Assembly: GCA_049325595.1 (NCBI GenBank)
Contig: JBMOLF010000012.1
Span: 12,081 to 76,080, forward strand
Direction of reading: 5' to 3'
From: Candidatus Babelota bacterium
GTDB taxonomy: Bacteria > Babelota > Babeliae > Babelales > Vermiphilaceae
Length of the DNA stretch: 64,000 nt
Shown here: positions 1 to 64,000 of the stretch, piece after piece
Numbering within the stretch: the stretch's first letter is position 1
Layout of the letters: the number at the start of each line of letters is the position of its first letter
Position numbers and translations under genes: made by a program
The notes under the pieces: generated by a model
Seen by the model: only the letters and a program-made list of their open reading frames with translations
Databases searched by the model: none
Told to the model about the DNA's origin: nothing

Positions 1-105
1 CTGTTGAAGGTATATACATAGGCATATAAAAAGGAAAAAACATAGCAGATGCTTTACTAATAAATGCTAAACAAAAAAATGTAAGTAGTATTTTGTTTTT
101 AGTAT

Positions 106-699
106 TCATGTAGTTTCCTGTTTAACTGAGCCATTTTGTGTATCCATTGTAGCTTTATATTCTTCAAATTGCTGCAACATGTGTTTGTCTCTACGTATAT
201 GATGAGCCATTTTAGCGTCATGATGATTATATGAATGCCAAGCTTTAACTGCAGCATATAAACTAAATAAAGTAAACCCGGTGAAACACAATGCAGGCCA
301 TAAGTTTCCTTCTAGTTTTTTAGTTTTACATAATAATTGATAACTCCAGCAAGTAAATCCTCCCTGAAAAATTACTGCTAAAGCTGTTATATAAATCGAG
401 ATTTTTTTTATTTTCAGAATAATTTCTCGTGAATTGTTTTTGAACATTAAGCGATCGTGATGATGTTTAATAATCGCATGAAAATAATCGATGTTGGATA
501 TGACATGCGGATTATTAATAACGAAATTATCATACCTATATGTTACATTTAGCCATTGGCGATCTCTGTTTTGTGAAATAGTTGATCTAATATTGTTGAG
601 GTAATTACGTAAATTTTTAAAAGATGGTAAACAATCAGTTGTAATTGTATTTAAACCAATAGTTACACATGCAAGATAAAATAAATTTTTAATTTTCAT
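106..699 (-). CDS. Hypothetical exported/membrane protein (signal peptide plus 2 C-terminal hydrophobic segments)
   Basis: ORF 106..765. The likely start is ATG 699 (MKIKNLFYLACVTIGL), with AGGAC upstream; this start avoids overlap with the upstream AAA gene. Confidence 0.7.
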   Translation of the reverse strand: MKIKNLFYLACVTIGLNTITTDCLPSFKNLRNYLNNIRSTISQNRDRQWLNVTYRYDNFVINNPHVISNIDYFHAIIKHHHDRLMFKNNSREIILKIKKISIYITALAVIFQGGFTCWSYQLLCKTKKLEGNLWPALCFTGFTLFSLYAAVKAWHSYNHHDAKMAHHIRRDKHMLQQFEEYKATMDTQNGSVKQETT

Positions 700-718
700 A
701 AAGTCCTGTCCAAAAAAA

Positions 719-1906
719 TTATTTGTAGTAACCGACTCCAGCGCCTCCAGCTGAACCAATTGCAAAACCTGCGGCTATACCCCCGGGAACAGCTGTTGAA
801 AAAGTAGTTGCTGTAGTTGTAGCTGCAACTGTTACTCCGCCTGCAGATGCAGCAGTTGCACTTAATTTTGCTGCAACAAAAGGAAGAGCGGGAGGGAAAT
901 AAATGGCTGTTATGCCTACTCCTACCGCAGCGCCTATTATACCTCCAATTGCAGCGCAGGTTTGTATATTTTGTCTACGCAAAGTTTTTAACTGTAAATC
1001 TAATAAGTCATCTTGTTTTCTGCGGCGTGCTGCTTCTTCGCTAACATGGGCTTCATACTTTTTGTGGTTTTTAATGGCTCTATCAAGTTCGCTTTTTACT
1101 ATATTATCATCAATAGCCTGATTAGACTGTTTGATAGCTATTTCATTTACCAGTTGTTGTAAATCTGCGGAGCAAAATCCTTTAGTTTTTTTAACAACAA
1201 GATCAAGCATTTTGTCTGAAAGGTTTATTTTATCACTAGTAAAATAATGCCGTAAAATTTCTTTGCGATCAGCATCATTAGGGTTACCAATTTCTACTTC
1301 TTCCAATCGTTTACCTCTTCGGATGCGAGAATCAAGAGACTTTAAGAAATTAGTAGTTCCAATTACGGTAACCGAATTATCTTTTGGAAGACTGTCTAAT
1401 AATTTTAAAAAATGTCCAACAGTTTTTGCTTGATAATCTGCATGAGAATCATTGCTGTTATTAGTAGATCTAAGTAGGGCATCTAATTCGTCAATAACAA
1501 TAACAACAGGATGATCATATTGTGCTAAATGTTTAGCATGTTCAAATAGACGATCCAATCGTTCAGTATTGGTTCCGGTATATGGTCCTTCGACAGAACC
1601 GGTTATTCTAAGGGTAAAGGCCTGTATTTTTTTGGCAAAATCGGTTGCTATTGTTGATTTACCATTGCCAGCAGGACCATGTAAAATAAAGCCCTTGTTG
1701 CATTTGCCTGTTTTATTATTTACACAATCGACAAATTTATTAAATTCTTCAAATATTTTACCTTTAAACTCTTGTGTGTGATTTTGATAATCTGTATAGC
1801 TTTCTTCTTCCCAACATTGGTAATAATTAGGATCGTTTAAATTACCATGGCAAATCATGGTATTAGTTATAATTAAACTTAATAAAATTACTAAGCTTTT
1901 TTTCAT
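719..1906 (-). CDS. AAA+ ATPase (classic AAA clade) with signal peptide and C-terminal Gly/Ala-rich hydrophobic tail
   Basis: Walker A GPAGNGKS, Walker B VIVIDELD, sensor-1 GTTN, SRH-like LDSRIRRGKR, lid TKGFCSADL. Confidence 0.9.
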   Translation of the reverse strand: MKKSLVILLSLIITNTMICHGNLNDPNYYQCWEEESYTDYQNHTQEFKGKIFEEFNKFVDCVNNKTGKCNKGFILHGPAGNGKSTIATDFAKKIQAFTLRITGSVEGPYTGTNTERLDRLFEHAKHLAQYDHPVVIVIDELDALLRSTNNSNDSHADYQAKTVGHFLKLLDSLPKDNSVTVIGTTNFLKSLDSRIRRGKRLEEVEIGNPNDADRKEILRHYFTSDKINLSDKMLDLVVKKTKGFCSADLQQLVNEIAIKQSNQAIDDNIVKSELDRAIKNHKKYEAHVSEEAARRRKQDDLLDLQLKTLRRQNIQTCAAIGGIIGAAVGVGITAIYFPPALPFVAAKLSATAASAGGVTVAATTTATTFSTAVPGGIAAGFAIGSAGGAGVGYYK

Positions 1907-1949
1907 GGAATCTTCCTCTGCTTATGTGGATTGTTTAAAATGTTTTCAA

Positions 1950-2909
1950 TTATAAATTGTGTGGTTCAATTGTTGCACATTTTTGTGCAGTAATTTGATG
2001 TAGTGTTTTTGTATATTTTTCTTTGAGTCGGGCTTGATACTCAGCAGCTTGTTTATTTTCTTTTTCAATTTTAGTTACTTTATTAAAAGCTTCATTTAAG
2101 CTTTTTTCATTAATTGAACCATTTACTGAAGCAAATTTTGCCATTGATTTAAATGAAGCAGAGCAAAATCCTTCGCTGTTTTTTGAGATGGTATCAAATA
2201 ATTTTTCTTGAATAGTATTGGGATACTGACTTACATAGTGTTTTAAAATAGCTTTTCTACTTTCCTGGTTAGGTGATTTTATTTCTATAGTTTCTGCTCG
2301 GCCTGGTTTATTTAATTGTCCATCTATGCTGGTTATTCTATTGGTTGTCGCAATTAATATGATTTGGTTGTTTGCTGGTAAAGAATCAATGCAATTGAGT
2401 AACTTATGGTAAGTTTGAGCATATTGCATTGTGCAATCATCAAGATTACTTATAGGATTTACTACGAGGCTATCGATGTTTTCTATGGACATTACTACCG
2501 GCACGTGTTTAGATATTTGAACTGCTCTTTGAAAAAAGTGTTCCATCCGTTTAGGACCTGTTCCTGTGTAACGGCCTTCAAAGTCAGAGCTCGACATGGA
2601 AAGATAAACACCTTCAACTTCTTTAGCTACAACTTGTCCTAACATAGTTTTACCATTTCCTGGAGGTCCATAGAAAATGTAGGCAGGAGAGCAGTTACCT
2701 GTTCTCTTTTGCATACATTCAATTATTTTTTTTATTTCTTTAGGAATTTCGCCTTTAAAATTATTTAAATCTGCCTCTATGTCACGATAAGAGGTTTCTT
2801 GCCATCGGTCATAATAAGCATCTTTTTCTGTTTGAACAGGAATTTCAGAGGTATTTGCGATTTGAAAAGAGAATAAGAGTAATGCAATATATAAGTGCTT
2901 GATATTCAT
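1950..2909 (-). CDS. AAA+ ATPase with signal peptide and degenerate Walker B
   Basis: Walker A GPPGNGKT; the Walker B position reads VMSIENID; ATTNR...IDGQLNKPGR. Confidence 0.88.
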   Translation of the reverse strand: MNIKHLYIALLLFSFQIANTSEIPVQTEKDAYYDRWQETSYRDIEADLNNFKGEIPKEIKKIIECMQKRTGNCSPAYIFYGPPGNGKTMLGQVVAKEVEGVYLSMSSSDFEGRYTGTGPKRMEHFFQRAVQISKHVPVVMSIENIDSLVVNPISNLDDCTMQYAQTYHKLLNCIDSLPANNQIILIATTNRITSIDGQLNKPGRAETIEIKSPNQESRKAILKHYVSQYPNTIQEKLFDTISKNSEGFCSASFKSMAKFASVNGSINEKSLNEAFNKVTKIEKENKQAAEYQARLKEKYTKTLHQITAQKCATIEPHNL

Positions 2910-2932
2910 AAAAAAAGTATCCTTCCTTGTTG

Positions 2933-3970
2933 TTAATTAATTCTGAAAATGTATGATTTTAATTTATCTTTTGTTGTTTGAGGTAATTCTTTATATACGT
3001 GATAGGCAAGGGAAGTAACCGTTGCGGTAATGCCTATTACACTTGCCCACCAGCCAAGGCGGGCGTTTGAAAGATTAATTTTTTCTAAAGCTTCTCTTCG
3101 TTTTTCTCGTTCATCTTTTTCGTTAGTGATTTTTTGTACTTTGCGATGTGTTTTGAGTGAGTCTTGTACTATTGATTCAAAGCTTTTATGGTGTCGACTG
3201 GTAAGTTTAGCTGCGGTGACCAGAAGATCTTCTAGTGCAGCGTGGTTAAAGCCATGTGTTTTTTTTGCCAGCGCTAATTGTTTATCTTTGGGTAAATCAA
3301 ATGCTAATTTGGTGCAATAAAAATCTATAATTGCTCTGCGGCTTGCAAGATCGGGAAGCTGTACTTCAACCAGTTTGCACCGGCCAGCGCGAATAAGTGC
3401 AGGATCTAATTTTTGTTCGTGATTGGTCGCACCGATAATAATTAATGGTATTTCACTGGGGATTGACGAAATTTGTGCAATCAGTTTATCAAGGGTTCTA
3501 ATTTCGTATTGTGAGCCATTTGCTTCGGTGCTGCTGCGGGTGCCCACTGCTTCAATTTCATCAATAAAAATGATAACGGGCATAAAAACGGCTAATTCAT
3601 AGGCGCGTTTAAAAAGCCGATCAAGTCGTTCTGGTCCGGTGCCGATGTAAGGCCCTTCAAAATCAGAACCTGCTATGGCAAGACAAATACCGCCTACTTG
3701 GCCAGCTAATGCCCGAGCAAAGGTAGATTTACCTGTTCCGGGCGGACCATAAAAAATATATCCACGTTTGCCAGGGTTGGTAATGGGATCTTTAAGAAAC
3801 TCAACAATTTCTTGTAGTTCAGAAGGTAAACTTCCGGCTAAGTCGTCTAGGGTAATGTGGGAATCTGAATATTCTACCCATTTTTGATAATAAGCATCAT
3901 CTTGTGCTATGCAAAAAAAGCTAAAAAAACCGCTAAAATAAAGCAAAAATCTTAATTTTATTGCATGCAT
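2933..3970 (-). CDS. AAA+ ATPase (FtsH/Cdc48-like ATPase module, no protease domain) with signal peptide and C-terminal TM helix
   Basis: GPPGTGKS, IIFIDEIE, GATNH..LDPALIRAGR; C-terminal LGWWASVIGITATVTSLAYHVY. Confidence 0.9.
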   Translation of the reverse strand: MHAIKLRFLLYFSGFFSFFCIAQDDAYYQKWVEYSDSHITLDDLAGSLPSELQEIVEFLKDPITNPGKRGYIFYGPPGTGKSTFARALAGQVGGICLAIAGSDFEGPYIGTGPERLDRLFKRAYELAVFMPVIIFIDEIEAVGTRSSTEANGSQYEIRTLDKLIAQISSIPSEIPLIIIGATNHEQKLDPALIRAGRCKLVEVQLPDLASRRAIIDFYCTKLAFDLPKDKQLALAKKTHGFNHAALEDLLVTAAKLTSRHHKSFESIVQDSLKTHRKVQKITNEKDEREKRREALEKINLSNARLGWWASVIGITATVTSLAYHVYKELPQTTKDKLKSYIFRIN

Positions 3971-4087
3971 GTAAATGTCTCCAGAAGCTGATATACGTAA
4001 GTTGTCGAAATGAAAAAGAAGTATAGCTACTGCTCAAAAACATGCAATCTTTTTTTTAATTTAGTTATAACTGAAAAAATTAGTTTT

Positions 4088-4696
4088 TCAGGTGCCAAAG
4101 TAGCGGTCACCAAAATCACCTAAGCCCGGGACAATAAATTTTGAGCTATTGAGTTGTGAATCGGTAACACCAAGAACAAACGTAATGTAAGGGAATTTGT
4201 AGCGAATAGCATCTAGGCCTTCGGGGGCGCAAAGCATACTCACGTATATTATTTGCTGTTGGATAATGCCATTGTCTGTTAACCGTGTAAGCAATTCTAT
4301 ACCAGTACCGCCAGTTGCGATCATGGGATCAAGGATAATAATGCACTGATTTTCATGTAACTGAGGTAAATTGCAGTAATACCAATGCGCTTGCGCAGTA
4401 ATTTCATCTCTTTTTAGGCCAACAACACCAACGGTTGCCTGTGGTAGGTACTGTAAAAATATTGGTAACATTGCCATGCCAGAACGCAAAATAGGAACGA
4501 GTACTATTTCTTGGTCAAGTACGGTACCAATGGTGGGCGCATTAGGTGTTTTTATTGGTAGTTCTTTGGTTTTTAAGCGGGCTAATGTTTCGTAAGCAAG
4601 CAAATGAGAAAGTTTGTCTGCTGCGTGTCTGAATGATTGAATTGATGTTTTTTCATCCCGAAGGGTAGTTATATACAATATTTTGGGATCAATCAC
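4088..4696 (-). CDS. upp: Uracil phosphoribosyltransferase
   Basis: VPILRSG, PRPP-binding ILDPMIATGGT, C-terminal IVPGLGDFGDRYFGT. Confidence 0.97.
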   Translation of the reverse strand: MIDPKILYITTLRDEKTSIQSFRHAADKLSHLLAYETLARLKTKELPIKTPNAPTIGTVLDQEIVLVPILRSGMAMLPIFLQYLPQATVGVVGLKRDEITAQAHWYYCNLPQLHENQCIIILDPMIATGGTGIELLTRLTDNGIIQQQIIYVSMLCAPEGLDAIRYKFPYITFVLGVTDSQLNSSKFIVPGLGDFGDRYFGT

Positions 4697-4761
4697 GTGT
4701 TTTCCTTTTTATTATTTTACCGTAAAAAAGTTTACTTATGTTATTCAATATTTTTAGCGGA

Positions 4762-5508
4762 TTATTTTTTTCTGAGCGATATGGGCTTATAGAAACGAGC
4801 AACGTCAAGAAAAATAGTTCTAATAGTGGGGTTGTGATGATTTTTAATTTCTTGAAGCTCTTGACTTGAGAGTTTTTTGTATACTTCATAAGGGAAATTA
4901 TAGTGCAAGTCTTGATTGCATTTCAAAATCGTTTCAATGGTATTTACATCTTGATGTTCAAGTGCAAATTCCAATAGTGTTTGTTGGTGGGCATTTTTTA
5001 AATCTAGAACATTTATTTTTTTGCGGGCAAGTTCAAGAAGAACCGATTTAAACATATGTGTTAATGGTGCTGAACCAGAATTGGTAAGGTTTTTTTCTTG
5101 TATTTTTTGGATGATCATCCAAGGAATAGCTGTCAAGTGTTCTTTGTCGCTGATTTGTTTTATTAATTGTTTTATATATAGATCTTTATGTGGCTTTAGA
5201 TATCTTTTTTTTGAAAAATAAGCTTTGATTGCTTTTGAAAGTTTAACCCCTATTTCTTCAGCTGAGTCTGAATCTTCGTCGTCTTCAATAATCACCGTTG
5301 CTTGTTGAGATTTTGCAACCTGGTCTGATGCGTTATTTCTGTTATTAAGATGGGTAAAAGCATGTTTATTAAAATAGGCAATAATTTTACGATCATAAAA
5401 ATTATAGGGAAATGGTTCAACTGGTCTTGGCTTATTTAATTCCATGGTAAAAGATAGGCAATTAACTAACCATAAACAAATGCATAATGTTAATAAACTG
5501 TTTTTCAT
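4762..5508 (-). CDS. Exported hypothetical protein with one ankyrin-like repeat (paralog of 6219 and 7155 genes)
   Basis: Signal peptide; LKNAHQQTLLEFAL ankyrin-like motif. Confidence 0.7.
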   Translation of the reverse strand: MKNSLLTLCICLWLVNCLSFTMELNKPRPVEPFPYNFYDRKIIAYFNKHAFTHLNNRNNASDQVAKSQQATVIIEDDEDSDSAEEIGVKLSKAIKAYFSKKRYLKPHKDLYIKQLIKQISDKEHLTAIPWMIIQKIQEKNLTNSGSAPLTHMFKSVLLELARKKINVLDLKNAHQQTLLEFALEHQDVNTIETILKCNQDLHYNFPYEVYKKLSSQELQEIKNHHNPTIRTIFLDVARFYKPISLRKK

Positions 5509-5600
5509 TTCCGATTTCTCCCCATGTCGGTCTAAAATATAATACTATATTTTGCTCGAACTAATTAAGATAAAGATAATATCAAAAAAGGAGTCTTTTC

Positions 5601-6236
5601 ATGATATTTAACGATCGAATAGATGCAGGAAATAAACTTGCCCAGCATTTGATATCATATAAAAATAATCCTGCTGTTGTTGTTGTCGCATTGCCAAGAG
5701 GGGGTGTTATTGTAGCTAAAGAAATTGCTTCTCTATTAAATGCTCCGCTTGATATTGTAGTTACCCGAAAAATAGGCTTACCATTTATGCCCGAACTTGC
5801 TGTTGGCGCAGTAAGCCAAGATGGGTCCTATTTTTTAGATAAACAAATAATGAAGCAACTAGCAGTAAGAAAAGATGAACTTTTAGACACTATCGATCTT
5901 GAGCGAAAAGAAATTAATCGTCGTCTTAAAACCTATAAAAAAGACATGCCCGCCTTAGATGTTAAAGACAAGATAGTAATTTTAGTCGATGATGGTATTG
6001 CTACCGGTTCTACGGTGCTTGCGGCTATTCAAACCATTAAACATATGAAACCAAAAAAAATTATTCTTGCGGTACCGGTGTTACCACAAGCTGCGGTAGG
6101 TTTAATGCAAGCACAAGTTGATCAATTAGTTTATCTTCAAGCTCCTGAATATTTTGTAGGAATTAGTCAATTTTATCACGAGTTTCCCCAAATAACCGAC
6201 CAAGAGGTAATTGAAGCATTAGTCTCTAGTCGGTGA
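5601..6236 (+). CDS. Type I phosphoribosyltransferase family protein
   Basis: F.DR.DAG..LA, LPRGGV, VILVDDGIATGST, AVPV motifs. Confidence 0.92.
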   Translation: MIFNDRIDAGNKLAQHLISYKNNPAVVVVALPRGGVIVAKEIASLLNAPLDIVVTRKIGLPFMPELAVGAVSQDGSYFLDKQIMKQLAVRKDELLDTIDLERKEINRRLKTYKKDMPALDVKDKIVILVDDGIATGSTVLAAIQTIKHMKPKKIILAVPVLPQAAVGLMQAQVDQLVYLQAPEYFVGISQFYHEFPQITDQEVIEALVSSR

Positions 6237-7082
6237 TTGTTCGGATTGAAGCTGTAAAATTGTTTGTTTAAATTGAGCATTATTTGCTACAACAACAAAA
6301 GCTAAGATTTTATTGAGATACTTAGATTGTTCTTTAGTCAGATTATACGATGGAAGTAAAGTAAAATGATCAGTTCGTATGCCTTTTAGATCATTATTTA
6401 TTATTAATAAGGCTTTGAGAGCGTTATCATTTTTTGTTTGTAAGGCTAATTCAAATAACGTTTGACCATTATTATTTTTAAGAGCAAATAAATCTATATT
6501 ACACGTGAGCATTTTTCTAAAAATTGATATTGTTCTTTTTATTACTAATGCGTTAGCATGAACAGTACCAATCTTATCGATGATATCCCATGTTATCGAA
6601 CTAATAATTTTTTTATCTTTTATATTGTTTAATCGACGAATATGAAGGGTTATTTTATCTTTAAATTTCTTGCCTGAGTCGGTGATTGGCTGTTTAAAAA
6701 AGGTGTCAAATTCATCTAATATGCGAGATCTAATAGTTGCTAATTTTTTCTCATCTTTGCTAGCAAATACATTCGGTGTTGCATTAATTAAATTCTCGCT
6801 AAAATTACCGTCAAGCGGTAATGTATTACTCGCTGTATTGTTTTCTAGTGGTATAGTGAGGTGATAATTAAAAGCAGATGGAATAAAATTAGTTGTGTTA
6901 CTAAATGCGCTTTTATTTAAACGATTAAGCATCTCTTGGTCAAAGCTGGTTAAGCGAATCTTTTTTGATGCAACAAATAATTGATTAGTCTCTAATGGCC
7001 TTTTCAAGGTATTACAATCACTTGCATGGCTATTAATACCCGTAAAAAAGCCAAAAGTAACAAGTAATTGCAAGCTTTTCAT
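6219..7082 (-). CDS. Exported hypothetical protein with ankyrin-like repeat
   Basis: Likely start ATG 7082 (MKSLQLLVTFGFFTGINSHA); KNNNGQTLFELAL motif. Confidence 0.7.
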   Translation of the reverse strand: MKSLQLLVTFGFFTGINSHASDCNTLKRPLETNQLFVASKKIRLTSFDQEMLNRLNKSAFSNTTNFIPSAFNYHLTIPLENNTASNTLPLDGNFSENLINATPNVFASKDEKKLATIRSRILDEFDTFFKQPITDSGKKFKDKITLHIRRLNNIKDKKIISSITWDIIDKIGTVHANALVIKRTISIFRKMLTCNIDLFALKNNNGQTLFELALQTKNDNALKALLIINNDLKGIRTDHFTLLPSYNLTKEQSKYLNKILAFVVVANNAQFKQTILQLQSEQSPTRD

Positions 7083-7154
7083 AACTATCCCAAATAGTTG
7101 GTGTAAAAATATAATTTTGCCAGAAAGTTTATTATTTTTTGCAAATAATAACAA

Positions 7155-7862
7155 CTAATGTTTTATTTTTTTATTTCGTAAAAGACTAGCTTTTTTTTGA
7201 TAATTGTTCTTAAATGCCGAAGATGGTAAATAATTGGCGTTGAGCAGTTCAAGCATTGTTTTATCAGTTGTAAGTTGCTTGAATGAATCGAGTTGTGTAT
7301 TAGAATAACACGTAAAATTACTGTTGTTTAGAGAAAGAAGATTTGAATTAAATTGAAGACATGCTGCAACAAGCGGATGATTATTCTTTTTTATTGCATG
7401 CTCTAAAATAGTATCGCCTTCATTATTTGTTTCTTTAAGAAAATCGATTTCATAGGCAATAGATCGATTTAAAAATCGTTCGATGGTTTTTTTTGTATGC
7501 TGGTTATAATCAATAAGGTTTGTTGTTTTATCACAAATGGTCCAAAAGATTTGTTTTATAATTTTTTTATCTAGAATGAGTTCTCTTTTTTTATTATAAA
7601 CGTAATAATCAACTCTTGATGCAAGAATCCCATGTTTTTTTGGGAGTTTATGTTGCCATGATGAAAAAAAATCATCTATACGGTCATAAAGTTTCTGTAT
7701 AGTTTGTTCTTGGCTATTGTCCATGCTGGTTTTTGCCAGACAACAAAGCCCTAAAGCTGCATCTTCAATAGCTTTTGGTAGGGTAATAATATGAGGAATT
7801 GCATATCGCTCTGCTCCATAAATTGATATGAAAAATAATAATAATGTTGTGTATAGAAACAT
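7155..7862 (-). CDS. Exported hypothetical protein with ankyrin-like repeat
   Basis: Signal peptide MFLYTTLLLFFISIYG; TNNEGDTILEHAI motif. Confidence 0.7.
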   Translation of the reverse strand: MFLYTTLLLFFISIYGAERYAIPHIITLPKAIEDAALGLCCLAKTSMDNSQEQTIQKLYDRIDDFFSSWQHKLPKKHGILASRVDYYVYNKKRELILDKKIIKQIFWTICDKTTNLIDYNQHTKKTIERFLNRSIAYEIDFLKETNNEGDTILEHAIKKNNHPLVAACLQFNSNLLSLNNSNFTCYSNTQLDSFKQLTTDKTMLELLNANYLPSSAFKNNYQKKASLLRNKKIKH

Positions 7863-7890
7863 AGCAATTACCCATTAACAGAACATAATA

Positions 7891-7928
7891 AATAAAACAA
7901 TGGCTGTAAAGAATTACAACCATTGTTT
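7891..7928 (-). terminator. Probable intrinsic terminator of the 7949..8296 gene
   Basis: Inverted repeat aaacaatgg.tgtaa / ttaca.ccattgttt, followed on the minus strand by ttttattt. Confidence 0.6.
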
Positions 7929-7948
7929 AGGAGAAAAATTTAATACCA

Positions 7949-8296
7949 TTAACGGTTAATATGTTTATTCATTTCTGATTCAACTTGCGCACGGAAATCT
8001 TTTTTCATGCCTTCTAAAACATCAGCAGGAATGTTTGGATCTATTTTTTTGATTTGTGCTGCCATATTTTCCCATTCTCTATCATAGTCAAAAGCTGGCA
8101 TAGTTGTCGGTTGAGGAGCTGGTTTTGTAGTTGCAGGCATAGGAGCTTTTTTTACGACTTGTTTTTGAGGAGCTGCCTTGGGTGCTGGCATAGAACTTTT
8201 TTTTACCATTTGCTTTTGTGGCGCTGCTGGACAATATTTTGCTAATGCAACACCATTTGCCAAGCAACATGTCAGTAATAATAATTTATAATTCAT
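7949..8296 (-). CDS. Small exported protein with Pro/Lys/Ala-rich tandem repeats
   Basis: Start ATG 8296 with GGGGA upstream; signal peptide ending ALA; AAPQKQxVKKxxMPA occurs twice. Confidence 0.75.
   Translation of the reverse strand: MNYKLLLLTCCLANGVALAKYCPAAPQKQMVKKSSMPAPKAAPQKQVVKKAPMPATTKPAPQPTTMPAFDYDREWENMAAQIKKIDPNIPADVLEGMKKDFRAQVESEMNKHINR
8093..8227 (-). repeat. Intragenic tandem repeat (two 17-aa units plus a partial third)
   Basis: AAPQKQMVKKSSMPAPK / AAPQKQVVKKAPMPATT / PAPQPTTMPA. Confidence 0.7.
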
Positions 8297-8507
8297 CCTA
8301 ATCCCCTTTTTTTGTAATACCGGTTTATCTGAAAGTAAATGTAACAAAGGGGCAAATTATAAATCAATAATTGTAATAAAAATTAAATATGCAATTGGTT
8401 TAACTAAGCTTTAGTAAATCTGAAAAATAGAGGTGAATTGATGGTTTTTTATTTTTCTCGTATGCTGATACTGAACGTAAAACTTTTTGTTGTTAGGGCT
8501 CTATTGT

Positions 8508-10826
8508 ATGAAGCTTTCGCTTTCTTGGATTTTCCAACATATTTATGCTGATTGGCGTACAGTTGATATCGAAAAATTAGTCAGCCAGTTTATTAAGACT
8601 ACTGCTGAAATAGAAGGATATGAAAAATACCATATTGCGATTGATTCTTTTGCCATAGCTCGGGTAACTCAGATAAACGATGCTCGCATGACGCTTACCT
8701 GCGCTGAGTGGGGCCAACATATTACTTTTCCTGCGGTTGCTGATGCTCACATAAATCAAACATATTTAATTAAAAAAGAAGGTAGTAAGATACGACTTGC
8801 GCATGGTGGTGATTTTGGCTCAGCAAAAGATAGTATTTTACCTGCTTTATCTTTGGTTGCCGAATTAGAAGATGGATCTTGGAAAAAGCACATTGAATTA
8901 GATGATTATATTATCCATCTTGATAATAAATCGATTAATCATCGTCCAGATATGTGGGGACATCGTGGCGTTGCGCGCGAAATTGCCGCTATATTGCAAC
9001 TCCCATTTAAGCCGTTAGAAAATGTAATAGCCCCTTTAGAAGTTGAATCATTTGAAAAGCAATCAAAAATAACGCAAGAAAATCCATTTGAGCTTCGTAT
9101 TGAAAATCCTTCTGTTTGCCCACGAATAGCAGCGGTATACGCTAAGGTACAAGAGGTACAGGCTAGCCCGCTCGCCTTAGCATTAAAACTTTTAAAAGTG
9201 GATGCTCGACCAATAAATGCATTGGTTGATCTTACCAATTATGTAATGCTTGATATTGGCCAGCCAATGCATGCTTTTGATGCTCAAGCTATATCTTCAA
9301 ACTCATTAGTAGTTCGTAATGGTAAACAAAAAGAAGAATTGATATTGCTTGATGGACAAATAGTTTCACTAACACCTGAAGATATTGTAATTACTGATGG
9401 TATAGATCCCTTATCGCTTGCAGGTATTTCCGGTGGCCAAACATCGGGGGTTAACGAGCAAACAAAAGAACTTATTTTAGAATCAGGTTCATTTGATGCT
9501 GCTACCATAAGACGTACGGCTTCCCGGTTAAAAAAACGAACTGACAGTTCTGCTCGCTTTGAAAAAAGTTTAGATCCAAACCAGAATGTGATTGCATTGA
9601 AACGTTTTGTTTTTGCAGCACATGAATTTGGCATTTCGTTGCAAACAGCGCCATCGATAATTTCTGTGGGCAAACAAATAACCTCACCAACTATTACCGT
9701 TAGGCATGAGCAATTAGAGCGAATGATTGGCACAACTATTAATCCTGAATTTGTAATTACCACATTACATGCTCTTGAGTTTACTGTTGTTCAAGCTAAC
9801 GGCATGTATACTATTACCATTCCGACATTCCGTGCTACAAAAGATATTTCAGCAGCTCATGATATTGCAGAAGAAATTGTTCGTTTTATGGGATATGAAA
9901 ACATTCCTCTTTCATTACCGCAACGCGCTATGAAACCGTTTGATTTAACCACCGTTGAACGTATTCGATATATAAAACGTCAACTTGCATTTGGTGGGTC
10001 TATGCATGAGTTGTACACATATGCCTTTTTTGACGAATCATTTTTACGTATTTTGCAATGGGAACCGCGTAATACTTTGCAAGTACAAAGTGCGGTGTCA
10101 GAAAACTGGCAACGTTTGGTTACCTCGTTAATACCTAATCTTTTAAAAGCAGTACAACAGGAACTTGCTTTACAAGATCATGTGCGCTTTTTTGAATCAG
10201 CTCGTGTTTGGCATGCAGGACAAGCAGTTTCTGAAAAACATTCGCTTGCTGGAATTATTGCTGATCGAAAACAGTCGGTTGATTTTTATGAAGGTAAATC
10301 TATTGTTGAAAACCTTCTTCATTCATTGGGAATAAAAGCGCAATGGATTAAGGTGACAGAGCCAGAAGTTCCTTGGTATATGCCGTATCAAACAGCTCAC
10401 TTAATAGTAGGCAACAAAGTAATTGGTACAGCAGGAAAAGTACATCCAAAATTTTATGAACCAGTAGCATTAGGCCAAGCATTTATATTTGAGCTTGATA
10501 CTGAGTTTTTGCTTAATTACAAACAAGAAGAAAAAAAAGTAACGCCACTTGCTAAATATCCATGTGTAGAACGCGATATTAGTATGTTAGTGCCTTTATC
10601 AATTACCGTAGATGAGCTACAAAAGCTTATCGCTTCTGCCGATACAAAAATAAGTTCAGTTTTCTTAATTGATTTCTTTGAAAAACCTGAATGGCACAAT
10701 CAAAAATCACTTACGTTTAGATTTATTATTACTGATCCAGAAAGAACATTAACTCATCAAGAAGCAGATGCGATTTGGGATGTGGTTTCTCAGTTGATTA
10801 CTCAGACTGGTGGAGTGGTAAGATGA
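8508..10826 (+). CDS. pheT: Phenylalanyl-tRNA synthetase beta subunit
   Basis: HRPDMWGHRGVAREIA, INALVDLTNYVMLDIGQPMHAFD, TDSSARFEK, DIAEEIVRF.GY, C-terminal FDX-ACB (YPCVERDIS...KSLTFR). Confidence 0.97.
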   Translation: MKLSLSWIFQHIYADWRTVDIEKLVSQFIKTTAEIEGYEKYHIAIDSFAIARVTQINDARMTLTCAEWGQHITFPAVADAHINQTYLIKKEGSKIRLAHGGDFGSAKDSILPALSLVAELEDGSWKKHIELDDYIIHLDNKSINHRPDMWGHRGVAREIAAILQLPFKPLENVIAPLEVESFEKQSKITQENPFELRIENPSVCPRIAAVYAKVQEVQASPLALALKLLKVDARPINALVDLTNYVMLDIGQPMHAFDAQAISSNSLVVRNGKQKEELILLDGQIVSLTPEDIVITDGIDPLSLAGISGGQTSGVNEQTKELILESGSFDAATIRRTASRLKKRTDSSARFEKSLDPNQNVIALKRFVFAAHEFGISLQTAPSIISVGKQITSPTITVRHEQLERMIGTTINPEFVITTLHALEFTVVQANGMYTITIPTFRATKDISAAHDIAEEIVRFMGYENIPLSLPQRAMKPFDLTTVERIRYIKRQLAFGGSMHELYTYAFFDESFLRILQWEPRNTLQVQSAVSENWQRLVTSLIPNLLKAVQQELALQDHVRFFESARVWHAGQAVSEKHSLAGIIADRKQSVDFYEGKSIVENLLHSLGIKAQWIKVTEPEVPWYMPYQTAHLIVGNKVIGTAGKVHPKFYEPVALGQAFIFELDTEFLLNYKQEEKKVTPLAKYPCVERDISMLVPLSITVDELQKLIASADTKISSVFLIDFFEKPEWHNQKSLTFRFIITDPERTLTHQEADAIWDVVSQLITQTGGVVR

Positions 10827-11284
10827 CGCAAAAAAAAGCATTATTGCCGGCTTTGCTAGTAGCCATTGTTATAATTGGTATTGATCAGTTAACAAAATAT
10901 TGGGTGCTCAATTATGTTACTGATTGGTATGTAGTTAATAACTATCTTTCTTTTGAAGTGGTTTTTAATAGAGGTGTTTCTTGGGGCTTGTTTCATTCAG
11001 CCTATTATTGGCCTTTTTTATTGGTAAGTATGCTGAGCGGGGCATTTATTGTGGGAATGAGCTTATTTACCTGGTGGCAATGGCGATTTGGTTATTCAAT
11101 ATTAGCAGAAACAATGGTGTTGGCTGGTGCAATTTCTAATATGATTGACAGAATAATCTACAAGGGAGTTGTGGATTTTATTGCTCTTACGTATAATGGA
11201 TGGTCTTGGCCAGTATTTAATATTGCCGACTGTTGTATTGTTCTTGGTACTTTTCTTATTTTTGTAAAGCTCAATAAACAATGA
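10823..11284 (+). CDS. lspA: Lipoprotein signal peptidase II
   Basis: DQLTK, NRGVSWG, GAISNMIDR, VVDFI, WPVFNIAD; ATGA overlap with the pheT stop. Confidence 0.96.
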   Translation: MTQKKALLPALLVAIVIIGIDQLTKYWVLNYVTDWYVVNNYLSFEVVFNRGVSWGLFHSAYYWPFLLVSMLSGAFIVGMSLFTWWQWRFGYSILAETMVLAGAISNMIDRIIYKGVVDFIALTYNGWSWPVFNIADCCIVLGTFLIFVKLNKQ

Positions 11285-11736
11285 AATCATTATCTATAGC
11301 TCTTGCAACTTTAGGGCCGGTGGGATATTTACCTGCTTCAGGCACTATAGCCTCAATTATTGCCGCGCCGTTGGTCTATCGTTTGTTTTCTGTATATTCA
11401 GAACCAACAACGCAATGTGCGTTTGTTTTACTGTTAATAGCGCTGTCATTATGGTGTATACAAGTGGCGCTTGAAAATTTTCAGCGATGGGACGATCCAA
11501 GTGAGATTGTGCTTGATGAGCTTATTGGAACATTTGTTACTTTTATTAATATTCCTCTAACACCAATGTCGATGGGAATCGGGTTAATTTTATTTAGATT
11601 CTTAGATATTCTTAAGCCTTTTGGTATTCGTCGCCTAGAATATATTGGCGGATCAGTAGGTATTGTACTTGACGATATTGCAGCTGGAGCAGGAGCTTGT
11701 TTACTGCTGCATCTGTTATATTGGTTTATTGGCTAA
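11281..11736 (+). CDS. pgpA: Phosphatidylglycerophosphatase A
   Basis: PASGTIAS, DPSEIVLDE, FRFLDILKPF, GIVLDDIAAG. Confidence 0.95.
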   Translation: MKSLSIALATLGPVGYLPASGTIASIIAAPLVYRLFSVYSEPTTQCAFVLLLIALSLWCIQVALENFQRWDDPSEIVLDELIGTFVTFINIPLTPMSMGIGLILFRFLDILKPFGIRRLEYIGGSVGIVLDDIAAGAGACLLLHLLYWFIG

Positions 11737-11742
11737 TAATGC

Positions 11743-12414
11743 ATGCTTAATCATCTGATACATTTTTTTAAAACTAATTTTGTTCCCATTATTTTCCCTT
11801 CGTTTTGTCGGCATTGTCGGGCATTTCTTAATGGCGAAGAGGTATTTTGTAATGGTTGCATAAAACTAATTAAGCCAGTTGCATCAGTTGACGTGATGGT
11901 TACTCAAACTTATTCTTGTCCGGTCTGGGCAATTTCAGATTATCAAGAACCATTACGTTCTTTAATATTAGCAAAAATGTATGGCGACATTACTGCAGCG
12001 GTTCAACTGGGTAATTTATTAGTGGAGTTTACCCCTGTTAAGCATTATGAGTTTGATGTAGTAATTCCGATTCCATTACATTGGCAACGTTATGCAAAAA
12101 GAGGGTACAATCAAGCACATGAAATGGCAAAAGTTATTGCCTATCAAAAAAAGATAATTTGTTGCCAAGCGCTCAAACGAATGCGAGCTACTCAATACCA
12201 AGCTCAATTGTCGGTGGAAGAGCGGATTGCAAATGTGGGCGATGTTTTTACGCTTGATGTTCGCTATCATGATTTAATAATCAATAAACGTATTTTATTA
12301 GTGGATGATTTGTTCACAACTGGTGCTACCATAAAGTCAGCGATAAAGGTGTTAAAAAAACTAAAACCAGCATCAATTACCATTGCTGTTGCATGTCGTG
12401 TGGCGCATAGCTAA
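11743..12414 (+). CDS. comF: ComF family protein (zinc ribbon plus PRTase domain)
   Basis: CRHC..CNGC, PIPLHWQR..RGYNQA, LLVDDLFTTGAT. Confidence 0.9.
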   Translation: MLNHLIHFFKTNFVPIIFPSFCRHCRAFLNGEEVFCNGCIKLIKPVASVDVMVTQTYSCPVWAISDYQEPLRSLILAKMYGDITAAVQLGNLLVEFTPVKHYEFDVVIPIPLHWQRYAKRGYNQAHEMAKVIAYQKKIICCQALKRMRATQYQAQLSVEERIANVGDVFTLDVRYHDLIINKRILLVDDLFTTGATIKSAIKVLKKLKPASITIAVACRVAHS

Positions 12415-12520
12415 TGAGTATCTTTTGATTTTTTTAACTTCTTTTATTAGAATGACAGGCACAGTTGGCAATTATTAATGAGTTTTTCTGTTAACCATAC
12501 ATTGCAAAAAGGGATTTTCA

Positions 12521-13591
12521 ATGAAAAACACTAAATCTACTGCAAGTTATTACAAGCTTGGTTTGTTAGTGAGTAGTATTGCTTTATTACCAGCATGTGC
12601 GCCTCTTGATTGGTTTAAAGGTCAAATGAATACCTCTAAAACAATAAATGGTGCCGATCAAGAATCCATTGCAGATGGTTCAGAAGTTATAGCAACCATT
12701 GCGGGCAAACCAGGAATGACGGCAAACAAATTTGAAGCCGACTATAAAAATTTTGTAGAAAAACATCCGATGGGTGCGCTTTTTGCTTCTATGCCTGGAG
12801 CAAAAAAACAAATTTTTAAAGGATTGATCACGCAACAATTGATTAACAAATGGGCTGAAGATCAAAAGATTGAACAAACAGCCGAGTACCAAGAATCATT
12901 AAAACAATTGATCCAATGGCTTAACACTACTCAGTTTGAAAAAACACTCAATATACCAACACTTTCAGAAGCTGAACTCAGAAAATTTTATGATGAACGC
13001 AAAGAATTATTTGGTGACGTGTTAATTTCCTGTGGTGGGGTAAATGCGCTTGGTATTTCATTTGCAAATGAAGCGGCTGCAGCTGATTTCTTGAATAAAG
13101 TAAAAGCAAAGGGTGCAGATTTTGCTAAAATTGCACAAGAAAAAGGGCTTAAAGATCAAATTAAAGACTTTAAATTGGTAAGTGTTCAAAGCACTGGTAT
13201 TGATCCCGTATTGCAAGCACGTATTTTAGAGATCGAAAAAGCTCCTTCAGTTGAACTTATTAAATTGCCAAACAATGTATGTTGGGTAGTTCAGGCTAAG
13301 AGCAAGGAAGCTGAAAAACGCCGTCCGTTTGAAGAAGTAAAAGCGCTGGTTGAACAACGTGCAATGCAAGAAGAAAAAGCAAAAGCATACGAAAAAGCAA
13401 TTGATGAGCTTGAGAAAAAATACAATCTTGTCGTAAATGAAGAATATTTTGCAAAACAAGATAATCAAGCGCAACCATTTATGCAATTACCTATTCAAGG
13501 TGATGCGCAAGAAATGCAAGAAGGGCAAGTAGATATTGCACTTCCAGAAGATAAAGAAGTGACCTTTGATCAACAGCCAAAAGCAGCCTAG
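12521..13591 (+). CDS. PrsA/parvulin-like foldase lipoprotein
   Basis: Lipobox LLPAC; VIATIAG, LSEAELRKFYD, FAKIAQE, RPFEEVK features of PrsA/PpiC-type chaperones. Confidence 0.75.
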   Translation: MKNTKSTASYYKLGLLVSSIALLPACAPLDWFKGQMNTSKTINGADQESIADGSEVIATIAGKPGMTANKFEADYKNFVEKHPMGALFASMPGAKKQIFKGLITQQLINKWAEDQKIEQTAEYQESLKQLIQWLNTTQFEKTLNIPTLSEAELRKFYDERKELFGDVLISCGGVNALGISFANEAAAADFLNKVKAKGADFAKIAQEKGLKDQIKDFKLVSVQSTGIDPVLQARILEIEKAPSVELIKLPNNVCWVVQAKSKEAEKRRPFEEVKALVEQRAMQEEKAKAYEKAIDELEKKYNLVVNEEYFAKQDNQAQPFMQLPIQGDAQEMQEGQVDIALPEDKEVTFDQQPKAA

Positions 13592-13615
13592 TATCTTTTG
13601 CTAATCAATGTTACT

Positions 13616-13656
13616 CTAATAAGGGAGTTTACCTCAGGGTAAATTCCCTTAATTAG
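13616..13656. terminator. Strong intergenic hairpin (terminator or mRNA-stabilising stem)
   Basis: taagggagtttacc-tcag-ggtaaattccctta; no clear U tract. Confidence 0.55.
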
Positions 13657-13689
13657 TATCGAGCAAGAACATAATGATACACAAGTAGG

Positions 13690-14604
13690 GTGAGCATGAA
13701 TTATAGAATGAAAATAGGAATGATGGGATTGTTGTTGGCAATTGCTTCATTATCCGTAACTAAAAATAATCAAATTTGTTCTCCGTCTAATGCGATAGTC
13801 CCCGCTGCAAAAAAACAAATAGATACCATAAAAGTAATGATATTTGGCGCTGAAGGTACTGAAATTATTACCAAATCTGATATTGAGCGACCAGGGCTTG
13901 ATGGTAAAATGCGTTCGGTTGACGAGATTGTTAAAGAACGCACTATGTACCTAAAAGCAGGAACATTGCATATGCATGCTGACCAAGATGCTATTGAAAA
14001 ACAACTTGCTAATGTGATGCGGGAAAATAAATTAACTCCTGAAGGAATGGATCAAATTTTTATTTCATCAGGCTATACTCCTGAAGAAGGCCGTCGACAA
14101 TTTGGTATAATGATTGCCGTAAATTCATTGATTAGCTTTAAAATAACCAGTCGTCTTATTGTTCCAGATAAAGATGTACTTGCCTATTACAATGCAAATC
14201 CTGAGATTATTGAAGCTGAATATCAATTGCAACGTACCGTGATTCCATACTCTACCGTGCAAGATAAACAGGCACAACAAAAACGAATTGAGGCTATGGC
14301 TCGTAGCGGCAAATTAAATTCTGAAGTTACCTGGAGCCCAGCATTCTGGATTACTGATTCTGAATTAGCAGATGAATTGCGCCCAGTAGTTCAACTTAAC
14401 CCAGGGCAAATTGGACAACCGCGAGAGATTTTTGAAGGGTTTGAAGTTTATAAGTTAGTAAACAAAAAACCTGAGCAATTACGATCATTGCAAGAGCGTT
14501 ATCGCGATATTGTTAATATTTTACGCCAGCCCAAATTGCAAGAAATGATGGAAGCATTTGAAAAAGAATTGCTCGCAGAGGTAACAATAGTATACCTTGA
14601 CTAA
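13690..14604 (+). CDS. SurA-like periplasmic chaperone/PPIase
   Basis: Signal peptide; EIITKSDI, V...DVLAYYNAN, LNPGQIGQP...GFEVYKL resemble SurA N-domain/parvulin elements. Confidence 0.7.
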   Translation: MSMNYRMKIGMMGLLLAIASLSVTKNNQICSPSNAIVPAAKKQIDTIKVMIFGAEGTEIITKSDIERPGLDGKMRSVDEIVKERTMYLKAGTLHMHADQDAIEKQLANVMRENKLTPEGMDQIFISSGYTPEEGRRQFGIMIAVNSLISFKITSRLIVPDKDVLAYYNANPEIIEAEYQLQRTVIPYSTVQDKQAQQKRIEAMARSGKLNSEVTWSPAFWITDSELADELRPVVQLNPGQIGQPREIFEGFEVYKLVNKKPEQLRSLQERYRDIVNILRQPKLQEMMEAFEKELLAEVTIVYLD

Positions 14605-14630
14605 AAGAACCTTTTTGTCAAAAAGGAAGA

Positions 14631-15434
14631 ATGTTTGTAATTATTTGCTTAGCTATAATTCTTTTTCCCAATCAAAACTATGCCATGACAAAAAATTTTG
14701 ATTGGGAAATTTCATGGCAAACCGACGATAATGGAACTATTACAACATTTAATTATGCGATAGTTCCTGGCTCATACAAATACAAATTTAAAGATATTCT
14801 CAAGGACAAGTGCGATAGCTCAAATGATTTTTGGCTTCTTATCGGCAATAAGGAGCTATTAACTCAAAGTAATTTTGTATTTAATATGACTCAATTGTTT
14901 ATGGAATGCTCAATTCACTCTTTGCATAAACGATTGCTAATGCTTACCGAATCTTCATTGTTTCATCGACGTGAGCGTTCTATTTTGCAAGAAATTTTTT
15001 TTCTGCCTCGCATCGATTTGCACAATTATGAAGATGAATTTCAAGAAATTTTAGATATGGTTGACCCTACTAGTAACACGAGTCGTCTTGTGGATGAAAT
15101 TCTTAAGTTAAATATAAACCAATGGCGATTAATAATAAAAAAATGTTTAGCGAAAGATAAACTTGTATTACATCAAAAAATAGTTTTGGCTTGCATGTAT
15201 GATATTGCTATTAAAACTGATGAAGAGATTGAAAAACTAAAATTATGTGCACTGCAAAATTGCTTAATTACTAAACAAAAGCATAAACAGGAACGTCGAT
15301 CACTAAAGCTACAAGATTGTTTGAGTGATTATTTGTACGAGCACTATCAAGCAAAAAAACAAAATAATCAAAAAATTCATACTATCTTGAAATCCACCGA
15401 CAAAACGATTAAAAAATCAAATTATAAAAAATAA
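14631..15434 (+). CDS. Exported hypothetical protein
   Basis: 267-aa ORF with AAGGA RBS and signal-peptide-like N-terminus. Confidence 0.7.
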   Translation: MFVIICLAIILFPNQNYAMTKNFDWEISWQTDDNGTITTFNYAIVPGSYKYKFKDILKDKCDSSNDFWLLIGNKELLTQSNFVFNMTQLFMECSIHSLHKRLLMLTESSLFHRRERSILQEIFFLPRIDLHNYEDEFQEILDMVDPTSNTSRLVDEILKLNINQWRLIIKKCLAKDKLVLHQKIVLACMYDIAIKTDEEIEKLKLCALQNCLITKQKHKQERRSLKLQDCLSDYLYEHYQAKKQNNQKIHTILKSTDKTIKKSNYKK

Positions 15435-15437
15435 CTA

Positions 15438-16676
15438 TTATTGTTGTTCTTGCTCATCATGCTCATTGAGTAATTCAAGAGTTTTACTAATTAAAGTTTG
15501 TTTGCGTATTTGATAGTCAGGACGAGAAGAAAAATACGCATCTAAAATAGTTTCAAGACTCATGTCAACTGCCACTTGTGTGCGCCGTTCGCGAGTTTCT
15601 GGCTTGCGTACGGGAATAATTCCTACCACGTACATAGCGCTATTGCAGGCACGATGAATAACTCGCAAGTCTACTGAATCTTGTTGAGCGGTTGGTATAT
15701 GATATAAAATTTTTATTACCGCATCGGTAATGGTATAGGTTTCTAGTTTTTCAAGAATTTGTTTAGTTTGATCTTTATCTGGTACCAAATGTACTTCAAT
15801 TTGTATAAAGGGACGAGTAGGGGTTTTGATGAATTCATAGGTAGTTTTTTGTTTGTTATTGAGAGTAACTAAACAAAATCCTTTTTCCTCTTTACGTTCA
15901 CCAAAGTCTACGCGCTCTAAAGAACCAGAATAAACGATAGGCGGATTATTCCCACTATTTAAATCTTGAAAACGATGTAAATGACCCAATGCTACGTAAT
16001 CAAAAGGAGAAATTGCTAATTGTGATGGTAATAAAATAGGATCAGTGCCGTAAATTGCACGTTTTTCTGACCCCGAAAATATACCTGAACTGACCGTTAA
16101 ATGGCCTACCAAAACTGCGGGAATTGTTTGATCAACTTGTGATGCCAGGTCTTTGATAATGTCAGCCACTGCTTGTGAGATATATTGAGTAATGTGAGAG
16201 CCCGATTTTAGTAACTGTGTTCCAAGGCTTAATGTATTTCTGGTGGGCCACGGCATACCTACAATAGAGCAAGGGCCATTTTTAGTTTGTAATGTTATAA
16301 TCCCTGGTTTTGCAAATACGTGAAAACCATTTAAGGGAAGATCGGCAAAAATATCAAGACTGTGAGCTTTACCAAAACTTAATGGATTATCATGATTGCC
16401 AATTACCATGACAACAGGAATATTTGCTTTGAATAACCGCAGGAGACATTTTAAAAATAATTTTTGTTGCGTAGGGCTAGGATGTGCTGTTTTATAGGCA
16501 TCACCAGCGAACAAAAAGAAATCAACATTTTGTTCTATTGCAACATCAATGCAAAAATTAAAGGCGCGCTCAAAATCCAAAAGACGGGTATGTATCCCCG
16601 TCTTTGGATCAATTTTACCATAATTTTCCATGCCGAAATGAATGTCGGCGGTGTGAATAAAGCGTATTACTGACAT
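15438..16676 (-). CDS. sbcD: SbcD/Mre11-family nuclease
   Basis: HTADIHFG, AGDAY, GNHD, DYVALGHLH, YSGSLERVDFGE. Confidence 0.95.
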   Translation of the reverse strand: MSVIRFIHTADIHFGMENYGKIDPKTGIHTRLLDFERAFNFCIDVAIEQNVDFFLFAGDAYKTAHPSPTQQKLFLKCLLRLFKANIPVVMVIGNHDNPLSFGKAHSLDIFADLPLNGFHVFAKPGIITLQTKNGPCSIVGMPWPTRNTLSLGTQLLKSGSHITQYISQAVADIIKDLASQVDQTIPAVLVGHLTVSSGIFSGSEKRAIYGTDPILLPSQLAISPFDYVALGHLHRFQDLNSGNNPPIVYSGSLERVDFGERKEEKGFCLVTLNNKQKTTYEFIKTPTRPFIQIEVHLVPDKDQTKQILEKLETYTITDAVIKILYHIPTAQQDSVDLRVIHRACNSAMYVVGIIPVRKPETRERRTQVAVDMSLETILDAYFSSRPDYQIRKQTLISKTLELLNEHDEQEQQ

Positions 16677-18118
16677 GAGTTATTTTTACTTTTCAATGTG
16701 CCCAGAAAACCTGCAGCAGTAAATTCTACCTGCGGCTCTTGTTGCGACTTTCTTAGTTTTTCTGCATAACCTTCTTTATTTGTTTGCTGAGTGCGTCCAA
16801 TTGCTAAAGCAGAATCTGGTACATCGTCGGTTATAACTGATCCGGCAGCTGTGAATGCTTTATTGCCAATAGTAACGGGCGCAATGAGGGTATTGTTGCT
16901 TCCTATAAAAGCATCATCACCAATTTTTGTTTTATGTTTATGGGTGCCGTCATAATTACAAATAATAGTCCCAGCGCCAATATTTACGCGATCACCAATT
17001 TCCGCATCTCCAAGATATGCAAGATGTTTTGCTTTAGAAACGCGCCCCATAGTTGTTCGTTTTAATTCAACAAACTTACCAACCTGCGCTTTTTCTTTGA
17101 CTATTGAATTATCAATATACCCAAAAGGGCCAACTTCTGCTAACGATTCAATAGTAGAATTTTTAACAATTGATTGAGGGTGAATAACAACATCATCGCC
17201 CATGGTTACATTTTCTAATGAAACAAATTCATTAATTTTGCAATTTTTTCCTATTATTGTTTTGCCTTGCAAATGTACTCCACAACCAACATAGGTTCCT
17301 GATCCAATAGTTATATTTAGATCAAGATGGACACTTTGCGCTGCTGAAAAATGAACACCATGATCCATCCAATATTTGAGAAGTTCACATCGTTTGACTT
17401 GCTCGGCTGCCCATAATTCTTGAAAATTATTTATCCCACGAATACGATCAAATGGTGCATTTATCGTTGTTACTACTAAATTTTTGTCACTTGCAATTTT
17501 TACTAAGTCGGTTAAGTAAAATTCTTGGCTTTTTTCATTTAATTTTAAGGTGCCAATAGTATCTTCTAAAAAAGAACGACGTATCAGATAAATGCCCGCA
17601 TTAATGCAACATTCTTCAGTTGGATCACCTTCAAAATCACGTGCTTCTACAATAGCAATGCTGTTATCTTTTTTTATGACACGGCCATAACCGCCGCATG
17701 AAGGATCTGGATTATGAGCGGTGACAAATGAAATTTCAGCATTAGTACGGGTATGTTCATTATATAAATGCTCAATAATATCGGGCGTAACTAATGGTAC
17801 ATCACCATTCATAATTAATAAATGATCGCGGTCCCAATGTTGTTGAGTGCAAAGAACTGCGTGTCCAGTTCCTTTTTGTTGCTCCTGTACACAATACTCA
17901 ATTGATGAACCATGATAGTTATCTAATACCTCTTTAATTAATTCTTTTTGGTAACCAACAACCACAAGTGTTGGAATATGCAATTGTTCTAGTAATCTTG
18001 TGGCGAACAAAATCATTTCTTGGCCACATATTTTTTCGACTAATTTTGATCTGCCTGTTTTAAAACGAGTTCCTTGCCCGGCAGCAAGAACGACTCCTTG
18101 TACTTTAGTAGATAACAT
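16667..18118 (-). CDS. glmU: Bifunctional UDP-GlcNAc pyrophosphorylase/glucosamine-1-P acetyltransferase
   Basis: VLAAGQGTRF, QEQQKGTGHAV, GDVPL, EFYLTD, hexapeptide repeats, HLAYLGD, NIGAGTIICNYDG. AAGGAG RBS precedes ATG 18118; the ORF is open to 18223. Confidence 0.96.
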   Translation of the reverse strand: MLSTKVQGVVLAAGQGTRFKTGRSKLVEKICGQEMILFATRLLEQLHIPTLVVVGYQKELIKEVLDNYHGSSIEYCVQEQQKGTGHAVLCTQQHWDRDHLLIMNGDVPLVTPDIIEHLYNEHTRTNAEISFVTAHNPDPSCGGYGRVIKKDNSIAIVEARDFEGDPTEECCINAGIYLIRRSFLEDTIGTLKLNEKSQEFYLTDLVKIASDKNLVVTTINAPFDRIRGINNFQELWAAEQVKRCELLKYWMDHGVHFSAAQSVHLDLNITIGSGTYVGCGVHLQGKTIIGKNCKINEFVSLENVTMGDDVVIHPQSIVKNSTIESLAEVGPFGYIDNSIVKEKAQVGKFVELKRTTMGRVSKAKHLAYLGDAEIGDRVNIGAGTIICNYDGTHKHKTKIGDDAFIGSNNTLIAPVTIGNKAFTAAGSVITDDVPDSALAIGRTQQTNKEGYAEKLRKSQQEPQVEFTAAGFLGTLKSKNNSCQ

Positions 18119-18514
18119 GCAATCTCCTTCCCTTTGATCATCAGTTGTTGGGTATGATGTCTTATTTGCCATAGCTAAAATGCATAAAAAAACTAGATGA
18201 GCTTTTTTAAATAATTGCTTCATTTCAATACCCTTTTTTGATGAAAAAAAGCGTTAACAATTTCAATAACGTTACTTAATAAATTCAATTTTTTTATTAT
18301 TAAAAAACAATCCAAATTGTATCACAACCAGAGGCCAAGTCTACTTTTGATAAAGATCTGACAATGCGAAAAGTGATAGTGTTTTTTTATTGTCGTGATA
18401 TCATGTTCGGCATGCATTGATTGCATGCTTTAAAAGTTAAAATGCATATTCAGAACAGCTTTTCAAAAATGCAGAATAAGTTATTATAGATACAAGTACT
18501 TGTTTTTGCAGTTT

Positions 18515-18606
18515 GGAGAGATGGCTGAGTGGTTGAAAGCGGCCGCCTCGAAAGCGGCTATCCCATGTGAATGGGATCGGGGGTTCGAATCCCCCTCTCT
18601 CCTCCA
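18515..18606 (+). tRNA. tRNA-Ser (anticodon CGA), CCA encoded
   Basis: Acceptor stem GGAGAGA/TCTCTCC; anticodon arm GCCGC-CTCGAAA-GCGGC; long variable arm; GGTTCGAATCC T-arm; ends TCCA. Confidence 0.97.
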
Positions 18607-18765
18607 TGCTTCGTTCTGCGAACTTCGCATGGCGTAGCCAGCGAGGAACTTTGATAACGAAGCATGCCCTGTGTAGCCTTTAGGCGAAGCGTGGGCAGAC
18701 GACTGGCATCCTTCTTCGCTTATCCGGGCCATCAGGCTCGGCAAGCTACGTAGGACAGGGGCCAG
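18605..18765. repeat. GC-rich nested palindromic (REP-like) element downstream of tRNA-Ser
   Basis: catgcttcgtt/aacgaagcatg inverted repeat; GTAGC-stem-GCGAAG units in alternating orientation; ctggc...gccag outer stem. Confidence 0.6.
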
Positions 18766-18841
18766 AAGAGATGGATTGCAAGATGCAACAACAAGTAAGC
18801 AGGATGCACTTTATGATCATAAGATTCGAGCAGGATTAGTA

Positions 18842-20074
18842 ATGGCTATACAAAAACGTACTATTATCACGATCATAGTAACGCTACTCATTTCCTATAA
18901 TGCGTATGCATCTTTTTTTGATAATCGATTTTTCCCTCCATTTGAACGTCCGTATGTAACTGTTGATTGTCGCCCATCTCACGCCGCATTTGATATTTTT
19001 GCATCAACATCTAAAACAGCATATGGTATTAATGGCAATGAAATTGGTATTCCTCAATTACAAGGAGTTCTTGATCAAGCAGAATGGGCTCGCTCGTTTG
19101 TAACAGCAGGATTTGCAAATCCTTTGCCTGCAGAATGGCAACTTGCAGAGCTTCCTTGGACTATGCAAGGTAAAATTCAAGCGCAAGGAATTGTACCATC
19201 ATATCAACAACAAATTACCTCATGGTTTTCAGTCGGGTTTTATGGTTTATTAATGCGAGTACAATCACGTTTTGAATTTTTTCTTGCTAAAGAAACTAAT
19301 ATTGTACTTACACAAAGTGATAAGTATGAACTTGAAGAAATTAGACGCTCCATGAGCGAATCTATTGGACTAAAAAGTGATCATTGGCATCTTATTGGTC
19401 TTGGCGATTTAGACTTGTATGCACGACTTAATAGAACCTGGTATTATTTTCTGAAGATGCGTCGTATTGATGCGGGGATTCGTTTTGGATTATTGGCGCC
19501 AATTGGCAATGCAATAAATTATTGTTACTCATCTTCAATTCCTTTTGGTGGTAACCGTCATTGGGGTACCTATGTAATGGGTGATGCAGAATTTGAAGTA
19601 AAAGAGGATTGGAAGGTTGGTGCATGGCTTCGTTTAAGTAAACGTTTTACCCGAATTCAAGAAGCTCGTATGCCCGTAGGTAAAGAGCCACAATTTTTAG
19701 GCTTGGTTGTAGGCCGCGCGTTAGTTGATCCAGGCTACACCGTATCATTCATGCCATATTTTTCATTGGAAAATTTACGTGAGGGATTGGGTGTGCGAGT
19801 ATTATATACCATAACGCACCATGAGCCAGATTATTGGGCCGATGCACGCAATGATAAATTTGTTCCTGTAAATTTAGAAGACGTAAAAAAGCGATCATCA
19901 TGGACATCAGAATATGTAACCATTATGATTTTTTATGATTTTGGTAAAACAAAAATAGAACGTGGTTTTAGTCCTATTGTGCGTTTTGCATGGGATGTTC
20001 CTCAAGTGCTCATCGCATCGCGTGATGTTCCTAAAGTCCATAAAGTTTCGTTAGGCGTGGAATTTAATTTCTAG
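18842..20074 (+). CDS. Putative outer-membrane beta-barrel protein
   Basis: Signal peptide ending AYA; aromatic-rich amphipathic strands; C-terminal VSLGVEFNF beta-signal-like end; AGGA RBS before ATG 18842. Confidence 0.65.
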   Translation: MAIQKRTIITIIVTLLISYNAYASFFDNRFFPPFERPYVTVDCRPSHAAFDIFASTSKTAYGINGNEIGIPQLQGVLDQAEWARSFVTAGFANPLPAEWQLAELPWTMQGKIQAQGIVPSYQQQITSWFSVGFYGLLMRVQSRFEFFLAKETNIVLTQSDKYELEEIRRSMSESIGLKSDHWHLIGLGDLDLYARLNRTWYYFLKMRRIDAGIRFGLLAPIGNAINYCYSSSIPFGGNRHWGTYVMGDAEFEVKEDWKVGAWLRLSKRFTRIQEARMPVGKEPQFLGLVVGRALVDPGYTVSFMPYFSLENLREGLGVRVLYTITHHEPDYWADARNDKFVPVNLEDVKKRSSWTSEYVTIMIFYDFGKTKIERGFSPIVRFAWDVPQVLIASRDVPKVHKVSLGVEFNF

Positions 20075-20112
20075 TAAGTAGCATGTTTTAACATGCACAA
20101 GGAAAAATAGGT

Positions 20113-21156
20113 ATGAAATTTTTTGCAGCTAAGAGAATATTTAGCATATTTTCAAATGATCTTGCCATTGATCTTGGTACAGCAAATACGGTGGTATATG
20201 TGCCAGGTAAAGGTATTGTACTTAATGAACCATCAGTTGTTGCAGTAAAAGCAAATACGAATCAAGTGCTTGCTGCTGGTAAAAGCGCAAAAGAGATGTT
20301 AGGGAAAACGCCTGAAAGTATTGTGGCATGTCGACCAATGCGTGATGGTGTTATTGCAAATTTTGAATTAACCGAAAGTATGCTGCGTTATTTTATTCGT
20401 ACGGTTCACAACGATCGCCGTACCTTAGTACGCCCTCGTATGATTATTGGTGTACCTTCAGGTATTACGCAAGTTGAAAAACGAGCTGTTGAAGATTCAG
20501 CAAAACAAGCAGGTGCTCGAGAAGTTTATACTATTATAGAGCCAATGGCAGCAGCAATTGGCGCAGGGTTACCGGTACAAGAACCTGCTGGTAGTATGAT
20601 TGTAGACGTAGGTGGTGGTACCACCGAAGTTGCCGTAATTTCATTAAAATCAGTTGTATTCTGTCGTTCGGTGCGAGTAGGTGGCGATGAAATGGATCGC
20701 GCTATTGTGCAATATGTAAAGCGCAAATATAACTTATTAATTGGTGAACGTACTGCTGAACGCATAAAAATTGATATTGGTGCCGCATTGCTTGATGCTA
20801 CCACAGCAGGACAATTTGTTGAAGTTAAGGGCCGTGATCTAGTCACTGGTGTTCCTAAAACTATTACCTTGAGCAGTGAAGAAGTTAATGAAGCATTGCT
20901 TGAAACCATTGCAAGTATTGTAGATGGTGTGCGCGTTGCACTCGAAAACACTCCACCAGAATTATCATCTGATTTGGTTGATAAAGGAATTATGATGGCA
21001 GGTGGCGGTTCGCAATTGCGTGGTCTTCATGAACTTATTTCCAAAGAGACCGGCTTGCCAGTCCATGTAGCTGAAGATCCTTTATTTTGCGTAGTAAAAG
21101 GAGTAGGTAAAGTTCTTGAAGAGTTAGATGTATTTAAAGATGCTTTAATGTCTTAA
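20113..21156 (+). CDS. mreB: Rod shape-determining protein MreB
   Basis: IDLGTANT, EPSVVA, RPMRDGVIA, EPMAAAIGAGLP, VDVGGGTTEVAVIS, GRDLVTGVP. Confidence 0.98.
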   Translation: MKFFAAKRIFSIFSNDLAIDLGTANTVVYVPGKGIVLNEPSVVAVKANTNQVLAAGKSAKEMLGKTPESIVACRPMRDGVIANFELTESMLRYFIRTVHNDRRTLVRPRMIIGVPSGITQVEKRAVEDSAKQAGAREVYTIIEPMAAAIGAGLPVQEPAGSMIVDVGGGTTEVAVISLKSVVFCRSVRVGGDEMDRAIVQYVKRKYNLLIGERTAERIKIDIGAALLDATTAGQFVEVKGRDLVTGVPKTITLSSEEVNEALLETIASIVDGVRVALENTPPELSSDLVDKGIMMAGGGSQLRGLHELISKETGLPVHVAEDPLFCVVKGVGKVLEELDVFKDALMS

Positions 21157-21166
21157 CTGGGGTTAT

Positions 21167-21952
21167 ATGTCTGCCTATTCGCATGGTATTGCTATAAAAA
21201 AACGCTTTGGCCAACATTTTTTGCGCAAACAGTCTGTTGTTGAGCATATGCTTGATAATGTATCGCTTGATCAACAAAGTTCGGTGTTTGAAATTGGTTG
21301 TGGGGATGGTTTTTTAACCAAAGAAATTATTAAGCATCCATTTGCACGTTTATGGATTTTTGAAATAGACCCCGAATGGGCAGAATTAGTAAAAAACACG
21401 GTGGCAGATAAACGCACAGAAGTATTTCTAGAAAATATTTTAGACGTTAATTTTGAGCGTTTTGAGCCTTATAAGCCATGGACATTACTTGCCAATCTTC
21501 CTTACCAAGTTACTTTTCCTATTTTGCATCTCTTGCAAAAAAATCGTCATCTTCTTAAAGAAGGGGTGATTATGGTGCAAGAAGAGGTTGCGCAAAAGAT
21601 TGTAAAAACAAGTGGTAGAGGGTATGGGTTTCCTTCATTATTTTTCCAATATTTCTTTGAATGGAAAATGTTAGAAAAAATTCCACCAACTGCTTTTTTA
21701 CCACCGCCAAAAGTATTTTCTCGTTTGCTGTATTTTAAACCCAAAGATCAGTTGACACCAATCCCGGATGAAGCTGACTTCTGGAAATTTATTAAATTAT
21801 GTTTTTTGCAGCCACGTAGAACACTCAAAAACAATTTAGCGCAAACACATTTTAATTTAGCACTACTTTCAGAAGATCTGCTCAAAAAGCGAGCACAAGA
21901 ACTTCAGTTTGAGCACTTTTTAGAAATTTGGCAGGCTTTGCGTGCACAGTGA
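21167..21952 (+). CDS. rsmA: 16S rRNA m6,2A1518/1519 dimethyltransferase
   Basis: KKRFGQHFL, EIGCGDG, ANLPY, MVQEEVA, F.PPPKV.S. Confidence 0.96.
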   Translation: MSAYSHGIAIKKRFGQHFLRKQSVVEHMLDNVSLDQQSSVFEIGCGDGFLTKEIIKHPFARLWIFEIDPEWAELVKNTVADKRTEVFLENILDVNFERFEPYKPWTLLANLPYQVTFPILHLLQKNRHLLKEGVIMVQEEVAQKIVKTSGRGYGFPSLFFQYFFEWKMLEKIPPTAFLPPPKVFSRLLYFKPKDQLTPIPDEADFWKFIKLCFLQPRRTLKNNLAQTHFNLALLSEDLLKKRAQELQFEHFLEIWQALRAQ

Positions 21953-23205
21953 GTTGCGTACCATTGTTCTTTAACATATTGTTTATGCCATTGCCGTGCT
22001 TGATCATAGGCTGCCTGGCGACGTTTTTGATAGTATTTGCGGGTATAAGTAGGCCGAAATTTATTAGCAAGTGCCATATAATGGTCGATTTTATCATTAA
22101 TCCATTGATCACAAACAACTATGTGTCCTTTTTTATTATCTTTGATTGAGACTACATTATGATAGGTATCAATTTTCATATAAGCAGTTTTGCATGGGTC
22201 AAGATAAGGTTCAGCTTGCTTTATGTAATGCAATAATGTTGGTACTAATGTTGCTACTGGTAGTGGACAAAAAGGTAATGAAGGACGATAACTACATTGT
22301 GTCCAGCCAAAAAACCACAGTTCTGTATGTCCTGGTGAAATGTCTCGCATTAAAAACGATTTACATGAAGGGTTAGGGCATGGTAGTTTGCGATCATTGC
22401 CACCTGCTCTTTTTAAGAATATTAAATTAACTTGTACCAATTTTTGCGGGAGTTCAAAGCCTTTTCGTGGTCTAAATATACGCTCAGAAAAAAAGCGCTT
22501 GCTCGTAAAAAAATCCAACGTTTGTGGCATATCAGCATTTGAGTATAAGTGATATATTTTTTGATACATAGAATCATTTATCAAATAATCAGTTTCACAT
22601 TGTATCGGTGCACCAATTAAAACCATGGTATTAATAGTAAAAGGATTTATAGTAGTTTGCTCTCGTTTTATTGCGGCAAGACTCAGCAAAATATTAGCAC
22701 CATGACTATAACCAACAGCCATTAACTTTACGGTATGTCCTTGAGCGGTATGCCGCTTTATTTCAGCTGATAATTCTGCATATAATTGTTCAGCTGCTTT
22801 GTAACGCTCAGAAATACTCAGCAAACTAGACCATCCAAAGGTGTAATATTTATGTTCACATGAACTATTGTTGGCTATTTGTTCTTCAAATAAATGCGCC
22901 ATTGCACCGGCAGCATAGCCGGGAATTATTTTGTTCATATCTATAGGAAGTAATCCTAGTCCTTGAATGGGCTGGCTTTGTTGAAAAAAAGGATCGGTGC
23001 GCACCAGTAAAATATTTTTTTTGTATAAGGTATTTTCAATATCATCATTAAATAAATGAATAAGCGTGCTGGTATTTAAATGGGCTTCAATATTCATAAT
23101 ACCATGCACAAATACGTACATGCATATTGTTTTTTTGGGTTCTTCTGTATGCGCAGCAAAAAAGGTGATAAAGCAGCTTAACAGAAATAATCTTTTGCAA
23201 AACAT
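21904..23205 (-). CDS. Exported alpha/beta-hydrolase-like protein (putative lipase/esterase)
   Basis: Signal peptide; VFVHG oxyanion motif; FGWS; nucleophile elbow GYSHG; YSNAD and PGHTEL as candidate Asp/His. Confidence 0.7.
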   Translation of the reverse strand: MFCKRLFLLSCFITFFAAHTEEPKKTICMYVFVHGIMNIEAHLNTSTLIHLFNDDIENTLYKKNILLVRTDPFFQQSQPIQGLGLLPIDMNKIIPGYAAGAMAHLFEEQIANNSSCEHKYYTFGWSSLLSISERYKAAEQLYAELSAEIKRHTAQGHTVKLMAVGYSHGANILLSLAAIKREQTTINPFTINTMVLIGAPIQCETDYLINDSMYQKIYHLYSNADMPQTLDFFTSKRFFSERIFRPRKGFELPQKLVQVNLIFLKRAGGNDRKLPCPNPSCKSFLMRDISPGHTELWFFGWTQCSYRPSLPFCPLPVATLVPTLLHYIKQAEPYLDPCKTAYMKIDTYHNVVSIKDNKKGHIVVCDQWINDKIDHYMALANKFRPTYTRKYYQKRRQAAYDQARQWHKQYVKEQWYATHCARKACQISKKCSN

Positions 23206-23214
23206 ACCAAATCC

Positions 23215-23730
23215 TTATCGATTTTCCTTACACTCAGCTGATTTATATAGCTCATCCATGCAGAGTGGTTTGAAAGGGATAGTTCCTCTACCACCAGCCC
23301 ATGGTGCTGCAGTTGTACATGAGGCACGTGTTCTCGTGCGATTTTGATCGATAGTTAATAAGTTAATACAATCTGATTTATCTGTTTGTTCGCCAAACCG
23401 AGGGTAACAATAAATACGATAATGATAGTGTGGCCCCGTGCCTGCAGAATCAAAGCTGAATTGAACTGCTTGAGTAGGATTGTGCCACTCATAACGACCA
23501 ATTTTTTTTATTTGTTTATCACCAGAAAACAAAAAAGCTTCTAAGACAATTTGTTGAGCATGTCTATTGTATAGCGTTAAATATCCGCAAAGTCCCGTTT
23601 GCGCTACTGCGTAAATATATGAATTACCTTCGGCATCTTCTTTTATTGTGGGTTGGTTGCAAAATAAGGAGTTATGAGCCAGTAAGCCTATTAAAATGGT
23701 AGTAATAAAATGTAAAACCAGATATTTCAT
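23215..23730 (-). CDS. Exported hypothetical protein
   Basis: 171-aa ORF with AAGGA RBS and signal peptide. Confidence 0.7.
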   Translation of the reverse strand: MKYLVLHFITTILIGLLAHNSLFCNQPTIKEDAEGNSYIYAVAQTGLCGYLTLYNRHAQQIVLEAFLFSGDKQIKKIGRYEWHNPTQAVQFSFDSAGTGPHYHYRIYCYPRFGEQTDKSDCINLLTIDQNRTRTRASCTTAAPWAGGRGTIPFKPLCMDELYKSAECKENR

Positions 23731-23889
23731 ATTAATCCTTGTGATTAACTAGTTACACAGAGACTATATCAATTAATTATTTCTAATTGCAATAATATAA
23801 ATTATTTTAATATGCTTTTTGCTTCAGCAATGCATAATCTAAAAATATTTTAAATAAGGGGATAATGGTCTTTTGATGAAAATAATTCT

Positions 23890-23917
23890 TTGACAGGCAG
23901 AATATAAAAGATATTCT
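23890..23917 (+). promoter_or_regulatory. Putative sigma70 promoter of the WD40 gene
   Basis: TTGACA-N16-TATTCT. Confidence 0.45.
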
Positions 23918-23951
23918 TTTATTTTATTTTCCCAAAGTGAAAAGGTGCGTT

Positions 23952-25358
23952 ATGAAAAGATTAATTTTAGCTTTTATAGTAAATAGCCCATTCATGGTTT
24001 TTGCTTCTGATAAAATCCCGTCGTTAAAACACATAACCATGGAAACATTTTGCAAAGATCTTGAAAATAAATCTTCGTTAGATGCTCGAGAAAAAAGCAT
24101 AACAGATTTAGCTAAAAATCAATTTTTACCTACCGATTTGCTTGGTAATCTAGACGAAGAAAATGCTATTCAAGAGCCTCATACTTTACTTGGCTATTTA
24201 GAAAATTCACGACGATGGGTAGTTGCTTCATCTATTTTATCTTGCTACGAAAGAGAAGGAGCTTATCCTATTACATTTAGTCCCGATAATAATCTTTTGA
24301 TTACTGCTGAGCCCGAGGAAGTGGTGAGTGGTTTTAGTGTTAATAATTCAACAAAACGTTTAAAGGTGTGGAATATTGCTCAAAAAGAGCTCAAACATAC
24401 CTATAATAATTATAGCGGTAATGCAAAAACAGTAAGATTTTTAGATAATAATAAGTTGTTATTTGCAACTAATGACGCTCGTTTAGCTATAACTGATATA
24501 CGATCAGGAAAAATTCACATGGCACCCTGGCTCATACATCCTATAAAAATAGTTATGGCTCATAAAAATGGAGAAAAATTTGTTTCAGCAAATAATACCC
24601 TTCGTTTATGGCAAATGGCACCTGATACATTTGCCAGAACTGAACTAAAAACATTAGATTGTGATTTTGTGTCCGCTCTTTTTTTGGATGATACGAGCTT
24701 AGTATCTGGATCAGAAGATGGAACATTATATTTTTGGGATTTAAAATCTAATAGTGAAACCAGAATTTATTACGCAGGGGCTATTCGTTCTATTGTTGCT
24801 ACACCAGATGGTATGAAAGTAATAACAGATACTAATAGTAGTGTAAATATATGGGATAGACAAGCTAACAAACAGGTAATTCTTGCTCTTGAACCCAATG
24901 GTATCAAATTTTTGCGTATGTCTGCAGATGGTAAGAAAGTGGTGTATGCAACTGATAAAGCAGTTCAAGCTATTGATCTTGCTACGCTGGAACGCAATAC
25001 ATTGGTAACCGATGCTACCGTAAATTCAGTAATGGTAACGCCAGAGAGTAATGATGCGGTTTGCTGTGTTGAAGAATATAATCAAGATTCAAAAAAATTT
25101 GAGTCATACCTCAAAATATTTGACTTAACAACTAACATACAAATTGCAGAACATTATGCCGATCAAGCTAAAAATATGGCTATAGCCCATAACTGTTTAG
25201 CTGTAAATTCTCACCATGGTTCTATCGAGTTGCTTAAATACGGCATGAAATGGAAAGATATTTTAAAAAATATGCCAGTTAAAACTGAGGTTGGACAATT
25301 TAATGAGCAAGAAAATGAAGATTATCAAAACGATAGATATTATGATGAATATGCATAA
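23952..25358 (+). CDS. Exported WD40-repeat protein
   Basis: Signal peptide ending VFA; repeats FSPD..LIT...LKVWN, LRLWQ, LVSGSEDGTLYFWD, VNIWD, LKIFD. Confidence 0.85.
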   Translation: MKRLILAFIVNSPFMVFASDKIPSLKHITMETFCKDLENKSSLDAREKSITDLAKNQFLPTDLLGNLDEENAIQEPHTLLGYLENSRRWVVASSILSCYEREGAYPITFSPDNNLLITAEPEEVVSGFSVNNSTKRLKVWNIAQKELKHTYNNYSGNAKTVRFLDNNKLLFATNDARLAITDIRSGKIHMAPWLIHPIKIVMAHKNGEKFVSANNTLRLWQMAPDTFARTELKTLDCDFVSALFLDDTSLVSGSEDGTLYFWDLKSNSETRIYYAGAIRSIVATPDGMKVITDTNSSVNIWDRQANKQVILALEPNGIKFLRMSADGKKVVYATDKAVQAIDLATLERNTLVTDATVNSVMVTPESNDAVCCVEEYNQDSKKFESYLKIFDLTTNIQIAEHYADQAKNMAIAHNCLAVNSHHGSIELLKYGMKWKDILKNMPVKTEVGQFNEQENEDYQNDRYYDEYA

Positions 25359-25527
25359 GTCTAGAAAATTCATTTATTCCATTGTAAAAAGCAAGCTGAA
25401 CAAGCTAGCAACGATACGATAGTATGGACTGTAGATAATAAGACTGAATACCAATTACTTGAAGAAAAACTCAAAAGAATGGCCGAAAAATTGGGCATTA
25501 ATGATTTTAATTATGAGTAAGATTAAT

Positions 25528-25556
25528 CCCCCAGCGTGTAGGAACATTGCTGGGGA
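25528..25556. terminator. Hairpin between convergent genes (likely bidirectional terminator)
   Basis: ccccagc...gctgggg stem flanked by AT-rich tracts. Confidence 0.6.
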
Positions 25557-25563
25557 AATTTAT

Positions 25564-26334
25564 TTAATTATTGTTTCTTATGCCTGAAAATTGTAAAAAA
25601 TCTTCTCTATTTACCGTAAAACATTTAACGGTGCAAGGTTTAGGTACAACTTTAGTAAAACCATTTGGTAAATACACTTCCCCATGATATACAAAGGGTT
25701 TTCTTGCGTTACCTTCATTCTTTTTCATCACGCAATTTATACACCGTTCATGGTCTTTATTAATGCATAATGCAAGACCCTTTAGCTGCTTAAATTCATT
25801 GGCAACAAATAGTTTGCTGAGCAATGCATACAAAGATTCTCGTGCATATCCTTTGCCCCATTCTGAGGGTTTGAGACATAAGCCCAAATTCGGGTAATTT
25901 TTATAATGTTCAGGATCATATTTCCTGAGTAGTTCTAAAATATTTTTATCATCAAGATTCATAATGCTTAATGAGCCAATAACTTCATGTTCATTCGCGG
26001 GTTTTTCAGCATCTGTTTTTCTTATCATCCAACGATGAAAAGTCCATTTTGAGGGCATTAAAAAAACGAGTGGTGCTACAATTTTTGTTTTAAACCAGGA
26101 ATCAGCAATTTTTTTAATATCATCCTCGCTTGCTTCAGAACAGAACATGTAGCGCGACACTTGATGATCGCTTGCTAATGTTACAAAATGTTTTGCATCG
26201 GTAACACCAGCTTTTTGAATAGTCAAATGAGGAGTAATAATATAATTAGGATCAGTATTATTTACCAATGCTAGTTTTTCATGAGCTTTGATGAGTGCCG
26301 AAAAACAAAAGATCGTAATGATAAATTTTTTCAT
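25564..26334 (-). CDS. RimJ/RimL-like GNAT acetyltransferase with signal peptide
   Basis: TPHLTIQ, W.I...EVIGSLSI, LKPSEWGKGYARE acetyl-CoA-binding motif A. Confidence 0.8.
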   Translation of the reverse strand: MKKFIITIFCFSALIKAHEKLALVNNTDPNYIITPHLTIQKAGVTDAKHFVTLASDHQVSRYMFCSEASEDDIKKIADSWFKTKIVAPLVFLMPSKWTFHRWMIRKTDAEKPANEHEVIGSLSIMNLDDKNILELLRKYDPEHYKNYPNLGLCLKPSEWGKGYARESLYALLSKLFVANEFKQLKGLALCINKDHERCINCVMKKNEGNARKPFVYHGEVYLPNGFTKVVPKPCTVKCFTVNREDFLQFSGIRNNN

Positions 26335-27053
26335 ACTTCTTCCTCTATATTATGAGATGATAAAGCTAATATTGCTGATTTGGAAAGTGTAAAAATTCTA
26401 AACTGAGTTAGGTGTGGAACAAGAGTAGTTCCATTTGGAAAAAGCTGAGTTCCCGTATCACTAAAACCTTCTAAAGAGCCAGCATATTTATGTATGCAAT
26501 GAATCATTTTATCATTATCTTTTGCACAAGTGCCAACTATTCCGTCGGCATCTTTGTATGCAGTATGAGTAAAAACAGCTGGTAAAAGATGAGTTAGAAC
26601 TTCTTTAAAATAACCTTTGTGTTGATTAGACTCGTCAAAAAAAATTGAAAGGCTTTTGTAATTATCGCTTGGTAACAAATGTTGAACGGCCGAATCTTTA
26701 TTTTTTAACGCTACATATCCAATAACTTTTTGTGTTTCATTAGAGATTATTTTCCATCTAAATCCTCTTATTGGTTTGCCAAATAATGTTTTGTTTCGGG
26801 CTGCAAAATCTAAGAAAAAATATGTTTTTGCCAATGCACTATTAAATTTAGTTTTAAGCTCTTCTGCAGTTATTTTTCCACCCACTAAATATTGGCATAC
26901 CGCATCACTCGAAGTCATGAGGTCTTGATAATTATGGCGATCGTTAACATTAGCATATTGTAATGTGAGATGGGGTGTTTTTAGTAAAGAAACATGCTCT
27001 TGTGCTCTTATGGAGCAAAAAATTGGTGTTAAGATAAAAATTATTTTTTTCAT
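26331..27053 (-). CDS. RimJ/RimL-like GNAT acetyltransferase with signal peptide
   Basis: KTPHLTLQ, WKII...VIGYVAL, NQHKGYFKE, KDN; ATGA overlap with the downstream gene. Confidence 0.75.
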   Translation of the reverse strand: MKKIIFILTPIFCSIRAQEHVSLLKTPHLTLQYANVNDRHNYQDLMTSSDAVCQYLVGGKITAEELKTKFNSALAKTYFFLDFAARNKTLFGKPIRGFRWKIISNETQKVIGYVALKNKDSAVQHLLPSDNYKSLSIFFDESNQHKGYFKEVLTHLLPAVFTHTAYKDADGIVGTCAKDNDKMIHCIHKYAGSLEGFSDTGTQLFPNGTTLVPHLTQFRIFTLSKSAILALSSHNIEEEV

Positions 27054-27802
27054 GTACGTTCCTTGTCGTGAGCAGATTCAGTTGAATTAATTTGTTCTAA
27101 AATTTGTTGGCGTGAGATGGTGTAGGCATTCATATAAAAAAGTGAAGAATAACGATAGTGAAAATAACCTTGATCAACCAATCCATATTTAAGGCTTTGA
27201 GTTTTAGGATTTTTAATTACTTTTTGTGCATGAATGTTATCAATATTCGTAAGTAATGTAAGTCCGGTGCATTTTTTAAATTTTTTATGGGTAAATACAG
27301 CAGGTATAAATTGAGAAAATAATTCGGTACTTAATTTTTGTCCTTGCCAATTACGTTTGAGCACCAAAGTTAGGTTGTAATTGTTCTTGTGTGCAGCACG
27401 TAAATTTTCATTTACATTCTTAAAAATTTTATGAAGACCAACAAACCCTATGGTTTGATGTGATGTTTTATCTTCAATCTTCCAGACATGCGCATAATGC
27501 TTCATGTTTATTATTTTTAAAAATAATAAAATTCTCATTTTATTGGGCCAATAATGTAAATCATTTTTAAATTTAGCGCTACTAATGCGGCGATGGAATA
27601 AATAGTAACGCAGTACGTCGTCATTACTCATAACATCAATTAAATCGTCAATATCTTTTGTTTGTGCGGGGCGTAAAAAGCAGCGCTTGGTTTCTAATTG
27701 ATATAATTTATTAAAAGAGGGAATATGCAAGATTGAGGATGGCTCGTTGGTTTTTATGATTACATGTGAAAAAAAAATTACGGTTAAAAAAAGTTTTTTC
27801 AT
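27050..27802 (-). CDS. RimJ/RimL-like GNAT acetyltransferase with signal peptide
   Basis: LETKRCFLRP, WKIEDK..TIGFVGL, WQGQKLSTE, DNIHAQKV. Confidence 0.8.
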   Translation of the reverse strand: MKKLFLTVIFFSHVIIKTNEPSSILHIPSFNKLYQLETKRCFLRPAQTKDIDDLIDVMSNDDVLRYYLFHRRISSAKFKNDLHYWPNKMRILLFLKIINMKHYAHVWKIEDKTSHQTIGFVGLHKIFKNVNENLRAAHKNNYNLTLVLKRNWQGQKLSTELFSQFIPAVFTHKKFKKCTGLTLLTNIDNIHAQKVIKNPKTQSLKYGLVDQGYFHYRYSSLFYMNAYTISRQQILEQINSTESAHDKERT

Positions 27803-27825
27803 TACCACCCTCTTTTTTAAAAGGT

Positions 27826-28314
27826 TTAAAATAACATAAGCCCTGCCATTACAGCCATAAGCAAATCTTCGCCTAAGGTAACATAGGTCATAGGAATATT
27901 AAAGAGGGCACCTAAGCATGCGCATTGGATAGTTTCACGTTTTTGTAGTTTTTTATATACCCCAATGCTTCCTATTGCCATAAGAATCAACGTAATTAAT
28001 GACATAGCTTTTACCTGCCAATTCATTATGAATGCTATACCCAAAGCGAGCTCAATAAATGGATAAAGATATCCCCACAAAGGGAATCGCTGGGTAATTA
28101 TATCGTATTCGCGATAAGCACGTGCAAATGCTTTGGTATTAATTGCTTTAAATCCACCAAAAACTAAAAAGAAAATCCCCATAAAATCGGTCATAGCGCC
28201 ATGAATAGAAAAACCACGCAGCCATTGAACTACTATAGTCAATATAACCACTAAACTACCAATTATAATAAGAGGAAGAAATTTACGTAAAGACGTAGGT
28301 TTATTTGTGTACAT
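27826..28314 (-). CDS. MauE/DoxX-family membrane protein
   Basis: FMGIFFLVFGGFK, F..AY..YD, YPFIELALG, CACLG, EDLLM. Confidence 0.85.
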   Translation of the reverse strand: MYTNKPTSLRKFLPLIIIGSLVVILTIVVQWLRGFSIHGAMTDFMGIFFLVFGGFKAINTKAFARAYREYDIITQRFPLWGYLYPFIELALGIAFIMNWQVKAMSLITLILMAIGSIGVYKKLQKRETIQCACLGALFNIPMTYVTLGEDLLMAVMAGLMLF

Positions 28315-28386
28315 ACTTGCCTTTCATTTTTTTACCACGATACACTTGCTAGTATATAGTAAGTGTCAAGTAGCAAAGGAGTTTTT

Positions 28387-28740
28387 ATGGCGGTGAAACT
28401 AAATAAATTAGCCGTTGAGCATGCAAAAAAATTAATAAAGGGGAAATTAGAGGTTGCAAAGCATCATTCAGATTGGTCAGAAGATAAGCCGACTCAAGAT
28501 GAAGTGGTAAAATATTTAAACACTCACGATATCCAAGATTACGCCTTGTGGTTTTTAGGAATTAATACTGATTTTCCAGAAGAATCAAAAGAGCGGTATG
28601 ATTATCCAACTGGTGATTTAAAAATTATTCACATAAGTGCGTTAAAAGATTCTTTAAAACACGCGCGCCATCATGGTCATACAGAAATTGAAAACGCAGC
28701 AAAAGAATTAATTAATTTGATCGAAACTACCATAAAATAA
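28387..28740 (+). CDS. Hypothetical protein
   Basis: AAGGAG RBS before ATG 28387; soluble 117-aa product. Confidence 0.75.
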   Translation: MAVKLNKLAVEHAKKLIKGKLEVAKHHSDWSEDKPTQDEVVKYLNTHDIQDYALWFLGINTDFPEESKERYDYPTGDLKIIHISALKDSLKHARHHGHTEIENAAKELINLIETTIK

Positions 28741-28745
28741 ATTTT

Positions 28746-29438
28746 ATGAAGTTTTGGCAACGCATTTATTTTACGATTCGTACTTTTTTTAAATTGCTTC
28801 ATGTTAATTTTCAAATGTTATGTGGGTCGTATCGCATATTTGCACTTCCAGGACCGATTGTAACTATTTTTGGTGGATCACGTTTTGGGCAAGACATTGT
28901 TTATGCAAAAAAAGCGCATGATCTTGCCCATCGATTTGCTGAAAGTGGTATATCAGTATTAACTGGCGGTGGCTCGGGCATTATGCAGGCGGCAAGCTGT
29001 GGTGCACGTATTCATCAATGTGAAAAAGGAAAAACATTAGGTATTGGGGTAACCACTTTGCATGAGCCAAAAAATGAATGTTTAAGTGATTATTTTCAAG
29101 TTGATTACTTTTATGCACGTAAATGGTTGCTCACTCAATACTCTAGCGCGTTTGTCGTATTTCCTGGGGGATTTGGCACAATAGATGAGCTTGGTGAAGT
29201 ACTTACTTTAATTCAAACGGGTACCTTAAAGCGCACACCAATCGTATTAATTGGACGAGAATATTGGCAACCTTTTATGAATTGGGTCATCAGTGAAGCA
29301 TTGCCGCATAAACTTATTGCGCCTGAAGATTTAGGATTATTTACTATAACCGATGATCTTACCGAGGCTTTTTGTTTGGTGGAAGACAAATGCAAAATTG
29401 AGCTTAATGGAATCATTAAAAAGAAGGACATCAGGTAA
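28746..29438 (+). CDS. LOG-family (TIGR00730) nucleotide phosphoribohydrolase
   Basis: VTIFGGSR, TGGGSGIM, RKWLL, FPGGFGTIDE. Confidence 0.92.
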   Translation: MKFWQRIYFTIRTFFKLLHVNFQMLCGSYRIFALPGPIVTIFGGSRFGQDIVYAKKAHDLAHRFAESGISVLTGGGSGIMQAASCGARIHQCEKGKTLGIGVTTLHEPKNECLSDYFQVDYFYARKWLLTQYSSAFVVFPGGFGTIDELGEVLTLIQTGTLKRTPIVLIGREYWQPFMNWVISEALPHKLIAPEDLGLFTITDDLTEAFCLVEDKCKIELNGIIKKKDIR

Positions 29439-30097
29439 TGGCGCGCTGGACTCGATCAGACTTAGTATTGTTTGGTGCTTATATCAAGGCTGGTTGGCAG
29501 GTGATGCGAGCAGCAATTCTTATGCGGGCTACGCTAAAAAAGAAGGTGGTTACTATTTTTGGCGGAGCTCAAGTAAAGGGTGATGATACTTATCATAGTC
29601 AAGCTTTTGAAATTGCAAAACAGTTGGCCGAACAGGAATATTCGATTTTGACTGGTGGCGGGCCAGGGGTGATGGAAGCAGCTAATTGCGGTGCTGACGC
29701 GGGCGAACGAAAAACAAAAAGCACTGCTAATTTGGGAATTGGCGTTGCAGGTGTTGATGAAGATTTTGAAAATAAATGCGGTAGCTTTATACGGGTAAAC
29801 CAATTTTTTGGCCGTAAATGGCTACTCATTCGGTATTCAGTTGCTGCTATAGTTTTTCCTGGTGGTATAGGAACCGCGGATGAGCTTTTTGAACTGCTCA
29901 ATGCACTCAAACACCACCAGATAAACCATATCCCCGTAATTTTAGTAGGTGCTGATTTTTGGCAACCATTGATCAATTGGTATAATAACTCCTTACAAAC
30001 TGGTTATATTGCAAAGGAGAATGCTCATCTGCTTCGAGTAGTCGATGATACTGCTGAAATACTAAAAATAATTACTCATGCTACGACCAAGCATTGA
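29438..30097 (+). CDS. LOG-family (TIGR00730) nucleotide phosphoribohydrolase, second copy
   Basis: VTIFGGA, TGGGPGVMEAAN, RKWLL, FPGGIGTADE; TAATG coupling with the upstream copy. Confidence 0.92.
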   Translation: MARWTRSDLVLFGAYIKAGWQVMRAAILMRATLKKKVVTIFGGAQVKGDDTYHSQAFEIAKQLAEQEYSILTGGGPGVMEAANCGADAGERKTKSTANLGIGVAGVDEDFENKCGSFIRVNQFFGRKWLLIRYSVAAIVFPGGIGTADELFELLNALKHHQINHIPVILVGADFWQPLINWYNNSLQTGYIAKENAHLLRVVDDTAEILKIITHATTKH

Positions 30098-30102
30098 TTA
30101 TG

Positions 30103-31440
30103 TTATTTTTTTACTGATCCAATTACATATCCAATTGCAGATACTATCAAACAAATAAGCTCACGAGGAAAAGCTGTTGGATAGATATTAAGAATAATAA
30201 AGGTGACAAATCCTGCTACAATACTTAGATAAGCAGCTTGCTTTTTAACGTCTTTTTTAAAGTAACAAACAAGTAAAGAAATTAATAAACAACTTACTGA
30301 AAGTTCGTAACTGTTAATAATCATACCAATAATATCTTGTGGTACTACATACGATGCACCAAGAGCAGCAAGGCCTATTAAAAGGGTAGTGATTTTGGAA
30401 GTAGCAAGTCCACTGAAACCTGGCAAAATAATATTAAAATCTTGGGTAATGTTTGCACTAATGCCATTGAGTAGCGCATCGGCAGTAGAAATAATGGCAG
30501 CTACAATTGCGCATAAGGCAAGCGCAACTATTGATCCAGAAATAGTATTATCAAGAAAAATAATAAGCGGATTACCATTGGCACTATCAAAACCTAGTAA
30601 TTTGGTTGCCATACCAAAATATACGGGAATGCAGGCAAATAAGATTAAAAAGATACCTGCATAGAGTGCCGAAACCGTAGCAACTTTTTGGCTGCGTGAC
30701 GCAAAAAAACGTTGTGCTAAATCTTGTTGAAAGAGTGAAAATAAAGCAGGCATTAAAATAATTGAGAGCAAGCTAGTTTGCGTTGGTTGATTGGCAAATA
30801 GTATTGGTTGGTTATTAATCATTTGAGTAAATAAGCCAGGATTTGCAAAAATACTGTAAACAAAAATACCACCAAAAATAACGGTGATTAGTGCCAATTG
30901 AATCATATCATTAATCGTAATTGCCCGTAGCCCCCCTATCATCGTGTAACCAATTACTGATAACCAAAAAGGAATAATCAGCCAGAACGTCTCAAACCCA
31001 AGACCCGCAATGAGTGATTTAGTGCCAATAACTTGCGCCACTAAAATGCCAAAAAAGGTGATAATAGAAAGTAACGATGCAATTTTTTTAAGTGCGGCTG
31101 ATTGATATTGGGTTTCAAATAGTTGTGCAGTTGTGGTCACTTTAAATTGCTGCAAGCGTGAGGCAATGCCGGTTGCCAAAAGTAAAAAGCCAATACTCAT
31201 CCCAAGTGTGTAAAAAATGCCATAAAATCCAATTGAGTAGGCAGTAGCAGCAGTACCCAATAATAAACCACCACCAAGTTGAGTTGCAATAAGGTTACAG
31301 GTAACTTGCATTACCCCGAGTGAGCGACCAGCAAGATAATAATCGGAAGCGGTTTTAACTTTGCGTGAAGCGCGAATACCTAAAATAAAATATAACGTAG
31401 CTAAAGCAGTAAAAAAGAAAAGAAATAAAGAAATATTCAT
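30103..31440 (-). CDS. Sodium:solute symporter (SSS) family transporter, predicted histidine-responsive
   Basis: DYYLAGRSL, ATQLGGG, YTMIGGLRA...D.IQ, QRFFAS, AAIISTADALL; about 13 TM segments. Confidence 0.93.
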   Translation of the reverse strand: MNISLFLFFFTALATLYFILGIRASRKVKTASDYYLAGRSLGVMQVTCNLIATQLGGGLLLGTAATAYSIGFYGIFYTLGMSIGFLLLATGIASRLQQFKVTTTAQLFETQYQSAALKKIASLLSIITFFGILVAQVIGTKSLIAGLGFETFWLIIPFWLSVIGYTMIGGLRAITINDMIQLALITVIFGGIFVYSIFANPGLFTQMINNQPILFANQPTQTSLLSIILMPALFSLFQQDLAQRFFASRSQKVATVSALYAGIFLILFACIPVYFGMATKLLGFDSANGNPLIIFLDNTISGSIVALALCAIVAAIISTADALLNGISANITQDFNIILPGFSGLATSKITTLLIGLAALGASYVVPQDIIGMIINSYELSVSCLLISLLVCYFKKDVKKQAAYLSIVAGFVTFIILNIYPTAFPRELICLIVSAIGYVIGSVKK

Positions 31441-31530
31441 GACATCCTCAAAAATTCATAACAAAAAAAGAGTACCAACAAGATAAAGGTAAAAAATAGG
31501 GAAGACAATTAGGAATGATGATGTCGATGA
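31437..31530 (-). promoter_or_regulatory. Anti-SD/SD pairing (translational attenuator) of the SSS gene
   Basis: + strand gacatcctca (31441-50) and tgatgatgtc (31516-25) form a 9/10 inverted repeat, extended by tcat (31437-40)/atga (31527-30). Confidence 0.65.
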
Positions 31531-31595
31531 TGAGCACCACTATATGCAAAGAAGTGGATTGAGGTGGAAGTGATAAAAATAGCATTGAGCTGCAT
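31509..31595 (-). CDS. His-rich leader peptide MQLNAIFITSTSIHFFAYSGAHHRHHHS (28 aa)
   Basis: GGAG RBS 5 nt before ATG 31595; CAT CAT CGA CAT CAT CAT run; TAA at 31511-31509; not in the ORF track. Confidence 0.8.
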   Translation of the reverse strand: MQLNAIFITSTSIHFFAYSGAHHRHHHS

Positions 31596-31634
31596 AAGTG
31601 CTCCGTTAATTAATAATAAACTCATCATGTAATG

Positions 31635-31663
31635 AGAATAGCCTAAAACATCTATGCAGACAA
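31635..31663 (-). promoter_or_regulatory. Putative sigma70 promoter for the leader and SSS gene
   Basis: TTGTCT-N17-TATTCT on the minus strand, 40 nt upstream of the leader ATG. Confidence 0.5.
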
Positions 31664-31676
31664 GTTAAAAAATGTT

Positions 31677-32318
31677 TTAAGCCGCTGAAGCTTGTTTAAG
31701 AGGTGCTTGTTGAAGTTGTTTTAATAAATAATCAAATGAATTTTTAAGCGTCATATGATGTTTTTTATTCTCTTCTAAAATTTTTTTTACTTCAGACTCA
31801 ACTTCTTTAACTGCAGCAAACCAGCTTGTTTTATTTGATTTCATTTTTTCTTCAGCATGATCGTAGCAATCTTGCAAGGCAAATTGAGCGGCGGTCTTTA
31901 TAGAGCTATACATTTTGCTGTTACCTTGGAGTAAGAGGACTATATTTTTTAATTTACTATCCAGAATATATTTATTTTGCGCAAGACCTTGAAGTTCAGC
32001 AATAACTGCTTGTTGAATGTAAATGGTATATTGCAAGTCTCTCATGCGAGACCGCAAGGTTTCAGCTTTTATTACTTTATCACAATATTTAGTGATTTCT
32101 GATATTGTTGAGAAAGTTCGTAAGGCATGTTGTTTGTTGATGAATGATGGAGTACCAACAGTAATGCCATTTTTTTTGTATACCGTATGTCGCACGATTG
32201 CAGAAATACGGTTATTAATTTGACTTAAAAAGACATTAATAGAATCATGCAATTTTTCCATGGCAATTATAGGAGCGCTTACTATAAAAATAAAAGCACA
32301 GAAGAAAAATTGCTTCAC
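31677..32318 (-). CDS. Exported hypothetical protein (helical)
   Basis: AAGGAG RBS before GTG 32318; signal peptide ...APIIA|MEK. Confidence 0.7.
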   Translation of the reverse strand: MKQFFFCAFIFIVSAPIIAMEKLHDSINVFLSQINNRISAIVRHTVYKKNGITVGTPSFINKQHALRTFSTISEITKYCDKVIKAETLRSRMRDLQYTIYIQQAVIAELQGLAQNKYILDSKLKNIVLLLQGNSKMYSSIKTAAQFALQDCYDHAEEKMKSNKTSWFAAVKEVESEVKKILEENKKHHMTLKNSFDYLLKQLQQAPLKQASAA

Positions 32319-32409
32319 AGTTGGCTCCTTCGAATTGTTATATAAAATTTTGGCCATTAATAATTTTATGTTCGGCAGTCTAGTATCATTGCAAAAAAAT
32401 CAATGAAAT

Positions 32410-32443
32410 AAAAGAGCCAATGATTATACCATTGGCTCTTTTT
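32410..32443 (-). terminator. Intrinsic terminator of the 32449..33237 gene
   Basis: aaaagagccaatg / cattggctctttt perfect stem with A/T tails. Confidence 0.8.
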
Positions 32444-32448
32444 AATTC

Positions 32449-33237
32449 TTATGCTTGAACGGGTTGAACAGGTGGATGTTTTACTGCAAATTGCATTTCC
32501 TCTAATTGTTCTTTGAATTTGCGATGTTGTTGTGCATTTTCAAATTGTTTTAGTCGTAATTTTAAATGAATATTAGTTATAGTTTCTTTGTAATTATTTG
32601 TATTTTTATCTATCAAATCTACAACTTTTTTTACTTCTTTATCGAGCTGCGCTTTGCATTTTGTTACAAATTCTTTATTGCCGAATCGATGATGTGGCGG
32701 TAAAAAAATTTCTATATCAGAATAAAGATTATTTAATGAGATTAAAAAATCATCAAAATTAGAAATATTTTTTGATGACAAGTTATTTAAAACGCCATTA
32801 AGGGTATATTCTATATCCAATTTTTCAGATAATCTTTCTACTTCTATTGTTATTTCTTCTTCAGTAAGCGATCGTGATGATGTTAAATTCTGATCACGGC
32901 TTTCTTTTTTTAATTGTGCAAGTTGATTATTAATCGATTTTTGTTTAAGTATTCGTGAAGTCGTTAAAAGAATTAAAAATACTGCTGCTCCACCGCATAC
33001 AGTTATTTTTTCTTTTGTTGTGTAATTATCATTGCGAATTGTTAGCTCAACTAATCTATTCATTCCGTTATTTAAAAATGAACCTATTGAGCTTAGCTTT
33101 TCACTGACTTTATCTTTATCAATAAAAGATGGATTAGTGATACGCTCAGAAAAATTGTTTAATTTTTCTTTGAATTTATCCATTGGTTGTATGGCATTAA
33201 AAGTTAATGCTACTAATAAAAGAATATGATAGCGCAT
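32449..33237 (-). CDS. Exported hypothetical protein with internal TM helix and coiled coil
   Basis: Signal peptide ...AIQP|MDK; TM ITVCGGAAVFLILLT; AAGGA RBS. Confidence 0.7.
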   Translation of the reverse strand: MRYHILLLVALTFNAIQPMDKFKEKLNNFSERITNPSFIDKDKVSEKLSSIGSFLNNGMNRLVELTIRNDNYTTKEKITVCGGAAVFLILLTTSRILKQKSINNQLAQLKKESRDQNLTSSRSLTEEEITIEVERLSEKLDIEYTLNGVLNNLSSKNISNFDDFLISLNNLYSDIEIFLPPHHRFGNKEFVTKCKAQLDKEVKKVVDLIDKNTNNYKETITNIHLKLRLKQFENAQQHRKFKEQLEEMQFAVKHPPVQPVQA

Positions 33238-33332
33238 GCTGTCCTTCCAATTCTGTATTTAATGCAAAGGTTTAAAAAGATGGTAATTGATGGATACTAT
33301 AAGCAAATTATGCAAATTGTCCATAAAATTGA

Positions 33333-35186
33333 TTAAATGGTTTCAACTTCTCGGGTTACAATAATAGTGTCTGAAATCATGCTCATCTGCCCATCACGAT
33401 AATTTGCTACCGCTTGTACTTGATTATCACCTTCAGCAAGTCCGGTTACGCCAGAAATTATCCATGCATCAAGTCCGGGGATGGTGGTAGTAGTGCCGAG
33501 CAGCACACCTGTTGGTCCGCTATAAAACAATGCTATGTTTGAAGGATTTGGTGCGGTACCCATAAATGCAGGTCCGGAAAGACCGGTGGTAAAAACGATA
33601 GCGCCATTTGTCGGATCGGTAATCGTAACTGGTGTTAAAGGATTGTTGTTAATATAGCGCGCTAATCCAAATAATGACCCGTTTGAAAGTAATGGTTTAG
33701 TTCCCCCGGCTACTACAATTCTGCTATCTGGTTGCAAGGCGACGGCATTAATGTGGTCGTTAGTGCCAAAAATAGGGGTAAGTACAAATCCGTCAATAAC
33801 TGCTGGATTACCGCCATCAAAATTAGGAGCAATAGGAAATCCTGGAGAAGTAGAAAAATTATTCACATCGATTTGGGGTAGGATATTAAAATCAGGAATT
33901 ATAAATGGATTGGTAAGATCTGGCACTGGTACAAAAACTGGATTTGACAACGTAGGTGGATTAAATGAAACAGTATCAAGCGTGCCGCTCGGGGTAAAAC
34001 GAGCTACTAAAAATTTTTGATCGACTCCTTCGATTCCATTTGATCCACATGCTAAAATTTTACCATCAGCCTGCAACGCCATGCTTGTTAAAATGTTCTC
34101 GGTATTAGTTAGGGCAATTACCAATGTCCCAACTTCGTTAAAAGTGGGATCGAGTGAACCATCATCTAAAAAACGTGCCAATGCAAAATCAGTACCAATG
34201 CCATTTTGATTGGTAGTGCCACCGGCAATAATAGCCCCATCAGGTTGAATGAGCAATGCACGTAAAATATTATTACTGCCGTCAAAAAATAGACTCAATG
34301 TTCCTGGTATGGTACCTAAGGGATTGAATGTGACATCAAGTGCGCCGGTTGTCGTGAGACGCGCTAAGGCAAAACCAGTAGTGCCGGTAGCATCAGTTGT
34401 TATGCCACCAACAACAATTCGATTTAATTGATCGAGTGCTACTGCAAATGCGCGGTCTTGAGAACCAGTGCTAAATGAAGGTAAAATAACTTGCCCTCCA
34501 GTACCAAATGTTGTATCAAGAGTCCCATCGGGATTATAACGAGCAAGGGCAAAAAAGGCTTGGCTCAATGCATCGATAGTTGTTCCGGCTAAAATAATAC
34601 GACCATCATCTTGCAAAACCATTGCACGTGCTATGTCGTTAGAATTAGTAGAAAATGAAGGAGTTATAACCAGTCCATCACTGCCAATAGTTGATACATA
34701 ACTGCCATCTTTTTGATAAAAAGCTAAGGCAAATTGATAATTTTGGTTAACATTGGTAAATCCACCGGCAACAATAATGGTATTAGGCTGTACATTTAAG
34801 CAGGTAGATTGGTCATCAGTCCCGCCAAAATTGGTAATAACTTGACCAGGAAATAAAAGAGTACCTGACTGAGAAAAAGTACGATCCAACACACCATTTG
34901 GTGAAAATCGTGCTAAAGCAAAAGAATTAGGACCGGTTTGGCTACTATTAAACGAACTACCTGATGTAAGAATGTTGCCATCGTTTTGTATGTATATGGC
35001 GTTTGCATTACTTGAGCTAAAAAAACCAAAGTCGGTTGTGATAGTACCAGCATTAAAATTAAATGCACCAAACTCAACATCAGGATCCCCATCTTCAGGG
35101 AAGGGAAGTAAATTCACATCACCGGTTGCCATGCCTTGTAATGACAGTGAATAAAAGCACAAAAAAAACATACATAATTTTTTCAT
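33333..35186 (-). CDS. Exported delta-60-repeat (TIGR02608-type) beta-propeller protein with Ig-like C-terminus
   Basis: About 7 repeats of LQxDGxIxxxG...FALARxxxxGxLDxTF; C-terminal VTITDPTNG...GTA...W...L.EG. Confidence 0.85.
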   Translation of the reverse strand: MKKLCMFFLCFYSLSLQGMATGDVNLLPFPEDGDPDVEFGAFNFNAGTITTDFGFFSSSNANAIYIQNDGNILTSGSSFNSSQTGPNSFALARFSPNGVLDRTFSQSGTLLFPGQVITNFGGTDDQSTCLNVQPNTIIVAGGFTNVNQNYQFALAFYQKDGSYVSTIGSDGLVITPSFSTNSNDIARAMVLQDDGRIILAGTTIDALSQAFFALARYNPDGTLDTTFGTGGQVILPSFSTGSQDRAFAVALDQLNRIVVGGITTDATGTTGFALARLTTTGALDVTFNPLGTIPGTLSLFFDGSNNILRALLIQPDGAIIAGGTTNQNGIGTDFALARFLDDGSLDPTFNEVGTLVIALTNTENILTSMALQADGKILACGSNGIEGVDQKFLVARFTPSGTLDTVSFNPPTLSNPVFVPVPDLTNPFIIPDFNILPQIDVNNFSTSPGFPIAPNFDGGNPAVIDGFVLTPIFGTNDHINAVALQPDSRIVVAGGTKPLLSNGSLFGLARYINNNPLTPVTITDPTNGAIVFTTGLSGPAFMGTAPNPSNIALFYSGPTGVLLGTTTTIPGLDAWIISGVTGLAEGDNQVQAVANYRDGQMSMISDTIIVTREVETI

Positions 35187-35238
35187 ACTATTCCTTTAAA
35201 AGAAGGTTATCAAAATTATGTATGAAGGAGCTATAGTA

Positions 35239-36621
35239 TTAGTTTCGTAATAATGCAGGACGTAATTTTTTAGAAAATTTTAAATCGCTGCAGACTGAAC
35301 CAATAGCATAGCCAATCACTGCACTTGCAAGATGTACAAATTCTTTTTCTGTATATAGATATATGCAATTACCTATAATAAAGCTAATAAGGCCTGCACC
35401 AATAGCGCACCATGCAGCAATTTTTTTTACTTCTTTTTTTACATAAGAAAAAAATAATGGAACAAGTAATATGCAGGTATACAATTCAAAGCTGACATTA
35501 AATATGCTGAGCAAATCAGTTGAGAAGAAATAGGAGACAATCATAATTAAAGAGCCATTTACCAGCGTAATAATTGATTTGCTATCAGGATGGGTAAATA
35601 AATTAAAGTCTTCTATCCAATAAGTGCTAATGGCTAAAAACAGATAATCAAAGGTGGTAATTATTGCAATAATAATACCACAAAGTATAAAAATAACGGT
35701 CAAGTCGTTAGTAAGGTATTGTATCACCGGAATAATTGGGCTAAGGCCTGATGGAATTTCTAAATTAAGTAGGTGTGCTTGATAACAAAAATAAAGTGGG
35801 ATTGATGAAAACAAAATCATAAAGATTCCGGCACCACCGCTTGAAATTATTTGTGTGAAGCGAGACTTTTTTGAAAATAATGGATGAGTAACATCTTGTT
35901 CGCTAATACAATAAATTATAATGTTTAAAAGACTCAATAACAAAGAAGCTAAATTAGTTTGAGAAAAAAAAGAAGTTAACTCCTGCTGTTTGAGAAAAAA
36001 AGTGATAGTGGTCCATGAAGGAGGTGCTTTAAAAAGACAATAGATAAAAGTTCCACCAAAAATGACACTAAAAAAACTTAATTGTACAAACGTTGATATG
36101 CCTAAGCGGGGCAAGCCGCCAATCGAGCAATAAAGAACAAGCAAAAACCACAGAATAATAAAAAAGAGTTCATTGGTGAATCCAAGTCCTTGCAAGAGAG
36201 ATTTTGTAGCAATTAATTCACCAACCAAAAAGGCATACATAATCATCGTAGAAAGACAGGAAGCTAATTTTTTAAGTGAAGGTGAATGATATTTTACCTC
36301 TAAAAATTGTGCGGAAGTGCTGCATTGTGCTGAACGTATACGTACTGCAAGGCCTCCTCCCAGTATTAAATAACCAATGCTAATGCCAATAATATAAAAA
36401 AGCCCGTAACAGGCTGTATAAAATGATTCATCTGAAGAGCTCAATAATAAGCTAGCACCTAACTCTGTTGCAATTAATGTTGCGGCAATTGATAAAAAAC
36501 CCAAATGAGGAGATTGCTGGGGTTTATATTCAGTTTTTCTTTTTTTAAACCAGTCAAGAATTGGCAGCAAAATAATAAAAAGCCCGATGTTTACAAAAAG
36601 CATAGGAAGGTTCATAACCAT
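35239..36621 (-). CDS. Divergent sodium:solute symporter (paralog of 30103..31440)
   Basis: LIATELGASLLL, YGLFY..G.SIG, L.KLAS.LS, IATKSLL.GLGF, SFELY, KK.VKK.AA all shared with the first SSS. Confidence 0.85.
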   Translation of the reverse strand: MVMNLPMLFVNIGLFIILLPILDWFKKRKTEYKPQQSPHLGFLSIAATLIATELGASLLLSSSDESFYTACYGLFYIIGISIGYLILGGGLAVRIRSAQCSTSAQFLEVKYHSPSLKKLASCLSTMIMYAFLVGELIATKSLLQGLGFTNELFFIILWFLLVLYCSIGGLPRLGISTFVQLSFFSVIFGGTFIYCLFKAPPSWTTITFFLKQQELTSFFSQTNLASLLLSLLNIIIYCISEQDVTHPLFSKKSRFTQIISSGGAGIFMILFSSIPLYFCYQAHLLNLEIPSGLSPIIPVIQYLTNDLTVIFILCGIIIAIITTFDYLFLAISTYWIEDFNLFTHPDSKSIITLVNGSLIMIVSYFFSTDLLSIFNVSFELYTCILLVPLFFSYVKKEVKKIAAWCAIGAGLISFIIGNCIYLYTEKEFVHLASAVIGYAIGSVCSDLKFSKKLRPALLRN

Positions 36622-36755
36622 AGTGCTCCTTGGAAAAGGGATTTATTGTGTGGAATAAAAAAAGAAAAATGAAAAATTAGAGATGATAAAAGAGAAAAAA
36701 CAAGTCGTTTAAAATGGCCCGAGGGAGGTTCCTCAATAAGTATTTCCTTGATCAT
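36612..36755 (-). CDS. Candidate upstream leader ORF (47 aa, Phe cluster IFHFSFF) overlapping the SSS start
   Basis: GGAG RBS before ATG 36755; TGA overlaps ATG 36615 (ATGA); not in the ORF track. Confidence 0.45.
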   Translation of the reverse strand: MIKEILIEEPPSGHFKRLVFSLLSSLIFHFSFFIPHNKSLFQGALWL

Positions 36756-36790
36756 ATAACTCCACTAGATAGAAATACAATTAATAAAAG

Positions 36791-36821
36791 TTTTTATAAG
36801 GTAATAAAAACCTTATAAAAA
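36791..36821. promoter_or_regulatory. 12-bp perfect AT-rich inverted repeat (terminator or operator)
   Basis: tttttataaggt-N7-accttataaaaa between the HAD stop and the leader RBS. Confidence 0.45.
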
Positions 36822-36835
36822 ACAAGAGATTTTTT

Positions 36836-37516
36836 TTATTGGGATTTATCGTTAACTCCTAACAACTCTTTTAAAGGTATTTCTTGATAACTATTTACTA
36901 TTAAATGTGCTTTTTCAGTTTGATAGGGGTTGCCACTGGTAGTAATGCCAATACAAAACATGCCAGCATTTTGTGCAGCTTTAATGCCATTTGCAGAATC
37001 TTCTATTGCTATGCATTCTGTTGGGTCAACCATAAGTTGTTGAGCGGCATGTAAATAAATTGCTGGGTTAGGTTTGCCAATATTGTTAACACAAGATATG
37101 CCATATATATGCGTATCAAAAAATTTATTAAGACATAAGCTTTTTTGAGTAATAGCCAATGTTGCATCGTTAGCATTGGTGGCTATCCCCATTTTAAGGG
37201 AAAAAGCACGAGCTTGTTGATGAAATTCGGTAAAGCCATTAATAAAGCAAAGGTCATTTTGATAAAATGAAAGGGCCAAAGCTGTTTTTTCAGCAATAAG
37301 TTCGCTTACTGATTCTGAGGCATTTATGGTTTGTTTGATAAGACTGCAACTTTGAAAAACATCCAATCCGCTTAGTCGCTGGTGTAATGCTTGTTGTGCC
37401 TCAAAGGATAAGGTAATTCCTCGTTTTGCAATAAGGGTTGCTGTTGCTTTGTGCCATAAATGTTCCGTATTGACAATAGTACCATCCATATCAAAGATAA
37501 TAGCTCGAAATTTCAT
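36836..37516 (-). CDS. HAD-superfamily phosphatase (beta-PGM/CbbY-like)
   Basis: FDMDGTIVNTE, IATN, GKPNPAIY, IAIEDSANGIKAA. Confidence 0.93.
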   Translation of the reverse strand: MKFRAIIFDMDGTIVNTEHLWHKATATLIAKRGITLSFEAQQALHQRLSGLDVFQSCSLIKQTINASESVSELIAEKTALALSFYQNDLCFINGFTEFHQQARAFSLKMGIATNANDATLAITQKSLCLNKFFDTHIYGISCVNNIGKPNPAIYLHAAQQLMVDPTECIAIEDSANGIKAAQNAGMFCIGITTSGNPYQTEKAHLIVNSYQEIPLKELLGVNDKSQ

Positions 37517-37609
37517 ACAGTTTTCCTTATTGCTATAGTTGATAAATCCGTGTTTGTGGGTAACCTATTTATCAAATAGATTTTAGTCTTTATTAACCCG
37601 GGCACTATT

Positions 37610-38251
37610 ATGAAAACAACCATTTTTTCTCGTTACTCGTTTATATGTAAAACTCTCTTTTTTACTAGTGTACTCAAGCTTGCTTCTTTTTTAAAAGTAA
37701 GTTTTGTTATTGGTTCATATATTTCCTTTTTTTCTTTTATGCCCATGATTGCTCCTTTAGCTGGCGCATTTAATGGAATTGCAAGTGCAATGTTAGTAGT
37801 TGGTCTTTCTTTTGCATTAAAAATTATGATGGGCTCCCCTATTTCTTGGGCGTTTCTTGCTTTGGCCGGGATCCCAAGCTTAATGGCATCTTTGGTATGG
37901 ACAAGACATGGTAGAGTAGTTGCGTTTGCAGTTCCTGCTATATGTTTAGGGTTATATTTGTCTTGCCCTCAAACAGCAATTTCTTACGCATCTTTGTGGC
38001 TAATTCCTATGGCTTTATCGCTTAAATCTCATAACAATATATTTTTAACTTCCCTTACGAGTACCTTTGTAGCACATGCAGTAGGTGCAGTTATTTGGGC
38101 TTATTCAGTACCAATGACGCATGCTGCTTGGGTAGCATTAACTCCTCTTGCATTGGTTGAGCGTATTATTTTTGCTGCCGGTATGAGTTTGATCTATTGT
38201 GCTATTAAAGCAACAATTGCTGTAGTAAATGCAAAAAGGTCTATTGCGTAA
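37610..38251 (+). CDS. Integral membrane protein, possibly an ECF-transporter S component
   Basis: 213 aa, about 6 TM segments, small-residue-rich; size and topology fit S components (inference). Confidence 0.55.
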   Translation: MKTTIFSRYSFICKTLFFTSVLKLASFLKVSFVIGSYISFFSFMPMIAPLAGAFNGIASAMLVVGLSFALKIMMGSPISWAFLALAGIPSLMASLVWTRHGRVVAFAVPAICLGLYLSCPQTAISYASLWLIPMALSLKSHNNIFLTSLTSTFVAHAVGAVIWAYSVPMTHAAWVALTPLALVERIIFAAGMSLIYCAIKATIAVVNAKRSIA

Positions 38252-38285
38252 TTATCTATTAAATTCAGGCTTTGTTAGGGGTATT

Positions 38286-38975
38286 ATGATTACGCATCTT
38301 GCCTGTATTATGGATGGCAATCGCCGATATGCACAGCAAAAAGGGCAATTGGGTTGGTTTGGGCATCGTCAAGGAATTGAATCGGTAAAGTTAGTTGCTG
38401 ATTATTGTTTGAAAAATCATATTCCTTATCTATCTTTATATGCTTTTTCTCTTGAGAATTTGAATCGATCTGAAATCGAGAAAAATTATTTATTTGATTT
38501 ACTCATTGAACAGGCTCAGCTAGGAATTGATCAATTTGTAGAAAAGGGCATACGGATTTGTTTTGCAGGAGAAAAATCTTTGTATCCCAATCATATAGTA
38601 CCCGTATGTAATGAAATTGAAAAAAAGACAGCATCAGGTACTCATTTACAGATAACATTTCTTTTTTTCTATGGTGGACGACAAGAAATTATTCATGGCA
38701 TAAAACGCATAATAAATGAGGTAAAAAAAGGAATTTTAACAGAAGACCATATTACTGAATCTTCTTTAAAAAATTATTTATGGACTGGTAATATTCCAGA
38801 TCCTGAACTTATTATTAGAACGGGTAAGGTAAAACGGTTAAGTAATTTTTTGCTCTATCAATCTGCTTATAGCGAACTTTATTTTTTGGATTGCTTCTGG
38901 CCTGAATTAACTGAAAATCATTTAAATGAAGCAATAACATTTTTTAATGCATGTAAAAGGAATTTTGGTCAATGA
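38286..38975 (+). CDS. uppS: Undecaprenyl diphosphate synthase
   Basis: HLACIMDGNRR, LYAFSLEN..RS..E, YGGRQEI, PELIIRTG..RLSNFLLYQ.AYSE. Confidence 0.97.
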   Translation: MITHLACIMDGNRRYAQQKGQLGWFGHRQGIESVKLVADYCLKNHIPYLSLYAFSLENLNRSEIEKNYLFDLLIEQAQLGIDQFVEKGIRICFAGEKSLYPNHIVPVCNEIEKKTASGTHLQITFLFFYGGRQEIIHGIKRIINEVKKGILTEDHITESSLKNYLWTGNIPDPELIIRTGKVKRLSNFLLYQSAYSELYFLDCFWPELTENHLNEAITFFNACKRNFGQ

Positions 38976-39958
38976 ACTATATGACGGTACTTGGTGAAGG
39001 GGCTTGGGGAACTGCTTTTGCAACATTGCTCGCGAGCAATGGTTATAAAGTAAAATTATGGTGTCACGATCCAGCGGTAGCACGGGTAATTACCACCAAA
39101 CTTGTTAATGAGCGTTATTTGCCAGGAATACCATTAAGTCCTTTGATTGAACCAACAATTTTTCTAGAAGAAGCTCTAAGTGCTTCGGAATTTATTTTTG
39201 AAGCAGTACCTGTTCCCTACATTCGTGGTTTGGTAGGCAAGGCAAAAAATTATGTTGATCCTTCTCATATTTGGGTGATTTTAAGTAAGGGCATTGAACA
39301 AGATTCATTATTTTTCCCGAGCCAGATTATCGATGACGTGCTTGGGTTTACTGCTCAAAAAGCGGTAATAAGTGGACCGAGTTATGCGTATGACCTTGCT
39401 CATCAATATTGTACGGCTGTTGCATTGGCTGGATCGTCAGAAAACATTGGTCAACGAATACAAACTCTAGTAAGTAACTGTTATTTAAGAGCTTATTTAA
39501 CTAACGATTTATTAGGAGTGCAGTCAGGCGGTGCCTTAAAAAATGTGCTTGCCGTGGCAGTAGGGCTACTGGATGGCGCGGGATATGGCGATAATGTAAA
39601 AGCTTTTTTAGTGACCCGTGGTTTTGCTGAGCTGGTTATTATTGCACAATTATTAGGAGGCCAAAAAGATACGCTTTACGGCCTTTCTGGTATGGGTGAT
39701 CTTATGCTCACTGCTTTTGGCAAGCAAAGTAGAAATGTGGCAATAGGAAGAGCTTTAGGTCGCGGTGAAAAAATAGATCTTATTAATACCCCTGTTTTAC
39801 CTGAGGGTATAAAAACAATTGTTTCGGTAAAGCAGTTGCTCGATAAGCATTCACTGAATCTTCCTATTTTTAGAGGGATTCATGAAATGGTATTTGAAAA
39901 TAAGCCAATTAAACAATTTTTAAATGAGTTGATGCAAAGACCACTTGAGTGTGAATAA
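38972..39958 (+). CDS. gpsA: NAD(P)H-dependent glycerol-3-phosphate dehydrogenase
   Basis: GEGAWGTA, SKGIE, SGPSYA, GGALKNV.A, GLSGMGDLMLT, SRN. Confidence 0.96.
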   Translation: MNYMTVLGEGAWGTAFATLLASNGYKVKLWCHDPAVARVITTKLVNERYLPGIPLSPLIEPTIFLEEALSASEFIFEAVPVPYIRGLVGKAKNYVDPSHIWVILSKGIEQDSLFFPSQIIDDVLGFTAQKAVISGPSYAYDLAHQYCTAVALAGSSENIGQRIQTLVSNCYLRAYLTNDLLGVQSGGALKNVLAVAVGLLDGAGYGDNVKAFLVTRGFAELVIIAQLLGGQKDTLYGLSGMGDLMLTAFGKQSRNVAIGRALGRGEKIDLINTPVLPEGIKTIVSVKQLLDKHSLNLPIFRGIHEMVFENKPIKQFLNELMQRPLECE

Positions 39959-39983
39959 ATCATACCCAAGCGGCTTTTTTTTG

Positions 39984-40469
39984 TTACAAAATATCTTTCC
40001 AATAGGGATCGGGCTTATCTTCTTGATGTTCTCTGGTAATAATATCTTTAGCAGTGATATTATTTTTAAGGCTAAGACCGCTTTGAGTTTTACCAAAGAT
40101 TCCTTTTTGTGGACGTAGTTCCTTTTTTTCCCATGCAAAATATAATGTTCGGTTAGAAGAAGAAGCAAAGGTATACGACTTTATTGCTTGCCGCGCGGTT
40201 GCAGGATTTTTGTACTGAACAATTAATCGTAAAAAGCCTTGCTCAATATCTACTGTTTTTTGAATTGAAGGAATAACTTTTCCTTTTTTTGCAGGAACCG
40301 TAATGCTTTGGAAATAAGTTTTATTAATTACCGGATCAATTAGTGAGATGATAATTGGATAGTCATCGTGATTACGGATCTCAAAATTAATGCCTTGTTT
40401 ATATTCAGCTTCGGTCAAAGCATTAAGTTTGAAAGAAAATAAGGTCAAAATAAATATTATTTTTTTCAT
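39984..40469 (-). CDS. Small exported protein, FEIRNHD family paralog 1
   Basis: Signal peptide; FEIRNHD and FAWE...LRPQKG...TQSGLSL.NN.T motifs. Confidence 0.8.
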   Translation of the reverse strand: MKKIIFILTLFSFKLNALTEAEYKQGINFEIRNHDDYPIIISLIDPVINKTYFQSITVPAKKGKVIPSIQKTVDIEQGFLRLIVQYKNPATARQAIKSYTFASSSNRTLYFAWEKKELRPQKGIFGKTQSGLSLKNNITAKDIITREHQEDKPDPYWKDIL

Positions 40470-40474
40470 ACTCT

Positions 40475-40981
40475 TTATTTTCGATTTAATACATAGTCAT
40501 TTTGTTGCATATTCCAAATCAAAATATCAAATGGTCGTACATTAAGATTTAAGCTAAGGCCTGATTGGGTTTGACCATTTTTTCCTGTTTGCGGTCTTAA
40601 TTCATTATTTTCCCATGCAACAAACACAGTTTTATTTGGTGCAAAGGTGTAATGTTTAAAAGCTGGTTTATTATTTTTATCAGTATATTCTACTGTTAAA
40701 AATAATGGTTCTGTAATATCTAATCTTTTAGATAAGCTTTGAACTTTGCCAAATATTTTTTTCCCCGGTATTTCTGCTTTCCAAATTATTGCATCTCTCG
40801 GACTTAAGATAAATAAAGGATCAGCGACATTAACAAGAGGGGTATCTGTTGGTTTTAATGTGATAATAATGGGCTTAGAATCATGATTTCTAATTTCAAA
40901 TCCTATGTCTTGAGGATTTTGCCATTCTATTGCTTGTATAGATAAAACCATTAATAAACTAGATAATAAATAGAGCTTCAT
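40475..40981 (-). CDS. Small exported protein, FEIRNHD family paralog 2
   Basis: WQNPQDIGFEIRNHD; FVAWENNELRPQTG...TQSGLSL. Confidence 0.8.
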   Translation of the reverse strand: MKLYLLSSLLMVLSIQAIEWQNPQDIGFEIRNHDSKPIIITLKPTDTPLVNVADPLFILSPRDAIIWKAEIPGKKIFGKVQSLSKRLDITEPLFLTVEYTDKNNKPAFKHYTFAPNKTVFVAWENNELRPQTGKNGQTQSGLSLNLNVRPFDILIWNMQQNDYVLNRK

Positions 40982-40996
40982 TTTTTTCCCTTTTTT

Positions 40997-41482
40997 TTAA
41001 TCTTGAGGCACAAATATTGGTAAATCATTTTGAGTTACATTATTGTTCAGGCTCCAACCACTTTGAGAAGTGCGTTGAAAAACTCCTCTTCCTTTTTGGG
41101 GACGCAAAGAACCATTTTCCCAAGCAACAAAAATAGTTTTACCTGGTTGTATAAGATAAAGCCGTTGTTCTGCTTGTTGTGTTCGTGAATTTGTATAATC
41201 AACGACAAGACCAAAAATTCCTTCGTGAATGTCTAATGGATGCTGAAAATGAGCAATTCTGGTTCCTTGTTTTGCAGGAACTACAATATTTTTAAATAAA
41301 TGTGCTACGGGCGTAACATCATTAGGATTTTCTGGATTTTCGGCAACTAATTGTTGTAATGATACCGTAATTGGATATCGATCATGATTTCTAATTTCAA
41401 AACCTATGTCTTGAGGATTTTGCCATGAACGGCCGAATGAAAGATTAGTGAGCAATAGAGTTAAAATAAAAATTTTTTTCAT
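40997..41482 (-). CDS. Small exported protein, FEIRNHD family paralog 3
   Basis: WQNPQDIGFEIRNHD; FVAWENGSLRPQKG...SQSGWSLNNNVT. Confidence 0.8.
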   Translation of the reverse strand: MKKIFILTLLLTNLSFGRSWQNPQDIGFEIRNHDRYPITVSLQQLVAENPENPNDVTPVAHLFKNIVVPAKQGTRIAHFQHPLDIHEGIFGLVVDYTNSRTQQAEQRLYLIQPGKTIFVAWENGSLRPQKGRGVFQRTSQSGWSLNNNVTQNDLPIFVPQD

Positions 41483-41497
41483 ATGAGTACTTTCTAA

Positions 41498-41956
41498 TTA
41501 TTGAATTTTTTTAATACCGGCTTGGGTAATATTATTTTCTAAGCTAAAGCCAGATTGGGAAGTTTTAGAGAAAATACCGGTTCCTTTTTGTGGACGCAAA
41601 CTGTTATTTTCCCAAGCTAAGAATAATTTTCTGCTTGGTGAAAGTTGGTACAGAGCGCGACGAGGTTTACCCTTATCGCTATAAGTAATTTGTATAATAT
41701 AACCAGGAACTGTTGGATCTATATCATAATTAGTATAAGCAGTAATTTTAGATCCTTTTTTGCCAGATATTTCCTGATTATTAACCAAAATATAATCAGG
41801 TTTCATAGTTCCTAGCTGCCATAGGGTAATTGCAATAGGATTTATATCATGGTTTCGTATTTCTAAGCGTGGCTCGATCATTCCATAATCAGCCTTTAGT
41901 AAAGCATTACAGCTCATCAATGCCAATAAAGTAATTATTATTTTATGTATCTTCAT
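41498..41956 (-). CDS. Small exported protein, FEIRNHD family paralog 4
   Basis: LEIRNHD; FLAWENNSLRPQKG...SQSGFSLENNIT. Confidence 0.8.
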   Translation of the reverse strand: MKIHKIIITLLALMSCNALLKADYGMIEPRLEIRNHDINPIAITLWQLGTMKPDYILVNNQEISGKKGSKITAYTNYDIDPTVPGYIIQITYSDKGKPRRALYQLSPSRKLFLAWENNSLRPQKGTGIFSKTSQSGFSLENNITQAGIKKIQ

Positions 41957-41976
41957 TGCTTACTCTCCTTTTATTA

Positions 41977-42780
41977 TTATTTTTTTTTAGCTTTTTTACT
42001 TTTTTTTGTAGTTGATAAACTTGATTGCAATGCAGCAACTAAAGTGTGATCTTCTTTAGGTTTTGAAATTTTCTTTTTAGCAGCAGTTATTTTTTTTGTT
42101 TTTTTACCTGCTTGAGCAGTTTGAATAGCTTTTATTAATTTTGCTATAAAGGTATTTTTATAACCGCTAATATCAAAAGAATTAGTGGATAACTGAGTTA
42201 TTAATTGTTGTGCTAGGGTTAATTCTTTACTTCTGGCTTCCAGTTTTGATTTTTTTATTTCTGGAATTGGCTTTATCTCATAAGCAAAATTTAAAGTTGA
42301 TAATAATAATATATTTTCATGGGCACTCAAAGCACAGACATGATCACGTTCGTGCATTACAAAATGTCCAATGGCGACTTTATTAGTTTTTATCATAGCA
42401 TGTAACAGAACCCCATAAGCTTTTTCATGCTTGGCAGTAGGCACTATGTAATAATGATTTTCAAGGTAAATAAAGGGAATTAATGAATGGTCTATAAATT
42501 GATCAACATCAATAGTATCAGTTTTCTCAGGTTTTAGCTTTTTTAAATTTTCTTGCGTGATTATAAAATAACTTCCATCTTTTAATTTAATTCCTTTTAC
42601 TATCTCATCCCAATTAACTTCTTTATTGCAATGCTCACACCACCGTTTGTATTTCACCGGTTCTTTGCATTTGGCGCATAATAACTGAAAACCAGGAGCA
42701 TGAGGACGTACTGCGGTGTATAACCGTACTGGTATGCTTACTAAGCCAAATGAGATAGATCCTTCCCAAATAGATTTCAT
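41977..42780 (-). CDS. ku: Non-homologous end-joining DNA end-binding protein Ku
   Basis: IWEGSISFGLVSIPVRLY, EIVKG, YY..P...AY..L, Y.N.F...L, L.AALQ.SL, basic C-tail. Confidence 0.95.
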   Translation of the reverse strand: MKSIWEGSISFGLVSIPVRLYTAVRPHAPGFQLLCAKCKEPVKYKRWCEHCNKEVNWDEIVKGIKLKDGSYFIITQENLKKLKPEKTDTIDVDQFIDHSLIPFIYLENHYYIVPTAKHEKAYGVLLHAMIKTNKVAIGHFVMHERDHVCALSAHENILLLSTLNFAYEIKPIPEIKKSKLEARSKELTLAQQLITQLSTNSFDISGYKNTFIAKLIKAIQTAQAGKKTKKITAAKKKISKPKEDHTLVAALQSSLSTTKKSKKAKKK

Positions 42781-42785
42781 AATAG

Positions 42786-43247
42786 CTACCTTACTGGATT
42801 ACGAACTTCACGTACATCAGCCATTGTTACATTGCGTGACAAATTAAAACCTGAATCAGAAACGCGAGCAGGACAAATACCTTTTCCTCGTTGAGGTCGT
42901 ATTCTTTCATCTTCCCATGTAATAAAAATAGTTTTTCCAGGTTTTACTTGATAGCGCTTGAGAGTGGATATTCCTTTTTTAGTTTTATAATGAATGCGTA
43001 GTTCATACTGAGATTTAATATCTAATTGCTTTGAAAAACTTTCTTGATTTGGTGCAAGACGCTGTTTTTGTATAAGTAGCGCTTTAGTTGGTTTTATTTG
43101 ATACAAAGAAAAGTAAATGTCTCCTGGACCTTTATTTTTAAACTCAAATCCTATGTCTTCAGGAGATTTCCAAATTTTGCCAGCAACCGCGGTAATTGAA
43201 TTGCTCAAATTAATGAGTAAAAATAAGAGTATCATTGGATACTTCAT
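42786..43247 (-). CDS. Small exported protein, FEIRNHD family paralog 5
   Basis: WKSPEDIGFEFKN; PGKTIFITWEDERIRPQRG...SDSGFNLSRNVT. Confidence 0.8.
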   Translation of the reverse strand: MKYPMILLFLLINLSNSITAVAGKIWKSPEDIGFEFKNKGPGDIYFSLYQIKPTKALLIQKQRLAPNQESFSKQLDIKSQYELRIHYKTKKGISTLKRYQVKPGKTIFITWEDERIRPQRGKGICPARVSDSGFNLSRNVTMADVREVRNPVR

Positions 43248-43326
43248 GTGCCCCCCTTTTAATATCCCTGCTAAGAAATATTGTTACAGTTTGGCAAATA
43301 TGAAGTAAATAAATTAATCTAAAGAC

Positions 43327-43361
43327 AAAAAAAATACCGACAGTAAAAACACTGTCGGTAT
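43327..43361 (-). terminator. Intrinsic terminator of the 43381..43995 gene
   Basis: ataccgacagt/actgtcggtat stem followed by a T run on the minus strand. Confidence 0.85.
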
Positions 43362-43380
43362 AGAATTATTTTTTAGTAAC

Positions 43381-43995
43381 TTATTCTTTTAATGATTCAG
43401 CATCAAGAAATATTATTGATATTTTTGGGGTGATAGCAGCATTATTTAAATTGGTATCAATAAAGGTGCTAATTATAGAAAGCCATTGTTCAGGTAAGCT
43501 TTCATCACCAAGAATTTGTTGTGCATGGTCAACAGAACGTACAACGAAATTAAACCATTCTTGAGATATTTTGGTATTTTTAAATAAATCAAAAGATAGT
43601 ACTACGATTTCTGCTGCTTGGGTATTTTTGCAACTAATAGTTTCAAGATCTAATTCTTGCATAATTAAATCAATAGATGGCTGCATTACAAAGCCCATTG
43701 CTATGGCAGATTTGAGAAGATTCATTCCTTCATCAAGTAAAGCAGAATCCATATGAGCAGATGTGTTAATTTTATGTTTGAAGTTATCAGCAGATTTTAC
43801 AAATTCTTGCCAATCGTTAGATTCGTTTTGTGGCTTGAAAATATAAAAGGAATGATCAAATCCTGTTGCAATGTTAGATACTTCTTGCAGATATTGCATA
43901 ACTTGCTCTTTAGTTGGTTCTTGTTCGTTATTTTCACATGCAATTAATCCATGTGAAAGACATAATAAAGAACTGAGTAAAAGTAGGCGTTTCAT
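43381..43995 (-). CDS. Exported hypothetical protein (possible lipoprotein)
   Basis: MKRLLLLSSLLCLSHGLIAC N-terminus; AAGGA RBS. Confidence 0.7.
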   Translation of the reverse strand: MKRLLLLSSLLCLSHGLIACENNEQEPTKEQVMQYLQEVSNIATGFDHSFYIFKPQNESNDWQEFVKSADNFKHKINTSAHMDSALLDEGMNLLKSAIAMGFVMQPSIDLIMQELDLETISCKNTQAAEIVVLSFDLFKNTKISQEWFNFVVRSVDHAQQILGDESLPEQWLSIISTFIDTNLNNAAITPKISIIFLDAESLKE

Positions 43996-44093
43996 ATAAA
44001 TTCCTTTTATGATCTAGATAGGTATATAATAGATTTGAATTCTTACTAGTCTAACAAAGGTTGCATCTAGCGTCAAAAAGATAGAAAATTATC

Positions 44094-44822
44094 CTATAAA
44101 ACTCCTAAGCTGCGCAGATCTGATCGCAATTTTCTTACCGAGCTAAATTTAATTCCTATCCAGCCATTTTTGCTTGCAGCTTCGACATTTTTTTGTTTGT
44201 CATCAATAAAAATAATAACGGTTGAATTATCGGGGTTATAGCGCTGGTTATGGAGTTGAAAAAGACTGTTTTTTGGTTTGCATTCTGATGCGCATTGTAT
44301 GTGCCCTGTAATACCATCAAAGATGCTAGTCTGATTGGGAATGCCATAATCTACAATGGTTCCTCCATTCATATAAGAAAAGAGCATATTTTTATAGTAA
44401 GAAGAAAATCGATTAACAATAATTGGTAAATATATTCTTCCAATATTAGAGGCTATGCGTTGGGTATATCCTTTTTCAGATAGTTCTTTGATCAAAGAAG
44501 TTATACCTTTAATAGGCACGTAGGCATTAGCTACTTCTTTTATATAGCATGCAAGTTGTGTTTGTTTATTTTGTTCAAAATAATGAGCATATGCTTCGGC
44601 TGCTATATATTCTTCTTTTTTTGTAATAGTTTTAATACCAGATCTTAATAATTGAGCATTTTTAATAAGGGTAGAAGAATAACGAAGGGTAATAGCAGCG
44701 CATTCAGATTTTTTTTTACGTGCTATTGTTTCATGAATATCCCATGCAAATTCAATTTTTTTATGAGCAATATCAGCCGGACAAATTCCATGCGGCCAAT
44801 AAATATGGGTACGTTTTTTCAT
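44094..44822 (-). CDS. HAD-like protein (DxH motif I)
   Basis: FAWDIHETI, IASN, KP, IFIDDKQKNVEAA..GWIGI.F. Confidence 0.8.
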   Translation of the reverse strand: MKKRTHIYWPHGICPADIAHKKIEFAWDIHETIARKKKSECAAITLRYSSTLIKNAQLLRSGIKTITKKEEYIAAEAYAHYFEQNKQTQLACYIKEVANAYVPIKGITSLIKELSEKGYTQRIASNIGRIYLPIIVNRFSSYYKNMLFSYMNGGTIVDYGIPNQTSIFDGITGHIQCASECKPKNSLFQLHNQRYNPDNSTVIIFIDDKQKNVEAASKNGWIGIKFSSVRKLRSDLRSLGVL

Positions 44823-44941
44823 AGTATTCCACCCTTAGTAGAATGTTTTTTAGTGTGGGTGACCCATATAAGTATATCAAGTTTAGTAAAAATTAAAAAA
44901 ATAAGAGTTTGTGCAATTGTATAGTAGTGTTTTGAATGCTA

Positions 44942-45715
44942 TTAACTTAAAATACCCAGTTCTTGTAAATCAATTCTTAATTTTTTTGTGGTAGTAAAAT
45001 GAATACCGATCCAGCCATTACGGTTGGCAGCTTCGATATTTTTTATTTTGTCATCGATAAAGATTATGATTTTACTATTATTACCATTATAGGTTTGATT
45101 ATATGTTTTATATAAATCATTATGTGGCTTTGGTTGTTTTGCATAAGAAAGTGGTTCTTTAGTTATTGATCGAATATCATGGATTGGTAATCCATAATCT
45201 ATAATAGTTCCACCATTCATATGTCCAAAAAGCGGACATTTAAATTTTTGTATAAGTCTATTATTAAGAATTGCTAAATGTCTTTTACCAATATTAGAAG
45301 CTAACCGATGAGTATATCCTTTGCTAGAAAGTTCATGAAGCAAAGGCACTATTCCCTTGGTTGGTTTGTAAGCATTGGCAATTTTTTCAATAAACTGTGC
45401 TATTTTAGGTTTATTTTTTTTCCTAAAATGTTCAGCATACGCTTCACCGGCTGCATATTCATTTTCTTTTTTAATTTTTTTAATATCAGATCTTACCATG
45501 CCAATATTGCCAATTATGGTTGGTAAATGAGTTAATGTAATCCCAGCAATCTCCCCTTTATTTTTTTGACAAAGGGTTTCGTGAATATCCCAGGCAAATT
45601 CTATTTTTTTATTTTTAAGATCTTGAGTAGTTATTCCAGGTGGAAAACTGATTTTTGCATACATGCAATTGCTCAATGTAAGTATGCATAATACTATTTT
45701 GTTTATTTTTAACAT
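44942..45715 (-). CDS. HAD-like protein with signal peptide
   Basis: Signal peptide ending MYA; FAWDIHETL, LASN, PKP, IFIDDK..NIEAA..GWIGI.F. Confidence 0.8.
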   Translation of the reverse strand: MLKINKIVLCILTLSNCMYAKISFPPGITTQDLKNKKIEFAWDIHETLCQKNKGEIAGITLTHLPTIIGNIGMVRSDIKKIKKENEYAAGEAYAEHFRKKNKPKIAQFIEKIANAYKPTKGIVPLLHELSSKGYTHRLASNIGKRHLAILNNRLIQKFKCPLFGHMNGGTIIDYGLPIHDIRSITKEPLSYAKQPKPHNDLYKTYNQTYNGNNSKIIIFIDDKIKNIEAANRNGWIGIHFTTTKKLRIDLQELGILS

Positions 45716-45781
45716 GTTTATTACCCCTAATATTTTTGAACATGCTTCAAAACAAACCTTCTTTTTTTTAGAGTATTAATG

Positions 45782-46603
45782 TTATGGCAAAACACCAAGC
45801 TTGATTAAATCAGATTTTAATTGATGAGCATTTTTAAATACTATGCCAATAAAAGAACCTTGTTTGATTGCTGCTTGGACATTTTCTTTCTTATCATCAA
45901 TAAAAATAAAAAGTTTGTTGTTATCTTTATTATATTCGTTAGCATATTCCTCAAAAAAGCGTTGATCAGGTTTGCTTACTCCGCCACTTTTTACCACTTT
46001 ACCTTCAAGGTTTTGAGTATTTTTGGTAAATAAAGAAAAAACATTATTCTTTTCTTGTGATAATTGCTTTTTTAAATGTTCAAAAACAACATAATTTATA
46101 TTTGAAGCTACACGTAAGGGTATTTGTTTTTCTGCTAATTGTTCGATAATCCCTGCAACGTGAGTATCAAGTTCCAACGAGTTTGCCATACTTATAAGCA
46201 AGCGAACTAATTCTGGGTCCTTTTCCTGAATGGGCTCTATAAATTTTTCAATCGTAAGTTCGGGAATTTGTATAAAGCCGCCAGCCAAAGGTCGCAGTAT
46301 CATTTGTGCAAGACCAGCGGAGGCATGTTTTAATAACGACAAGCTAGTTAAGAAAGAAAATAATTTATATCGTGCTGGATCATTGGTGAGCAGATTAAGT
46401 TGTTTTTTTAAACTGCCATTTAAAATTACTTTATGAATATCAAATGCGCATTCAAGTTGTTCTGATTCATATTTTTCTTTAATGAGCTGCTTTGCTTTTT
46501 CAAAGGTCATTGCTTGTGGAAATAATATTGAGCTTTGAGCGGCACTACATAAAACAGGTATAAAAAGTAGCGTAAAAATAAGTCTAAAATGACGTAAAAT
46601 CAT
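45782..46603 (-). CDS. HAD-like protein with signal peptide
   Basis: Signal peptide ending CSA; AFDIHKVI, VASN, SKPD, IFIDDKKENVQAA. Confidence 0.8.
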   Translation of the reverse strand: MILRHFRLIFTLLFIPVLCSAAQSSILFPQAMTFEKAKQLIKEKYESEQLECAFDIHKVILNGSLKKQLNLLTNDPARYKLFSFLTSLSLLKHASAGLAQMILRPLAGGFIQIPELTIEKFIEPIQEKDPELVRLLISMANSLELDTHVAGIIEQLAEKQIPLRVASNINYVVFEHLKKQLSQEKNNVFSLFTKNTQNLEGKVVKSGGVSKPDQRFFEEYANEYNKDNNKLFIFIDDKKENVQAAIKQGSFIGIVFKNAHQLKSDLIKLGVLP

Positions 46604-46718
46604 AAAATCCTCCAGATAATGTTAGTATATCAAAAAAGACTTATTTTTCAAAATGTCAATTTTTATTGTATTTAAGTAACTAAATTTTCATTGCTCAGTA
46701 TGACAAAATCAACTAATT

Positions 46719-47429
46719 TTACACAACTTCTAGTTGAATTGTTTTTAAGTTATCAGTTAGAGAATAAATAAATGTTCCTGCTAAGGGTCGCTGATTTACC
46801 ACTCTACATTCCCGACACATATGTCCGGGTGATACGGGGTATCGATGAATAATAGTTGGCTTAAGAGAGTGTTTTTGTAAAAATTCGATTACCTCATCTA
46901 CTGGTTTTCCACAAAAGCTTGGCCAAATGTAGGGCTTTTTGTTTCCATCGGATAAGAAAATAATTACCACTTTGTTATCTAAAGGTTGTCCACCTGCAGG
47001 TGATTGGCCAATACATATATTATAAGGGGCTTTGCTTGGTAGATAATAATGCTTATATCTTATTTTTTCTGCTTGTAATACCGATATTATTTCATTAAAT
47101 GATTTGTCGATTAATTGGGGTACCCTGATAACCGGTGGTTTTAATGAGGTGATGCAGTAAATAGTTTGATTTGCTTTAATAGAACTATCAGGTAAAGGAT
47201 TTTGAGATAATATAGTACCTTCAGGTAAATCGCTATCTTCTTTATGACCTACCAGTTTAAGGTGTAGTTTGGTAGATGAAAGACTTTGTAGCGCATCATG
47301 AGTTGATTTACCTATTATATTAGGAACCGTTAACTGGGGGGCTGGATACAACAGACTCATCAGATAATAGCCGCTTGCAAAAACGGTAAATGGAATAATC
47401 CAAAGTAAATTTTTTAGTGTGTAATTCAT
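46719..47429 (-). CDS. PASTA-domain membrane-anchored protein (3 PASTA repeats)
   Basis: N-terminal TM; VPNIIGKS..GTILSQNP, VPQLIDKS..IGQSP, WPSFCGKP..VVNQRP. AGGA RBS precedes ATG 47429; the upstream ORF extension lies in rnpB. Confidence 0.85.
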   Translation of the reverse strand: MNYTLKNLLWIIPFTVFASGYYLMSLLYPAPQLTVPNIIGKSTHDALQSLSSTKLHLKLVGHKEDSDLPEGTILSQNPLPDSSIKANQTIYCITSLKPPVIRVPQLIDKSFNEIISVLQAEKIRYKHYYLPSKAPYNICIGQSPAGGQPLDNKVVIIFLSDGNKKPYIWPSFCGKPVDEVIEFLQKHSLKPTIIHRYPVSPGHMCRECRVVNQRPLAGTFIYSLTDNLKTIQLEVV

Positions 47430-47452
47430 GATGTCCTGAAAAAATCTTTGGG

Positions 47453-47808
47453 AAAGGCAAACAATAAGCCGGATTCTGTACTTTGAAAAAGTTGGCAACC
47501 ATTTATCTAAGCGACATACCCGCATGTTTAACCGGAACGAATAACCATACATGCCTATTTTGTCTTGCTCCAGGCAGGGTTTGCCCGTAATGATAATTTG
47601 CATTACCATACCGGGTGCTCTTACCACCCGTTTTCACCCTTACCATTCTGGGTTAAGAATGGCGGTTATTTTCTGTGGCACTTTCCATAGACTTACATCT
47701 TCCTGACTTGAGTTGCCTCTTATCAGGTGCCTTGTTCGTTAGGAGTCCGGACTTTCCTCTAAATATGCATTTGTACCTACATATATAGCGATTGCCTTGT
47801 TTGCCTTT
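47453..47808 (-). ncRNA. rnpB: RNase P RNA (bacterial type A)
   Basis: Minus strand has GAGGAAAGTCCGGACT, AGTGCCACAGAAA, GGGTGAAAACGGGTGGTAAGAGCACC, GGCAAACCC...GAGCAAG, ACAGAATCCGGCTTA; P1 aaaggcaaacaa/ttgtttgccttt. Confidence 0.96.
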
Positions 47809-48255
47809 TTATTTATATATCAAAGAGAAAATTAACATTACAACTAGTGTAACAGGAATAGGCAAAAAAGTGTAGGAGAAGCATTGCAAGTTATTATGAA
47901 AATAAAATGCTTGTATTATACAAAAAAATGCAAGACTTAAGCAAGCCAAAGCATAGTGAATTAAAAGGTGATTATCAAGATGTCTTTGTGATTTAATACT
48001 AAAAAAAATAATGGGTAAAAGATAGATAAATGCTAATAAAAGTCGGCCTTGGTAAAAAAAATTAATAAGTAATATTAATACTATGTTAAGTATTAAAGGA
48101 AATAGCGAAAAATAAGGAAGCGTATATAATACAAAAAAACCAAGCTGACTATATACCATAGGTTTTTCAAAAAATGCAAACGTCGTCACATCAAGCAAGA
48201 AAAAAAATAGTAATGCAAGATAATATATAGCAATTCTTTTTTTTGCTTGGGTCAT
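47809..48255 (-). CDS. Membrane protein, possibly MreD-like
   Basis: 148 aa with about 5 TM segments; GAGGAGG RBS; near PBP1A and PASTA genes. The MreD assignment is weak. Confidence 0.55.
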   Translation of the reverse strand: MTQAKKRIAIYYLALLFFFLLDVTTFAFFEKPMVYSQLGFFVLYTLPYFSLFPLILNIVLILLINFFYQGRLLLAFIYLLPIIFFSIKSQRHLDNHLLIHYALACLSLAFFCIIQAFYFHNNLQCFSYTFLPIPVTLVVMLIFSLIYK

Positions 48256-48303
48256 AAGAAATCCTCCTCATAAACACATCATCATGTTATTAAATTATAT
48301 TAT

Positions 48304-48735
48304 CTAAATATCTTGGGAAGTATTCTCTTTTTTTTCTAATAGAAGCGAATTAGATAATGATATAGTATAAGGAGGTTTCCACGTCGGCATGGTAAAATTG
48401 ATTAACGTATCGAGTTGGTCTATATTTTGAGGACGCGCGTTAGCTCTTTTAGCTTTATAATTAATAGGTTTTTGGACCAAAGCATTTTCTGCTGATAATT
48501 CTGCGATATTTATAATAGGTATTTGATATTCATCATAATGGAACCGCAATCCACCACATATACAAATGGCTAATATTTTTTGATGATTTGGATTATTTTC
48601 TAATAAGGTTTGAATAAATTGATTGTTGTGAATGCAATTACAATAATTTTGCTGTTCTTGATCATAAAAAAAATATTTTTTTTCATTTGACCATAGTAAG
48701 TTTTGAAAAGTTATTAAGAAGATAATAAAAATCAT
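48304..48735 (-). CDS. Exported hypothetical protein
   Basis: 143-aa ORF with hydrophobic N-terminus. Confidence 0.55.
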   Translation of the reverse strand: MIFIIFLITFQNLLWSNEKKYFFYDQEQQNYCNCIHNNQFIQTLLENNPNHQKILAICICGGLRFHYDEYQIPIINIAELSAENALVQKPINYKAKRANARPQNIDQLDTLINFTMPTWKPPYTISLSNSLLLEKKENTSQDI

Positions 48736-48868
48736 TAGTTAATCATTTTAAAAATCCTAATTTTTATTGTTTACTATTTTATTTTTTTGGTCATTAAATC
48801 AATTGATTATAGAAATTATTCTCTTTATATTAAAAACACGCATAATTTATAGAAAATTTGAACAGCAT

Positions 48869-50755
48869 ATGATAATCAAAAAAATATTTTATTTCTTTAG
48901 TATTAGCCTTTTTCTTTTTATATGTTTGGCATCTGGTGCAGTTTTTTTTATTATGCATAATCAAACTATAGATTTTTCATCATTAGCTCACCAAGATGTA
49001 GGGTTACCATCAATTATGCTTGACGATGAAGGTGTTGAAATTGCTCGATTTGCGCTTGATAAGCGTGCGCCTATTACCTATCAACAACTACCCAAACATT
49101 TAGTTTATGCATTTGTGGCAGCCGAAGATTGGAGTTTTTTTTCTCACGTTGGTATTTCGTGGAAAGGGATTATTCGTTCAATCTTGGTAAATATCTATCA
49201 CGGCAAAAAGGTACAAGGTGCCAGTACTATTACGCAACAACTCATAAAATTATTATTTTTAAATTCTCAAAAAAAATGGACGCGTAAAATAAAAGAACAA
49301 CTTTTTGCGCTTATCGTAGAACAACAGTTTACTAAAGAACAAATATTAGAGACTTACTTAAATAATGTATATTTTGGGTATGGTATTTATGGAGTAGAAG
49401 CAGCCTCACAGCGCTTATGGGGTAAAAGTTGTGGCGATTTAACACTCGATGAATCGGCTGTGCTTGCGGCAATCATACGGTCTCCAGGAAATTACAACCC
49501 CTTTGTGTATCCACTTTCAACTCAACGAAGAAGAAATCTTATCTTGGGTCAAATGAAAAAATTACAATTTATTTCACCAGAAGAATATGAACAAGCAGTT
49601 ACTACTCCTTTACAGATTACTCATACAGCAAATGAGCAAAATGCCCCCTATGCCATACAAATTATAAGTGCCCAAGTTGAGCGTTTGGTTGGCAAGCATC
49701 AATTGTACAGTGGTGGATTAGTAATTCAAACGACGCTTAATAAAAAAATGCAAAAAGATGCTGAACAAAGCTTTCAAGAACATATTGCAAGGCTTAAACA
49801 AAAAATGATGCCTGAAATTGATGGTGCTTTAATAAGTATGTCGGTAAAAACAGGCGAAATAAAAGCATTAATTGGTGGCACATCTTACGCACAATCAAAA
49901 TTCAATCGTGCATGGCATGCAAAACGACAACTAGGGTCTATTTTTAAAGCGTTAATTTATAGTGCTGCTATAGAACAAAATGCTCACTTTTTTAATACTG
50001 AAGTTGATGAGCCGTTAGAAATAAAGTCGCATGGAACAGTGTGGCGACCAAGAAATTATAATTTACAGTTTGATGGTCAAATGACATTAGCTCATGCTTT
50101 ATCATATTCTAATAACATTGTTGCAATAAAAACCTTATTAAAAGTTGGTGCTGAAAATGTTATCGAGTTAGCACGACAATGTGGTATTACTGCACCTATG
50201 TATCCGTTCCCTTCATTAGCACTTGGATGCGTTGATACGACTTTAAAAGAAGCAGTAGGTATGCTTAATGTTTTTGCAAATGATGGATTGTATCAAGAAC
50301 CACATCTGATTAAATGGATTAAAAATAAATGGGGAACAAAAATATTTGTCCAATCTCATACATCAAAACGAGTGGTAAGTTCCCAAGTGGCAGGACAAGT
50401 AAATAAAGTATTACAATTAAGCTTTGAACGGTATCGCAAAATTTCTGGCTCGAATTTACCAACACAGGTGATTAGTAAAACAGGAACAACAAATGAATCA
50501 CGCACCTGTTGGTTTATTGGTGCTACACCAGAATTGATAACAGGATTATATATTGGGTGTGATGATAATCGATCTATGGGAGAAAATGTATTCCCCTTAC
50601 GCACTGCTTTTCCTATTTGGATATCATTTAACAGAAAGTGCGCAATTAACACACCACAATTTGATCTGAATCCTAATTTAAAAGAAATTCGCATTAATGA
50701 ATGGACTGGTCAATTAGCACTGTCGCACGAAAAAGGGATTGCGATTTTAGTATGA
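48869..50755 (+). CDS. Class A penicillin-binding protein (PBP1A family)
   Basis: Transglycosylase EDWSFFSHVG, QGASTITQQL, RKIKE, ILETYLN; transpeptidase SIFK, SNN, KTGT. Confidence 0.95.
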   Translation: MIIKKIFYFFSISLFLFICLASGAVFFIMHNQTIDFSSLAHQDVGLPSIMLDDEGVEIARFALDKRAPITYQQLPKHLVYAFVAAEDWSFFSHVGISWKGIIRSILVNIYHGKKVQGASTITQQLIKLLFLNSQKKWTRKIKEQLFALIVEQQFTKEQILETYLNNVYFGYGIYGVEAASQRLWGKSCGDLTLDESAVLAAIIRSPGNYNPFVYPLSTQRRRNLILGQMKKLQFISPEEYEQAVTTPLQITHTANEQNAPYAIQIISAQVERLVGKHQLYSGGLVIQTTLNKKMQKDAEQSFQEHIARLKQKMMPEIDGALISMSVKTGEIKALIGGTSYAQSKFNRAWHAKRQLGSIFKALIYSAAIEQNAHFFNTEVDEPLEIKSHGTVWRPRNYNLQFDGQMTLAHALSYSNNIVAIKTLLKVGAENVIELARQCGITAPMYPFPSLALGCVDTTLKEAVGMLNVFANDGLYQEPHLIKWIKNKWGTKIFVQSHTSKRVVSSQVAGQVNKVLQLSFERYRKISGSNLPTQVISKTGTTNESRTCWFIGATPELITGLYIGCDDNRSMGENVFPLRTAFPIWISFNRKCAINTPQFDLNPNLKEIRINEWTGQLALSHEKGIAILV

Positions 50756-51583
50756 GTCTTTTTGTTTTGAATTAACATAGTTGTTAATATTCTGAATATG
50801 CCAATGAGCTGTCCAAATAGGATCAATACTATGCTTTCTGTACAAATTTACCTGATATGTTGCTACTTTACGATCAAGCGTAGGACGCATTATATGCCTT
50901 TTTCGATCCTGATCAACTAGGTAGCTTAACACATCAGCACGATTATTTTTTTCAATGAGTTGTGCGGCTATATGGTCAGCTTCTTTTTCTAGCTCATTTA
51001 CATAGTAGGTTAAAAGTTTTTTTGCATGATAAGAAAAAAAGTTATTGCAAAAGATGCTAGCGCAGGATGCACAGGCAACAATGAAATTCAATGAATTTTT
51101 TGGTGAACGAGAGGCAAAAGCAGCACCAATTATTCCTAAAACAGTTCCGATATTTGATGATTGTTCTGCTAAATGAGTTGCAACTGAACGTTTATAAGAA
51201 TGATTGAATGCATAATGAACTGCTTCATGTACGGCAATATAGTAGGATAAGGCGTTATTCATGCCCTGGTTATGTAGTAACCAAATACCATGTGATGTGG
51301 CGCAGCCATTTACTTGTAATTCTTTATGAGCTTGTAGCGATAATTTTTTAACCGATACATTTTGGTAATTTTTTTTACCTAATTGTTCGAGTACTTGTTT
51401 TATTAAATCAATTCGCCATGCATCAGCTTCTTCAGTGCCAAGATATTGAGCTTCTTGTTCAAATGTAGAACAATGATTTGAATTTTTGTTTGTTGTTTTA
51501 TCATGCGGGACTATCTTTGTTGTAAAGATAAAGCTTAGATAAAATAAATAAACTGAACTCAAAATAATCCCGCGCATATTCAT
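50747..51583 (-). CDS. Exported zinc metallopeptidase (M48-like)
   Basis: HEAVH zinc motif, downstream hydrophobic segments, EKEAD motif. Likely start is ATG 51583; the ORF extension overlaps the Cys-rich gene. Confidence 0.7.
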   Translation of the reverse strand: MNMRGIILSSVYLFYLSFIFTTKIVPHDKTTNKNSNHCSTFEQEAQYLGTEEADAWRIDLIKQVLEQLGKKNYQNVSVKKLSLQAHKELQVNGCATSHGIWLLHNQGMNNALSYYIAVHEAVHYAFNHSYKRSVATHLAEQSSNIGTVLGIIGAAFASRSPKNSLNFIVACASCASIFCNNFFSYHAKKLLTYYVNELEKEADHIAAQLIEKNNRADVLSYLVDQDRKRHIMRPTLDRKVATYQVNLYRKHSIDPIWTAHWHIQNINNYVNSKQKDSY

Positions 51584-51587
51584 ATTA

Positions 51588-52001
51588 TTAGCAACAACAA
51601 TTGTCCAACATATTTTTGCAGGATTTAACGCATTCGGTACAAAGATTAATGCATGAAATACATGCTTGAGCACAATCTTCTTTGCCGCCACGACAGCTAT
51701 CAATCATTTCTTGAATATGATCGATACAGGCATGACAAGTTTTAATGCAATGCTCAGCTGCTGCAATGCATTCAGGATCAGCACATTCTTGCAAGTGTGC
51801 GCTACAATGTTTAATGCATGCATGGCAGGCTTCAATTGCTTCATTTCCTGCAACAACAGTTAAAGCAAGTTGTTTGGCACATTTTGTTTCTTCACTCACT
51901 GGCGCACATAAAGGAATTAACTTTTGACATTCGTTAATACAATGTTCACATTTTTGAATACAGGTATTGCAAGCAGCTTTTAGTGATGAACTATTTTGCA
52001 T
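51588..52001 (-). CDS. Cys-rich four-helix-bundle copper-storage protein (Csp/DUF326-like)
   Basis: 25 Cys in 137 aa in CxxC/CxxxC helical spacing; AAGGAG RBS; no signal peptide. Confidence 0.8.
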   Translation of the reverse strand: MQNSSSLKAACNTCIQKCEHCINECQKLIPLCAPVSEETKCAKQLALTVVAGNEAIEACHACIKHCSAHLQECADPECIAAAEHCIKTCHACIDHIQEMIDSCRGGKEDCAQACISCINLCTECVKSCKNMLDNCCC

Positions 52002-52063
52002 AGTAAAAACTCCTTTTTTGATAGATTACGATAGTATTTTAACTGTATCAAAATAGGTCTTTA

Positions 52064-52753
52064 TTATGATATTGATGATGAAAATTTACCCTGAGTTGCA
52101 AATTGCTCTATTTTTTTTCGGTCAGATGGTTTTTCTGTTGCTTGCATTAATTCTGGCAAGCGATTTATTTCTCCTGGTTTTCCTATAGCAAACATTGCTT
52201 CGACTGTATAACCTTCAGGAATGTGTAATTCTTCTTTTGCTCTTTGATAATCAAATCCGCCCATTCCATGTACTACCAGACCTAATAAATCGCCCTGAAG
52301 CGCAAGATTTTGTAATGCGGCACCCGTATCAAAGCTATGAGTGGGTGAGTAAGAATTATTATGAGTGAAATTATTTTTTGAGATTACCGCTAAAAGCGCA
52401 CCAGCATTTTTTACCCATTCTTGGTTAAATGGTACTAAAAGATTAAAAAAAAGATTCCAATCCGGTGTATCTTTAAATGCGTATAAAATGCGCCATGGTT
52501 GTTCATTGTAAGATGAAGGTGCCCAACGCATAGCTTCAAAAAGGGAGTTTAATTCTTCTTGAGTTACCGGTTGTCCTGACATTGCACGTGGTGACCAACG
52601 GTTAATAAAAAGTGGATCAACTGAATGTTCTGCTTTGCGATATTGTTTAATGAGTGGTTTTAAGGTACGTTGTTTGCAAATAGTTTTTTTAGCAAGAATA
52701 AAGCCAGTAATGCAGCCGAGTAATACGGCAGAAAATAATGTAAATTTGTTCAT
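52064..52753 (-). CDS. Nitroreductase family protein with N-terminal membrane anchor
   Basis: RWSPRAM, WAPSSYNEQPW, FDTGAA, HGMGGFD, AIGKPG, RK. Confidence 0.93.
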   Translation of the reverse strand: MNKFTLFSAVLLGCITGFILAKKTICKQRTLKPLIKQYRKAEHSVDPLFINRWSPRAMSGQPVTQEELNSLFEAMRWAPSSYNEQPWRILYAFKDTPDWNLFFNLLVPFNQEWVKNAGALLAVISKNNFTHNNSYSPTHSFDTGAALQNLALQGDLLGLVVHGMGGFDYQRAKEELHIPEGYTVEAMFAIGKPGEINRLPELMQATEKPSDRKKIEQFATQGKFSSSIS

Positions 52754-52763
52754 TGCCTAGTCC

Positions 52764-53831
52764 TTATAATAAAGATAATGATTCATTTGATTTAAGGTGA
52801 GTAGCTTGTGTAAGGTTTTTACTAATGGCACTAAAAAGTAGGGTATTATTTTTTTTAATATGGCCTTCGTGTAATACGGTAAATAGATGCGGATAATGAT
52901 GAGCCATAGCATATGCATTATATTTTTGATGATCTGTTGCGCGTGTTTCTAAAGGTATTACTACACAAGGTTTTTCAAAAAAAGCTATTTCAAAAAGTGA
53001 TCCTGCACCGGCACGACTTATTATAACGTCTGCTGCGTTGTAATAAAGATGCATATCGTTATGATAAGTAAAAGTAATTGCTGTGATATTGTGTGATTTA
53101 TAAAATGTTGCCCAATCAGTTTTATCATGAGACCCAGTTTGATGAATAATTTGGATAGTAGAATAAAGGTGCGGGTTAAATTCTATCCATTGTTTGATGA
53201 TTTTATTAATAAATACCGATCCCTGGGAGCCTCCAGAAATTAATACGGTCTTTTTTTGTGCCGACAGACCAATTATGTGCTTGGCTTGGTGCACAGGTAC
53301 TTTATCAGTTTCCTGATATTTTAACGGATAGGAGCTAACCACTAAGTTATTTGTGGCCAAATACGCAGAGGTTTCTTGAAAGCATATGTGTATTTTACTC
53401 GCAATTTTGCTTAAAAACTTTACCGCTTTTCCAGGAGTTACGTTTAATTCGTACAATTCAATAGGGATTCTTAATAGCTTAGCAGCAAGACAAACAGGAA
53501 TAGAAAGATAGCCACCCATGCTAATAACTTGTGCTACCCGATGGCGCTTGAGAATTAGTAGCGATTGTATAAATGCAACAATAGCATGATAAAAAAATAT
53601 TAGTAATTTGAAAGGGTTTTTATATGCAATATTATCAAGCTTTATAAAAAAATGAGTTGCGGGAACGGTTGATTGACTTGCTATATGTTCATCAAGTTTA
53701 TTTTTACTCAAAAAGAAAACTAAAGGGATTGTGGGGTTTTCATTATACATTGTTTTTGCAAGCGTAATACCCGGTAAAATGTGTCCACCGGATCGAGCGG
53801 CTACGATAGCGACAGCAGAAGGTTTAGTCAT
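52764..53831 (-). CDS. murG: MurG glycosyltransferase
   Basis: SGGHILPG, GGYLSIP, ELNVTPG, GGSQGS, HQTG, SRAGAGSLFE, HQKYNA. Confidence 0.93.
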   Translation of the reverse strand: MTKPSAVAIVAARSGGHILPGITLAKTMYNENPTIPLVFFLSKNKLDEHIASQSTVPATHFFIKLDNIAYKNPFKLLIFFYHAIVAFIQSLLILKRHRVAQVISMGGYLSIPVCLAAKLLRIPIELYELNVTPGKAVKFLSKIASKIHICFQETSAYLATNNLVVSSYPLKYQETDKVPVHQAKHIIGLSAQKKTVLISGGSQGSVFINKIIKQWIEFNPHLYSTIQIIHQTGSHDKTDWATFYKSHNITAITFTYHNDMHLYYNAADVIISRAGAGSLFEIAFFEKPCVVIPLETRATDHQKYNAYAMAHHYPHLFTVLHEGHIKKNNTLLFSAISKNLTQATHLKSNESLSLL

Positions 53832-55492
53832 GTTGAATGGATACTCCAACGTTTAATCAATGATGTAGATTGTTTTTTTTGTTCTGGTGTTTGTGCTAAT
53901 GGTACCGCTTTTTTTAAAATCGCGATAGCATGTTTTGTGTTACCAAGTTGATGATTTATTTTAGCTAAATGTTTTTGAATGATAAAATTATCTTTTCCTG
54001 ATGATTGTGCAAGCTGCTGCCAAATACCAAGCGCTTTGTGATAGTCTTTTTGTTTGTAATAAATGTATGCTTGGGTATCCAAGAAATTTATATTGGTCGG
54101 ATCATTTTGTAATGCTTTTTTTATGCTGCTATGCGCTTTTTCAAGATTACGCTCCATGCGAAGATAATAATAAGCTTGAAGGTTATACAAAGGAGCATAA
54201 GCTATATTTTGTTTTAACCCATTTGCAAGCGCACTCTTAAAGTTATTCATGTGTTTATTTTGATAGGCTATGGTAGCAATTTGAGTCCATAAAATAGTCT
54301 TAAGTTGTTTGCTCTCGGTAAGAGTAATTGCTTTTTGCAGATAGGTTATGGATTTTGTTTCTTGCTTGTCTCTGATAAGTAAATCAGCATTATACAGATG
54401 CGCGAATAAGCAATCAGGATTTTTTTTTATTATTTGGTCAAGAACGGCAATGCCTTGCTTGTAGGGCAATTCATGAGCGCATAATAAATGCAGAACATCA
54501 TACCATAATTTTTGATTTGGTTCTGCAGAAAGCAACTTAGCAATTGCTTGTAGCGCTTCATTCATTTTTTTATTATCAACAAGTGTTTGAATGGCAATTA
54601 GCTGTTGCTTATGATTTTGGCATGAATCACTCAAGCATAGTTCAAATTTATGTACTGCTCCAATATAATTATGAGCATCAAGTAATGATAAAATTGTTTT
54701 TAAATTTTCTTGGCTAATGCCTAAATCTGCTTTTTTTTGTAAGGTAATTTGTCGTTTTAAAACAAGCTCAAGTAAATGTTTTTCTAAATGCCGATCGCGC
54801 GAATCGGTTGTTGTTTCAAGAAAATTAGTATATCCCTTTATTGCTTCTTCCAAATAACCTGCTTGCTCTTTTAATGTTGCATACATAAGCCATGCTTTAT
54901 CAAATTTAGGATATAGCTCCAAACATAGCCGAACTTGTTTTAAAGCCTCTTTTTTATTCCCTTGCTGGAGTGCTATCTGTGATTTTAAAAAATAAAAAAT
55001 AAAATTGTTTGGTTTGCGTGCAGATGTATTGAGTAGTTGATCAATAACATCAATGGCATTTGAAAACGAATTTTGTTCAAGATAAAGTTTAACGAGCTCA
55101 AAAGCTATTTCTTGATTGTCAGGAAATCTTTTATTTAAATCCCCTATTCGTTGTATTGCAAGTGATTTATTGCCGGTTTGTATAAGTGATTGGGCTAAAA
55201 TTTGCTGTATTTCAATATCATCTTTATAACGGGCATCAATATGAGGGATTAACTTAACTATTTCATGAAATTGCCGATTCACATGCAAAAATGGTATGTA
55301 ACCTTTGTAAATGAAAGGAGAAAATTTTTCTGTTGTTAATTGAGCATATAATTTTTGTGCTTGTGTGTTATGGTTTGCAAATTGATGGTAATTTGCCAAA
55401 AAATAATTGTGTAAGTTTAATGCATCAGATACTGTATAAGCATGCTTGCACATCAGGATAAGAACACTCATTATTACTCTTTTTATATTCAT
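53828..55492 (-). CDS. Tetratricopeptide-repeat exported protein
   Basis: Multiple TPR-like helical repeats; YNLQAYY...KALQNDP.N..FLDT.AYIYYK motif of envelope TPR proteins. Confidence 0.85.
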   Translation of the reverse strand: MNIKRVIMSVLILMCKHAYTVSDALNLHNYFLANYHQFANHNTQAQKLYAQLTTEKFSPFIYKGYIPFLHVNRQFHEIVKLIPHIDARYKDDIEIQQILAQSLIQTGNKSLAIQRIGDLNKRFPDNQEIAFELVKLYLEQNSFSNAIDVIDQLLNTSARKPNNFIFYFLKSQIALQQGNKKEALKQVRLCLELYPKFDKAWLMYATLKEQAGYLEEAIKGYTNFLETTTDSRDRHLEKHLLELVLKRQITLQKKADLGISQENLKTILSLLDAHNYIGAVHKFELCLSDSCQNHKQQLIAIQTLVDNKKMNEALQAIAKLLSAEPNQKLWYDVLHLLCAHELPYKQGIAVLDQIIKKNPDCLFAHLYNADLLIRDKQETKSITYLQKAITLTESKQLKTILWTQIATIAYQNKHMNNFKSALANGLKQNIAYAPLYNLQAYYYLRMERNLEKAHSSIKKALQNDPTNINFLDTQAYIYYKQKDYHKALGIWQQLAQSSGKDNFIIQKHLAKINHQLGNTKHAIAILKKAVPLAQTPEQKKQSTSLIKRWSIHST

Positions 55493-55923
55493 TATTTCTC
55501 CTGATAGCACCGTATCAGATATTGTTTAAGCACTTCTTTTAGTGCCTGATCACCAATCTGCGTAAGTGCGCGTTCTTCTTTAGTCGATAAGAGCACTTCT
55601 TTGGGTATTTCTTGTACCTGAGAAATTCTCTCTTTCTTCTTATGTTTTTTAATTCCTATTGTTTTAAAGCGTAAATATTTTATACGTGGCTGGTCTAGGT
55701 TTTGATTAATTGTTTTGATAAGTAAAGACGATAAGAGAAATAGTTCTTGCATCCAACAAGGGTCGGAAACACCCAAAACCAATGTATCATCCAGTATTTT
55801 AACTAATTGGACCTTGGTTTTTAAATGACCAAGAATTTTATCCCAATTGGCAAGCAACTGCAACTGCCATTTGTCTTGATTGTCAAAAAGTGTATCCAAA
55901 ATATTTTTTATTGGTGTTGTCAT
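55492..55923 (-). CDS. DciA/DUF721-family protein
   Basis: W..ILG...T......LVLGVSDPCWMQEL.L....LI..IN..L....I..LRF. Confidence 0.8.
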   Translation of the reverse strand: MTTPIKNILDTLFDNQDKWQLQLLANWDKILGHLKTKVQLVKILDDTLVLGVSDPCWMQELFLLSSLLIKTINQNLDQPRIKYLRFKTIGIKKHKKKERISQVQEIPKEVLLSTKEERALTQIGDQALKEVLKQYLIRCYQEK

Positions 55924-56026
55924 TGTTGGGTTAAAAATAGTAAATGATGGGAAAATTACCATTAACTAGTATACAGTAATACTCAGAACAAAAAAATAGA
56001 AAGGGGTTAATTGCTAAAGGGGAGCA

Positions 56027-57412
56027 ATGTTGTATAGATTAAGGGGGTTAGTGCTGCTTTTTTTTCTACTATTTCTTCATAACACGGTTCAAGCAGACTA
56101 TAAAAATTCATTATTATTTAATAGTTCTCAATTATTAGGACAAATTCCTTTTTTGGTTTCTAGTAAGGATTGTTGTGCAGAGCAGATTATTAATGGTGGT
56201 TATTATTTGTATTTGTTGCGATATGCTATGGGGTCTAACATAAATAGTATACCTCAAACACACCAAGAGCATTTAAAAATAATAATTGATGTAATGTGGT
56301 ACTTGTATGCTACTGCCTTAAACAAAAACCAACCATTTGATCATGGAACATTGGTAATTAAAGATAGTGGATTTGCTCTTTATAATTTTTTACTGTCATA
56401 CGTTAAGCGATGTAATAAAAAAATTAGGGGAACGTTAAAAGACAATGCAAGTTGGATAAGCTTTAATCCATTTGCCTATCCTCGAGCATCTACACACTTT
56501 GCTAAATCGCAACATCAGTTTCGCCAATATGGTATAGACATACGGTTGAACAAAAATGACAAGGTATGTGCGGCATTACCGTCAAATAAGTGCCATATTT
56601 TATTTGGTATTGTTGATGCGAGTCTGCAACTAATATTTATTAAACTTGAACATCACGGCATATATGCTTATGACGGATGGTTTGGCCACACTTCTGGCTT
56701 TATTGCTTCGCGTATTCGACACGCTTTGCCAACTTTTGAAAAGATCTTGCCAACCACTTGGTATGCTTGGATTGAGCAAAAAGTAGGTCATAATGATGAT
56801 CCTGCAAGCCGACGTGAGCGAGTACCGGTAGCAATAAAACGTCAATTTAAAAAAATATTAAATAGAACAAATATGACGCCGATAAGAAAAAAATATTGCA
56901 TCAGAACTGTTGATGAATATGGCATTCGCGCACTTGAGGCCTTTGCTAAAGAGAAAATGTGTTATATTGCGGATGTAATGAAACATTGTGCGACTAAACA
57001 ACAGTTATCAATAGCGTGGCTGCCAGAAAGTTTTCTGGTTGATCTAAACAACTTTCTTAATGCATTAAAAATCGAGTATGATTATCTTCCTTTGCGTACC
57101 GGTAGAGAAGTAATTGTCGATGATTCTGAATTGCTAACATCTTTATATTATTATTTATTAATAACAGATAAGAGCAAGGCACTGGTATTAAAACCTTTTT
57201 TTGATAATTTACTCCAATTTCGTCTTAATCTAAGGGCAGTGCGCAAATTAATCGCTGACGGGTATGCAGATGCATCACGCGCGCCGCTATCTATTGCGTA
57301 TGAAATGTTAATAAGAAACATGAAATATTTTACGTATCAAAATGTAGAAATAATAAAGCTCATATCGCCCCAAATTGCAGATACATTATATAAAGAGATT
57401 TTTTCAAATTGA
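56027..57412 (+). CDS. Exported protein carrying the shared MWY/AYxRxSxH/RxERVP/RxGxE domain (paralog A)
   Basis: Signal peptide ending VQA; motifs shared with the 57498 and 61090 genes. Confidence 0.8.
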   Translation: MLYRLRGLVLLFFLLFLHNTVQADYKNSLLFNSSQLLGQIPFLVSSKDCCAEQIINGGYYLYLLRYAMGSNINSIPQTHQEHLKIIIDVMWYLYATALNKNQPFDHGTLVIKDSGFALYNFLLSYVKRCNKKIRGTLKDNASWISFNPFAYPRASTHFAKSQHQFRQYGIDIRLNKNDKVCAALPSNKCHILFGIVDASLQLIFIKLEHHGIYAYDGWFGHTSGFIASRIRHALPTFEKILPTTWYAWIEQKVGHNDDPASRRERVPVAIKRQFKKILNRTNMTPIRKKYCIRTVDEYGIRALEAFAKEKMCYIADVMKHCATKQQLSIAWLPESFLVDLNNFLNALKIEYDYLPLRTGREVIVDDSELLTSLYYYLLITDKSKALVLKPFFDNLLQFRLNLRAVRKLIADGYADASRAPLSIAYEMLIRNMKYFTYQNVEIIKLISPQIADTLYKEIFSN

Positions 57413-57497
57413 AGATAAATAAATTGTGACTATTGTTGACTTGTTTTATTTGTCACGGTTATTTTTGTGTTGAAGCGATCTAAAAAAAGAGGAGAGT

Positions 57498-60128
57498 ATG
57501 AAAAAATTAATCTGTTTTTATATAATGCTCATTGTACCTTATTTTTCTTATGCTGTTCGTCCAATACAATCACTCTGGAAAGTAGTTACCCCTGAATTTA
57601 TTGCTAAAGTTCAAGCGAGTGAACCACTCATAAAAAGTGAATCAATAAAACTAGCTACGTTGTCTGGGTTGCCTGATACTATAGGTATTATTGTAACTGA
57701 TGATAAATCAAAAATCCCATTAAAATCAGTAAGTGATCCGGTTAGTACATATTATCAATCATTTCAAAATTTTTTAATTGCCGTGGGTCCGCATATTCCT
57801 CTTACCAAGGAACAGAATAAAAAAGTTCAGTCTCAAAAAATTCAATATTTACGGCGACAGCAACCTGAAGAAATTAAAAAACTGTACAATAATGCCTTAT
57901 TAATTACCTATCACATAGATTCACCTGTCGGATTTACGACATTAATCAATGCTATTAATGAGGCATTTAAAAAAGATAATATTGCGCCTAGGATTGTAAT
58001 AATTGCATATGGTGAAAATGCTTCTTTGGTAAATCAAGCACTTCGTGCTATAGATCCAGAAAAGCCAATTAATATGCTTGTGTATCTGCAATCGCCAATT
58101 TATGAATATATGTGGGATCCACTGCGTGGTTATACTAATGTTCCAAAGCAAACTCCAGTCAATTTTTTAAAGCTTATTAATATTTACACCAAAGCTGAAA
58201 ATCCGGTTTCTTTACAGTATTTAGCTCTTTATCCTGATAGAAAATATCGCGCTCAAATAAATGTTGAGGGAAATAAGTTCCAAAATAAAGTTATTAATGT
58301 TAACGCCATCAAAATAAATAAAAATGGTGAACTCGAAGAACTTCCTACCTCTGATTTTGCAACTAATCTTTTTATGAGTAACTTGGCTTGGCTTATTGAA
58401 CAGTTAAAAACTTACCAAGTAAACTCTGATTTAATGGCTCAACTCTGGAGCGAGCAAAAAGATCGAGGCCAAAAAAAAGGATCTGTTTTTGTTAACAGAT
58501 TTGTTAATATATCTGCTAATGGTGATCTTACCATTAAGTATGGCGATGGCCAAAAGCAAGAATATGTGCTTATCCCTGAAATTAAACTCTCAACCCAAGT
58601 GCTTGATTTTATAAAAAATGGCTTTACTAAAGAATTAAATGAAAGCTGGTCTCAGCTTCGAAATATTTTTGATACATCGGCGATTGAAGGTTGGAAACCA
58701 TATTATTTTGGTGGGTCTAAAATGGCAGCCGATATAGCGCGCATAAAAGATCAACACACCAAAGAATTTAATTCTCCGTTATATTTACAACCATATAAAA
58801 TTGTTGATCTATTAAATAACAAACAAAACGAATTGCAAGAATTACTACAAAAGTTAGATAATCCTGTTTCATTATCTTATGCCATTAACAAGATTATATT
58901 AGGAGGGGATTATATTTTTCAACTTCTTTTTCAAAATAATTTGCAAAATGTACCAACCAAAACGCAAGATGAATATCTTCAATCTATCATTGCGATAATG
59001 TGGTATTTGTACAGCCTAGCAATCAATAAAAACCAAGGGTTTACCGAAGGTGCCTTTGTTATTGAAGATAAAGATTTTAAGCTTTACAACTTTTTGATGG
59101 GCTATGTAAAAAAAGTAAATCCGAGCATAATGGGTACTATAAATGATCCTGCGCGGGCATCAGCCGATAATCCGTTTGCCTATTCGCGCGTCTCATCGCA
59201 TTACAAGTTAGAACAAAAACAACATCGACAATATGGTATTGATATTCGGATTGATAAAAATAGCGAAGCTTTACCATTACTACCAATTGGTAAGCGGCAT
59301 TTAGTATTTGGTATTATCGATCAAGCAAGAAATTTATTATATTTAAAACCTGAAAATTATGGCATTTTTACGTTTTATGAAAAAGCCATGCATGGTAAAG
59401 AATTTGGCGTAGCTCAAGCAGTTAAACTATTACCTAAAATGAAAAATATTTTATCAGAGCCATGGTATAAAGCTTTTGAAGATTATATCGGCACTGATGA
59501 TGATAAGCTCTATCGCAAAGAGCGAGTTCCACTAAAATTTATACTTGACTTTAAAGAAATTATAAAAACTCTATGTGAAGCGCCAGAAGATTATAAAGCT
59601 AAGATGAATGGTGTAGCGCATAAGGGAATACAATATATTTTTGGCATAAAGCAGAGCTATATAGTAGCCCAATTACGACAAGAGTTAGACTCATTATATG
59701 ATTATCTTTATTTGCGAACAGGACGTGAAATAATATTAACTTATGACGAGTTAAGCTCTTCACTTTATTATCATTTATTGCGTATTAATAATGATAAAAT
59801 GCCAGAAGCAAAAATACTTTTTAATACAATAATAGAGCTTAAAAATAGTATTTCGCAGTTAAAGCAAAAGAAATTTGAACAACGAAACTTGCTCAATATA
59901 ACAATACCGCCTATTAGTAACTCATTACAAAAAATACGAGATTTAGCTGGTGCATTTAATAAAGTTAAACCGCAATTTATTGAGCAATGGTCACCCGGAG
60001 TTTATAACTATATAAACCAAGTACAAAGTAGGTTGCAGGAGGCGCTTAATGCGGATGATAAGATTGCTTTTACTGCATTAACTGGTCTAGGCACTTTATT
60101 TGATAGTCGGTTGTGGATTAAGCAGTAA
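57498..60128 (+). CDS. Large exported protein: N-terminal hydrolase-like region plus the shared effector-like domain (paralog B)
   Basis: Signal peptide ending SYA; GAGGAG RBS; IMWYLY, AYSRVSSH, QYGIDIR, KPENYG, RKERVP, LRTGRE. Confidence 0.8.
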   Translation: MKKLICFYIMLIVPYFSYAVRPIQSLWKVVTPEFIAKVQASEPLIKSESIKLATLSGLPDTIGIIVTDDKSKIPLKSVSDPVSTYYQSFQNFLIAVGPHIPLTKEQNKKVQSQKIQYLRRQQPEEIKKLYNNALLITYHIDSPVGFTTLINAINEAFKKDNIAPRIVIIAYGENASLVNQALRAIDPEKPINMLVYLQSPIYEYMWDPLRGYTNVPKQTPVNFLKLINIYTKAENPVSLQYLALYPDRKYRAQINVEGNKFQNKVINVNAIKINKNGELEELPTSDFATNLFMSNLAWLIEQLKTYQVNSDLMAQLWSEQKDRGQKKGSVFVNRFVNISANGDLTIKYGDGQKQEYVLIPEIKLSTQVLDFIKNGFTKELNESWSQLRNIFDTSAIEGWKPYYFGGSKMAADIARIKDQHTKEFNSPLYLQPYKIVDLLNNKQNELQELLQKLDNPVSLSYAINKIILGGDYIFQLLFQNNLQNVPTKTQDEYLQSIIAIMWYLYSLAINKNQGFTEGAFVIEDKDFKLYNFLMGYVKKVNPSIMGTINDPARASADNPFAYSRVSSHYKLEQKQHRQYGIDIRIDKNSEALPLLPIGKRHLVFGIIDQARNLLYLKPENYGIFTFYEKAMHGKEFGVAQAVKLLPKMKNILSEPWYKAFEDYIGTDDDKLYRKERVPLKFILDFKEIIKTLCEAPEDYKAKMNGVAHKGIQYIFGIKQSYIVAQLRQELDSLYDYLYLRTGREIILTYDELSSSLYYHLLRINNDKMPEAKILFNTIIELKNSISQLKQKKFEQRNLLNITIPPISNSLQKIRDLAGAFNKVKPQFIEQWSPGVYNYINQVQSRLQEALNADDKIAFTALTGLGTLFDSRLWIKQ

Positions 60129-60932
60129 CCTAAAAGAATCGACCATATTTAATGTAATTATTTCTTGGTTTATTTCTACAGGAACTGGATTTGCCAGTTC
60201 CTGTTTCCATTTTGCTACGTAATATTGTGCATGTTGTTGGGCAATTTCATGAATTAATCCATCCGATTGATTGTCTTGTGTATAAAGTTTTTTAAAAATC
60301 TTCATTTTTTCATCAAATGGCAGAAAACGTGTTGCGTAATGTAGTAAATGATTGCGCAAAGTTATATGATCTTCTTTGTGTATATGATCAATAGTCTGAT
60401 TGATATGATCATTCTTATAAAGTTTATGTAAACTCATTACTGTAAGTGGATATACCATATTTGTTTGTGCTACATCAAAATTATCTGAGGTATACCAATG
60501 ACCGTAATTTACCAATTCTTGTAAAATGTCATTGTATCCTTGATCAGATATAATAGTTTCAAGCAATGATGAGTTTTCTCGTTTATGTAAAAAGTTAGCG
60601 CCGTATGTTAACAATAGACGCGTGATTTTTAAGTTTTTTTGACAGGATGCAATCCATAATGGTGTAGCTCCTAATGCATCTGAGGCTTCTAAATTGGCAT
60701 TATTCTTAATTAAGCATTTTGCGGACTCAAGGGCATCATAATAAACTGCTGCAAATAAGGGTGTTACTCCGTGATTGTTGGTTTCGTTAATATCATGTCC
60801 TTTATCTAAGAGCTGTTGCAATGCGATGACATTATTCGTGCGGGCTGCTTCGATTAATGGGGTTATGGATATTTCTTGAGCAGTTATGCAGAGCTGAAAT
60901 AGTAACAAGTTATAGACTATTAGTTTTTTCAT
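60096..60932 (-). CDS. Exported ankyrin-repeat protein
   Basis: TPLIEAA, NNHGVTPLFAAV, DALGATPLWIAS...LLLTYGAN. Confidence 0.88.
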   Translation of the reverse strand: MKKLIVYNLLLFQLCITAQEISITPLIEAARTNNVIALQQLLDKGHDINETNNHGVTPLFAAVYYDALESAKCLIKNNANLEASDALGATPLWIASCQKNLKITRLLLTYGANFLHKRENSSLLETIISDQGYNDILQELVNYGHWYTSDNFDVAQTNMVYPLTVMSLHKLYKNDHINQTIDHIHKEDHITLRNHLLHYATRFLPFDEKMKIFKKLYTQDNQSDGLIHEIAQQHAQYYVAKWKQELANPVPVEINQEIITLNMVDSFRLLLNPQPTIK

Positions 60933-61089
60933 GATTCACCTTTAATATTCTGGCTTTTTGAAATTTTTATCTGATAAATTATAGTAATAATAACTTATAT
61001 TATTACTGCATTAATTTGCAAATTGAACAAAACGGTTTACACTTACAGCATTGTTATGGAATATCTCTTTTTTTAGAGCAAGAGGCTAT

Positions 61090-62964
61090 ATGATTTGCCG
61101 GTTTATTTTGTGTATTTTTTTGTTTAGTAGTACTACTTATTCTATGCAAGACTCATTAATTTTACCAAGCAAATTACAAGTACAGCATCAACGGTTTACC
61201 GATTTAGATAAACATATTACTTATACACAAAACGATCTTCAAGTTAGCATTGCAAAAGCTTATGGCTTATTAAGAAACACAAAAAAATTTAACTATTCTC
61301 AACAAGCAACTAATTGGTTTTTAAAGAAAAACGACATTAAACTATTAAATTCATCCAGATCACAAAGCATAACACATAATTCCTTACGTTCTTTGCATGC
61401 TGCAGATTGTTCATGCAATCATTGCAATCTGAGTCAAGCAAGAAAAGCGCTCTTTGCTAACCTTAATGCTGATATTAAAGAGGTGTCGTTATTGTCTGAA
61501 TCAATAACATCTAGCAATTCAATTAACCAAGATGCTATAGATGATCATCCACTTGCAAGAGCACAATTTCTTGATGAAGAAATAGAACAATTAAGTAACT
61601 CAATGCCATCGATAAATGAAAGTGAGTCGCAATCTGAATTTAAAATGAGTTTCCAAGAGATTCAGGACAACAAAGATAATTTGCTCTTAAGCATTCCCGA
61701 TGACTATAAAGAAACATTTGTACGTTATAGCAAAAAACAGCTTTATGAGATTCAAGATCATGTCATTAAAGGTGGCGCTTTATTTTATCAGCTACAGCAT
61801 AATGCAAATATTCTGGAACTTGAAAAAGAAAAATTAGACAAAGCAACTGAACCAGAAAAGGACGAAGCACGTAAACAATATTTACGCTCTATTGTTGATT
61901 TAATGTGGTATTTTTATCATGAATCAAGTAGAAAAAAAGAAGCATATGAAGAGGGTATGTTTGTATTGAGCGATCCTAATGGTATTGTATACAATTACTT
62001 ACTTAATTATGCAAAAGGGGTTAATCCTAAAATTAAGGGAACCTTAGAAGATCCAGCATTATTACATGCCGATAATCCTTTTGCTTATCCGCGCGCTACT
62101 TCTCATTTAAAAGATATCAATGCGCGGGCTTATGCCATTGATATACGTTTTGACAAAAATGAATCTTCCAAGGCTAATTTACCGGCTCAAAAAAGAACCT
62201 TCTTTTTTGAATATGATGGTAAAAATTTGTATGGAAAACTTGAAAATTATGGCCTTGCGCCGTCAGAAGCCATTTATCATCTAGGTGAGTTGGGTGTTGC
62301 GCAGCTCAGAAAAATACCATTAACCAAAAAATATTTAGGCGGTGATGACCAAGAATCATATCGTAAAGAACGAGTTCCTGCTGATTTTATTCGTAAAATA
62401 AAACCATGGTTGCAAACAAAACCACTATCAGATGAAGAAAAAGAAAAGATTTTTAATCATATTAAAAAAATTGGATACAAGGCTTTATTTGAAAGTGATA
62501 TTATTGCTTTGGGTGAATCTCTTATTGATGAGGAGGAAAAGGATCAAGATCATTTTCCATCAAGAAGAGGCCACGAAACTATTTTGTTTCATGAACTTTG
62601 CTCGGCTTTGTATTATAAATTATATACTGAGAAAAATGCACATGCGCCAGAAGTTAAAAAGCTTTTTGACGGATTAAATCAAATCCAATTAATGCTCAAG
62701 GAACTTAAAAAACCCTGCGATTTGAATGAGCAGCTGCAAAAGGTAAATATTTTAGAAGAAATAGTGCAACAAAAGCTTTCTACAGAACAAATAAAAGTTT
62801 TAAGAAACTATAACACATCAATCTTTGATTATGTAATGTCTATTCATTTGTTTTTACAAAAAGCTTTGTCGCAAACTAATTTGCAGGATAAAGTGAAAAA
62901 CCTCACGCCGCGCCATGGTATTTTTGAGGTTGTACATGAACAAATGAATCGAGTTCAAGCGTAG
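61090..62964 (+). CDS. Exported protein carrying the shared effector-like domain (paralog C)
   Basis: Start ATG 61090 (GAGG RBS), signal ...TYS|MQD; LMWYFY, AYPRATSH, YAIDIR, KLENYG, RKERVP, RRGHE. Confidence 0.8.
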   Translation: MICRFILCIFLFSSTTYSMQDSLILPSKLQVQHQRFTDLDKHITYTQNDLQVSIAKAYGLLRNTKKFNYSQQATNWFLKKNDIKLLNSSRSQSITHNSLRSLHAADCSCNHCNLSQARKALFANLNADIKEVSLLSESITSSNSINQDAIDDHPLARAQFLDEEIEQLSNSMPSINESESQSEFKMSFQEIQDNKDNLLLSIPDDYKETFVRYSKKQLYEIQDHVIKGGALFYQLQHNANILELEKEKLDKATEPEKDEARKQYLRSIVDLMWYFYHESSRKKEAYEEGMFVLSDPNGIVYNYLLNYAKGVNPKIKGTLEDPALLHADNPFAYPRATSHLKDINARAYAIDIRFDKNESSKANLPAQKRTFFFEYDGKNLYGKLENYGLAPSEAIYHLGELGVAQLRKIPLTKKYLGGDDQESYRKERVPADFIRKIKPWLQTKPLSDEEKEKIFNHIKKIGYKALFESDIIALGESLIDEEEKDQDHFPSRRGHETILFHELCSALYYKLYTEKNAHAPEVKKLFDGLNQIQLMLKELKKPCDLNEQLQKVNILEEIVQQKLSTEQIKVLRNYNTSIFDYVMSIHLFLQKALSQTNLQDKVKNLTPRHGIFEVVHEQMNRVQA

Positions 62965-63199
62965 ACAAAAAATAAGCTGTAGCTATTGCGTATCATTAAG
63001 TTCACTAATAATAACTCTGCTGTTACCTTTTACTGCTGTTGGGAAAAACTGTTTTAAATTATGTCCTTTAACTTTTAACCAGATCATTTTTTTAATAAGT
63101 TGCACCATAACTTATTTATTGTTTGCTGATGCTCTAAAGCAATGGTATAACCGGTCTTATAATCATTAAAAAAACTCGTATAAATATTCACTTTCTCCA

Positions 63200-63227
63200 T
63201 TGACAATTATTCTATTTGTAATATAAT
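63200..63227 (+). promoter_or_regulatory. Consensus sigma70 promoter
   Basis: TTGACA-N16-TATAAT, followed by GGAGG RBS and ATG 63251. Confidence 0.75.
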
Positions 63228-63250
63228 GGTTGTAAATGGAGGTTAATAAT

Positions 63251-63895
63251 ATGAAATTCGTATCTTTATTCTTATCAATGGGCATTCTTTTTACTGGTTT
63301 TATTGGCAGTAATCTTAACGCTCACTTTTTTAAAGTAAAACGATGGGCAAATGGCTCACATGAAATTGTTACCGTAAGTGACTATCACACTAGTTTTGGC
63401 ACTGAAAATAAAATTGGTGCAGAACAACGTAAAGATTTAGTTGCAGCAGCAAAGCTTTTAGATGCGGTAGTTATTGCTGAAGATATGTTAATTGCAAAAA
63501 AACGATTAACAGAAAATCCTCGTGAATATCACAAAACTAATCAAATAGTTTCTATTGAATCGGTAAATAAAGTTGCACCTGAAAAAACACCATTATACGG
63601 ATTAGTTTCAGCATGTGATCATGCTGGTGTAAAAGCATTTAATGCGGAGTTTAGACAGGCAAAACGTGGCTCTTTTGATGGCTTTATACAAGCTGAAGAT
63701 GCAGTTGCAGCGTCTGAATCAGTATTAAATGAAATTAAAAGTTACCGTGATGGTAAAACATTTGATAATTTTTATCGAACATTTTTAAATCGTTATGAAA
63801 AAGAAATTTATAAACCTTGTAAGTCGGTGTTAAATTTTGCCGCCCAAAACAAAGGAACTTTTTCTGAGCTTATTAAGAGCTTATCCGAAAATTAA
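63251..63895 (+). CDS. Exported hypothetical protein, possibly C-terminally disrupted
   Basis: GGAGG RBS, signal peptide ending LNA; SDYH, VIAED, NAEFRQ motifs; coding-like sequence continues in another frame. Confidence 0.6.
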   Translation: MKFVSLFLSMGILFTGFIGSNLNAHFFKVKRWANGSHEIVTVSDYHTSFGTENKIGAEQRKDLVAAAKLLDAVVIAEDMLIAKKRLTENPREYHKTNQIVSIESVNKVAPEKTPLYGLVSACDHAGVKAFNAEFRQAKRGSFDGFIQAEDAVAASESVLNEIKSYRDGKTFDNFYRTFLNRYEKEIYKPCKSVLNFAAQNKGTFSELIKSLSEN

Positions 63896-64000
63896 ATAGA
63901 TAGGAGCGCCTTCTTGATTTATTGGCTAAAATAGCCAGTGAACAACAAAAAAAAGGAAACGCTCCGATGCTTATGATATCAGATAATGTATGGAATGAAA

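Follow-up and report, generated by a model that had tools for sequence, protein, structure and literature searches.

Three tandem AAA ATPases with signal-like N-termini in a Dependentiae genome: candidate motors for work outside the bacterial cytoplasm

Three AAA ATPases encoded side by side in a tiny, amoeba-parasite-type member of the Dependentiae have the domain content of FtsH-type motors without protease and N-termini of the kind expected for export. The genes, here called A, B and C (Table 1), lie in a window of 64,000 nucleotides from a genome of 1.29 Mb (95% complete, 1221 ORFs), and the PheT protein encoded in the same window is closest to named Dependentiae/Babeliales proteins. We propose, with a probability of roughly 0.45 and hence somewhat short of an even chance, that the trio are exported motors which run on host ATP and are probably host-directed and membrane-tethered. 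On this explanation, a lineage-specific set of FtsH-derived classic AAA ATPases would have lost the protease together with the membrane/periplasmic N-terminus of FtsH, would be synthesized with (predicted) cleavable Sec signal peptides, and would work outside the bacterial cytoplasm where host-cell ATP is present, most likely as host-directed, membrane-tethered unfoldases or extractases acting jointly with two-helix small membrane proteins encoded directly downstream. B would bind ATP, probably without hydrolyzing it, and may enter mixed rings.

Table 1. Features of the AAA ATPase locus (window coordinates; KD19, best 19-residue Kyte-Doolittle window)
Feature	Position	Strand	Length	Characteristics
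First of six small proteins	106..699	-	197 aa	Signal-like N-terminus, two hydrophobic helices
Other five small proteins	just outside window			G000:C12 8981-12189 (L040)
AAA ATPase A	719..1906	-	395 aa	Walker A GPAGNGKS, Walker B VIDELD, IRRGKR, pore loop Y-T-G
A, residues 317-395	722..958	-		Hydrophobic Gly/Ala(/Thr)-rich tail, first segment KD19 2.09
A, residues 1-21	1844..1906	-		Predicted signal peptide (rule-based), MKK / SLVILLSLIITNTMIC, predicted cut after CHG
AAA ATPase B	1950..2909	-	319 aa	Walker A intact (GPPGNGKT), Walker B SIENID, LNKPGR, without hydrophobic tail
B, residues 142-146	2472..2486	-		IENID, degenerate Walker B
B, residues 1-21	2847..2909	-		Predicted signal peptide (rule-based), less canonical cut NTS/E
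AAA ATPase C	2933..3970	-	345 aa	Walker A GPPGTGKS, Walker B IDEIE (FIDEIE), sensor-1 TN, IRAGR, pore loop Y-I-G; long C-terminal helix with weak hydrophobic segment
C, residues 307-326	2993..3052	-		WWASVIGITATVTSLAYHVY, weak hydrophobic segment, KD19 1.20
C, residues 25-35	3866..3898	-		Family motif DAYYQKWVEYS, directly after predicted cut site
C, residues 1-22	3905..3970	-		Predicted signal peptide (rule-based), MHAIKLR / FLLYFSGFFSFFCIA, predicted cut after CIA

Domain content and distribution of the family

A preliminary description of the window had noted three co-oriented ORFs of the classic AAA clade at positions 719-3970, and this is borne out on the minus strand. All three proteins match the Pfam AAA family PF00004 above its curated cut-off of 21.2 bits, with 82 bits for A (E 6.9e-23), 79.8 bits for B (3.2e-22) and 102.7 bits for C (2.7e-29). 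The Walker A pattern GxxGxGK[ST] is found in each of them, the Walker B pattern hhhhDE with its catalytic Glu in A and C and not in B, and the second region of homology reads TTN plus IRRGKR in A, ATN plus IRAGR in C and TTN plus LNKPGR in B. A common pore loop of the form (E)G(P/R)Y(T/I)GT, also described earlier, is present as VEGPYTGT in A, FEGRYTGT in B and FEGPYIGT in C, and its aromatic-hydrophobic-Gly core aligns to KYYG/KWVG of VAT. A and C, which carry a full Walker A, Walker B, sensor-1 Asn, two Arg and the aromatic pore loop, look catalytically competent.

The relationship to FtsH is evident from several sides. The top curated model for C is FtsH_fam (152.7 bits), the best-scoring single-domain solved relatives are FtsH and i-AAA (~122 bits), and an AF2 model of C (mean pLDDT 82.7) has FtsH, the i-AAA ATPase domain, Ycf2-FtsHi subunits and PAN as its top Foldseek matches. 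The M41 protease domain (PF01434) is absent from the Pfam lists of A, B and C, all of which stop 60-150 residues past the AAA lid; the FtsH extracytoplasmic domain (PF06480) has no match in any of them, each showing a single short N-terminal hydrophobic segment; and the 600-bit cut-off of the NCBIfam FtsH model TIGR01241 is not reached (C 152.7, B 94.1 and A 89.5 bits). Judged by domain content, the trio consists of protease-less FtsH-type AAA modules.

The family to which they belong is narrow, comprising 18 sequences, 17 of them with signal-like N-termini, that form a branch of their own in the tree (18 versus 38 rows, SH-aLRT 100). Close orthologs of C number seven in 5.8 billion clusters; a profile search of 1.84 billion proteins returned eight full-length single-domain representatives among the best 150; and strong matches occur in two of 61 related genomes, namely this one (G000) and its sister (G001). 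In a search of genome contigs with C, the Walker B pattern drew in mostly FtsH; the best hits were 33-39% identical, and no family member was among them. Other Dependentiae (L013, L014, L037) encode short FtsH-like AAA proteins in which a signal-like segment is followed by a second membrane helix, an arrangement that puts the AAA domain, by prediction, in the cytoplasm; an FtsH-like, cytoplasm-facing ancestry of the family is therefore plausible.

Signals, tails and neighbors, and where the motors would work

The Sec-like signals previously ascribed to all three proteins were recovered with our own crude rule-based caller, which considers n-region charge, the h-region and the -3/-1 rule and assigns strict and loose grades: A, B and C each show a positive n-region, a short h-region, small residues at -3/-1 and no positive charge behind. 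Directly behind the hydrophobic N-termini stand the motifs DPNYYQCWEEES, DAYYDRWQETS and DAYYQKWVEYS, as had been reported, and their W and E are invariant or near-invariant across the family. We considered YYxxWxE as a general post-signal sorting motif and ruled it out, since the pattern [YFW][YF]xxWx[ED] occurs in three of the 1221 ORFs, all in the trio. Across several genomes, 17 of the 18 family members are loose-positive and 10 strict-positive for a signal; small residues at -3/-1 are found throughout the family, diverged orthologs of C included, and the cut site in G001 paralogs of B reads LSA/E or FSA/E. All 18 members have an n-region net charge of at least 0 and a net charge of at most 0 over the 15 residues after the h-region, which favors an N-in/C-out orientation. 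That N-termini across the family follow Sec signal-peptide grammar is supported by these patterns.

Strict signal-like N-termini are carried by 451 of the 1221 ORFs (37%), compared with 17 of 1893 internal-Met controls, and because they are so common in this genome, three signals in a row are not remarkable alone. In Chromulinavorax, 44% of CDS are reported to encode signal peptides, and signal-bearing proteins of "cytosolic type" have been read as host-directed in published accounts of the lineage (PMC6561590; PMC4378268). The specific point is that the signal sits on AAA ATPases. Ten of the 21 ORFs with PF00004 are strict-positive, an eleventh counts as positive only if started at an internal Met or judged by its ortholog, and FtsH is loose-positive through its known first membrane span; the remaining nine, presumed from length and N-terminus to be housekeeping proteins (Lon-, ClpB-, RuvB-, DnaA-like and others), are signal-negative. 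The genome also encodes two secretins and a signal peptidase I (TIGR02227 match at G000:C1, 106.9 bits summed).

The preliminary description had pointed out that the periplasm lacks ATP. The two genes of the ATP/ADP-translocase (TLC) family in this genome answer that objection: ATP from the host has to get as far as the bacterial envelope, so that a lack of ATP outside is no longer an argument. As a possible mark of an oxidizing compartment, a conserved Cys pair before Walker A was also considered; it was dropped, as DsbA-type oxidases (PF01323, PF13462) were not found in the 95% complete genome.

The hydrophobic tails reported for two of the three proteins are present, Gly/Ala-rich in A and a single, weaker segment in C that is followed by a Lys-rich tail of 19 residues; B, at a KD19 of 0.59, has none. 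The tail of A is also found in P0128 of the sister genome. Across the family, A-type tails score 2.04-2.09 and C-type tails 1.12-1.52, and the B and D types are without tail. By eye, the flanks of the C segment have similar net positive charge, so that a positive-inside reading gave no orientation. The weak C-type tails fit an escape from the bacterial inner membrane, while the strongly hydrophobic A-type tails, and likewise both helices of each small protein, would be predicted to halt transfer there.

These small proteins extend the locus beyond what was first described. The genes of the trio run on into six tandem genes for small signal-peptide/2-TM proteins, and the genome contains several modules of the kind seen in this larger locus, the pairing of AAA and small signal/2-TM genes recurring at C12, C23, C11 and C9 (three loci besides that of the trio). 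In the sister genome G001 the two kinds of gene are interleaved. The 197-aa protein next to A has a helical domain with RxWLN and DY(Y/F)H and a conserved C-terminal helix RRDxxMLxQFEEYKA, and the small-protein model is all-helical (mean pLDDT 78.7). Pfam returned no family for the six small proteins or for four more distant ones, Foldseek of the model against the PDB gave no match at E <= 0.001, and the ESM Atlas, queried with one of them, offered nothing usable (best feature score 0.81, structure TM <=0.51). When A (residues 22-312) was modeled in complex with the small protein next to it (residues 24-197), each with its alignment, the score was 0.00, which gives no answer on their pairing. 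A scan of positions 1-4800 for promoters and terminators was uninformative, with 21 and 3 sites where 17.6 and 3.7 would be expected.

The trio had been interpreted as host-delivered unfoldase or membrane-remodeling effectors, possibly a heterohexamer with an inactive subunit, anchored in the parasite vacuole or an organelle membrane. This interpretation is supported in part, by the Sec signal grammar, the signal peptidase I, the secretins, the lineage context and the ATP translocases; actual export, the final location, ring formation and partnership with the small proteins are inferred. Counting against export to the host are the strong A-type tails, the two-helix small proteins, the topology seen in L013, L014 and L037 and the missing DsbA-type oxidase, as well as the fact that type II substrates are normally soluble.

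Several of the same observations bear on a somewhat unlikely alternative, in which the proteins are Sec-exported and kept by the bacterium as a periplasm-facing envelope machine, with A and C tail-anchored in the inner membrane and B soluble. Such a machine, fueled by host ATP that crosses the outer membrane towards the translocases, would act with the small 2-TM proteins to remodel or extract proteins that are exported or belong to the envelope. The signal-peptide evidence serves it equally well, the A-type tails would act as stop-transfer anchors, the all-helical small partners bring two hydrophobic helices of their own, and the two TLC-family genes imply passage of ATP through the periplasm; moreover, to our knowledge, an assembled hexameric ring could not pass a secretin. 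However, the C-type tails are weak and the B and D types have none, we know of no ATP-driven AAA machine in a bacterial periplasm, and our literature search found no paper on such a machine or on this AAA family. A family that is multi-copy and confined to a few close genomes also fits host-interaction genes better than an envelope function.

An unlikely reading is that the proteins are cytoplasm-facing FtsH-like paralogs, whose N-terminal segment is an uncleaved anchor or goes unused and whose AAA module is a protease-less quality-control or regulatory ATPase. The FtsH-like module and the topology of L013, L014 and L037 would agree with this, signals are so frequent in the genome (37%) that some may be non-functional, and for Phytoplasma FtsH the published topology predictions differ between programs (PMC6981957). 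Set against it, no second hydrophobic segment was found between signal and AAA domain in the family of A, B and C, the h-regions of the three are short (uncharged runs of 16-21 residues), the charge pattern around the h-region is kept in 18 of 18 members, small -3/-1 residues are retained in diverged orthologs, and the nine presumed housekeeping ORFs lack such N-termini.

The degenerate subunit B

Both peculiarities noted earlier in the middle protein are there in the sequence, IEN replacing the DE of Walker B and KPGR at the arginine finger, where the first Arg of the second region of homology has become Lys. The closest relatives of B (P0140; 419-aa protein, G001) retain DE and a C-terminal hydrophobic tail, and judged by this comparison the dead Walker B of B is lineage-specific. 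In a second strain (97% nucleotide identity), B retains IEN, the full frame and the same stop. A second Walker-B-degenerate member, P0128 of G001 with IEH, suggests that inactive members are tolerated or used. B could be either an inactive subunit or a degenerating copy.

That the trio, or at least B, is a functionless relic of family expansion is very improbable: B lacks the first SRH Arg as well as the Walker B Asp-Glu and the C-terminal tail still found in its closest relatives, and among the listed 40 of 89 differences from the second strain, 22 nucleotide changes in B give 10 residue changes as compared with 15 giving 2 in A, yet the three frames are intact and closely packed (gaps of 23, 43 and 19 nt), the only two indels over positions 969-4100 both fall between genes, and the IEH of P0128 shows B not to be alone. 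A faster evolution of B than of its neighbors, hinted at by the listed differences, was dropped on whole-protein comparison: with 309 of 319 residues identical in B and 334 of 345 in C, B is not diverging faster than C at the protein level.

Relation to known systems and implications

The closest counterpart lies within the phylum. By its published description, Babela massiliensis has an expanded family of signal-peptide AAA ATPases fused to a permuted Ulp1-like peptidase, with a family of putative membrane proteins neighboring the AAA genes; its signal-bearing ankyrin and AAA-Ulp1 proteins were read as likely secreted into the amoeba, and no secretion system other than type II was detected (Pagnier et al., 2015; PMC4378268). 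As far as that description goes, the two families share the phylum, the combination of signal peptide and AAA, the multiple copies and the adjacent membrane-protein genes, and differ in the Ulp1 peptidase there and the C-terminal hydrophobic tails here. No Ulp1/C48 peptidase domain appears in the Pfam lists of A, B, C and D, where a permuted, diverged domain could escape Pfam.

FtsH and i-AAA (Yme1) provide the best sequence and fold matches, the classic-clade motifs and the aromatic pore loop, but the M41 protease and the FtsH extracellular domain are absent from the trio, whose hydrophobic anchor is C-terminal instead of N-terminal. i-AAA faces a non-cytosolic compartment supplied with ATP through porins. 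Msp1/ATAD1 is likewise a minimal membrane-anchored classic AAA ring without N-domain or protease; it has an N-terminal helix anchor, and its entry face points towards the membrane. The trio does not share its N-terminal anchor and cytosol-facing AAA domain, the anchor being C-terminal and the N-terminus signal-like, and because the anchor follows a long helix (H264-328 in the model of C), the ring would be inverted relative to Msp1. The small proteins resemble chlamydial Inc proteins, which have two close hydrophobic helices, a short loop and helical soluble flanks, but Inc proteins use type III secretion rather than a Sec signal, and there is no sequence or fold match.

Some FtsH/membrane AAA+ ATPases of Phytoplasma are predicted to face outwards and are discussed as host-interaction factors (PMC6981957). 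From what that account gives, the likeness lies in multiplied FtsH-type ATPases of a genome-reduced obligate intracellular bacterium, and the differences in a single membrane, uncleaved anchors, conflicting topology predictions and many copies with protease, as opposed to a diderm envelope, cleavable-looking signals and no protease here. Seemuller and colleagues are said to have treated these outward-facing ATPases in 2013.

Ycf2-FtsHi, the chloroplast import motor, and PTEX HSP101 are FtsH-derived or Clp-type motors, partly with inactive subunits, that translocate proteins at a membrane, and HSP101 of Plasmodium has a signal peptide and acts within the parasitophorous vacuole. Homology to the trio is limited to the AAA fold, and the trio has no identified translocon partner. 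They would be the functional counterparts if a bolder and quite improbable idea were true, namely that AAA rings fueled by host ATP work on the far side of the inner membrane, either in the periplasm or where host and parasite meet, tethered C-terminally with the exit face to the membrane, and make up with the small proteins an ATP-driven apparatus for pushing or pulling proteins through a membrane. It would be the first AAA machine to work outside the cytoplasm of a bacterium.

The general concept of secreted AAA proteins was published for this phylum in 2015; what is added here is accordingly an architecture and a gene-pair rule that are new, and not a new principle. AAA unfoldases are textbook cytosolic machines, and no bacterium is known to operate one outside its cytoplasmic membrane. 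The Dependentiae, however, import host ATP, and over a third of their proteins bear export signals; if their many signal-bearing AAA paralogs do work in the periplasm or the host, they would constitute a new class of energy-dependent effector or envelope machine, and would offer a way into the question of how unculturable parasites with few secretion systems reshape the membranes and organelles of their hosts. Their repeated pairing with two-helix proteins provides a concrete two-component module that is testable in cultured amoeba-infecting relatives.

The AAA modules and their family

The three AAA ATPase genes A, B and C are arranged head to tail with intergenic gaps of 23 and 43 nt, and a fourth ORF begins 19 nt behind A. 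All three products match Pfam PF00004 (E-values of 2.7e-29 for C, 3.2e-22 for B and 6.9e-23 for A), and the NCBIfam models FtsH, PAN, CDC48 and CdvC are matched far under their curated cut-offs, the top model for C being FtsH_fam with 152.7 bits against a cut-off of 600 bits. The highest-ranking solved structures for C are two-domain VAT/p97 chains, which score as the sum of both domains; of the single-domain matches, the ATPase domains of i-AAA and FtsH are best, at around 122 bits. The AlphaFold2 model of C, calculated from a 14-sequence family alignment (mean pLDDT 82.7), comprises the alpha/beta and lid fold followed by a single long helix (residues 264-328), and its leading Foldseek hits are FtsH, the i-AAA ATPase domain, Ycf2-FtsHi subunits and PAN. 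Neither a protease domain nor the FtsH extracellular domain appears in the Pfam lists of A, B and C.

Genes of the trio and of the adjacent small proteins
Feature	Product	Position	Strand
AAA ATPase C	345 aa	2933-3970	minus
AAA ATPase B	319 aa	1950-2909	minus
AAA ATPase A	395 aa	719-1906	minus
First small-protein gene		106-699, within window	
Other five small-protein genes		locus L040, just past window start	

The translations bear out several points of the preliminary description: its three motif strings (e.g., DAYYDRWQETS and DAYYQKWVEYS), the common pore loop E-G-(P/R)-Y-(T/I)-G-T, the hydrophobic tails of A and C, and a degenerate middle ATPase, B reading SIENID and LNKPGR. Walker A, Walker B, the sensor-1 Asn and both SRH arginines are complete in A and C; in B, Glu-Asn replaces the Asp-Glu of Walker B and Lys replaces the first arginine. 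Loss of the Walker B glutamate in AAA enzymes blocks hydrolysis and still permits nucleotide binding.

C has seven close orthologs (53-71% identity, 322-348 aa), which all share its N-terminus, its motif and a tail led by WW. When 1.84 billion representatives were searched with a profile, just eight of the best 150 matches were full-length single-domain proteins, the rest being multi-domain AAA proteins that score by summation. An 18-sequence family was assembled from this genome (G000), metagenomic proteins and the sister genome G001. A quick maximum-likelihood tree with 56 AAA-domain rows splits these 18 from the 38 others (FtsH, p97-like proteins and further short AAA proteins from Dependentiae) with an SH-aLRT of 100; one very long row attached to A, L026_392aa, should be ignored. 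B groups with the related proteins P0140 and P0128 and a 419-aa protein of G001 (SH-aLRT 99). In P0140 and the 419-aa protein the DE is intact and a hydrophobic tail is present; P0128 has IEH at Walker B, has lost the sensor-1 Asn and carries Gln for the first Arg. Members predicted to be inactive have thus arisen in both G000 (B, IEN) and G001 (P0128, IEH), and the polytomy of this group is compatible with one or two origins. A Cys-x7-Cys pair lies just before Walker A at residues 61-69 of A and 65-73 of B (window about 1700-1726 and 2691-2717); it is present in nine of ten members of the A, B and D types, P0128 having neither Cys, and is missing from C-type members.

Predicted export signals in the trio and across the genome

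The genome comprises 1.286 Mb in 24 contigs and is 95% complete. The window has about 34% G+C and encodes a PheT whose nearest matches are proteins annotated as Candidatus Dependentiae (65%) and Babeliales (about 49%). Genes for signal peptidase I and two secretins are present, and no DsbA-type protein was found in this 95% complete genome.

Signals were called with a crude, self-written caller that weighs how hydrophobic the core is, the net charge ahead of it, how long the uncharged stretch runs and whether positions -3/-1 carry small residues. It scores A, B and C as positive, in agreement with the Sec-like signals first described for them. Within the family, 17 of 18 members pass the loose rule and 10 the strict rule, and all 18 have an n-region charge of at least 0 and a net charge of at most 0 over the 15 residues past the core. 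Small residues are retained ahead of the motif in the diverged orthologs of C (CIA, CVA, CTA, CNA, SHG, VIA, MYS), and no family member has a second hydrophobic helix between the signal segment and the AAA domain. By the usual sequence rules, the N-termini would be cleavable Sec signals placing the AAA domain beyond the membrane, so that the AAA domains of A, B and C would leave the bacterial cytoplasm; export of the trio is likely. The family motif follows immediately after the predicted cut, with an invariant Trp and a nearly invariant Glu. Only 3 of the 1221 ORFs of the genome, those of the trio, contain it, and its absence elsewhere marks it as a family feature rather than a general sorting tag.

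Signal-like N-termini are very common in this genome (451 of 1221 ORFs against 17 of 1893 internal-Met controls under the crude strict rule), making three signal-bearing genes in a row unremarkable. This frequency matches the 44% of CDS with signal peptides given for the Dependentiae member Chromulinavorax in PMC6561590. The notable point is which proteins bear the signals, namely AAA ATPases. A census of PF00004 (E <= 1e-5) gave 22 matches in 21 ORFs, ten of them strict-positive: A, B, C and ORFs of 928, 436, 349, 441, 430, 317 and 218 aa. Paralog D on contig C9 is an eleventh: it scores when read from an internal Met, and its ortholog P0154 is positive as well. FtsH scores via its first membrane helix only, and the nine remaining ORFs are negative; from length and N-terminus these are taken to be Lon-, ClpB-, RuvB-, DnaX-, DnaA-like and similar proteins. 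Two of the signal-bearing proteins, of 441 and 349 aa, are encoded in tandem at locus L128 3956-6376 (G000:C1 115955-118351), the latter likewise ending in a hydrophobic segment with a basic tail behind it.

Small two-helix proteins and neighbouring genes

Six tandem genes behind A encode small proteins of 183-203 aa. In each, the N-terminus is signal-like and a helical part carries the motifs RxWLN and DY(Y/F)H; there are also two hydrophobic helices and, at the C-terminus, a conserved helix reading RRDxxMLxQFEEYKA. A Pfam scan of the six returned no family. An AlphaFold2 model of a small protein consists entirely of helices (mean pLDDT 78.7), with the highest confidence either side of the hydrophobic hairpin. 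Next to pheT in G001 the two families are interleaved (AAA, small, AAA, small, AAA, AAA, small, small). Across 61 related genomes, the small-family profile has strong matches only in G000 and G001 and weak ones in three more. Within G000 it finds three tandem diverged copies behind the 430-aa signal-bearing AAA protein on contig C23 and one diverged copy preceding the 436-aa one on C11; on C9, the protein encoded after D (169 aa) is built alike and escapes the profile. The pairing of an AAA protein with predicted export and a small signal-bearing two-helix protein thus recurs at four loci (C12, C23, C11 and C9). A complex prediction for A with the adjacent small protein gave no answer.

Toxin-like and AAA modules are repeatedly adjacent. 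Just before the window (L040 1640-8953, G000:C12), a 1167-aa signal-bearing protein has a C-terminal bacterial EndoU nuclease domain (PF14436, E 3e-14) and is followed by eight tandem paralogs of about 145 aa that lack signals. These resemble an array of immunity genes and adjoin the small-membrane-protein array on the opposite strand. A second module with the same neighbourhood, L127 3356-10816 (G000:C23 17855-25315), encodes a 975-aa EndoU-domain protein (E 3.5e-14) and two unknown ORFs, and after them the 430-aa AAA protein and its three small proteins. The AAA cluster of G001 is likewise flanked by a 777-aa protein whose end is similar. L040 also holds an ATP-dependent DNA ligase gene (493-1539, from Pfam).

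Further signal-bearing proteins are encoded on the minus strand of the window. Three without a Pfam family (4762-5508, 6219-7154 and 7155-7862) flank the genes for uracil phosphoribosyltransferase and a second PRTase; their C-terminal halves share, by eye, a helical motif (LLEFALEH, LFELALQT, ILEHAIKK), look-alikes occupy the corresponding place in G001, and they may be an additional secreted family. In a row of five tandem paralogs of 152-168 aa with WQNPQDIGFEIRNHD-like starts (39984-43247), a 267-aa ORF intervenes that has a putatively bacterial Ku-like N-terminus.

Site of action and precedents

The trio had been proposed to act as host-delivered effectors, possibly in mixed rings with an inactive subunit, a proposal that the findings support in part. 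The export part of this proposal gains likelihood from the signal grammar; host-directed action of exported motors running on host ATP is our preferred reading, held tentatively at a probability of roughly 0.45. ATP supply would be no obstacle outside the cytoplasm, since this organism takes up host ATP through its envelope; a tandem pair of TLC-family ATP/ADP translocase genes lies at G000:C23 8283-11204. The narrow distribution and multiple copies of the family argue for host-directed action, as do the weakly hydrophobic C-type tails (best 19-residue Kyte-Doolittle window 1.12-1.52), the tailless B and D types, and lineage precedent. PMC4378268 interprets the ankyrin, ubiquitin-system and AAA-Ulp1 proteins of Babela that bear signals as secreted into its amoeba host, type II being the sole secretion system found.

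The strongly hydrophobic A-type tails (2.04-2.09 on the same scale) and the two helices of the small proteins point instead to exported proteins kept in the bacterial envelope, facing the periplasm, which we consider rather unlikely. An FtsH-like arrangement facing the cytoplasm is suggested by other short FtsH-like AAA proteins of Dependentiae, which have a second membrane helix after a signal-like segment; the trio lacks this helix. We consider such an arrangement slightly less likely than the periplasmic one. Decay without function is very improbable indeed; in a second strain (158-kb contig, run X2) covering 969-4100, 92 differences include only two single-base indels, both intergenic, with B 309/319 identical, its IEN and end unchanged, and C 334/345 identical.

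With the anchor C-terminal behind the long helix, the exit face of the ring rather than its entry face would point towards the membrane, judging from the model of C and general ring geometry; on the same basis, the orientation would be opposite to that of FtsH and Msp1, whose entry face is towards the membrane. Literature searches found no description of this family, nor of an AAA machine in the bacterial periplasm. The closest precedent, from the same phylum, is the signal-bearing AAA proteins of Babela, with their neighbouring family of predicted membrane proteins (PMC4378268); the trio differs from AAA-Ulp1 in having hydrophobic tails instead of a peptidase domain. A second precedent is provided by phytoplasmas, where PMC6981957 describes FtsH and membrane AAA+ ATPases present in multiple copies, of which some are predicted to be host-facing. 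Among the exported AAA ATPases already suspected in Dependentiae, the trio is a new architecture, and its recurring putative small-membrane-protein partner is the new element.

Follow-up and report, generated by a model that had tools for sequence, protein, structure and literature searches.

A conserved histidine-rich leader ORF upstream of a histidine-free sodium:solute symporter gene in Dependentiae, a probable ribosome-mediated histidine sensor

What is the role of a short open reading frame that carries a run of histidine codons just before its stop codon and lies directly upstream of a transporter gene? This question is raised by a locus of a Candidatus Babelota bacterium, which was analysed within a stretch of 64,000 nucleotides (contig JBMOLF010000012.1, positions 12,081 to 76,080), referred to here as the window. 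The transporter gene is encoded on the minus strand (30103..31440), and its product of 445 amino acids belongs to the sodium:solute symporter (SSS) family (PF00474, E 2.9e-25; 89.4 bits at a gathering cut-off of 22.8, residues 34-410). The PF00474 match is what it has in common with PutP, PanF and ActP, but it scores far below these equivalogs (57.6 bits at a cut-off of 515.5 for PutP, TIGR02121; 53.9 at 328 for PanF, TIGR02119; 38.5 at 1099 for ActP, TIGR02711), and it is below every other NCBIfam equivalog cut-off as well. Of the solved relatives, a choline transporter gives the best match, which covers residues 4-195 only. A paralogous SSS gene is adjacent, and the neighbouring genes include LOG-like genes (PF03641) and genes without an assignment.

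The short ORF, MQLNAIFITSTSIHFFAYSGAHHRHHHS, has 28 codons plus stop (31509..31595, minus strand) and contains the block CAT CAT CGA CAT CAT CAT (HHRHHH, 31515..31532), in which 5 of 6 codons are CAT and which represents the proposed sensing codons. A Shine-Dalgarno (SD) motif GGAG (31601..31604) is found 5 nt before the ATG at 31595, and further upstream there is a promoter-like TTGTCT-N17-TATTCT (31635..31663, minus strand; putative -35 hexamer at 31663..31658 and -10 hexamer at 31640..31635). Between the leader stop and the SSS ATG at 31440 lies a pyrimidine-rich spacer of 68 nt (31441..31508) with a U7 run at 31469..31463. Apart from the U7 run, these elements had been claimed in a preliminary description of the locus, and the promoter, the GGAG motif, the ORF of 28 codons, the CAT count and the spacing of 68 nt proved correct to the base. 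The promoter-like site matches the consensus in 8 of 12 positions and is below the threshold of the promoter scan; it is supported by a relative of the same genus (L002), in which TTGTAA-N17-TATTCT is present at the equivalent position despite a different upstream gene context. A second in-frame ATG (31626..31628) would extend the leader to 39 codons, and the N-terminal extension is conserved between the two genomes (MSLLLINGAL and MSLPLLNGAF). As this ATG follows the -10 hexamer after only 6 nt in the window and 7 nt in L002, it is a candidate for a leaderless start, whose use is possible.

Could such an ORF occur by chance and have no function? The match of the promoter at only 8 of 12 positions would fit with this, as would the fold of the 221-nt leader, which is not unusually stable (z -1.37, with 18 of 200 shuffles equally stable). 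The His run itself is beyond chance, however, since a density of 5 or more His codons in 6 is reached by only two windows in the six frames of the 1,286,077-base genome, one of them in the leader. Leaders for other amino acids were also searched for upstream of genes in this genome, and none was convincing beyond low-complexity F/I/L/K/N runs; a Cys-rich short ORF near 51882 of the window was dropped, as it lies out of frame within a Cys-rich coding region.

The comparison with the same genus also speaks against a chance ORF. With an SSS protein that is 84% identical, the relative has preserved the promoter spacing, the SD (GGAG kept in L002 as AACGGAGC) and the length of the leader ORF. A stretch of 32 nt that covers GAHHRHHHS and the stop codon is identical in the window and L002, whereas the N-terminal half of the peptide has diverged. 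In the SSS gene, 42% of the fourfold and 79% of the twofold synonymous sites are identical in this comparison, and none of the 9 synonymous sites in the His block has changed (P about 0.009). The same is seen at shorter distance in contigs of close relatives that came from three metagenome runs (X2-X4, 95-99% alike): all 8 variable sites inside the leader ORF are within 31535..31583, with 5 of them altering the amino acid, and there is no substitution across 31436..31534, which includes the His block, the spacer and the initiation region. Among these close relatives the spacer differs only in X3, whose U run is longer by a single T. A search for RNA runs that contain the stretch gave none. Judged by these alignments, only the His codons of the leader are conserved, and the N-terminal half is free to vary. 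The rarity in the genome, this local purifying selection and the phylum-wide conservation described in the following make an ORF without function very unlikely, and it is the least probable of the explanations considered.

Orthologous SSS genes were inspected for leaders with at least 3 His in the last 12 codons and an ORF end not more than 180 nt from the SSS start. Such His-rich short ORFs, which the preliminary description had proposed to look for, were found at 28 of 88 loci, and control regions gave 1/88 (antisense), 3/86 and 1/86 (downstream) and 2/88 (further upstream); the other 60 of the 88 orthologs have no clear leader. The leader-bearing loci span eight family codes in a quick SSS tree. 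One locus, L082, reached the threshold with an ORF that resembles the 3' end of the upstream gene and is excluded from the sets of 26 leaders on which the counts for pairing, terminators and geometry are based, and one other, L010, was left unscored for an N in its upstream region. In all 26 leaders, the last His is located 0-6 codons before the stop. An SD-preceded ATG is present in 20 of the 26, from which these ORFs extend over 16-44 codons, and the peptides of all His-rich short ORFs seen range from 19 to about 50 residues. A search for orthologs in metagenomes gave 5 loci, one with a His leader (L098) and one with an adjacent upstream gene instead (L099); one metagenome ortholog has the leader MFSS...SARHHHHHSL.

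Instead of being a sensor, the ORF could code for a micropeptide with a function of its own, rich in His or in some cases in His and Cys, which might for instance bind metal or serve the transporter as an accessory subunit. Some SSS transporters are known to have small subunits, the N-terminal halves of the leaders are hydrophobic, 7 of 26 leaders have a Cys within the last 7 residues (often straight after the His run), and the terminator-like hairpins that follow the ORF in 9 of 26 loci (see below) are what one would see with an independent small gene. Yet a peptide with such a function would hardly be conserved only in its His codons, vary that much in length and accept 5 amino-acid changes in the N-terminal half among relatives that are 95-99% alike, and it would leave unexplained why nucleotides at synonymous sites are conserved and why the transporter has lost its histidines. 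With respect to a Hpn-like role, no metal-handling gene is adjacent, and outside its His residues the peptide varies. The micropeptide is thus improbable.

The histidine content of the transporter is a further line of evidence. None of its 445 residues is a histidine, at a genome mean of 2.4% His, and of the 478 ORFs in this genome with 300 aa or more, only 5 are His-free; the adjacent SSS paralog has six histidines by a hand count from its translation. Among the orthologs, 17 of 26 with a leader are His-free (mean 0.6 His), as opposed to 9 of 54 without a leader (mean 3.9 His), L082 being still included in these counts. When kinship is controlled for by 11 independent pairs, 3-4 are concordant, 0-1 opposite and 6-8 tied (p about 0.125); this underpowered test points in the expected direction, but the association between a leader and a transporter without histidine does not reach significance. 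As for the physiology, HisG, HisD and IGPD were not found in the genome at 95% completeness, and HisRS and a tRNA-His(GUG) are present.

Another explanation would keep the arrest of ribosomes and change the signal, in that the nascent His-rich peptide would stall the ribosome together with a small molecule, such as free histidine, a metal or some other ligand, and not in dependence on tRNA-His charging. Nascent-peptide arrest in response to tryptophan is known from TnaC, and the His run 0-6 codons before the stop in 26 of 26 leaders is placed as in peptides that arrest the ribosome at termination. Apart from His, however, the leaders have no peptide motif in common, and an induction by excess histidine fails to explain a His-free importer in a genome in which HisG, HisD and IGPD were not found, which is why this alternative is regarded as highly improbable.

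Because of the rarity of the His run, the conservation of the His block, the leaders of the orthologs, the transporter without histidine and the negative searches for HisG, HisD and IGPD, a leader that senses tRNA-His and controls a probable histidine importer is well supported. The short ORF is probably a ribosome-mediated histidine sensor for the downstream SSS gene, with ribosome stalling as the likely signal. Control by a His-codon leader would mark the SSS protein as a likely histidine importer of an auxotroph, and histidine itself is, by a small preponderance, the expected substrate; the transporter would most likely import histidine or a histidine-yielding compound. The claim of the preliminary description that a His-sensing leader marks this SSS as a histidine importer is supported by the conserved leader, the His-free SSS and the three biosynthetic genes that were not found. 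Since it has no histidine in its sequence, the transporter would be translatable during histidine starvation.

How could stalling be transmitted to the SSS gene? In the proposed mechanism, leader and SSS gene would be co-transcribed from the promoter-like site at 31663..31635. With charged tRNA-His in plenty, ribosomes would pass HHRHHH, terminate two codons on and leave the RNA, whereupon the segment 31530..31516 within the His block, which is a plausible anti-SD arm, could pair with the SD and start codon of the SSS gene, and little transporter would be made. If charged tRNA-His is scarce, a ribosome would stall while one of the His codons occupies the A site, the anti-SD arm would be covered by the ribosome's footprint, and the SSS initiation region would open for translation of the transporter. 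The region in question is UGAGGAUGUC AUGA (31437..31450, minus strand; GAGGA at 31449..31445 and ATG at 31440..31438), the proposed SD arm. The complementarity of the His-coding RNA to this ribosome binding site (RBS) and start codon, on which the mechanism was originally based, reappears in the predicted minimum free energy (MFE) fold of 31640..31420, where UCAU-C-GACAUC-A-UCA (31530..31516) is paired with UGAGGAUGUCAUGA (31450..31437), so that the sensing codons form the arm that is paired to the downstream SD and start codon. The duplex of His block and SD has -13.9 kcal/mol and a z of -2.2 relative to shuffled blocks. Across the 26 leader loci, the pairing of cognate partners is on average -9.2 versus -8.4 for non-cognate ones, with a weak permutation p of 0.038, and the duplex z is below -1 in 10 of 26; in several leader loci, among them L008, L039, L043 and L049, no pairing is seen.

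The helix did not show the covariation that the preliminary description had named as a mark of it. There are no compensatory changes between the window and L002 or the close relatives, and the only change in the arms is a C to T in the SD arm of L002 that turns a G-C into a G-U pair, the pair thus being retained, while both arms are otherwise invariant; none of the 5 metagenome loci is close enough for an alignment of the helix. In the model, 116 of 120 shuffled leaders for the window and 53 of 120 for the relative L006 keep SD and AUG paired to at least the same degree, which means that the predicted masking of the SD does not exceed that by shuffled sequences. The model masks the SD regardless of the leader order because a purine-rich SD faces a pyrimidine-rich leader. 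When a ribosome is modelled on the His block, the unpaired probability of the SD stays at 0.19 in the window and even falls to 0.08 in L006, but such footprint folding treats long-range pairs near a ribosome in thermodynamic terms and is weak evidence either way. The SD stays masked in these folds because other pyrimidine tracts pair instead, and thus the constraint over the His codons, from which an opening had been anticipated, did not free the SD in either genome. Of the one-hairpin attenuator, the helix is predicted and its arms are conserved at synonymous sites, and the accessibility modelling speaks neither for nor against RBS unmasking. The one-hairpin anti-SD mechanism is only plausible, and the chance that this lineage uses RBS unmasking as its output is somewhat below even.

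The same His-sensing leader could alternatively act on transcription termination and not on RBS masking, either by a weak intrinsic terminator at a conserved GGUAYUC-U7 element, or by Rho, which would load on the untranslated, G-poor RNA of leader and spacer as long as no ribosomes are queued at the His codons. Terminator-like hairpins with a U tail are found just past the leader in 9 of the 26 leader-bearing orthologs (7 of these 9 begin 4-22 nt before the stop codon), compared to 2/26 and 0/25 in controls. The spacer of the window has TTGGTAYTCTTTTTTTGT in common with L002, this element is kept in L006 while the remaining spacer diverges, and Rho is encoded in the genome. The window itself, however, has no G+C-rich terminator between leader and SSS gene, in agreement with what had been noted before, and no hairpin in the window or L006 passes the criteria for a terminator-like hairpin, the best candidate being a 4-bp stem with an 11-nt loop. 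An antiterminator alternative was not identified in this analysis, the spacer is U-rich and not C-rich, and the use of Rho is pure inference. Termination as the output is thus rather unlikely, and the ribosome-mediated histidine sensor with unmasking of the SSS start is preferred.

If this sensor exists as proposed, no cis-regulatory sensor would have been described before it for Dependentiae (TM6), a phylum of intracellular, uncultivated bacteria for which little more than genomes is available, and a literature search found no paper on such a sensor in this phylum. For an orphan SSS branch it would predict a substrate, histidine, that can be tested. It would also provide a clean example of a starvation-response protein that is stripped of the very amino acid it supplies, and it points to a way in which bacteria that depend on a host and have very few regulators may tune scavenging from that host. 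Tentatively, and at less than an even chance, one may go further and propose a minimal histidine "ribulon" of Dependentiae: as CAU complements AUG, a CAU run could double as anti-start and anti-SD arm and form a one-helix sensor without antiterminator, and the orphan SSS clade would be an unrecognised family of histidine importers that would have purged histidine from their own sequence and could thus be made during histidine starvation.

The principle of leader-peptide sensing is already known, and this includes RBS unmasking. The classical case is the hisL leader and attenuator of the enterobacterial his operon (Rfam RF00514). Clustered His codons in a short ORF just upstream of a histidine-related gene are common to both systems, and in both of them stalling would report the charge of tRNA-His. 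In contrast to hisL, the leader described here matches neither RF00514 nor any other Rfam family (a cmscan of 31000..32200 with E up to 10 gave no RF00514 and 6 chance-level matches), and a terminator/antiterminator pair of the hisL type is absent from the window. The gene under its proposed control is one transporter gene, with neither HisG nor HisD nor IGPD found in the genome, and the host belongs to Dependentiae and not to the enterobacteria. Candidate His-leader attenuators have been described for Firmicutes (PMC9413887), and RBS-sequestering attenuators, which are a precedent for the mechanism, are treated in the same paper; its passages on His leaders name no SSS histidine carrier, with 0 occurrences of the word "symporter". 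Likewise a precedent for the mechanism are polycysteine leaderless sORFs of mycobacteria, in which ribosomes that stall in a run of codons for a single amino acid block an mRNA structure that would otherwise sequester the RBS of the following gene (Canestrari et al., bioRxiv 10.1101/834739). With these, the leader shares a possible leaderless start, given the -10 box 6-7 nt before the upstream AUG, whereas it would sense histidine and not cysteine, and its target is a transporter and not biosynthetic loci as described there. It would also differ in that its anti-SD arm would consist of the sensing codons.

The sodium:solute symporter (SSS) gene of the window (30103..31440, minus strand) is preceded, on the same strand, by a promoter-like TTGTCT-N17-TATTCT (31663..31635), an ATG at 31628 in frame with the leader, a GGAG (31604..31601), and a leader ORF of 28 codons (ATG 31595, end 31509; MQLNAIFITSTSIHFFAYSGAHHRHHHS) in which five of six consecutive codons are CAT (31532..31515). 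A pyrimidine-rich spacer of 68 nt separates this ORF from the SSS start, with GAGGA (31449..31445) as SD, and the ATG at 31440 opens a protein of 445 residues. All these elements were read from the sequence, and the preliminary description of promoter-like site, RBS, ORF, CAT run, spacing and missing terminator proved accurate on re-reading. No Rfam family matched the leader region. In the six frames of the genome (1,286,077 bases, G+C 34.7%) just two stretches contain at least five His codons in six, one in the leader and the other within a 137-codon frame.

A complete genome of the same genus (Candidatus Dependentiae bacterium Noda2021), whose SSS is 84% identical, has a like arrangement, with TTGTAA-N17-TATTCT at the same distance as in the window, the upstream ATG kept 7 nt past the -10 box, and AACGGAGC with an ORF of 28 codons. 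The 32 nt of TGGTGCTCATCATCGACATCATCATTCCTAAT are identical in both genomes, and the codons before them largely differ. Upstream of the leader lies a different gene there, a 196-codon ORF on the opposite strand, which suggests that the leader moves together with the SSS gene, apparently with its own promoter. The search matched the SSS ortholog of that genome (L006 / L002) in two separate frames, with query residues 1-353 in one and 344-442 in the other, and the ORF ends at 359 codons, due to either a genomic frameshift or a sequencing error.

SSS homologs were searched in 261 genomes of the phylum and found in 108; upstream regions were read at 90 loci, of which 88 were scored, two with short flanks being left out. 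Leaders were defined as ORFs 6-90 codons long, with three or more His among the last 12 codons, that end no more than 180 nt from the SSS start. Such ORFs, which the preliminary description had proposed to look for in Dependentiae, precede the gene at 28 of the 88 loci, versus 1/88 on the antisense strand, 3/86 and 1/86 downstream of the gene, and 2/88 further upstream. The leaders end, for example, in ...CPHHHHFLHPHSH, ...VHTHHHHIHHHCHHGKN, ...FHHAHHGHCTL, ...SRPHHHHSH or MSSILSISIFSASDHSHHC, and that of a metagenome ortholog in ...SARHHHHHSL. In a quick SSS protein tree the leader loci are spread across eight family codes, consistent with either an ancient trait that was often lost or one acquired repeatedly. 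Among 26 leaders studied in detail, the median distance from the last His to the stop is 2 codons (range 0-6) and that from the stop to the SSS start 94.5 nt (range 50-171); an SD precedes the ATG in 20, and CAT accounts for 100 of the 114 His codons. Seven of them (L011, L016, L017, L020, L041, L043, L049) have a Cys codon among the last 7 codons, often immediately after the His run (CAU UGC), and the UGC opens a small hairpin in several leaders. In one clade (L017, L018, L019, L027) the leader peptides start like their own transporter, e.g. MNSLLFLSIFSSS... versus MNSLLFISMF..., which suggests that the leader derives from a duplicated 5' end of the gene, or that the two have their composition in common.

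Sequence comparison indicates that selection targets the leader RNA, not the peptide. Of the synonymous sites in the SSS gene, only 58 of the 138 fourfold and 59 of the 75 twofold ones are identical between the window and the same-genus genome, and in the GAHHRHHHS block 9/9 are unchanged (P about 0.009). Contigs of three metagenome runs, 95-99% like the window, span 31436..31720 wholly or partly and vary at eight sites of the leader ORF, every one in 31535..31583 and five of them altering the amino acid by manual codon reading, and at two further sites within the promoter spacer. The 99 nt of 31436..31534, which comprise His block, spacer and initiation region, have zero substitutions, the sole change being one added T in the U7 run. 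By our own arithmetic the chance of all 8 sites falling within 61 of 160 positions is ~4e-4, a value that overstates the case as the contigs are related.

Profiles for HisD, HisG and IGPD, each matching 14/14 control genomes, have no match in the genome (95% complete), and PF00977 has one marginal match of 48 residues; genes for HisRS and tRNA-His(GUG) were found. Hence the cell probably relies on histidine import and loads the imported amino acid onto tRNA. Residues 34-410 of the SSS protein match PF00474, no NCBIfam equivalog cut-off is reached, and its solved relatives are distant ones only. Histidine is absent from all 445 residues, in a genome whose long ORFs average 2.4% His; of the 478 ORFs that reach 300 residues, only 5 are His-free. 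Among orthologs of at least 400 residues, those with a clear leader are His-free in 17 of 26 cases (mean His 0.6), those with a two-His leader in 5 of 9 (1.8), and those without leader in 9 of 54 (3.9). With kinship controlled the direction is kept in an underpowered test (p about 0.125), in which 3-4 of 11 independent pairs go the same way, 0-1 the opposite way, and 6-8 are ties. Proteins needed under histidine shortage would be expected to avoid this amino acid, so that a His-free transporter fits a sensor; a metal-binding peptide would leave it unexplained. The leader is likely to sense His-tRNA, and the core idea of the preliminary description, a His-sensing leader for the SSS gene, holds.

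The four further ORFs of this size class that lack histidine have secreted-protein-like starts. A paralogous SSS-like gene 4 kb off (35239..36621, minus strand; 460 aa, 37% identical) encodes six histidines by manual count of the translation, and a 47-codon ORF (36612..36755, minus strand; MIKEILIEEPPSGHF...) overlaps its start; SSS paralogs lie near each other in several related genomes too. A 617-residue protein (33333..35186, minus strand) has a signal-peptide-like start and a single histidine (0.2%). Convergent with the SSS gene is a LOG-like tandem pair (28746..29438 and 29438..30097, plus strand; PF03641, 'possible lysine decarboxylase', and SLOG cluster 4). A perfect 33-nt palindrome (32410..32442) with T runs on either side, located upstream of the 226-codon gene before the leader, looks like a bidirectional terminator.

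As to the output of the signal, a single hairpin had been proposed, in which the His codons form the anti-SD and a ribosome stalled on them frees the SSS RBS. The predicted minimum-free-energy fold indeed pairs 31530..31516 with 31450..31437, and the duplex of His block and initiation region (-13.9 kcal/mol, z -2.2 versus shuffled blocks) is beaten by only 2 of 25 foreign initiation regions. The one helix difference in the same-genus relative, G-C to G-U, keeps the pair, distant orthologs such as L065 (-19.3), L066 (-15.0) and L030 (-12.6) have strong cognate pairing, and cognate pairs are on average stronger than non-cognate ones (permutation p 0.038). Masking is no better than with shuffled leaders, 116/120 (window) and 53/120 (same-genus relative) of which mask the SD equally well, and the 221-nt fold has a z of only -1.37. 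Under a modelled ribosome footprint on the His codons the SD does not become free in the way that had been proposed but re-pairs with other pyrimidine tracts; nor did the comparison of relatives yield the covariation sought, as none of them has compensatory changes in the helix. Many leader-bearing loci have no such pairing. At 9/26 loci a hairpin with U tail overlaps or follows the leader end (controls 2/26 and 0/25), which suggests that these lineages regulate the gene by termination. Between leader and SSS gene of the window, neither of two scans found a terminator-like hairpin, the sole terminator-type candidate being a 4-bp stem ahead of the conserved U7 run, and the genome encodes Rho; an output by termination or Rho is considered unlikely here, and RBS unmasking is given tentatively, at a little below an even chance.

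The leader is a real, conserved regulatory element, for which the specific one-hairpin mechanism is a reasonable, if unproven, proposal. A full-text search of the literature found no such element in Dependentiae or ahead of an SSS transporter, and the new points are the phylum and the position of the probable histidine sensor ahead of a histidine-free orphan symporter. The type of element is known, attenuation of his genes by leader peptides being long established. Attenuator variants with an RBS-sequestering structure in place of the terminator, and His-rich leaders in Firmicutes, are described in a comparative paper (PMC9413887).

Follow-up and report, generated by a model that had tools for sequence, protein, structure and literature searches.

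A conserved, probably enzymatic domain in modular exported proteins of a Candidatus Babelota bacterium

Three neighbouring genes (P1, P2 and P3) within the 64,000-nucleotide stretch of Candidatus Babelota DNA that we analysed (the window), together with a tandem pair of genes on contig C15 of the same genome, encode proteins that share a conserved alpha/beta domain of about 300-330 residues. This domain belongs to a large protein family that as yet has no name. We regard the five proteins, with modest confidence, as modular exported proteins that carry an undescribed enzyme domain and probably function in host interaction. The features of the locus are collected in Table 1.

Table 1. Features of the P1-P3 locus (window positions)
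Feature	Position	Strand	Description	Basis
P1	56027..57412	+	461 aa; leader, shared domain, then helical C-terminal bundle	ORF list and AlphaFold model
P2	57498..60128	+	876 aa; leader, ~440-aa N-terminal region, shared domain, helical tail	ORF list, alignment
P3	61090..62964	+	624 aa; leader, ~200-aa polar N-terminal region, shared domain, helical tail	ORF list
Ankyrin-repeat protein	60096..60932	-	278 aa, own Sec-type leader MKKLIVYNLLLFQLCITA	Pfam Ank_2
P2 N-terminal module	57555..58427	+	~residues 20-310; possibly alpha/beta-hydrolase-like	ESM Atlas features/structure
Shared domain in P1	56174..57238	+	residues 50-404	profile match to positions 1-331 of 340
Shared domain in P2	58884..59885	+	residues 463-796	profile match, conservation
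Shared domain in P3	61750..62730	+	keeps 9 of 10 conserved polar residues	profile match, conservation

The three reading frames quoted in a prior reading of the DNA made from the letters alone (the sequence-only reading), including the 624-aa form of P3, are all present in the open-reading-frame list. The P3 frame is open from TTG 61051 to 62964 (637 aa), and a start at ATG 61090, which has AAGAGG 4 nt upstream, gives the 624-aa product beginning MICRFILCIFLFSSTTYS. By inspection, Sec-type signal peptides are predicted for P1 (residues 1-23, MLYRLRGLVLLFFLLFLHNTVQA), P2 (MKKLICFYIMLIVPYFSYA), P3 (from ATG 61090), both C15 paralogs and the ankyrin-repeat protein. The leaders of P1, P2 and P3 have a basic n-region, a hydrophobic core of 10-15 residues and small residues ahead of the likely cleavage site. 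These leaders were judged by eye and with a crude hydrophobicity score, on which two of four presumed cytoplasmic controls also reached at least 2.0. The calls agree with the earlier proposals that all three proteins bear signal peptides and that the family would be Sec-exported.

For a cultured member of the phylum, the available portion of PMC6561590 gives Sec as the export route and signal peptides on 44% of CDS, describes the signal-peptide set as enriched in proteins without known function and records vesicles. Where nearly half of a proteome has a signal peptide, as that portion of the paper indicates, such a leader does little to argue for a host target.

Unrelated N-termini followed by a common ordered set of motifs had been described for the three proteins, and the alignment bears this out. 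The N-terminal regions of P1, P2 and P3 do not align with one another, and the C-terminal ~330 residues of P2 and P3 are respectively 35% and 31% identical to P1. Common to all three is the order MWY(L/F)Y, NPFAY.R..(S/T)H, Y(G/A)IDIR, LP..K, K.E..G, H, G.DD...R.ERVP, R.G.E. A six-frame genome search with P1 reached P2 at E 9.7e-58 and P3 at E 2.0e-27, both far beyond chance. The earlier count of three paralogs holds for the locus and not for the genome, where the C15 pair (392 and 418 aa) brings the total to five. Each of the five has a 1:1 orthologue in the sister genome G246 (support 0.97-1.0).

Beyond this genome, a family profile search returned 896 cluster representatives at E ≤ 1e-3, of which 139 also reached E ≤ 1e-30, and most relatives are metagenomic proteins. 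Within the window's phylum the family has an accessory distribution: it was detected in only 49 of 261 genomes (36 of the 189 of high quality; 35 of 145 genera). Several copies, in tandem, are common, as in genomes G178, G258, G259, G207 and G092. Among 157 near-full members the domain sits C-terminally, with a median tail of 7 aa, behind an N-terminal extension that varies from 0 to 943 aa (median 200 aa). The N-terminus is strongly hydrophobic in 115 of 147 complete-looking members. The nearest named relative comes from a cultivable Dependentiae isolate, which its genome announcement (PMC8812299) describes as infecting Vermamoeba and which has orthologues of all five genes, in keeping with the protist-parasite setting that had been proposed.

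Ten polar residues of the domain (P1 numbering: R153, H157, D171, H190, K206, E208, H221, E264, R357 and E361; 2 Arg, 3 His, 1 Lys, 1 Asp and 3 Glu) are each kept in 92% or more of 154 aligned members. Their equivalents in P2 are R564, H568, D582, H601, K617, E619, H632, E675, R740 and E744; P3 has Thr at the H190 position, as do 11 of the 154 family rows. An AlphaFold model of mature P1 is confident (pLDDT 91.6, pTM 0.91) and places all ten on or beside strands (mature positions 127-130, 145-148, 167-174, 179-185, 238-239 and 339-341), where several conserved residues alternate along the strand (D171-x-R173, K206-x-E208). Assuming that the predicted strands bearing them form one sheet, their positions in the secondary structure suggest that the ten residues may cluster in one pocket. 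The shared domain is most likely an enzyme, and these near-invariant polar residues point to a candidate active site. The enzyme-like look that had been ascribed to invariant R, H, D, K and E residues appears to extend across the family.

Searches against known families returned little. The shared domain of P1 matched no family in Pfam-A or NCBIfam, and 51 of 52 diverse members were without any family, the remaining one having DnaJ outside the domain. Among the matches listed for 92 members (25 of 86 families), no family was matched by more than two members at E ≤ 1. PADLOC gave no match, PHROGs gave one chance-level 18-bit match in one of nine proteins, PDB sequences gave no match to the shared domain and ESM Atlas gave no usable match for P1. 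Structural modelling, which the sequence-only reading had proposed as a check, delivered a confident model with the ten residues on or beside strands and did not deliver a relative: the model of mature P1 has no clear structural neighbour and no match to solved structures by fold. The module is therefore uncharacterised, as had been claimed, in that it lacks a curated family and a solved structure by sequence or fold. A description of the family was found neither in the available portion of PMC6561590 nor by a broader full-text literature search. No known enzyme fold was recognised, an observation that counts against an enzyme.

The top BFVD row for the shared domain is a protein of Chrysochromulina ericina virus (CeV-01B; E 4e-3, Foldseek probability 0.98, TM 0.22), a weak giant-virus likeness that we treat as a lead only. 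A pattern-based scan of viral contigs gave 23 matches, and no relative is encoded by any of them.

The N-terminal module of P2 may resemble the alpha/beta-hydrolase fold, again as a lead only. In ESM Atlas it had a feature score of 0.92, and the rows returned were alpha/beta hydrolases or hypothetical proteins with TM up to 0.61, the Atlas's own model of the P2-module protein being poor (pLDDT 0.36). Pfam gave no match to the module. At the nucleophile elbow, Asn is found in P2 and two of three orthologues (G-E-N-A) and Ser in the third (A-E-S-A); P2 thus lacks the nucleophile Ser of the alpha/beta-hydrolase elbow (sm-x-Ser-x-sm).

The ankyrin gene that had been noticed within the cluster is confirmed by Pfam (Ank_2 E 1.8e-25, 89.7 bits versus a cut-off of 27.3). 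It lies between P2 and P3, convergent with the former (a 33-bp overlap of the two ORFs) and divergent from the latter, and its position is kept in the sister genome G246, where the orthologue matches Ank_2 at E 5.7e-12. With about 24 ankyrin ORFs in the 1.29-Mb genome, we estimate a roughly 13% chance of finding one in a 7-kb cluster, and the C15 pair has no ankyrin ORF within about 26 kb. Adjacency to an ankyrin gene is therefore not significant on its own as a functional link.

The sequence-only reading had likened the shared domain to the C-terminal domain of HopW1 (HopW1-C) and had drawn from this an actin-targeting role. We consider it very improbable that the domain is a HopW1-C homologue that disrupts host F-actin. 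The two are alike in overall logic, in that a host-associated bacterium secretes proteins whose N-termini vary and whose C-terminal module is conserved, and the available portion of PMC4072799 reports that HopW1-C shortens actin filaments in vitro and that HopW1 is delivered by type III injection. The homology itself was rejected. Our reference was a natural full-length HopW1 (801-aa frame) from NC_005919; NC_005918 has no hopW1 and NC_007274 only truncated N-terminal hopW1 fragments. In hhalign comparisons, the family profile matched a 22-sequence natural HopW1-C profile with a probability of 0.27% and a single natural HopW1-C sequence with 0.05%, and a profile of the five paralogs matched the 22-sequence profile with 0.14%; BLASTP of P1 against HopW1 gave a best E of 2.6. 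A significant profile match to HopW1-like proteins, named beforehand as the test of homology, was thus not found. HopW1-C invariants include N341-C342-N343, H380 and W385 (HopW1-C alignment numbering), of which the N-C-N and late His have no counterpart in the family columns; in those with at least 90% conservation there is no Cys, and the residue order is different.

Neither does the Pfam HopW1-1 model (PF15457), which scores HopW1 itself at 567.7 bits, match P1-P3 at E ≤ 1 (gathering score 27 bits), and a six-frame genome search with it gave a single 11-bit match on another contig. Because this model covers HopW1 residues 28-343 only, which belong to the N-terminal part, the Pfam negative alone is no valid test of homology to the C-terminal domain. 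The machinery differs as well, since no type III export gate was detected: FHIPEP (SctV/FlhA), for which the control was positive in 4 of 14 genomes, was not found in the genome (a 24-contig draft, 94.96% complete). With the homology falls the only basis for actin targeting.

Several properties of the locus would suit a periplasmic or cell-envelope enzyme that serves the bacterium itself and is no host effector, a reading we nonetheless judge unlikely. Such an enzyme might, for example, remodel the wall, scavenged lipids or the outer membrane. The only export signal present is a Sec leader, a feature of 44% of CDS in the cultured phylum member (available portion of PMC6561590), and the locus is chromosomal and syntenic, adjoining murG, a class A PBP gene and dciA in each of the two species of the genus. 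The identities of P1 (57%) and P2 (51%) to their orthologues in G246 are housekeeping-like when set against those of MurG (56%), PheRS-beta (65%) and the PBP (72%). For these two proteins, whose divergence does not outpace that of MurG and whose locus is syntenic beside murG, there is thus no sign of the rapid evolution or the mobility that might mark an effector. An essential envelope function would, however, be near-universal, whereas the family is patchy across the phylum, even among the high-quality genomes. The five paralogs in a 1.29-Mb genome and the highly variable N-terminal modules across the family also argue against such a role, as does the orientation of P1, which is divergent from dciA and does not share an operon with the wall genes.

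A different objection is that the module may not be catalytic and instead serves binding, adhesion or scaffolding, its polar residues holding a ligand or a fold-stabilising network. The failure to recognise any known catalytic fold or motif is consistent with this, and the apparent loss of the nucleophile from the hydrolase-like module of P2 suggests that pseudo-enzymes occur in these proteins. Yet the ten charged or His positions are kept at 92-99% although family members share only about 22-37% identity, a pattern that fits an active site far better than a binding surface, and the few substitutions seen there are for the most part conservative (K to R, E to D, D to E). We consider a non-catalytic role improbable.

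Our preferred reading remains that of exported enzymes directed at the host. Each protein would join the conserved alpha/beta domain to a variable N-terminal region behind a Sec signal peptide. The conserved residues of the domain have a make-up typical of sites binding an anionic (e.g. phosphate-bearing) substrate and a metal ion and providing a general base. Sec would export the proteins to the periplasm, from which they might be released either in vesicles or via an outer-membrane channel of the secretin type; the genome contains two secretin genes, and no VirB4 was found in the 95% complete draft. The variable N-terminal modules could supply targeting or accessory functions, and the site of action would lie outside the bacterial cytoplasm while the bacterium grows inside its protist. 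Catalysis, secretion beyond the periplasm, the class of substrate and the host target are the elements of this scheme that we infer.

A more far-reaching version, which we find possible but doubtful, is that the module is the first of a new enzyme superfamily whose fold is absent from the structures solved so far, and that it is the signature secreted catalytic domain of Dependentiae, exported through Sec and a secretin and fitted with interchangeable N-terminal targeting modules to rework the protist host. If so, this reworking could include membrane or mitochondrial rearrangements, which are seen around Dependentiae bacteria, and the CeV-01B look-alike would hint at a module common to protist-dwelling intracellular parasites that are not related to one another.

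Dependentiae form a widespread phylum whose members are obligate parasites of protists. To our knowledge their manipulation of the host is almost unknown, and what has been published dwells mainly on ankyrin repeats and on abundant ORFans with signal peptides. The family described here offers the phylum a concrete, testable candidate for an exported enzyme that is conserved across multiple genera and for which a confident model and a few candidate catalytic residues are at hand. If both activity and fold turn out to be novel, the family would represent a further class of enzyme and provide a handle on host takeover. Our analysis also corrects a tempting link to the plant-pathogen actin effector HopW1.

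Several known systems invite comparison with the family. The HopW1-C family (HopW1 of Pseudomonas syringae, AopW1 of Acidovorax/Paracidovorax and relatives in Xanthomonas and Ralstonia) is likewise a C-terminal module of secreted proteins and likewise has no Pfam model, but it shows no sequence or profile similarity to the shared domain and has other invariant residues. Delivery differs too, type III injection in the case of HopW1 as opposed to Sec leaders in a genome in which no type III export gate was found. The 'host-manipulation apparatus' of Chromulinavorax destructans, as described in the available portion of PMC6561590, has in common with our proteins Sec export, unknown function and the company of an ankyrin protein that has its own signal peptide; that portion describes ORFans and ankyrin expansions, whereas we find a conserved family in 35 of 145 genera with an apparent active site. 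Alpha/beta-hydrolases, which are look-alikes of the P2 N-terminal module in ESM Atlas, are set apart from it by the Asn that P2 has at the nucleophile position. Legionella and other intracellular bacteria secrete two-step exoenzymes, which pass first through Sec and then through a secretin/T2SS. Family searches revealed no homology of the shared domain to any named exoenzyme family, but the proteins described here likewise pair a Sec leader with a modular, enzyme-like cargo in a genome that encodes secretins.

P1, P2 and P3, three neighbouring exported paralogs on one strand of the window, share a C-terminal module of about 330 residues (the shared domain) with a common motif order and identities of 35% (P1 versus P2) and 31% (P1 versus P3). 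Their N-terminal regions do not align with one another. When the genome was searched with P1, P2 matched at E 9.7e-58 and P3 at E 2.0e-27. All three open with a leader of basic, hydrophobic and small-residue pattern, assigned mainly by inspection, and a crude hydrophobicity score also flagged two of four presumed cytoplasmic controls. For P3, AAGAGG lies four bases upstream of the ATG start, and the product of this form begins with a hydrophobic leader. The sequence-only reading, made by a model, of three paralogs with leaders, unrelated N-termini and ordered shared motifs, with an ankyrin gene among them, is thus borne out.

Features of the locus and of the wider window (window coordinates)
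Feature	Position	Strand	Description
P1	56027-57412	+	ORF, 461 aa
P2	57498-60128	+	ORF, 876 aa
P2 N-terminal module	57555-58427		residues ~20-310
P3	61051-62964	+	ORF; open frame from TTG 61051, 637 aa; from ATG 61090, 624 aa
Ankyrin-repeat gene	60096-60932	opposite	between P2 and P3; 278 aa; Pfam Ank_2 E 1.8e-25
Terminator-like hairpin	60178-60204	+	strong, 11 pairs
Sigma-70-like site	63200-63227		perfect, 12/12
Gene downstream of P3	63236-63895	+	219 aa
GlmU-like ORF	16667-18223	-	NTP_transferase and hexapeptide repeats from residue 43
Bacterial RNase P RNA	47449-47808		
Cys-rich ORF	51588-52001	-	137 aa

P2 overlaps the convergent ankyrin ORF by 33 bp; the hairpin comes 50 nt past the stop of P2 and falls within the 3' end of the ankyrin frame. 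Ankyrin ORFs are common in this genome (about 24, or one per ~54 kb), so that one would be expected by chance in a 7-kb cluster with a probability estimated at roughly 13%. Because of this, and because two further paralogs on another contig (the C15 pair) have no ankyrin gene nearby, we do not claim a functional link despite the genus-wide embedding of the gene. Judged by its ESM Atlas features and structure, the N-terminal module of P2 resembles an alpha/beta hydrolase, but it has no Pfam match; its nucleophile-elbow position is Asn in three of four orthologues and Ser in one, and the module may therefore be a pseudo-enzyme or a targeting module. The product of the next gene downstream of P3, just behind the sigma-70-like site, starts with a hydrophobic leader and matches nothing in Pfam, NCBIfam or PADLOC.

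The genome is bacterial (1.29 Mb in 24 contigs, 95% complete) and encodes five paralogs of the shared domain rather than three, the C15 pair (392 and 418 aa) being in tandem and both bearing Sec-type leaders. All five have 1:1 orthologues in G246, a sister genome of the same genus, with tree support of 0.97-1.0 and weak deeper nodes (0.57-0.81; FastTree, 300 columns and 45 rows after one of 46 was dropped for gaps, the wider family sampled by every fourth representative). The order P1-P2-ankyrin-P3 is kept in G246 beside murG, with the ankyrin gene again on the opposite strand. Identities to the G246 orthologues are 57% (P1), 51% (P2), 37% (ankyrin) and 41% (P3), set against baselines of 65% (PheRS-beta), 56% (MurG) and 72% (class A PBP). 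The locus is thus old, chromosomal and stable. P1 and P2 do not evolve unusually fast, and divergence is faster in P3 and the ankyrin protein.

Three side observations concern other genes. The class A PBP orthologue in G246 (G246:C1:866727-868597) was matched in two pieces, the second with one in-frame TGA; the gene may be frameshifted or a pseudogene, or the sequence may contain an error. The GlmU-like ORF is extended at its N-terminus by ~40 residues that include a strongly hydrophobic stretch; either its start is mis-called or the protein is membrane-anchored. The Cys-rich ORF contains many regularly spaced Cys residues and has no Pfam match at E<=1e-5.

The five domains were combined into a profile; run against 1.84 billion cluster representatives, it retrieved 896 proteins at E<=1e-3, a number that falls to 568 at E<=1e-10 and to 139 at E<=1e-30. 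The shared domain is nearly complete in 157 of 167 retrieved members, where it sits C-terminally, followed by a median of 7 aa and preceded by an extension of 0-943 aa (median 200 aa). The N-terminus is strongly hydrophobic in 115 of the 147 members that look complete. Within the window's phylum it occurs in 49 of 261 genomes (36 of 189 high-quality genomes; 35 of 145 genera), often in several, tandem copies. One true homologue (hhalign probability 98.5%) comes from a 5.2-kb contig that carries the label Deltaproteobacteria. In many members from other organisms (P0023, P0046, P0050, P0053, P0056, P0057, P0059 and others), the predicted cleavage site is followed directly by a short motif, …AQA/AHA then A/G-x-W-x-x-x-R/K (e.g. 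AQAAWY…, AGLWxxxRNS), which is weak or absent in P1-P3 and may be a sorting or anchoring signal.

The domain had been called uncharacterised, and database comparisons agree. It has no Pfam, NCBIfam or PADLOC match, PHROGs gave one chance-level match (18 bits, one of nine proteins), and profile searches of PDB sequences reached at best E 0.78-0.98. In 51 of 52 diverse members no Pfam family reaches E<=1e-3, the remaining one matching DnaJ in its terminal extension; when 92 members were scanned at E<=1, none of the first 25 of 86 families was matched by more than two members. Among named entries the nearest, at 56% identity, is a hypothetical protein from 'Candidatus Dependentiae bacterium Noda2021', and relatives are named 'hypothetical protein' throughout, save one 'DnaJ domain-containing protein [Candidatus Babeliales bacterium]'. 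Neither the available part of PMC6561590 nor a broader, uninformative full-text search yielded a description of the family.

The AlphaFold2 model of mature P1 (92-row alignment) is confident, with pLDDT 91.6 and pTM 0.91, but the Foldseek comparison proposed alongside it gave no clear neighbour in the PDB: none at E<=1e-3 (best E 0.23, TM <=0.17), nor upon re-alignment of the top 862 chains, nor with a core-only model of lower confidence (pLDDT 66). The model runs from N-terminal helices through an alpha/beta core (strands 83-89, 127-130, 145-148, 167-174, 179-185, 238-239 and 339-341, numbered on the mature protein) and a helical region to a terminal helical bundle (358-438), which is probably limited to the window's subfamily, since most members end a median of 7 aa past the profile match. 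We call the fold unassigned rather than new because the listed matches cover helical parts only and the core-only model is of low confidence. Among viral structures (BFVD, compared with model mbf1927969e68), the best look-alike comes from Chrysochromulina ericina virus CeV-01B, an uncharacterised protein of 397 aa (Foldseek E 4e-3, probability 0.98, 329 columns, TM 0.22); when viral contigs were scanned by pattern, no relative turned up.

The conserved R, H, D, K and E residues noticed at the outset hold up across the family: R153, H157, D171, H190, K206, E208, H221, E264, R357 and E361 (P1 numbering) are kept at 92-99% over 154 rows. The structural residues W91, G107, Y125, G169, I170, P185, G211 and G359 are conserved too. 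The ten polar sites seldom vary, and then usually by a conservative exchange (K to R, E to D, D to E); H190 is Thr in P3 and in 11 of the 154 rows. Each of the ten is within or next to a strand predicted in the P1 model, and the alternation D171-x-R173 and K206-x-E208 would place residues on the same side of a sheet. Such a pattern is the signature of a catalytic or ligand site, here a candidate one; since Arg/Lys occur together with His/Glu/Asp, the substrate may be anionic, with a metal or a general base taking part.

We lean towards the shared domain being an exported enzyme of an undescribed family that would do its work beyond the bacterial cytoplasm while the bacterium grows inside a protist. 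The proteins would cross the inner membrane via Sec and then leave by a secretin-type channel or in vesicles; targeting or accessory functions would fall to the variable N-terminal regions. The genome, 95% complete, encodes two secretin-domain genes 4.5 kb apart (G000:C9:48860-53923; open frames of 789 and 862 aa) and no FHIPEP (T3SS/flagellar gate) or VirB4 (T4SS). An accessory, host-related role is favoured by the patchy phyletic pattern, the multi-copy tandem paralogy, the modular N-termini and the biology of the phylum (PMC8812299; available part of PMC6561590). Synteny with wall genes and the housekeeping-like divergence of P1 and P2 would fit an enzyme of the envelope or periplasm that serves the bacterium itself, but the family is missing from about 80% of the phylum's genomes, and we consider this unlikely. 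A non-catalytic binding module seems less probable again, and an actin disruptor like HopW1 of Pseudomonas syringae highly improbable.

The last of these came from a proposed resemblance to the C-terminal part of HopW1 (HopW1-C), which did not survive comparison. The paralogs do not match Pfam PF15457 'HopW1-1', an unfair test because that model spans only residues 28-343, the N-terminal domain, of the 801-aa HopW1 frame (L027:124-2529 (-), a natural full-length hopW1), whereas the actin-disrupting fragment comprises residues 407-774 (PMC4072799, in the part available); the actin-disrupting domain itself has no Pfam model. The C-terminal 400 residues of HopW1 gave an hhalign probability of 0.05% against the 92-row family profile and a best BLASTP E of 2.6. 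Natural relatives of HopW1-C, 27 in number, were gathered from Xanthomonas, Pseudomonas, Paracidovorax, Ralstonia and Herbaspirillum, and the query was aligned with 21 of them, six short or partial ones left out (alignment A4). Profile against profile, these 22 sequences reached a probability of 0.27% with the 92-row family alignment and 0.14% with that of the five paralogs. With no significant profile match, homology is refuted on the reading's own terms, and actin targeting is left without support.

The invariants differ as well: those of HopW1-C include an N-C-N triplet and a late His across the 22 natural homologues, which might form a Cys/His catalytic pair, whereas the conserved columns of the shared-domain family contain no counterpart to them. 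What is new here is a domain family without a curated model, named member or recognised structural relative; that it represents a new enzyme superfamily or fold is conceivable, though doubtful. Already familiar as a type are modular, Sec-exported, enzyme-like proteins of an intracellular bacterium.
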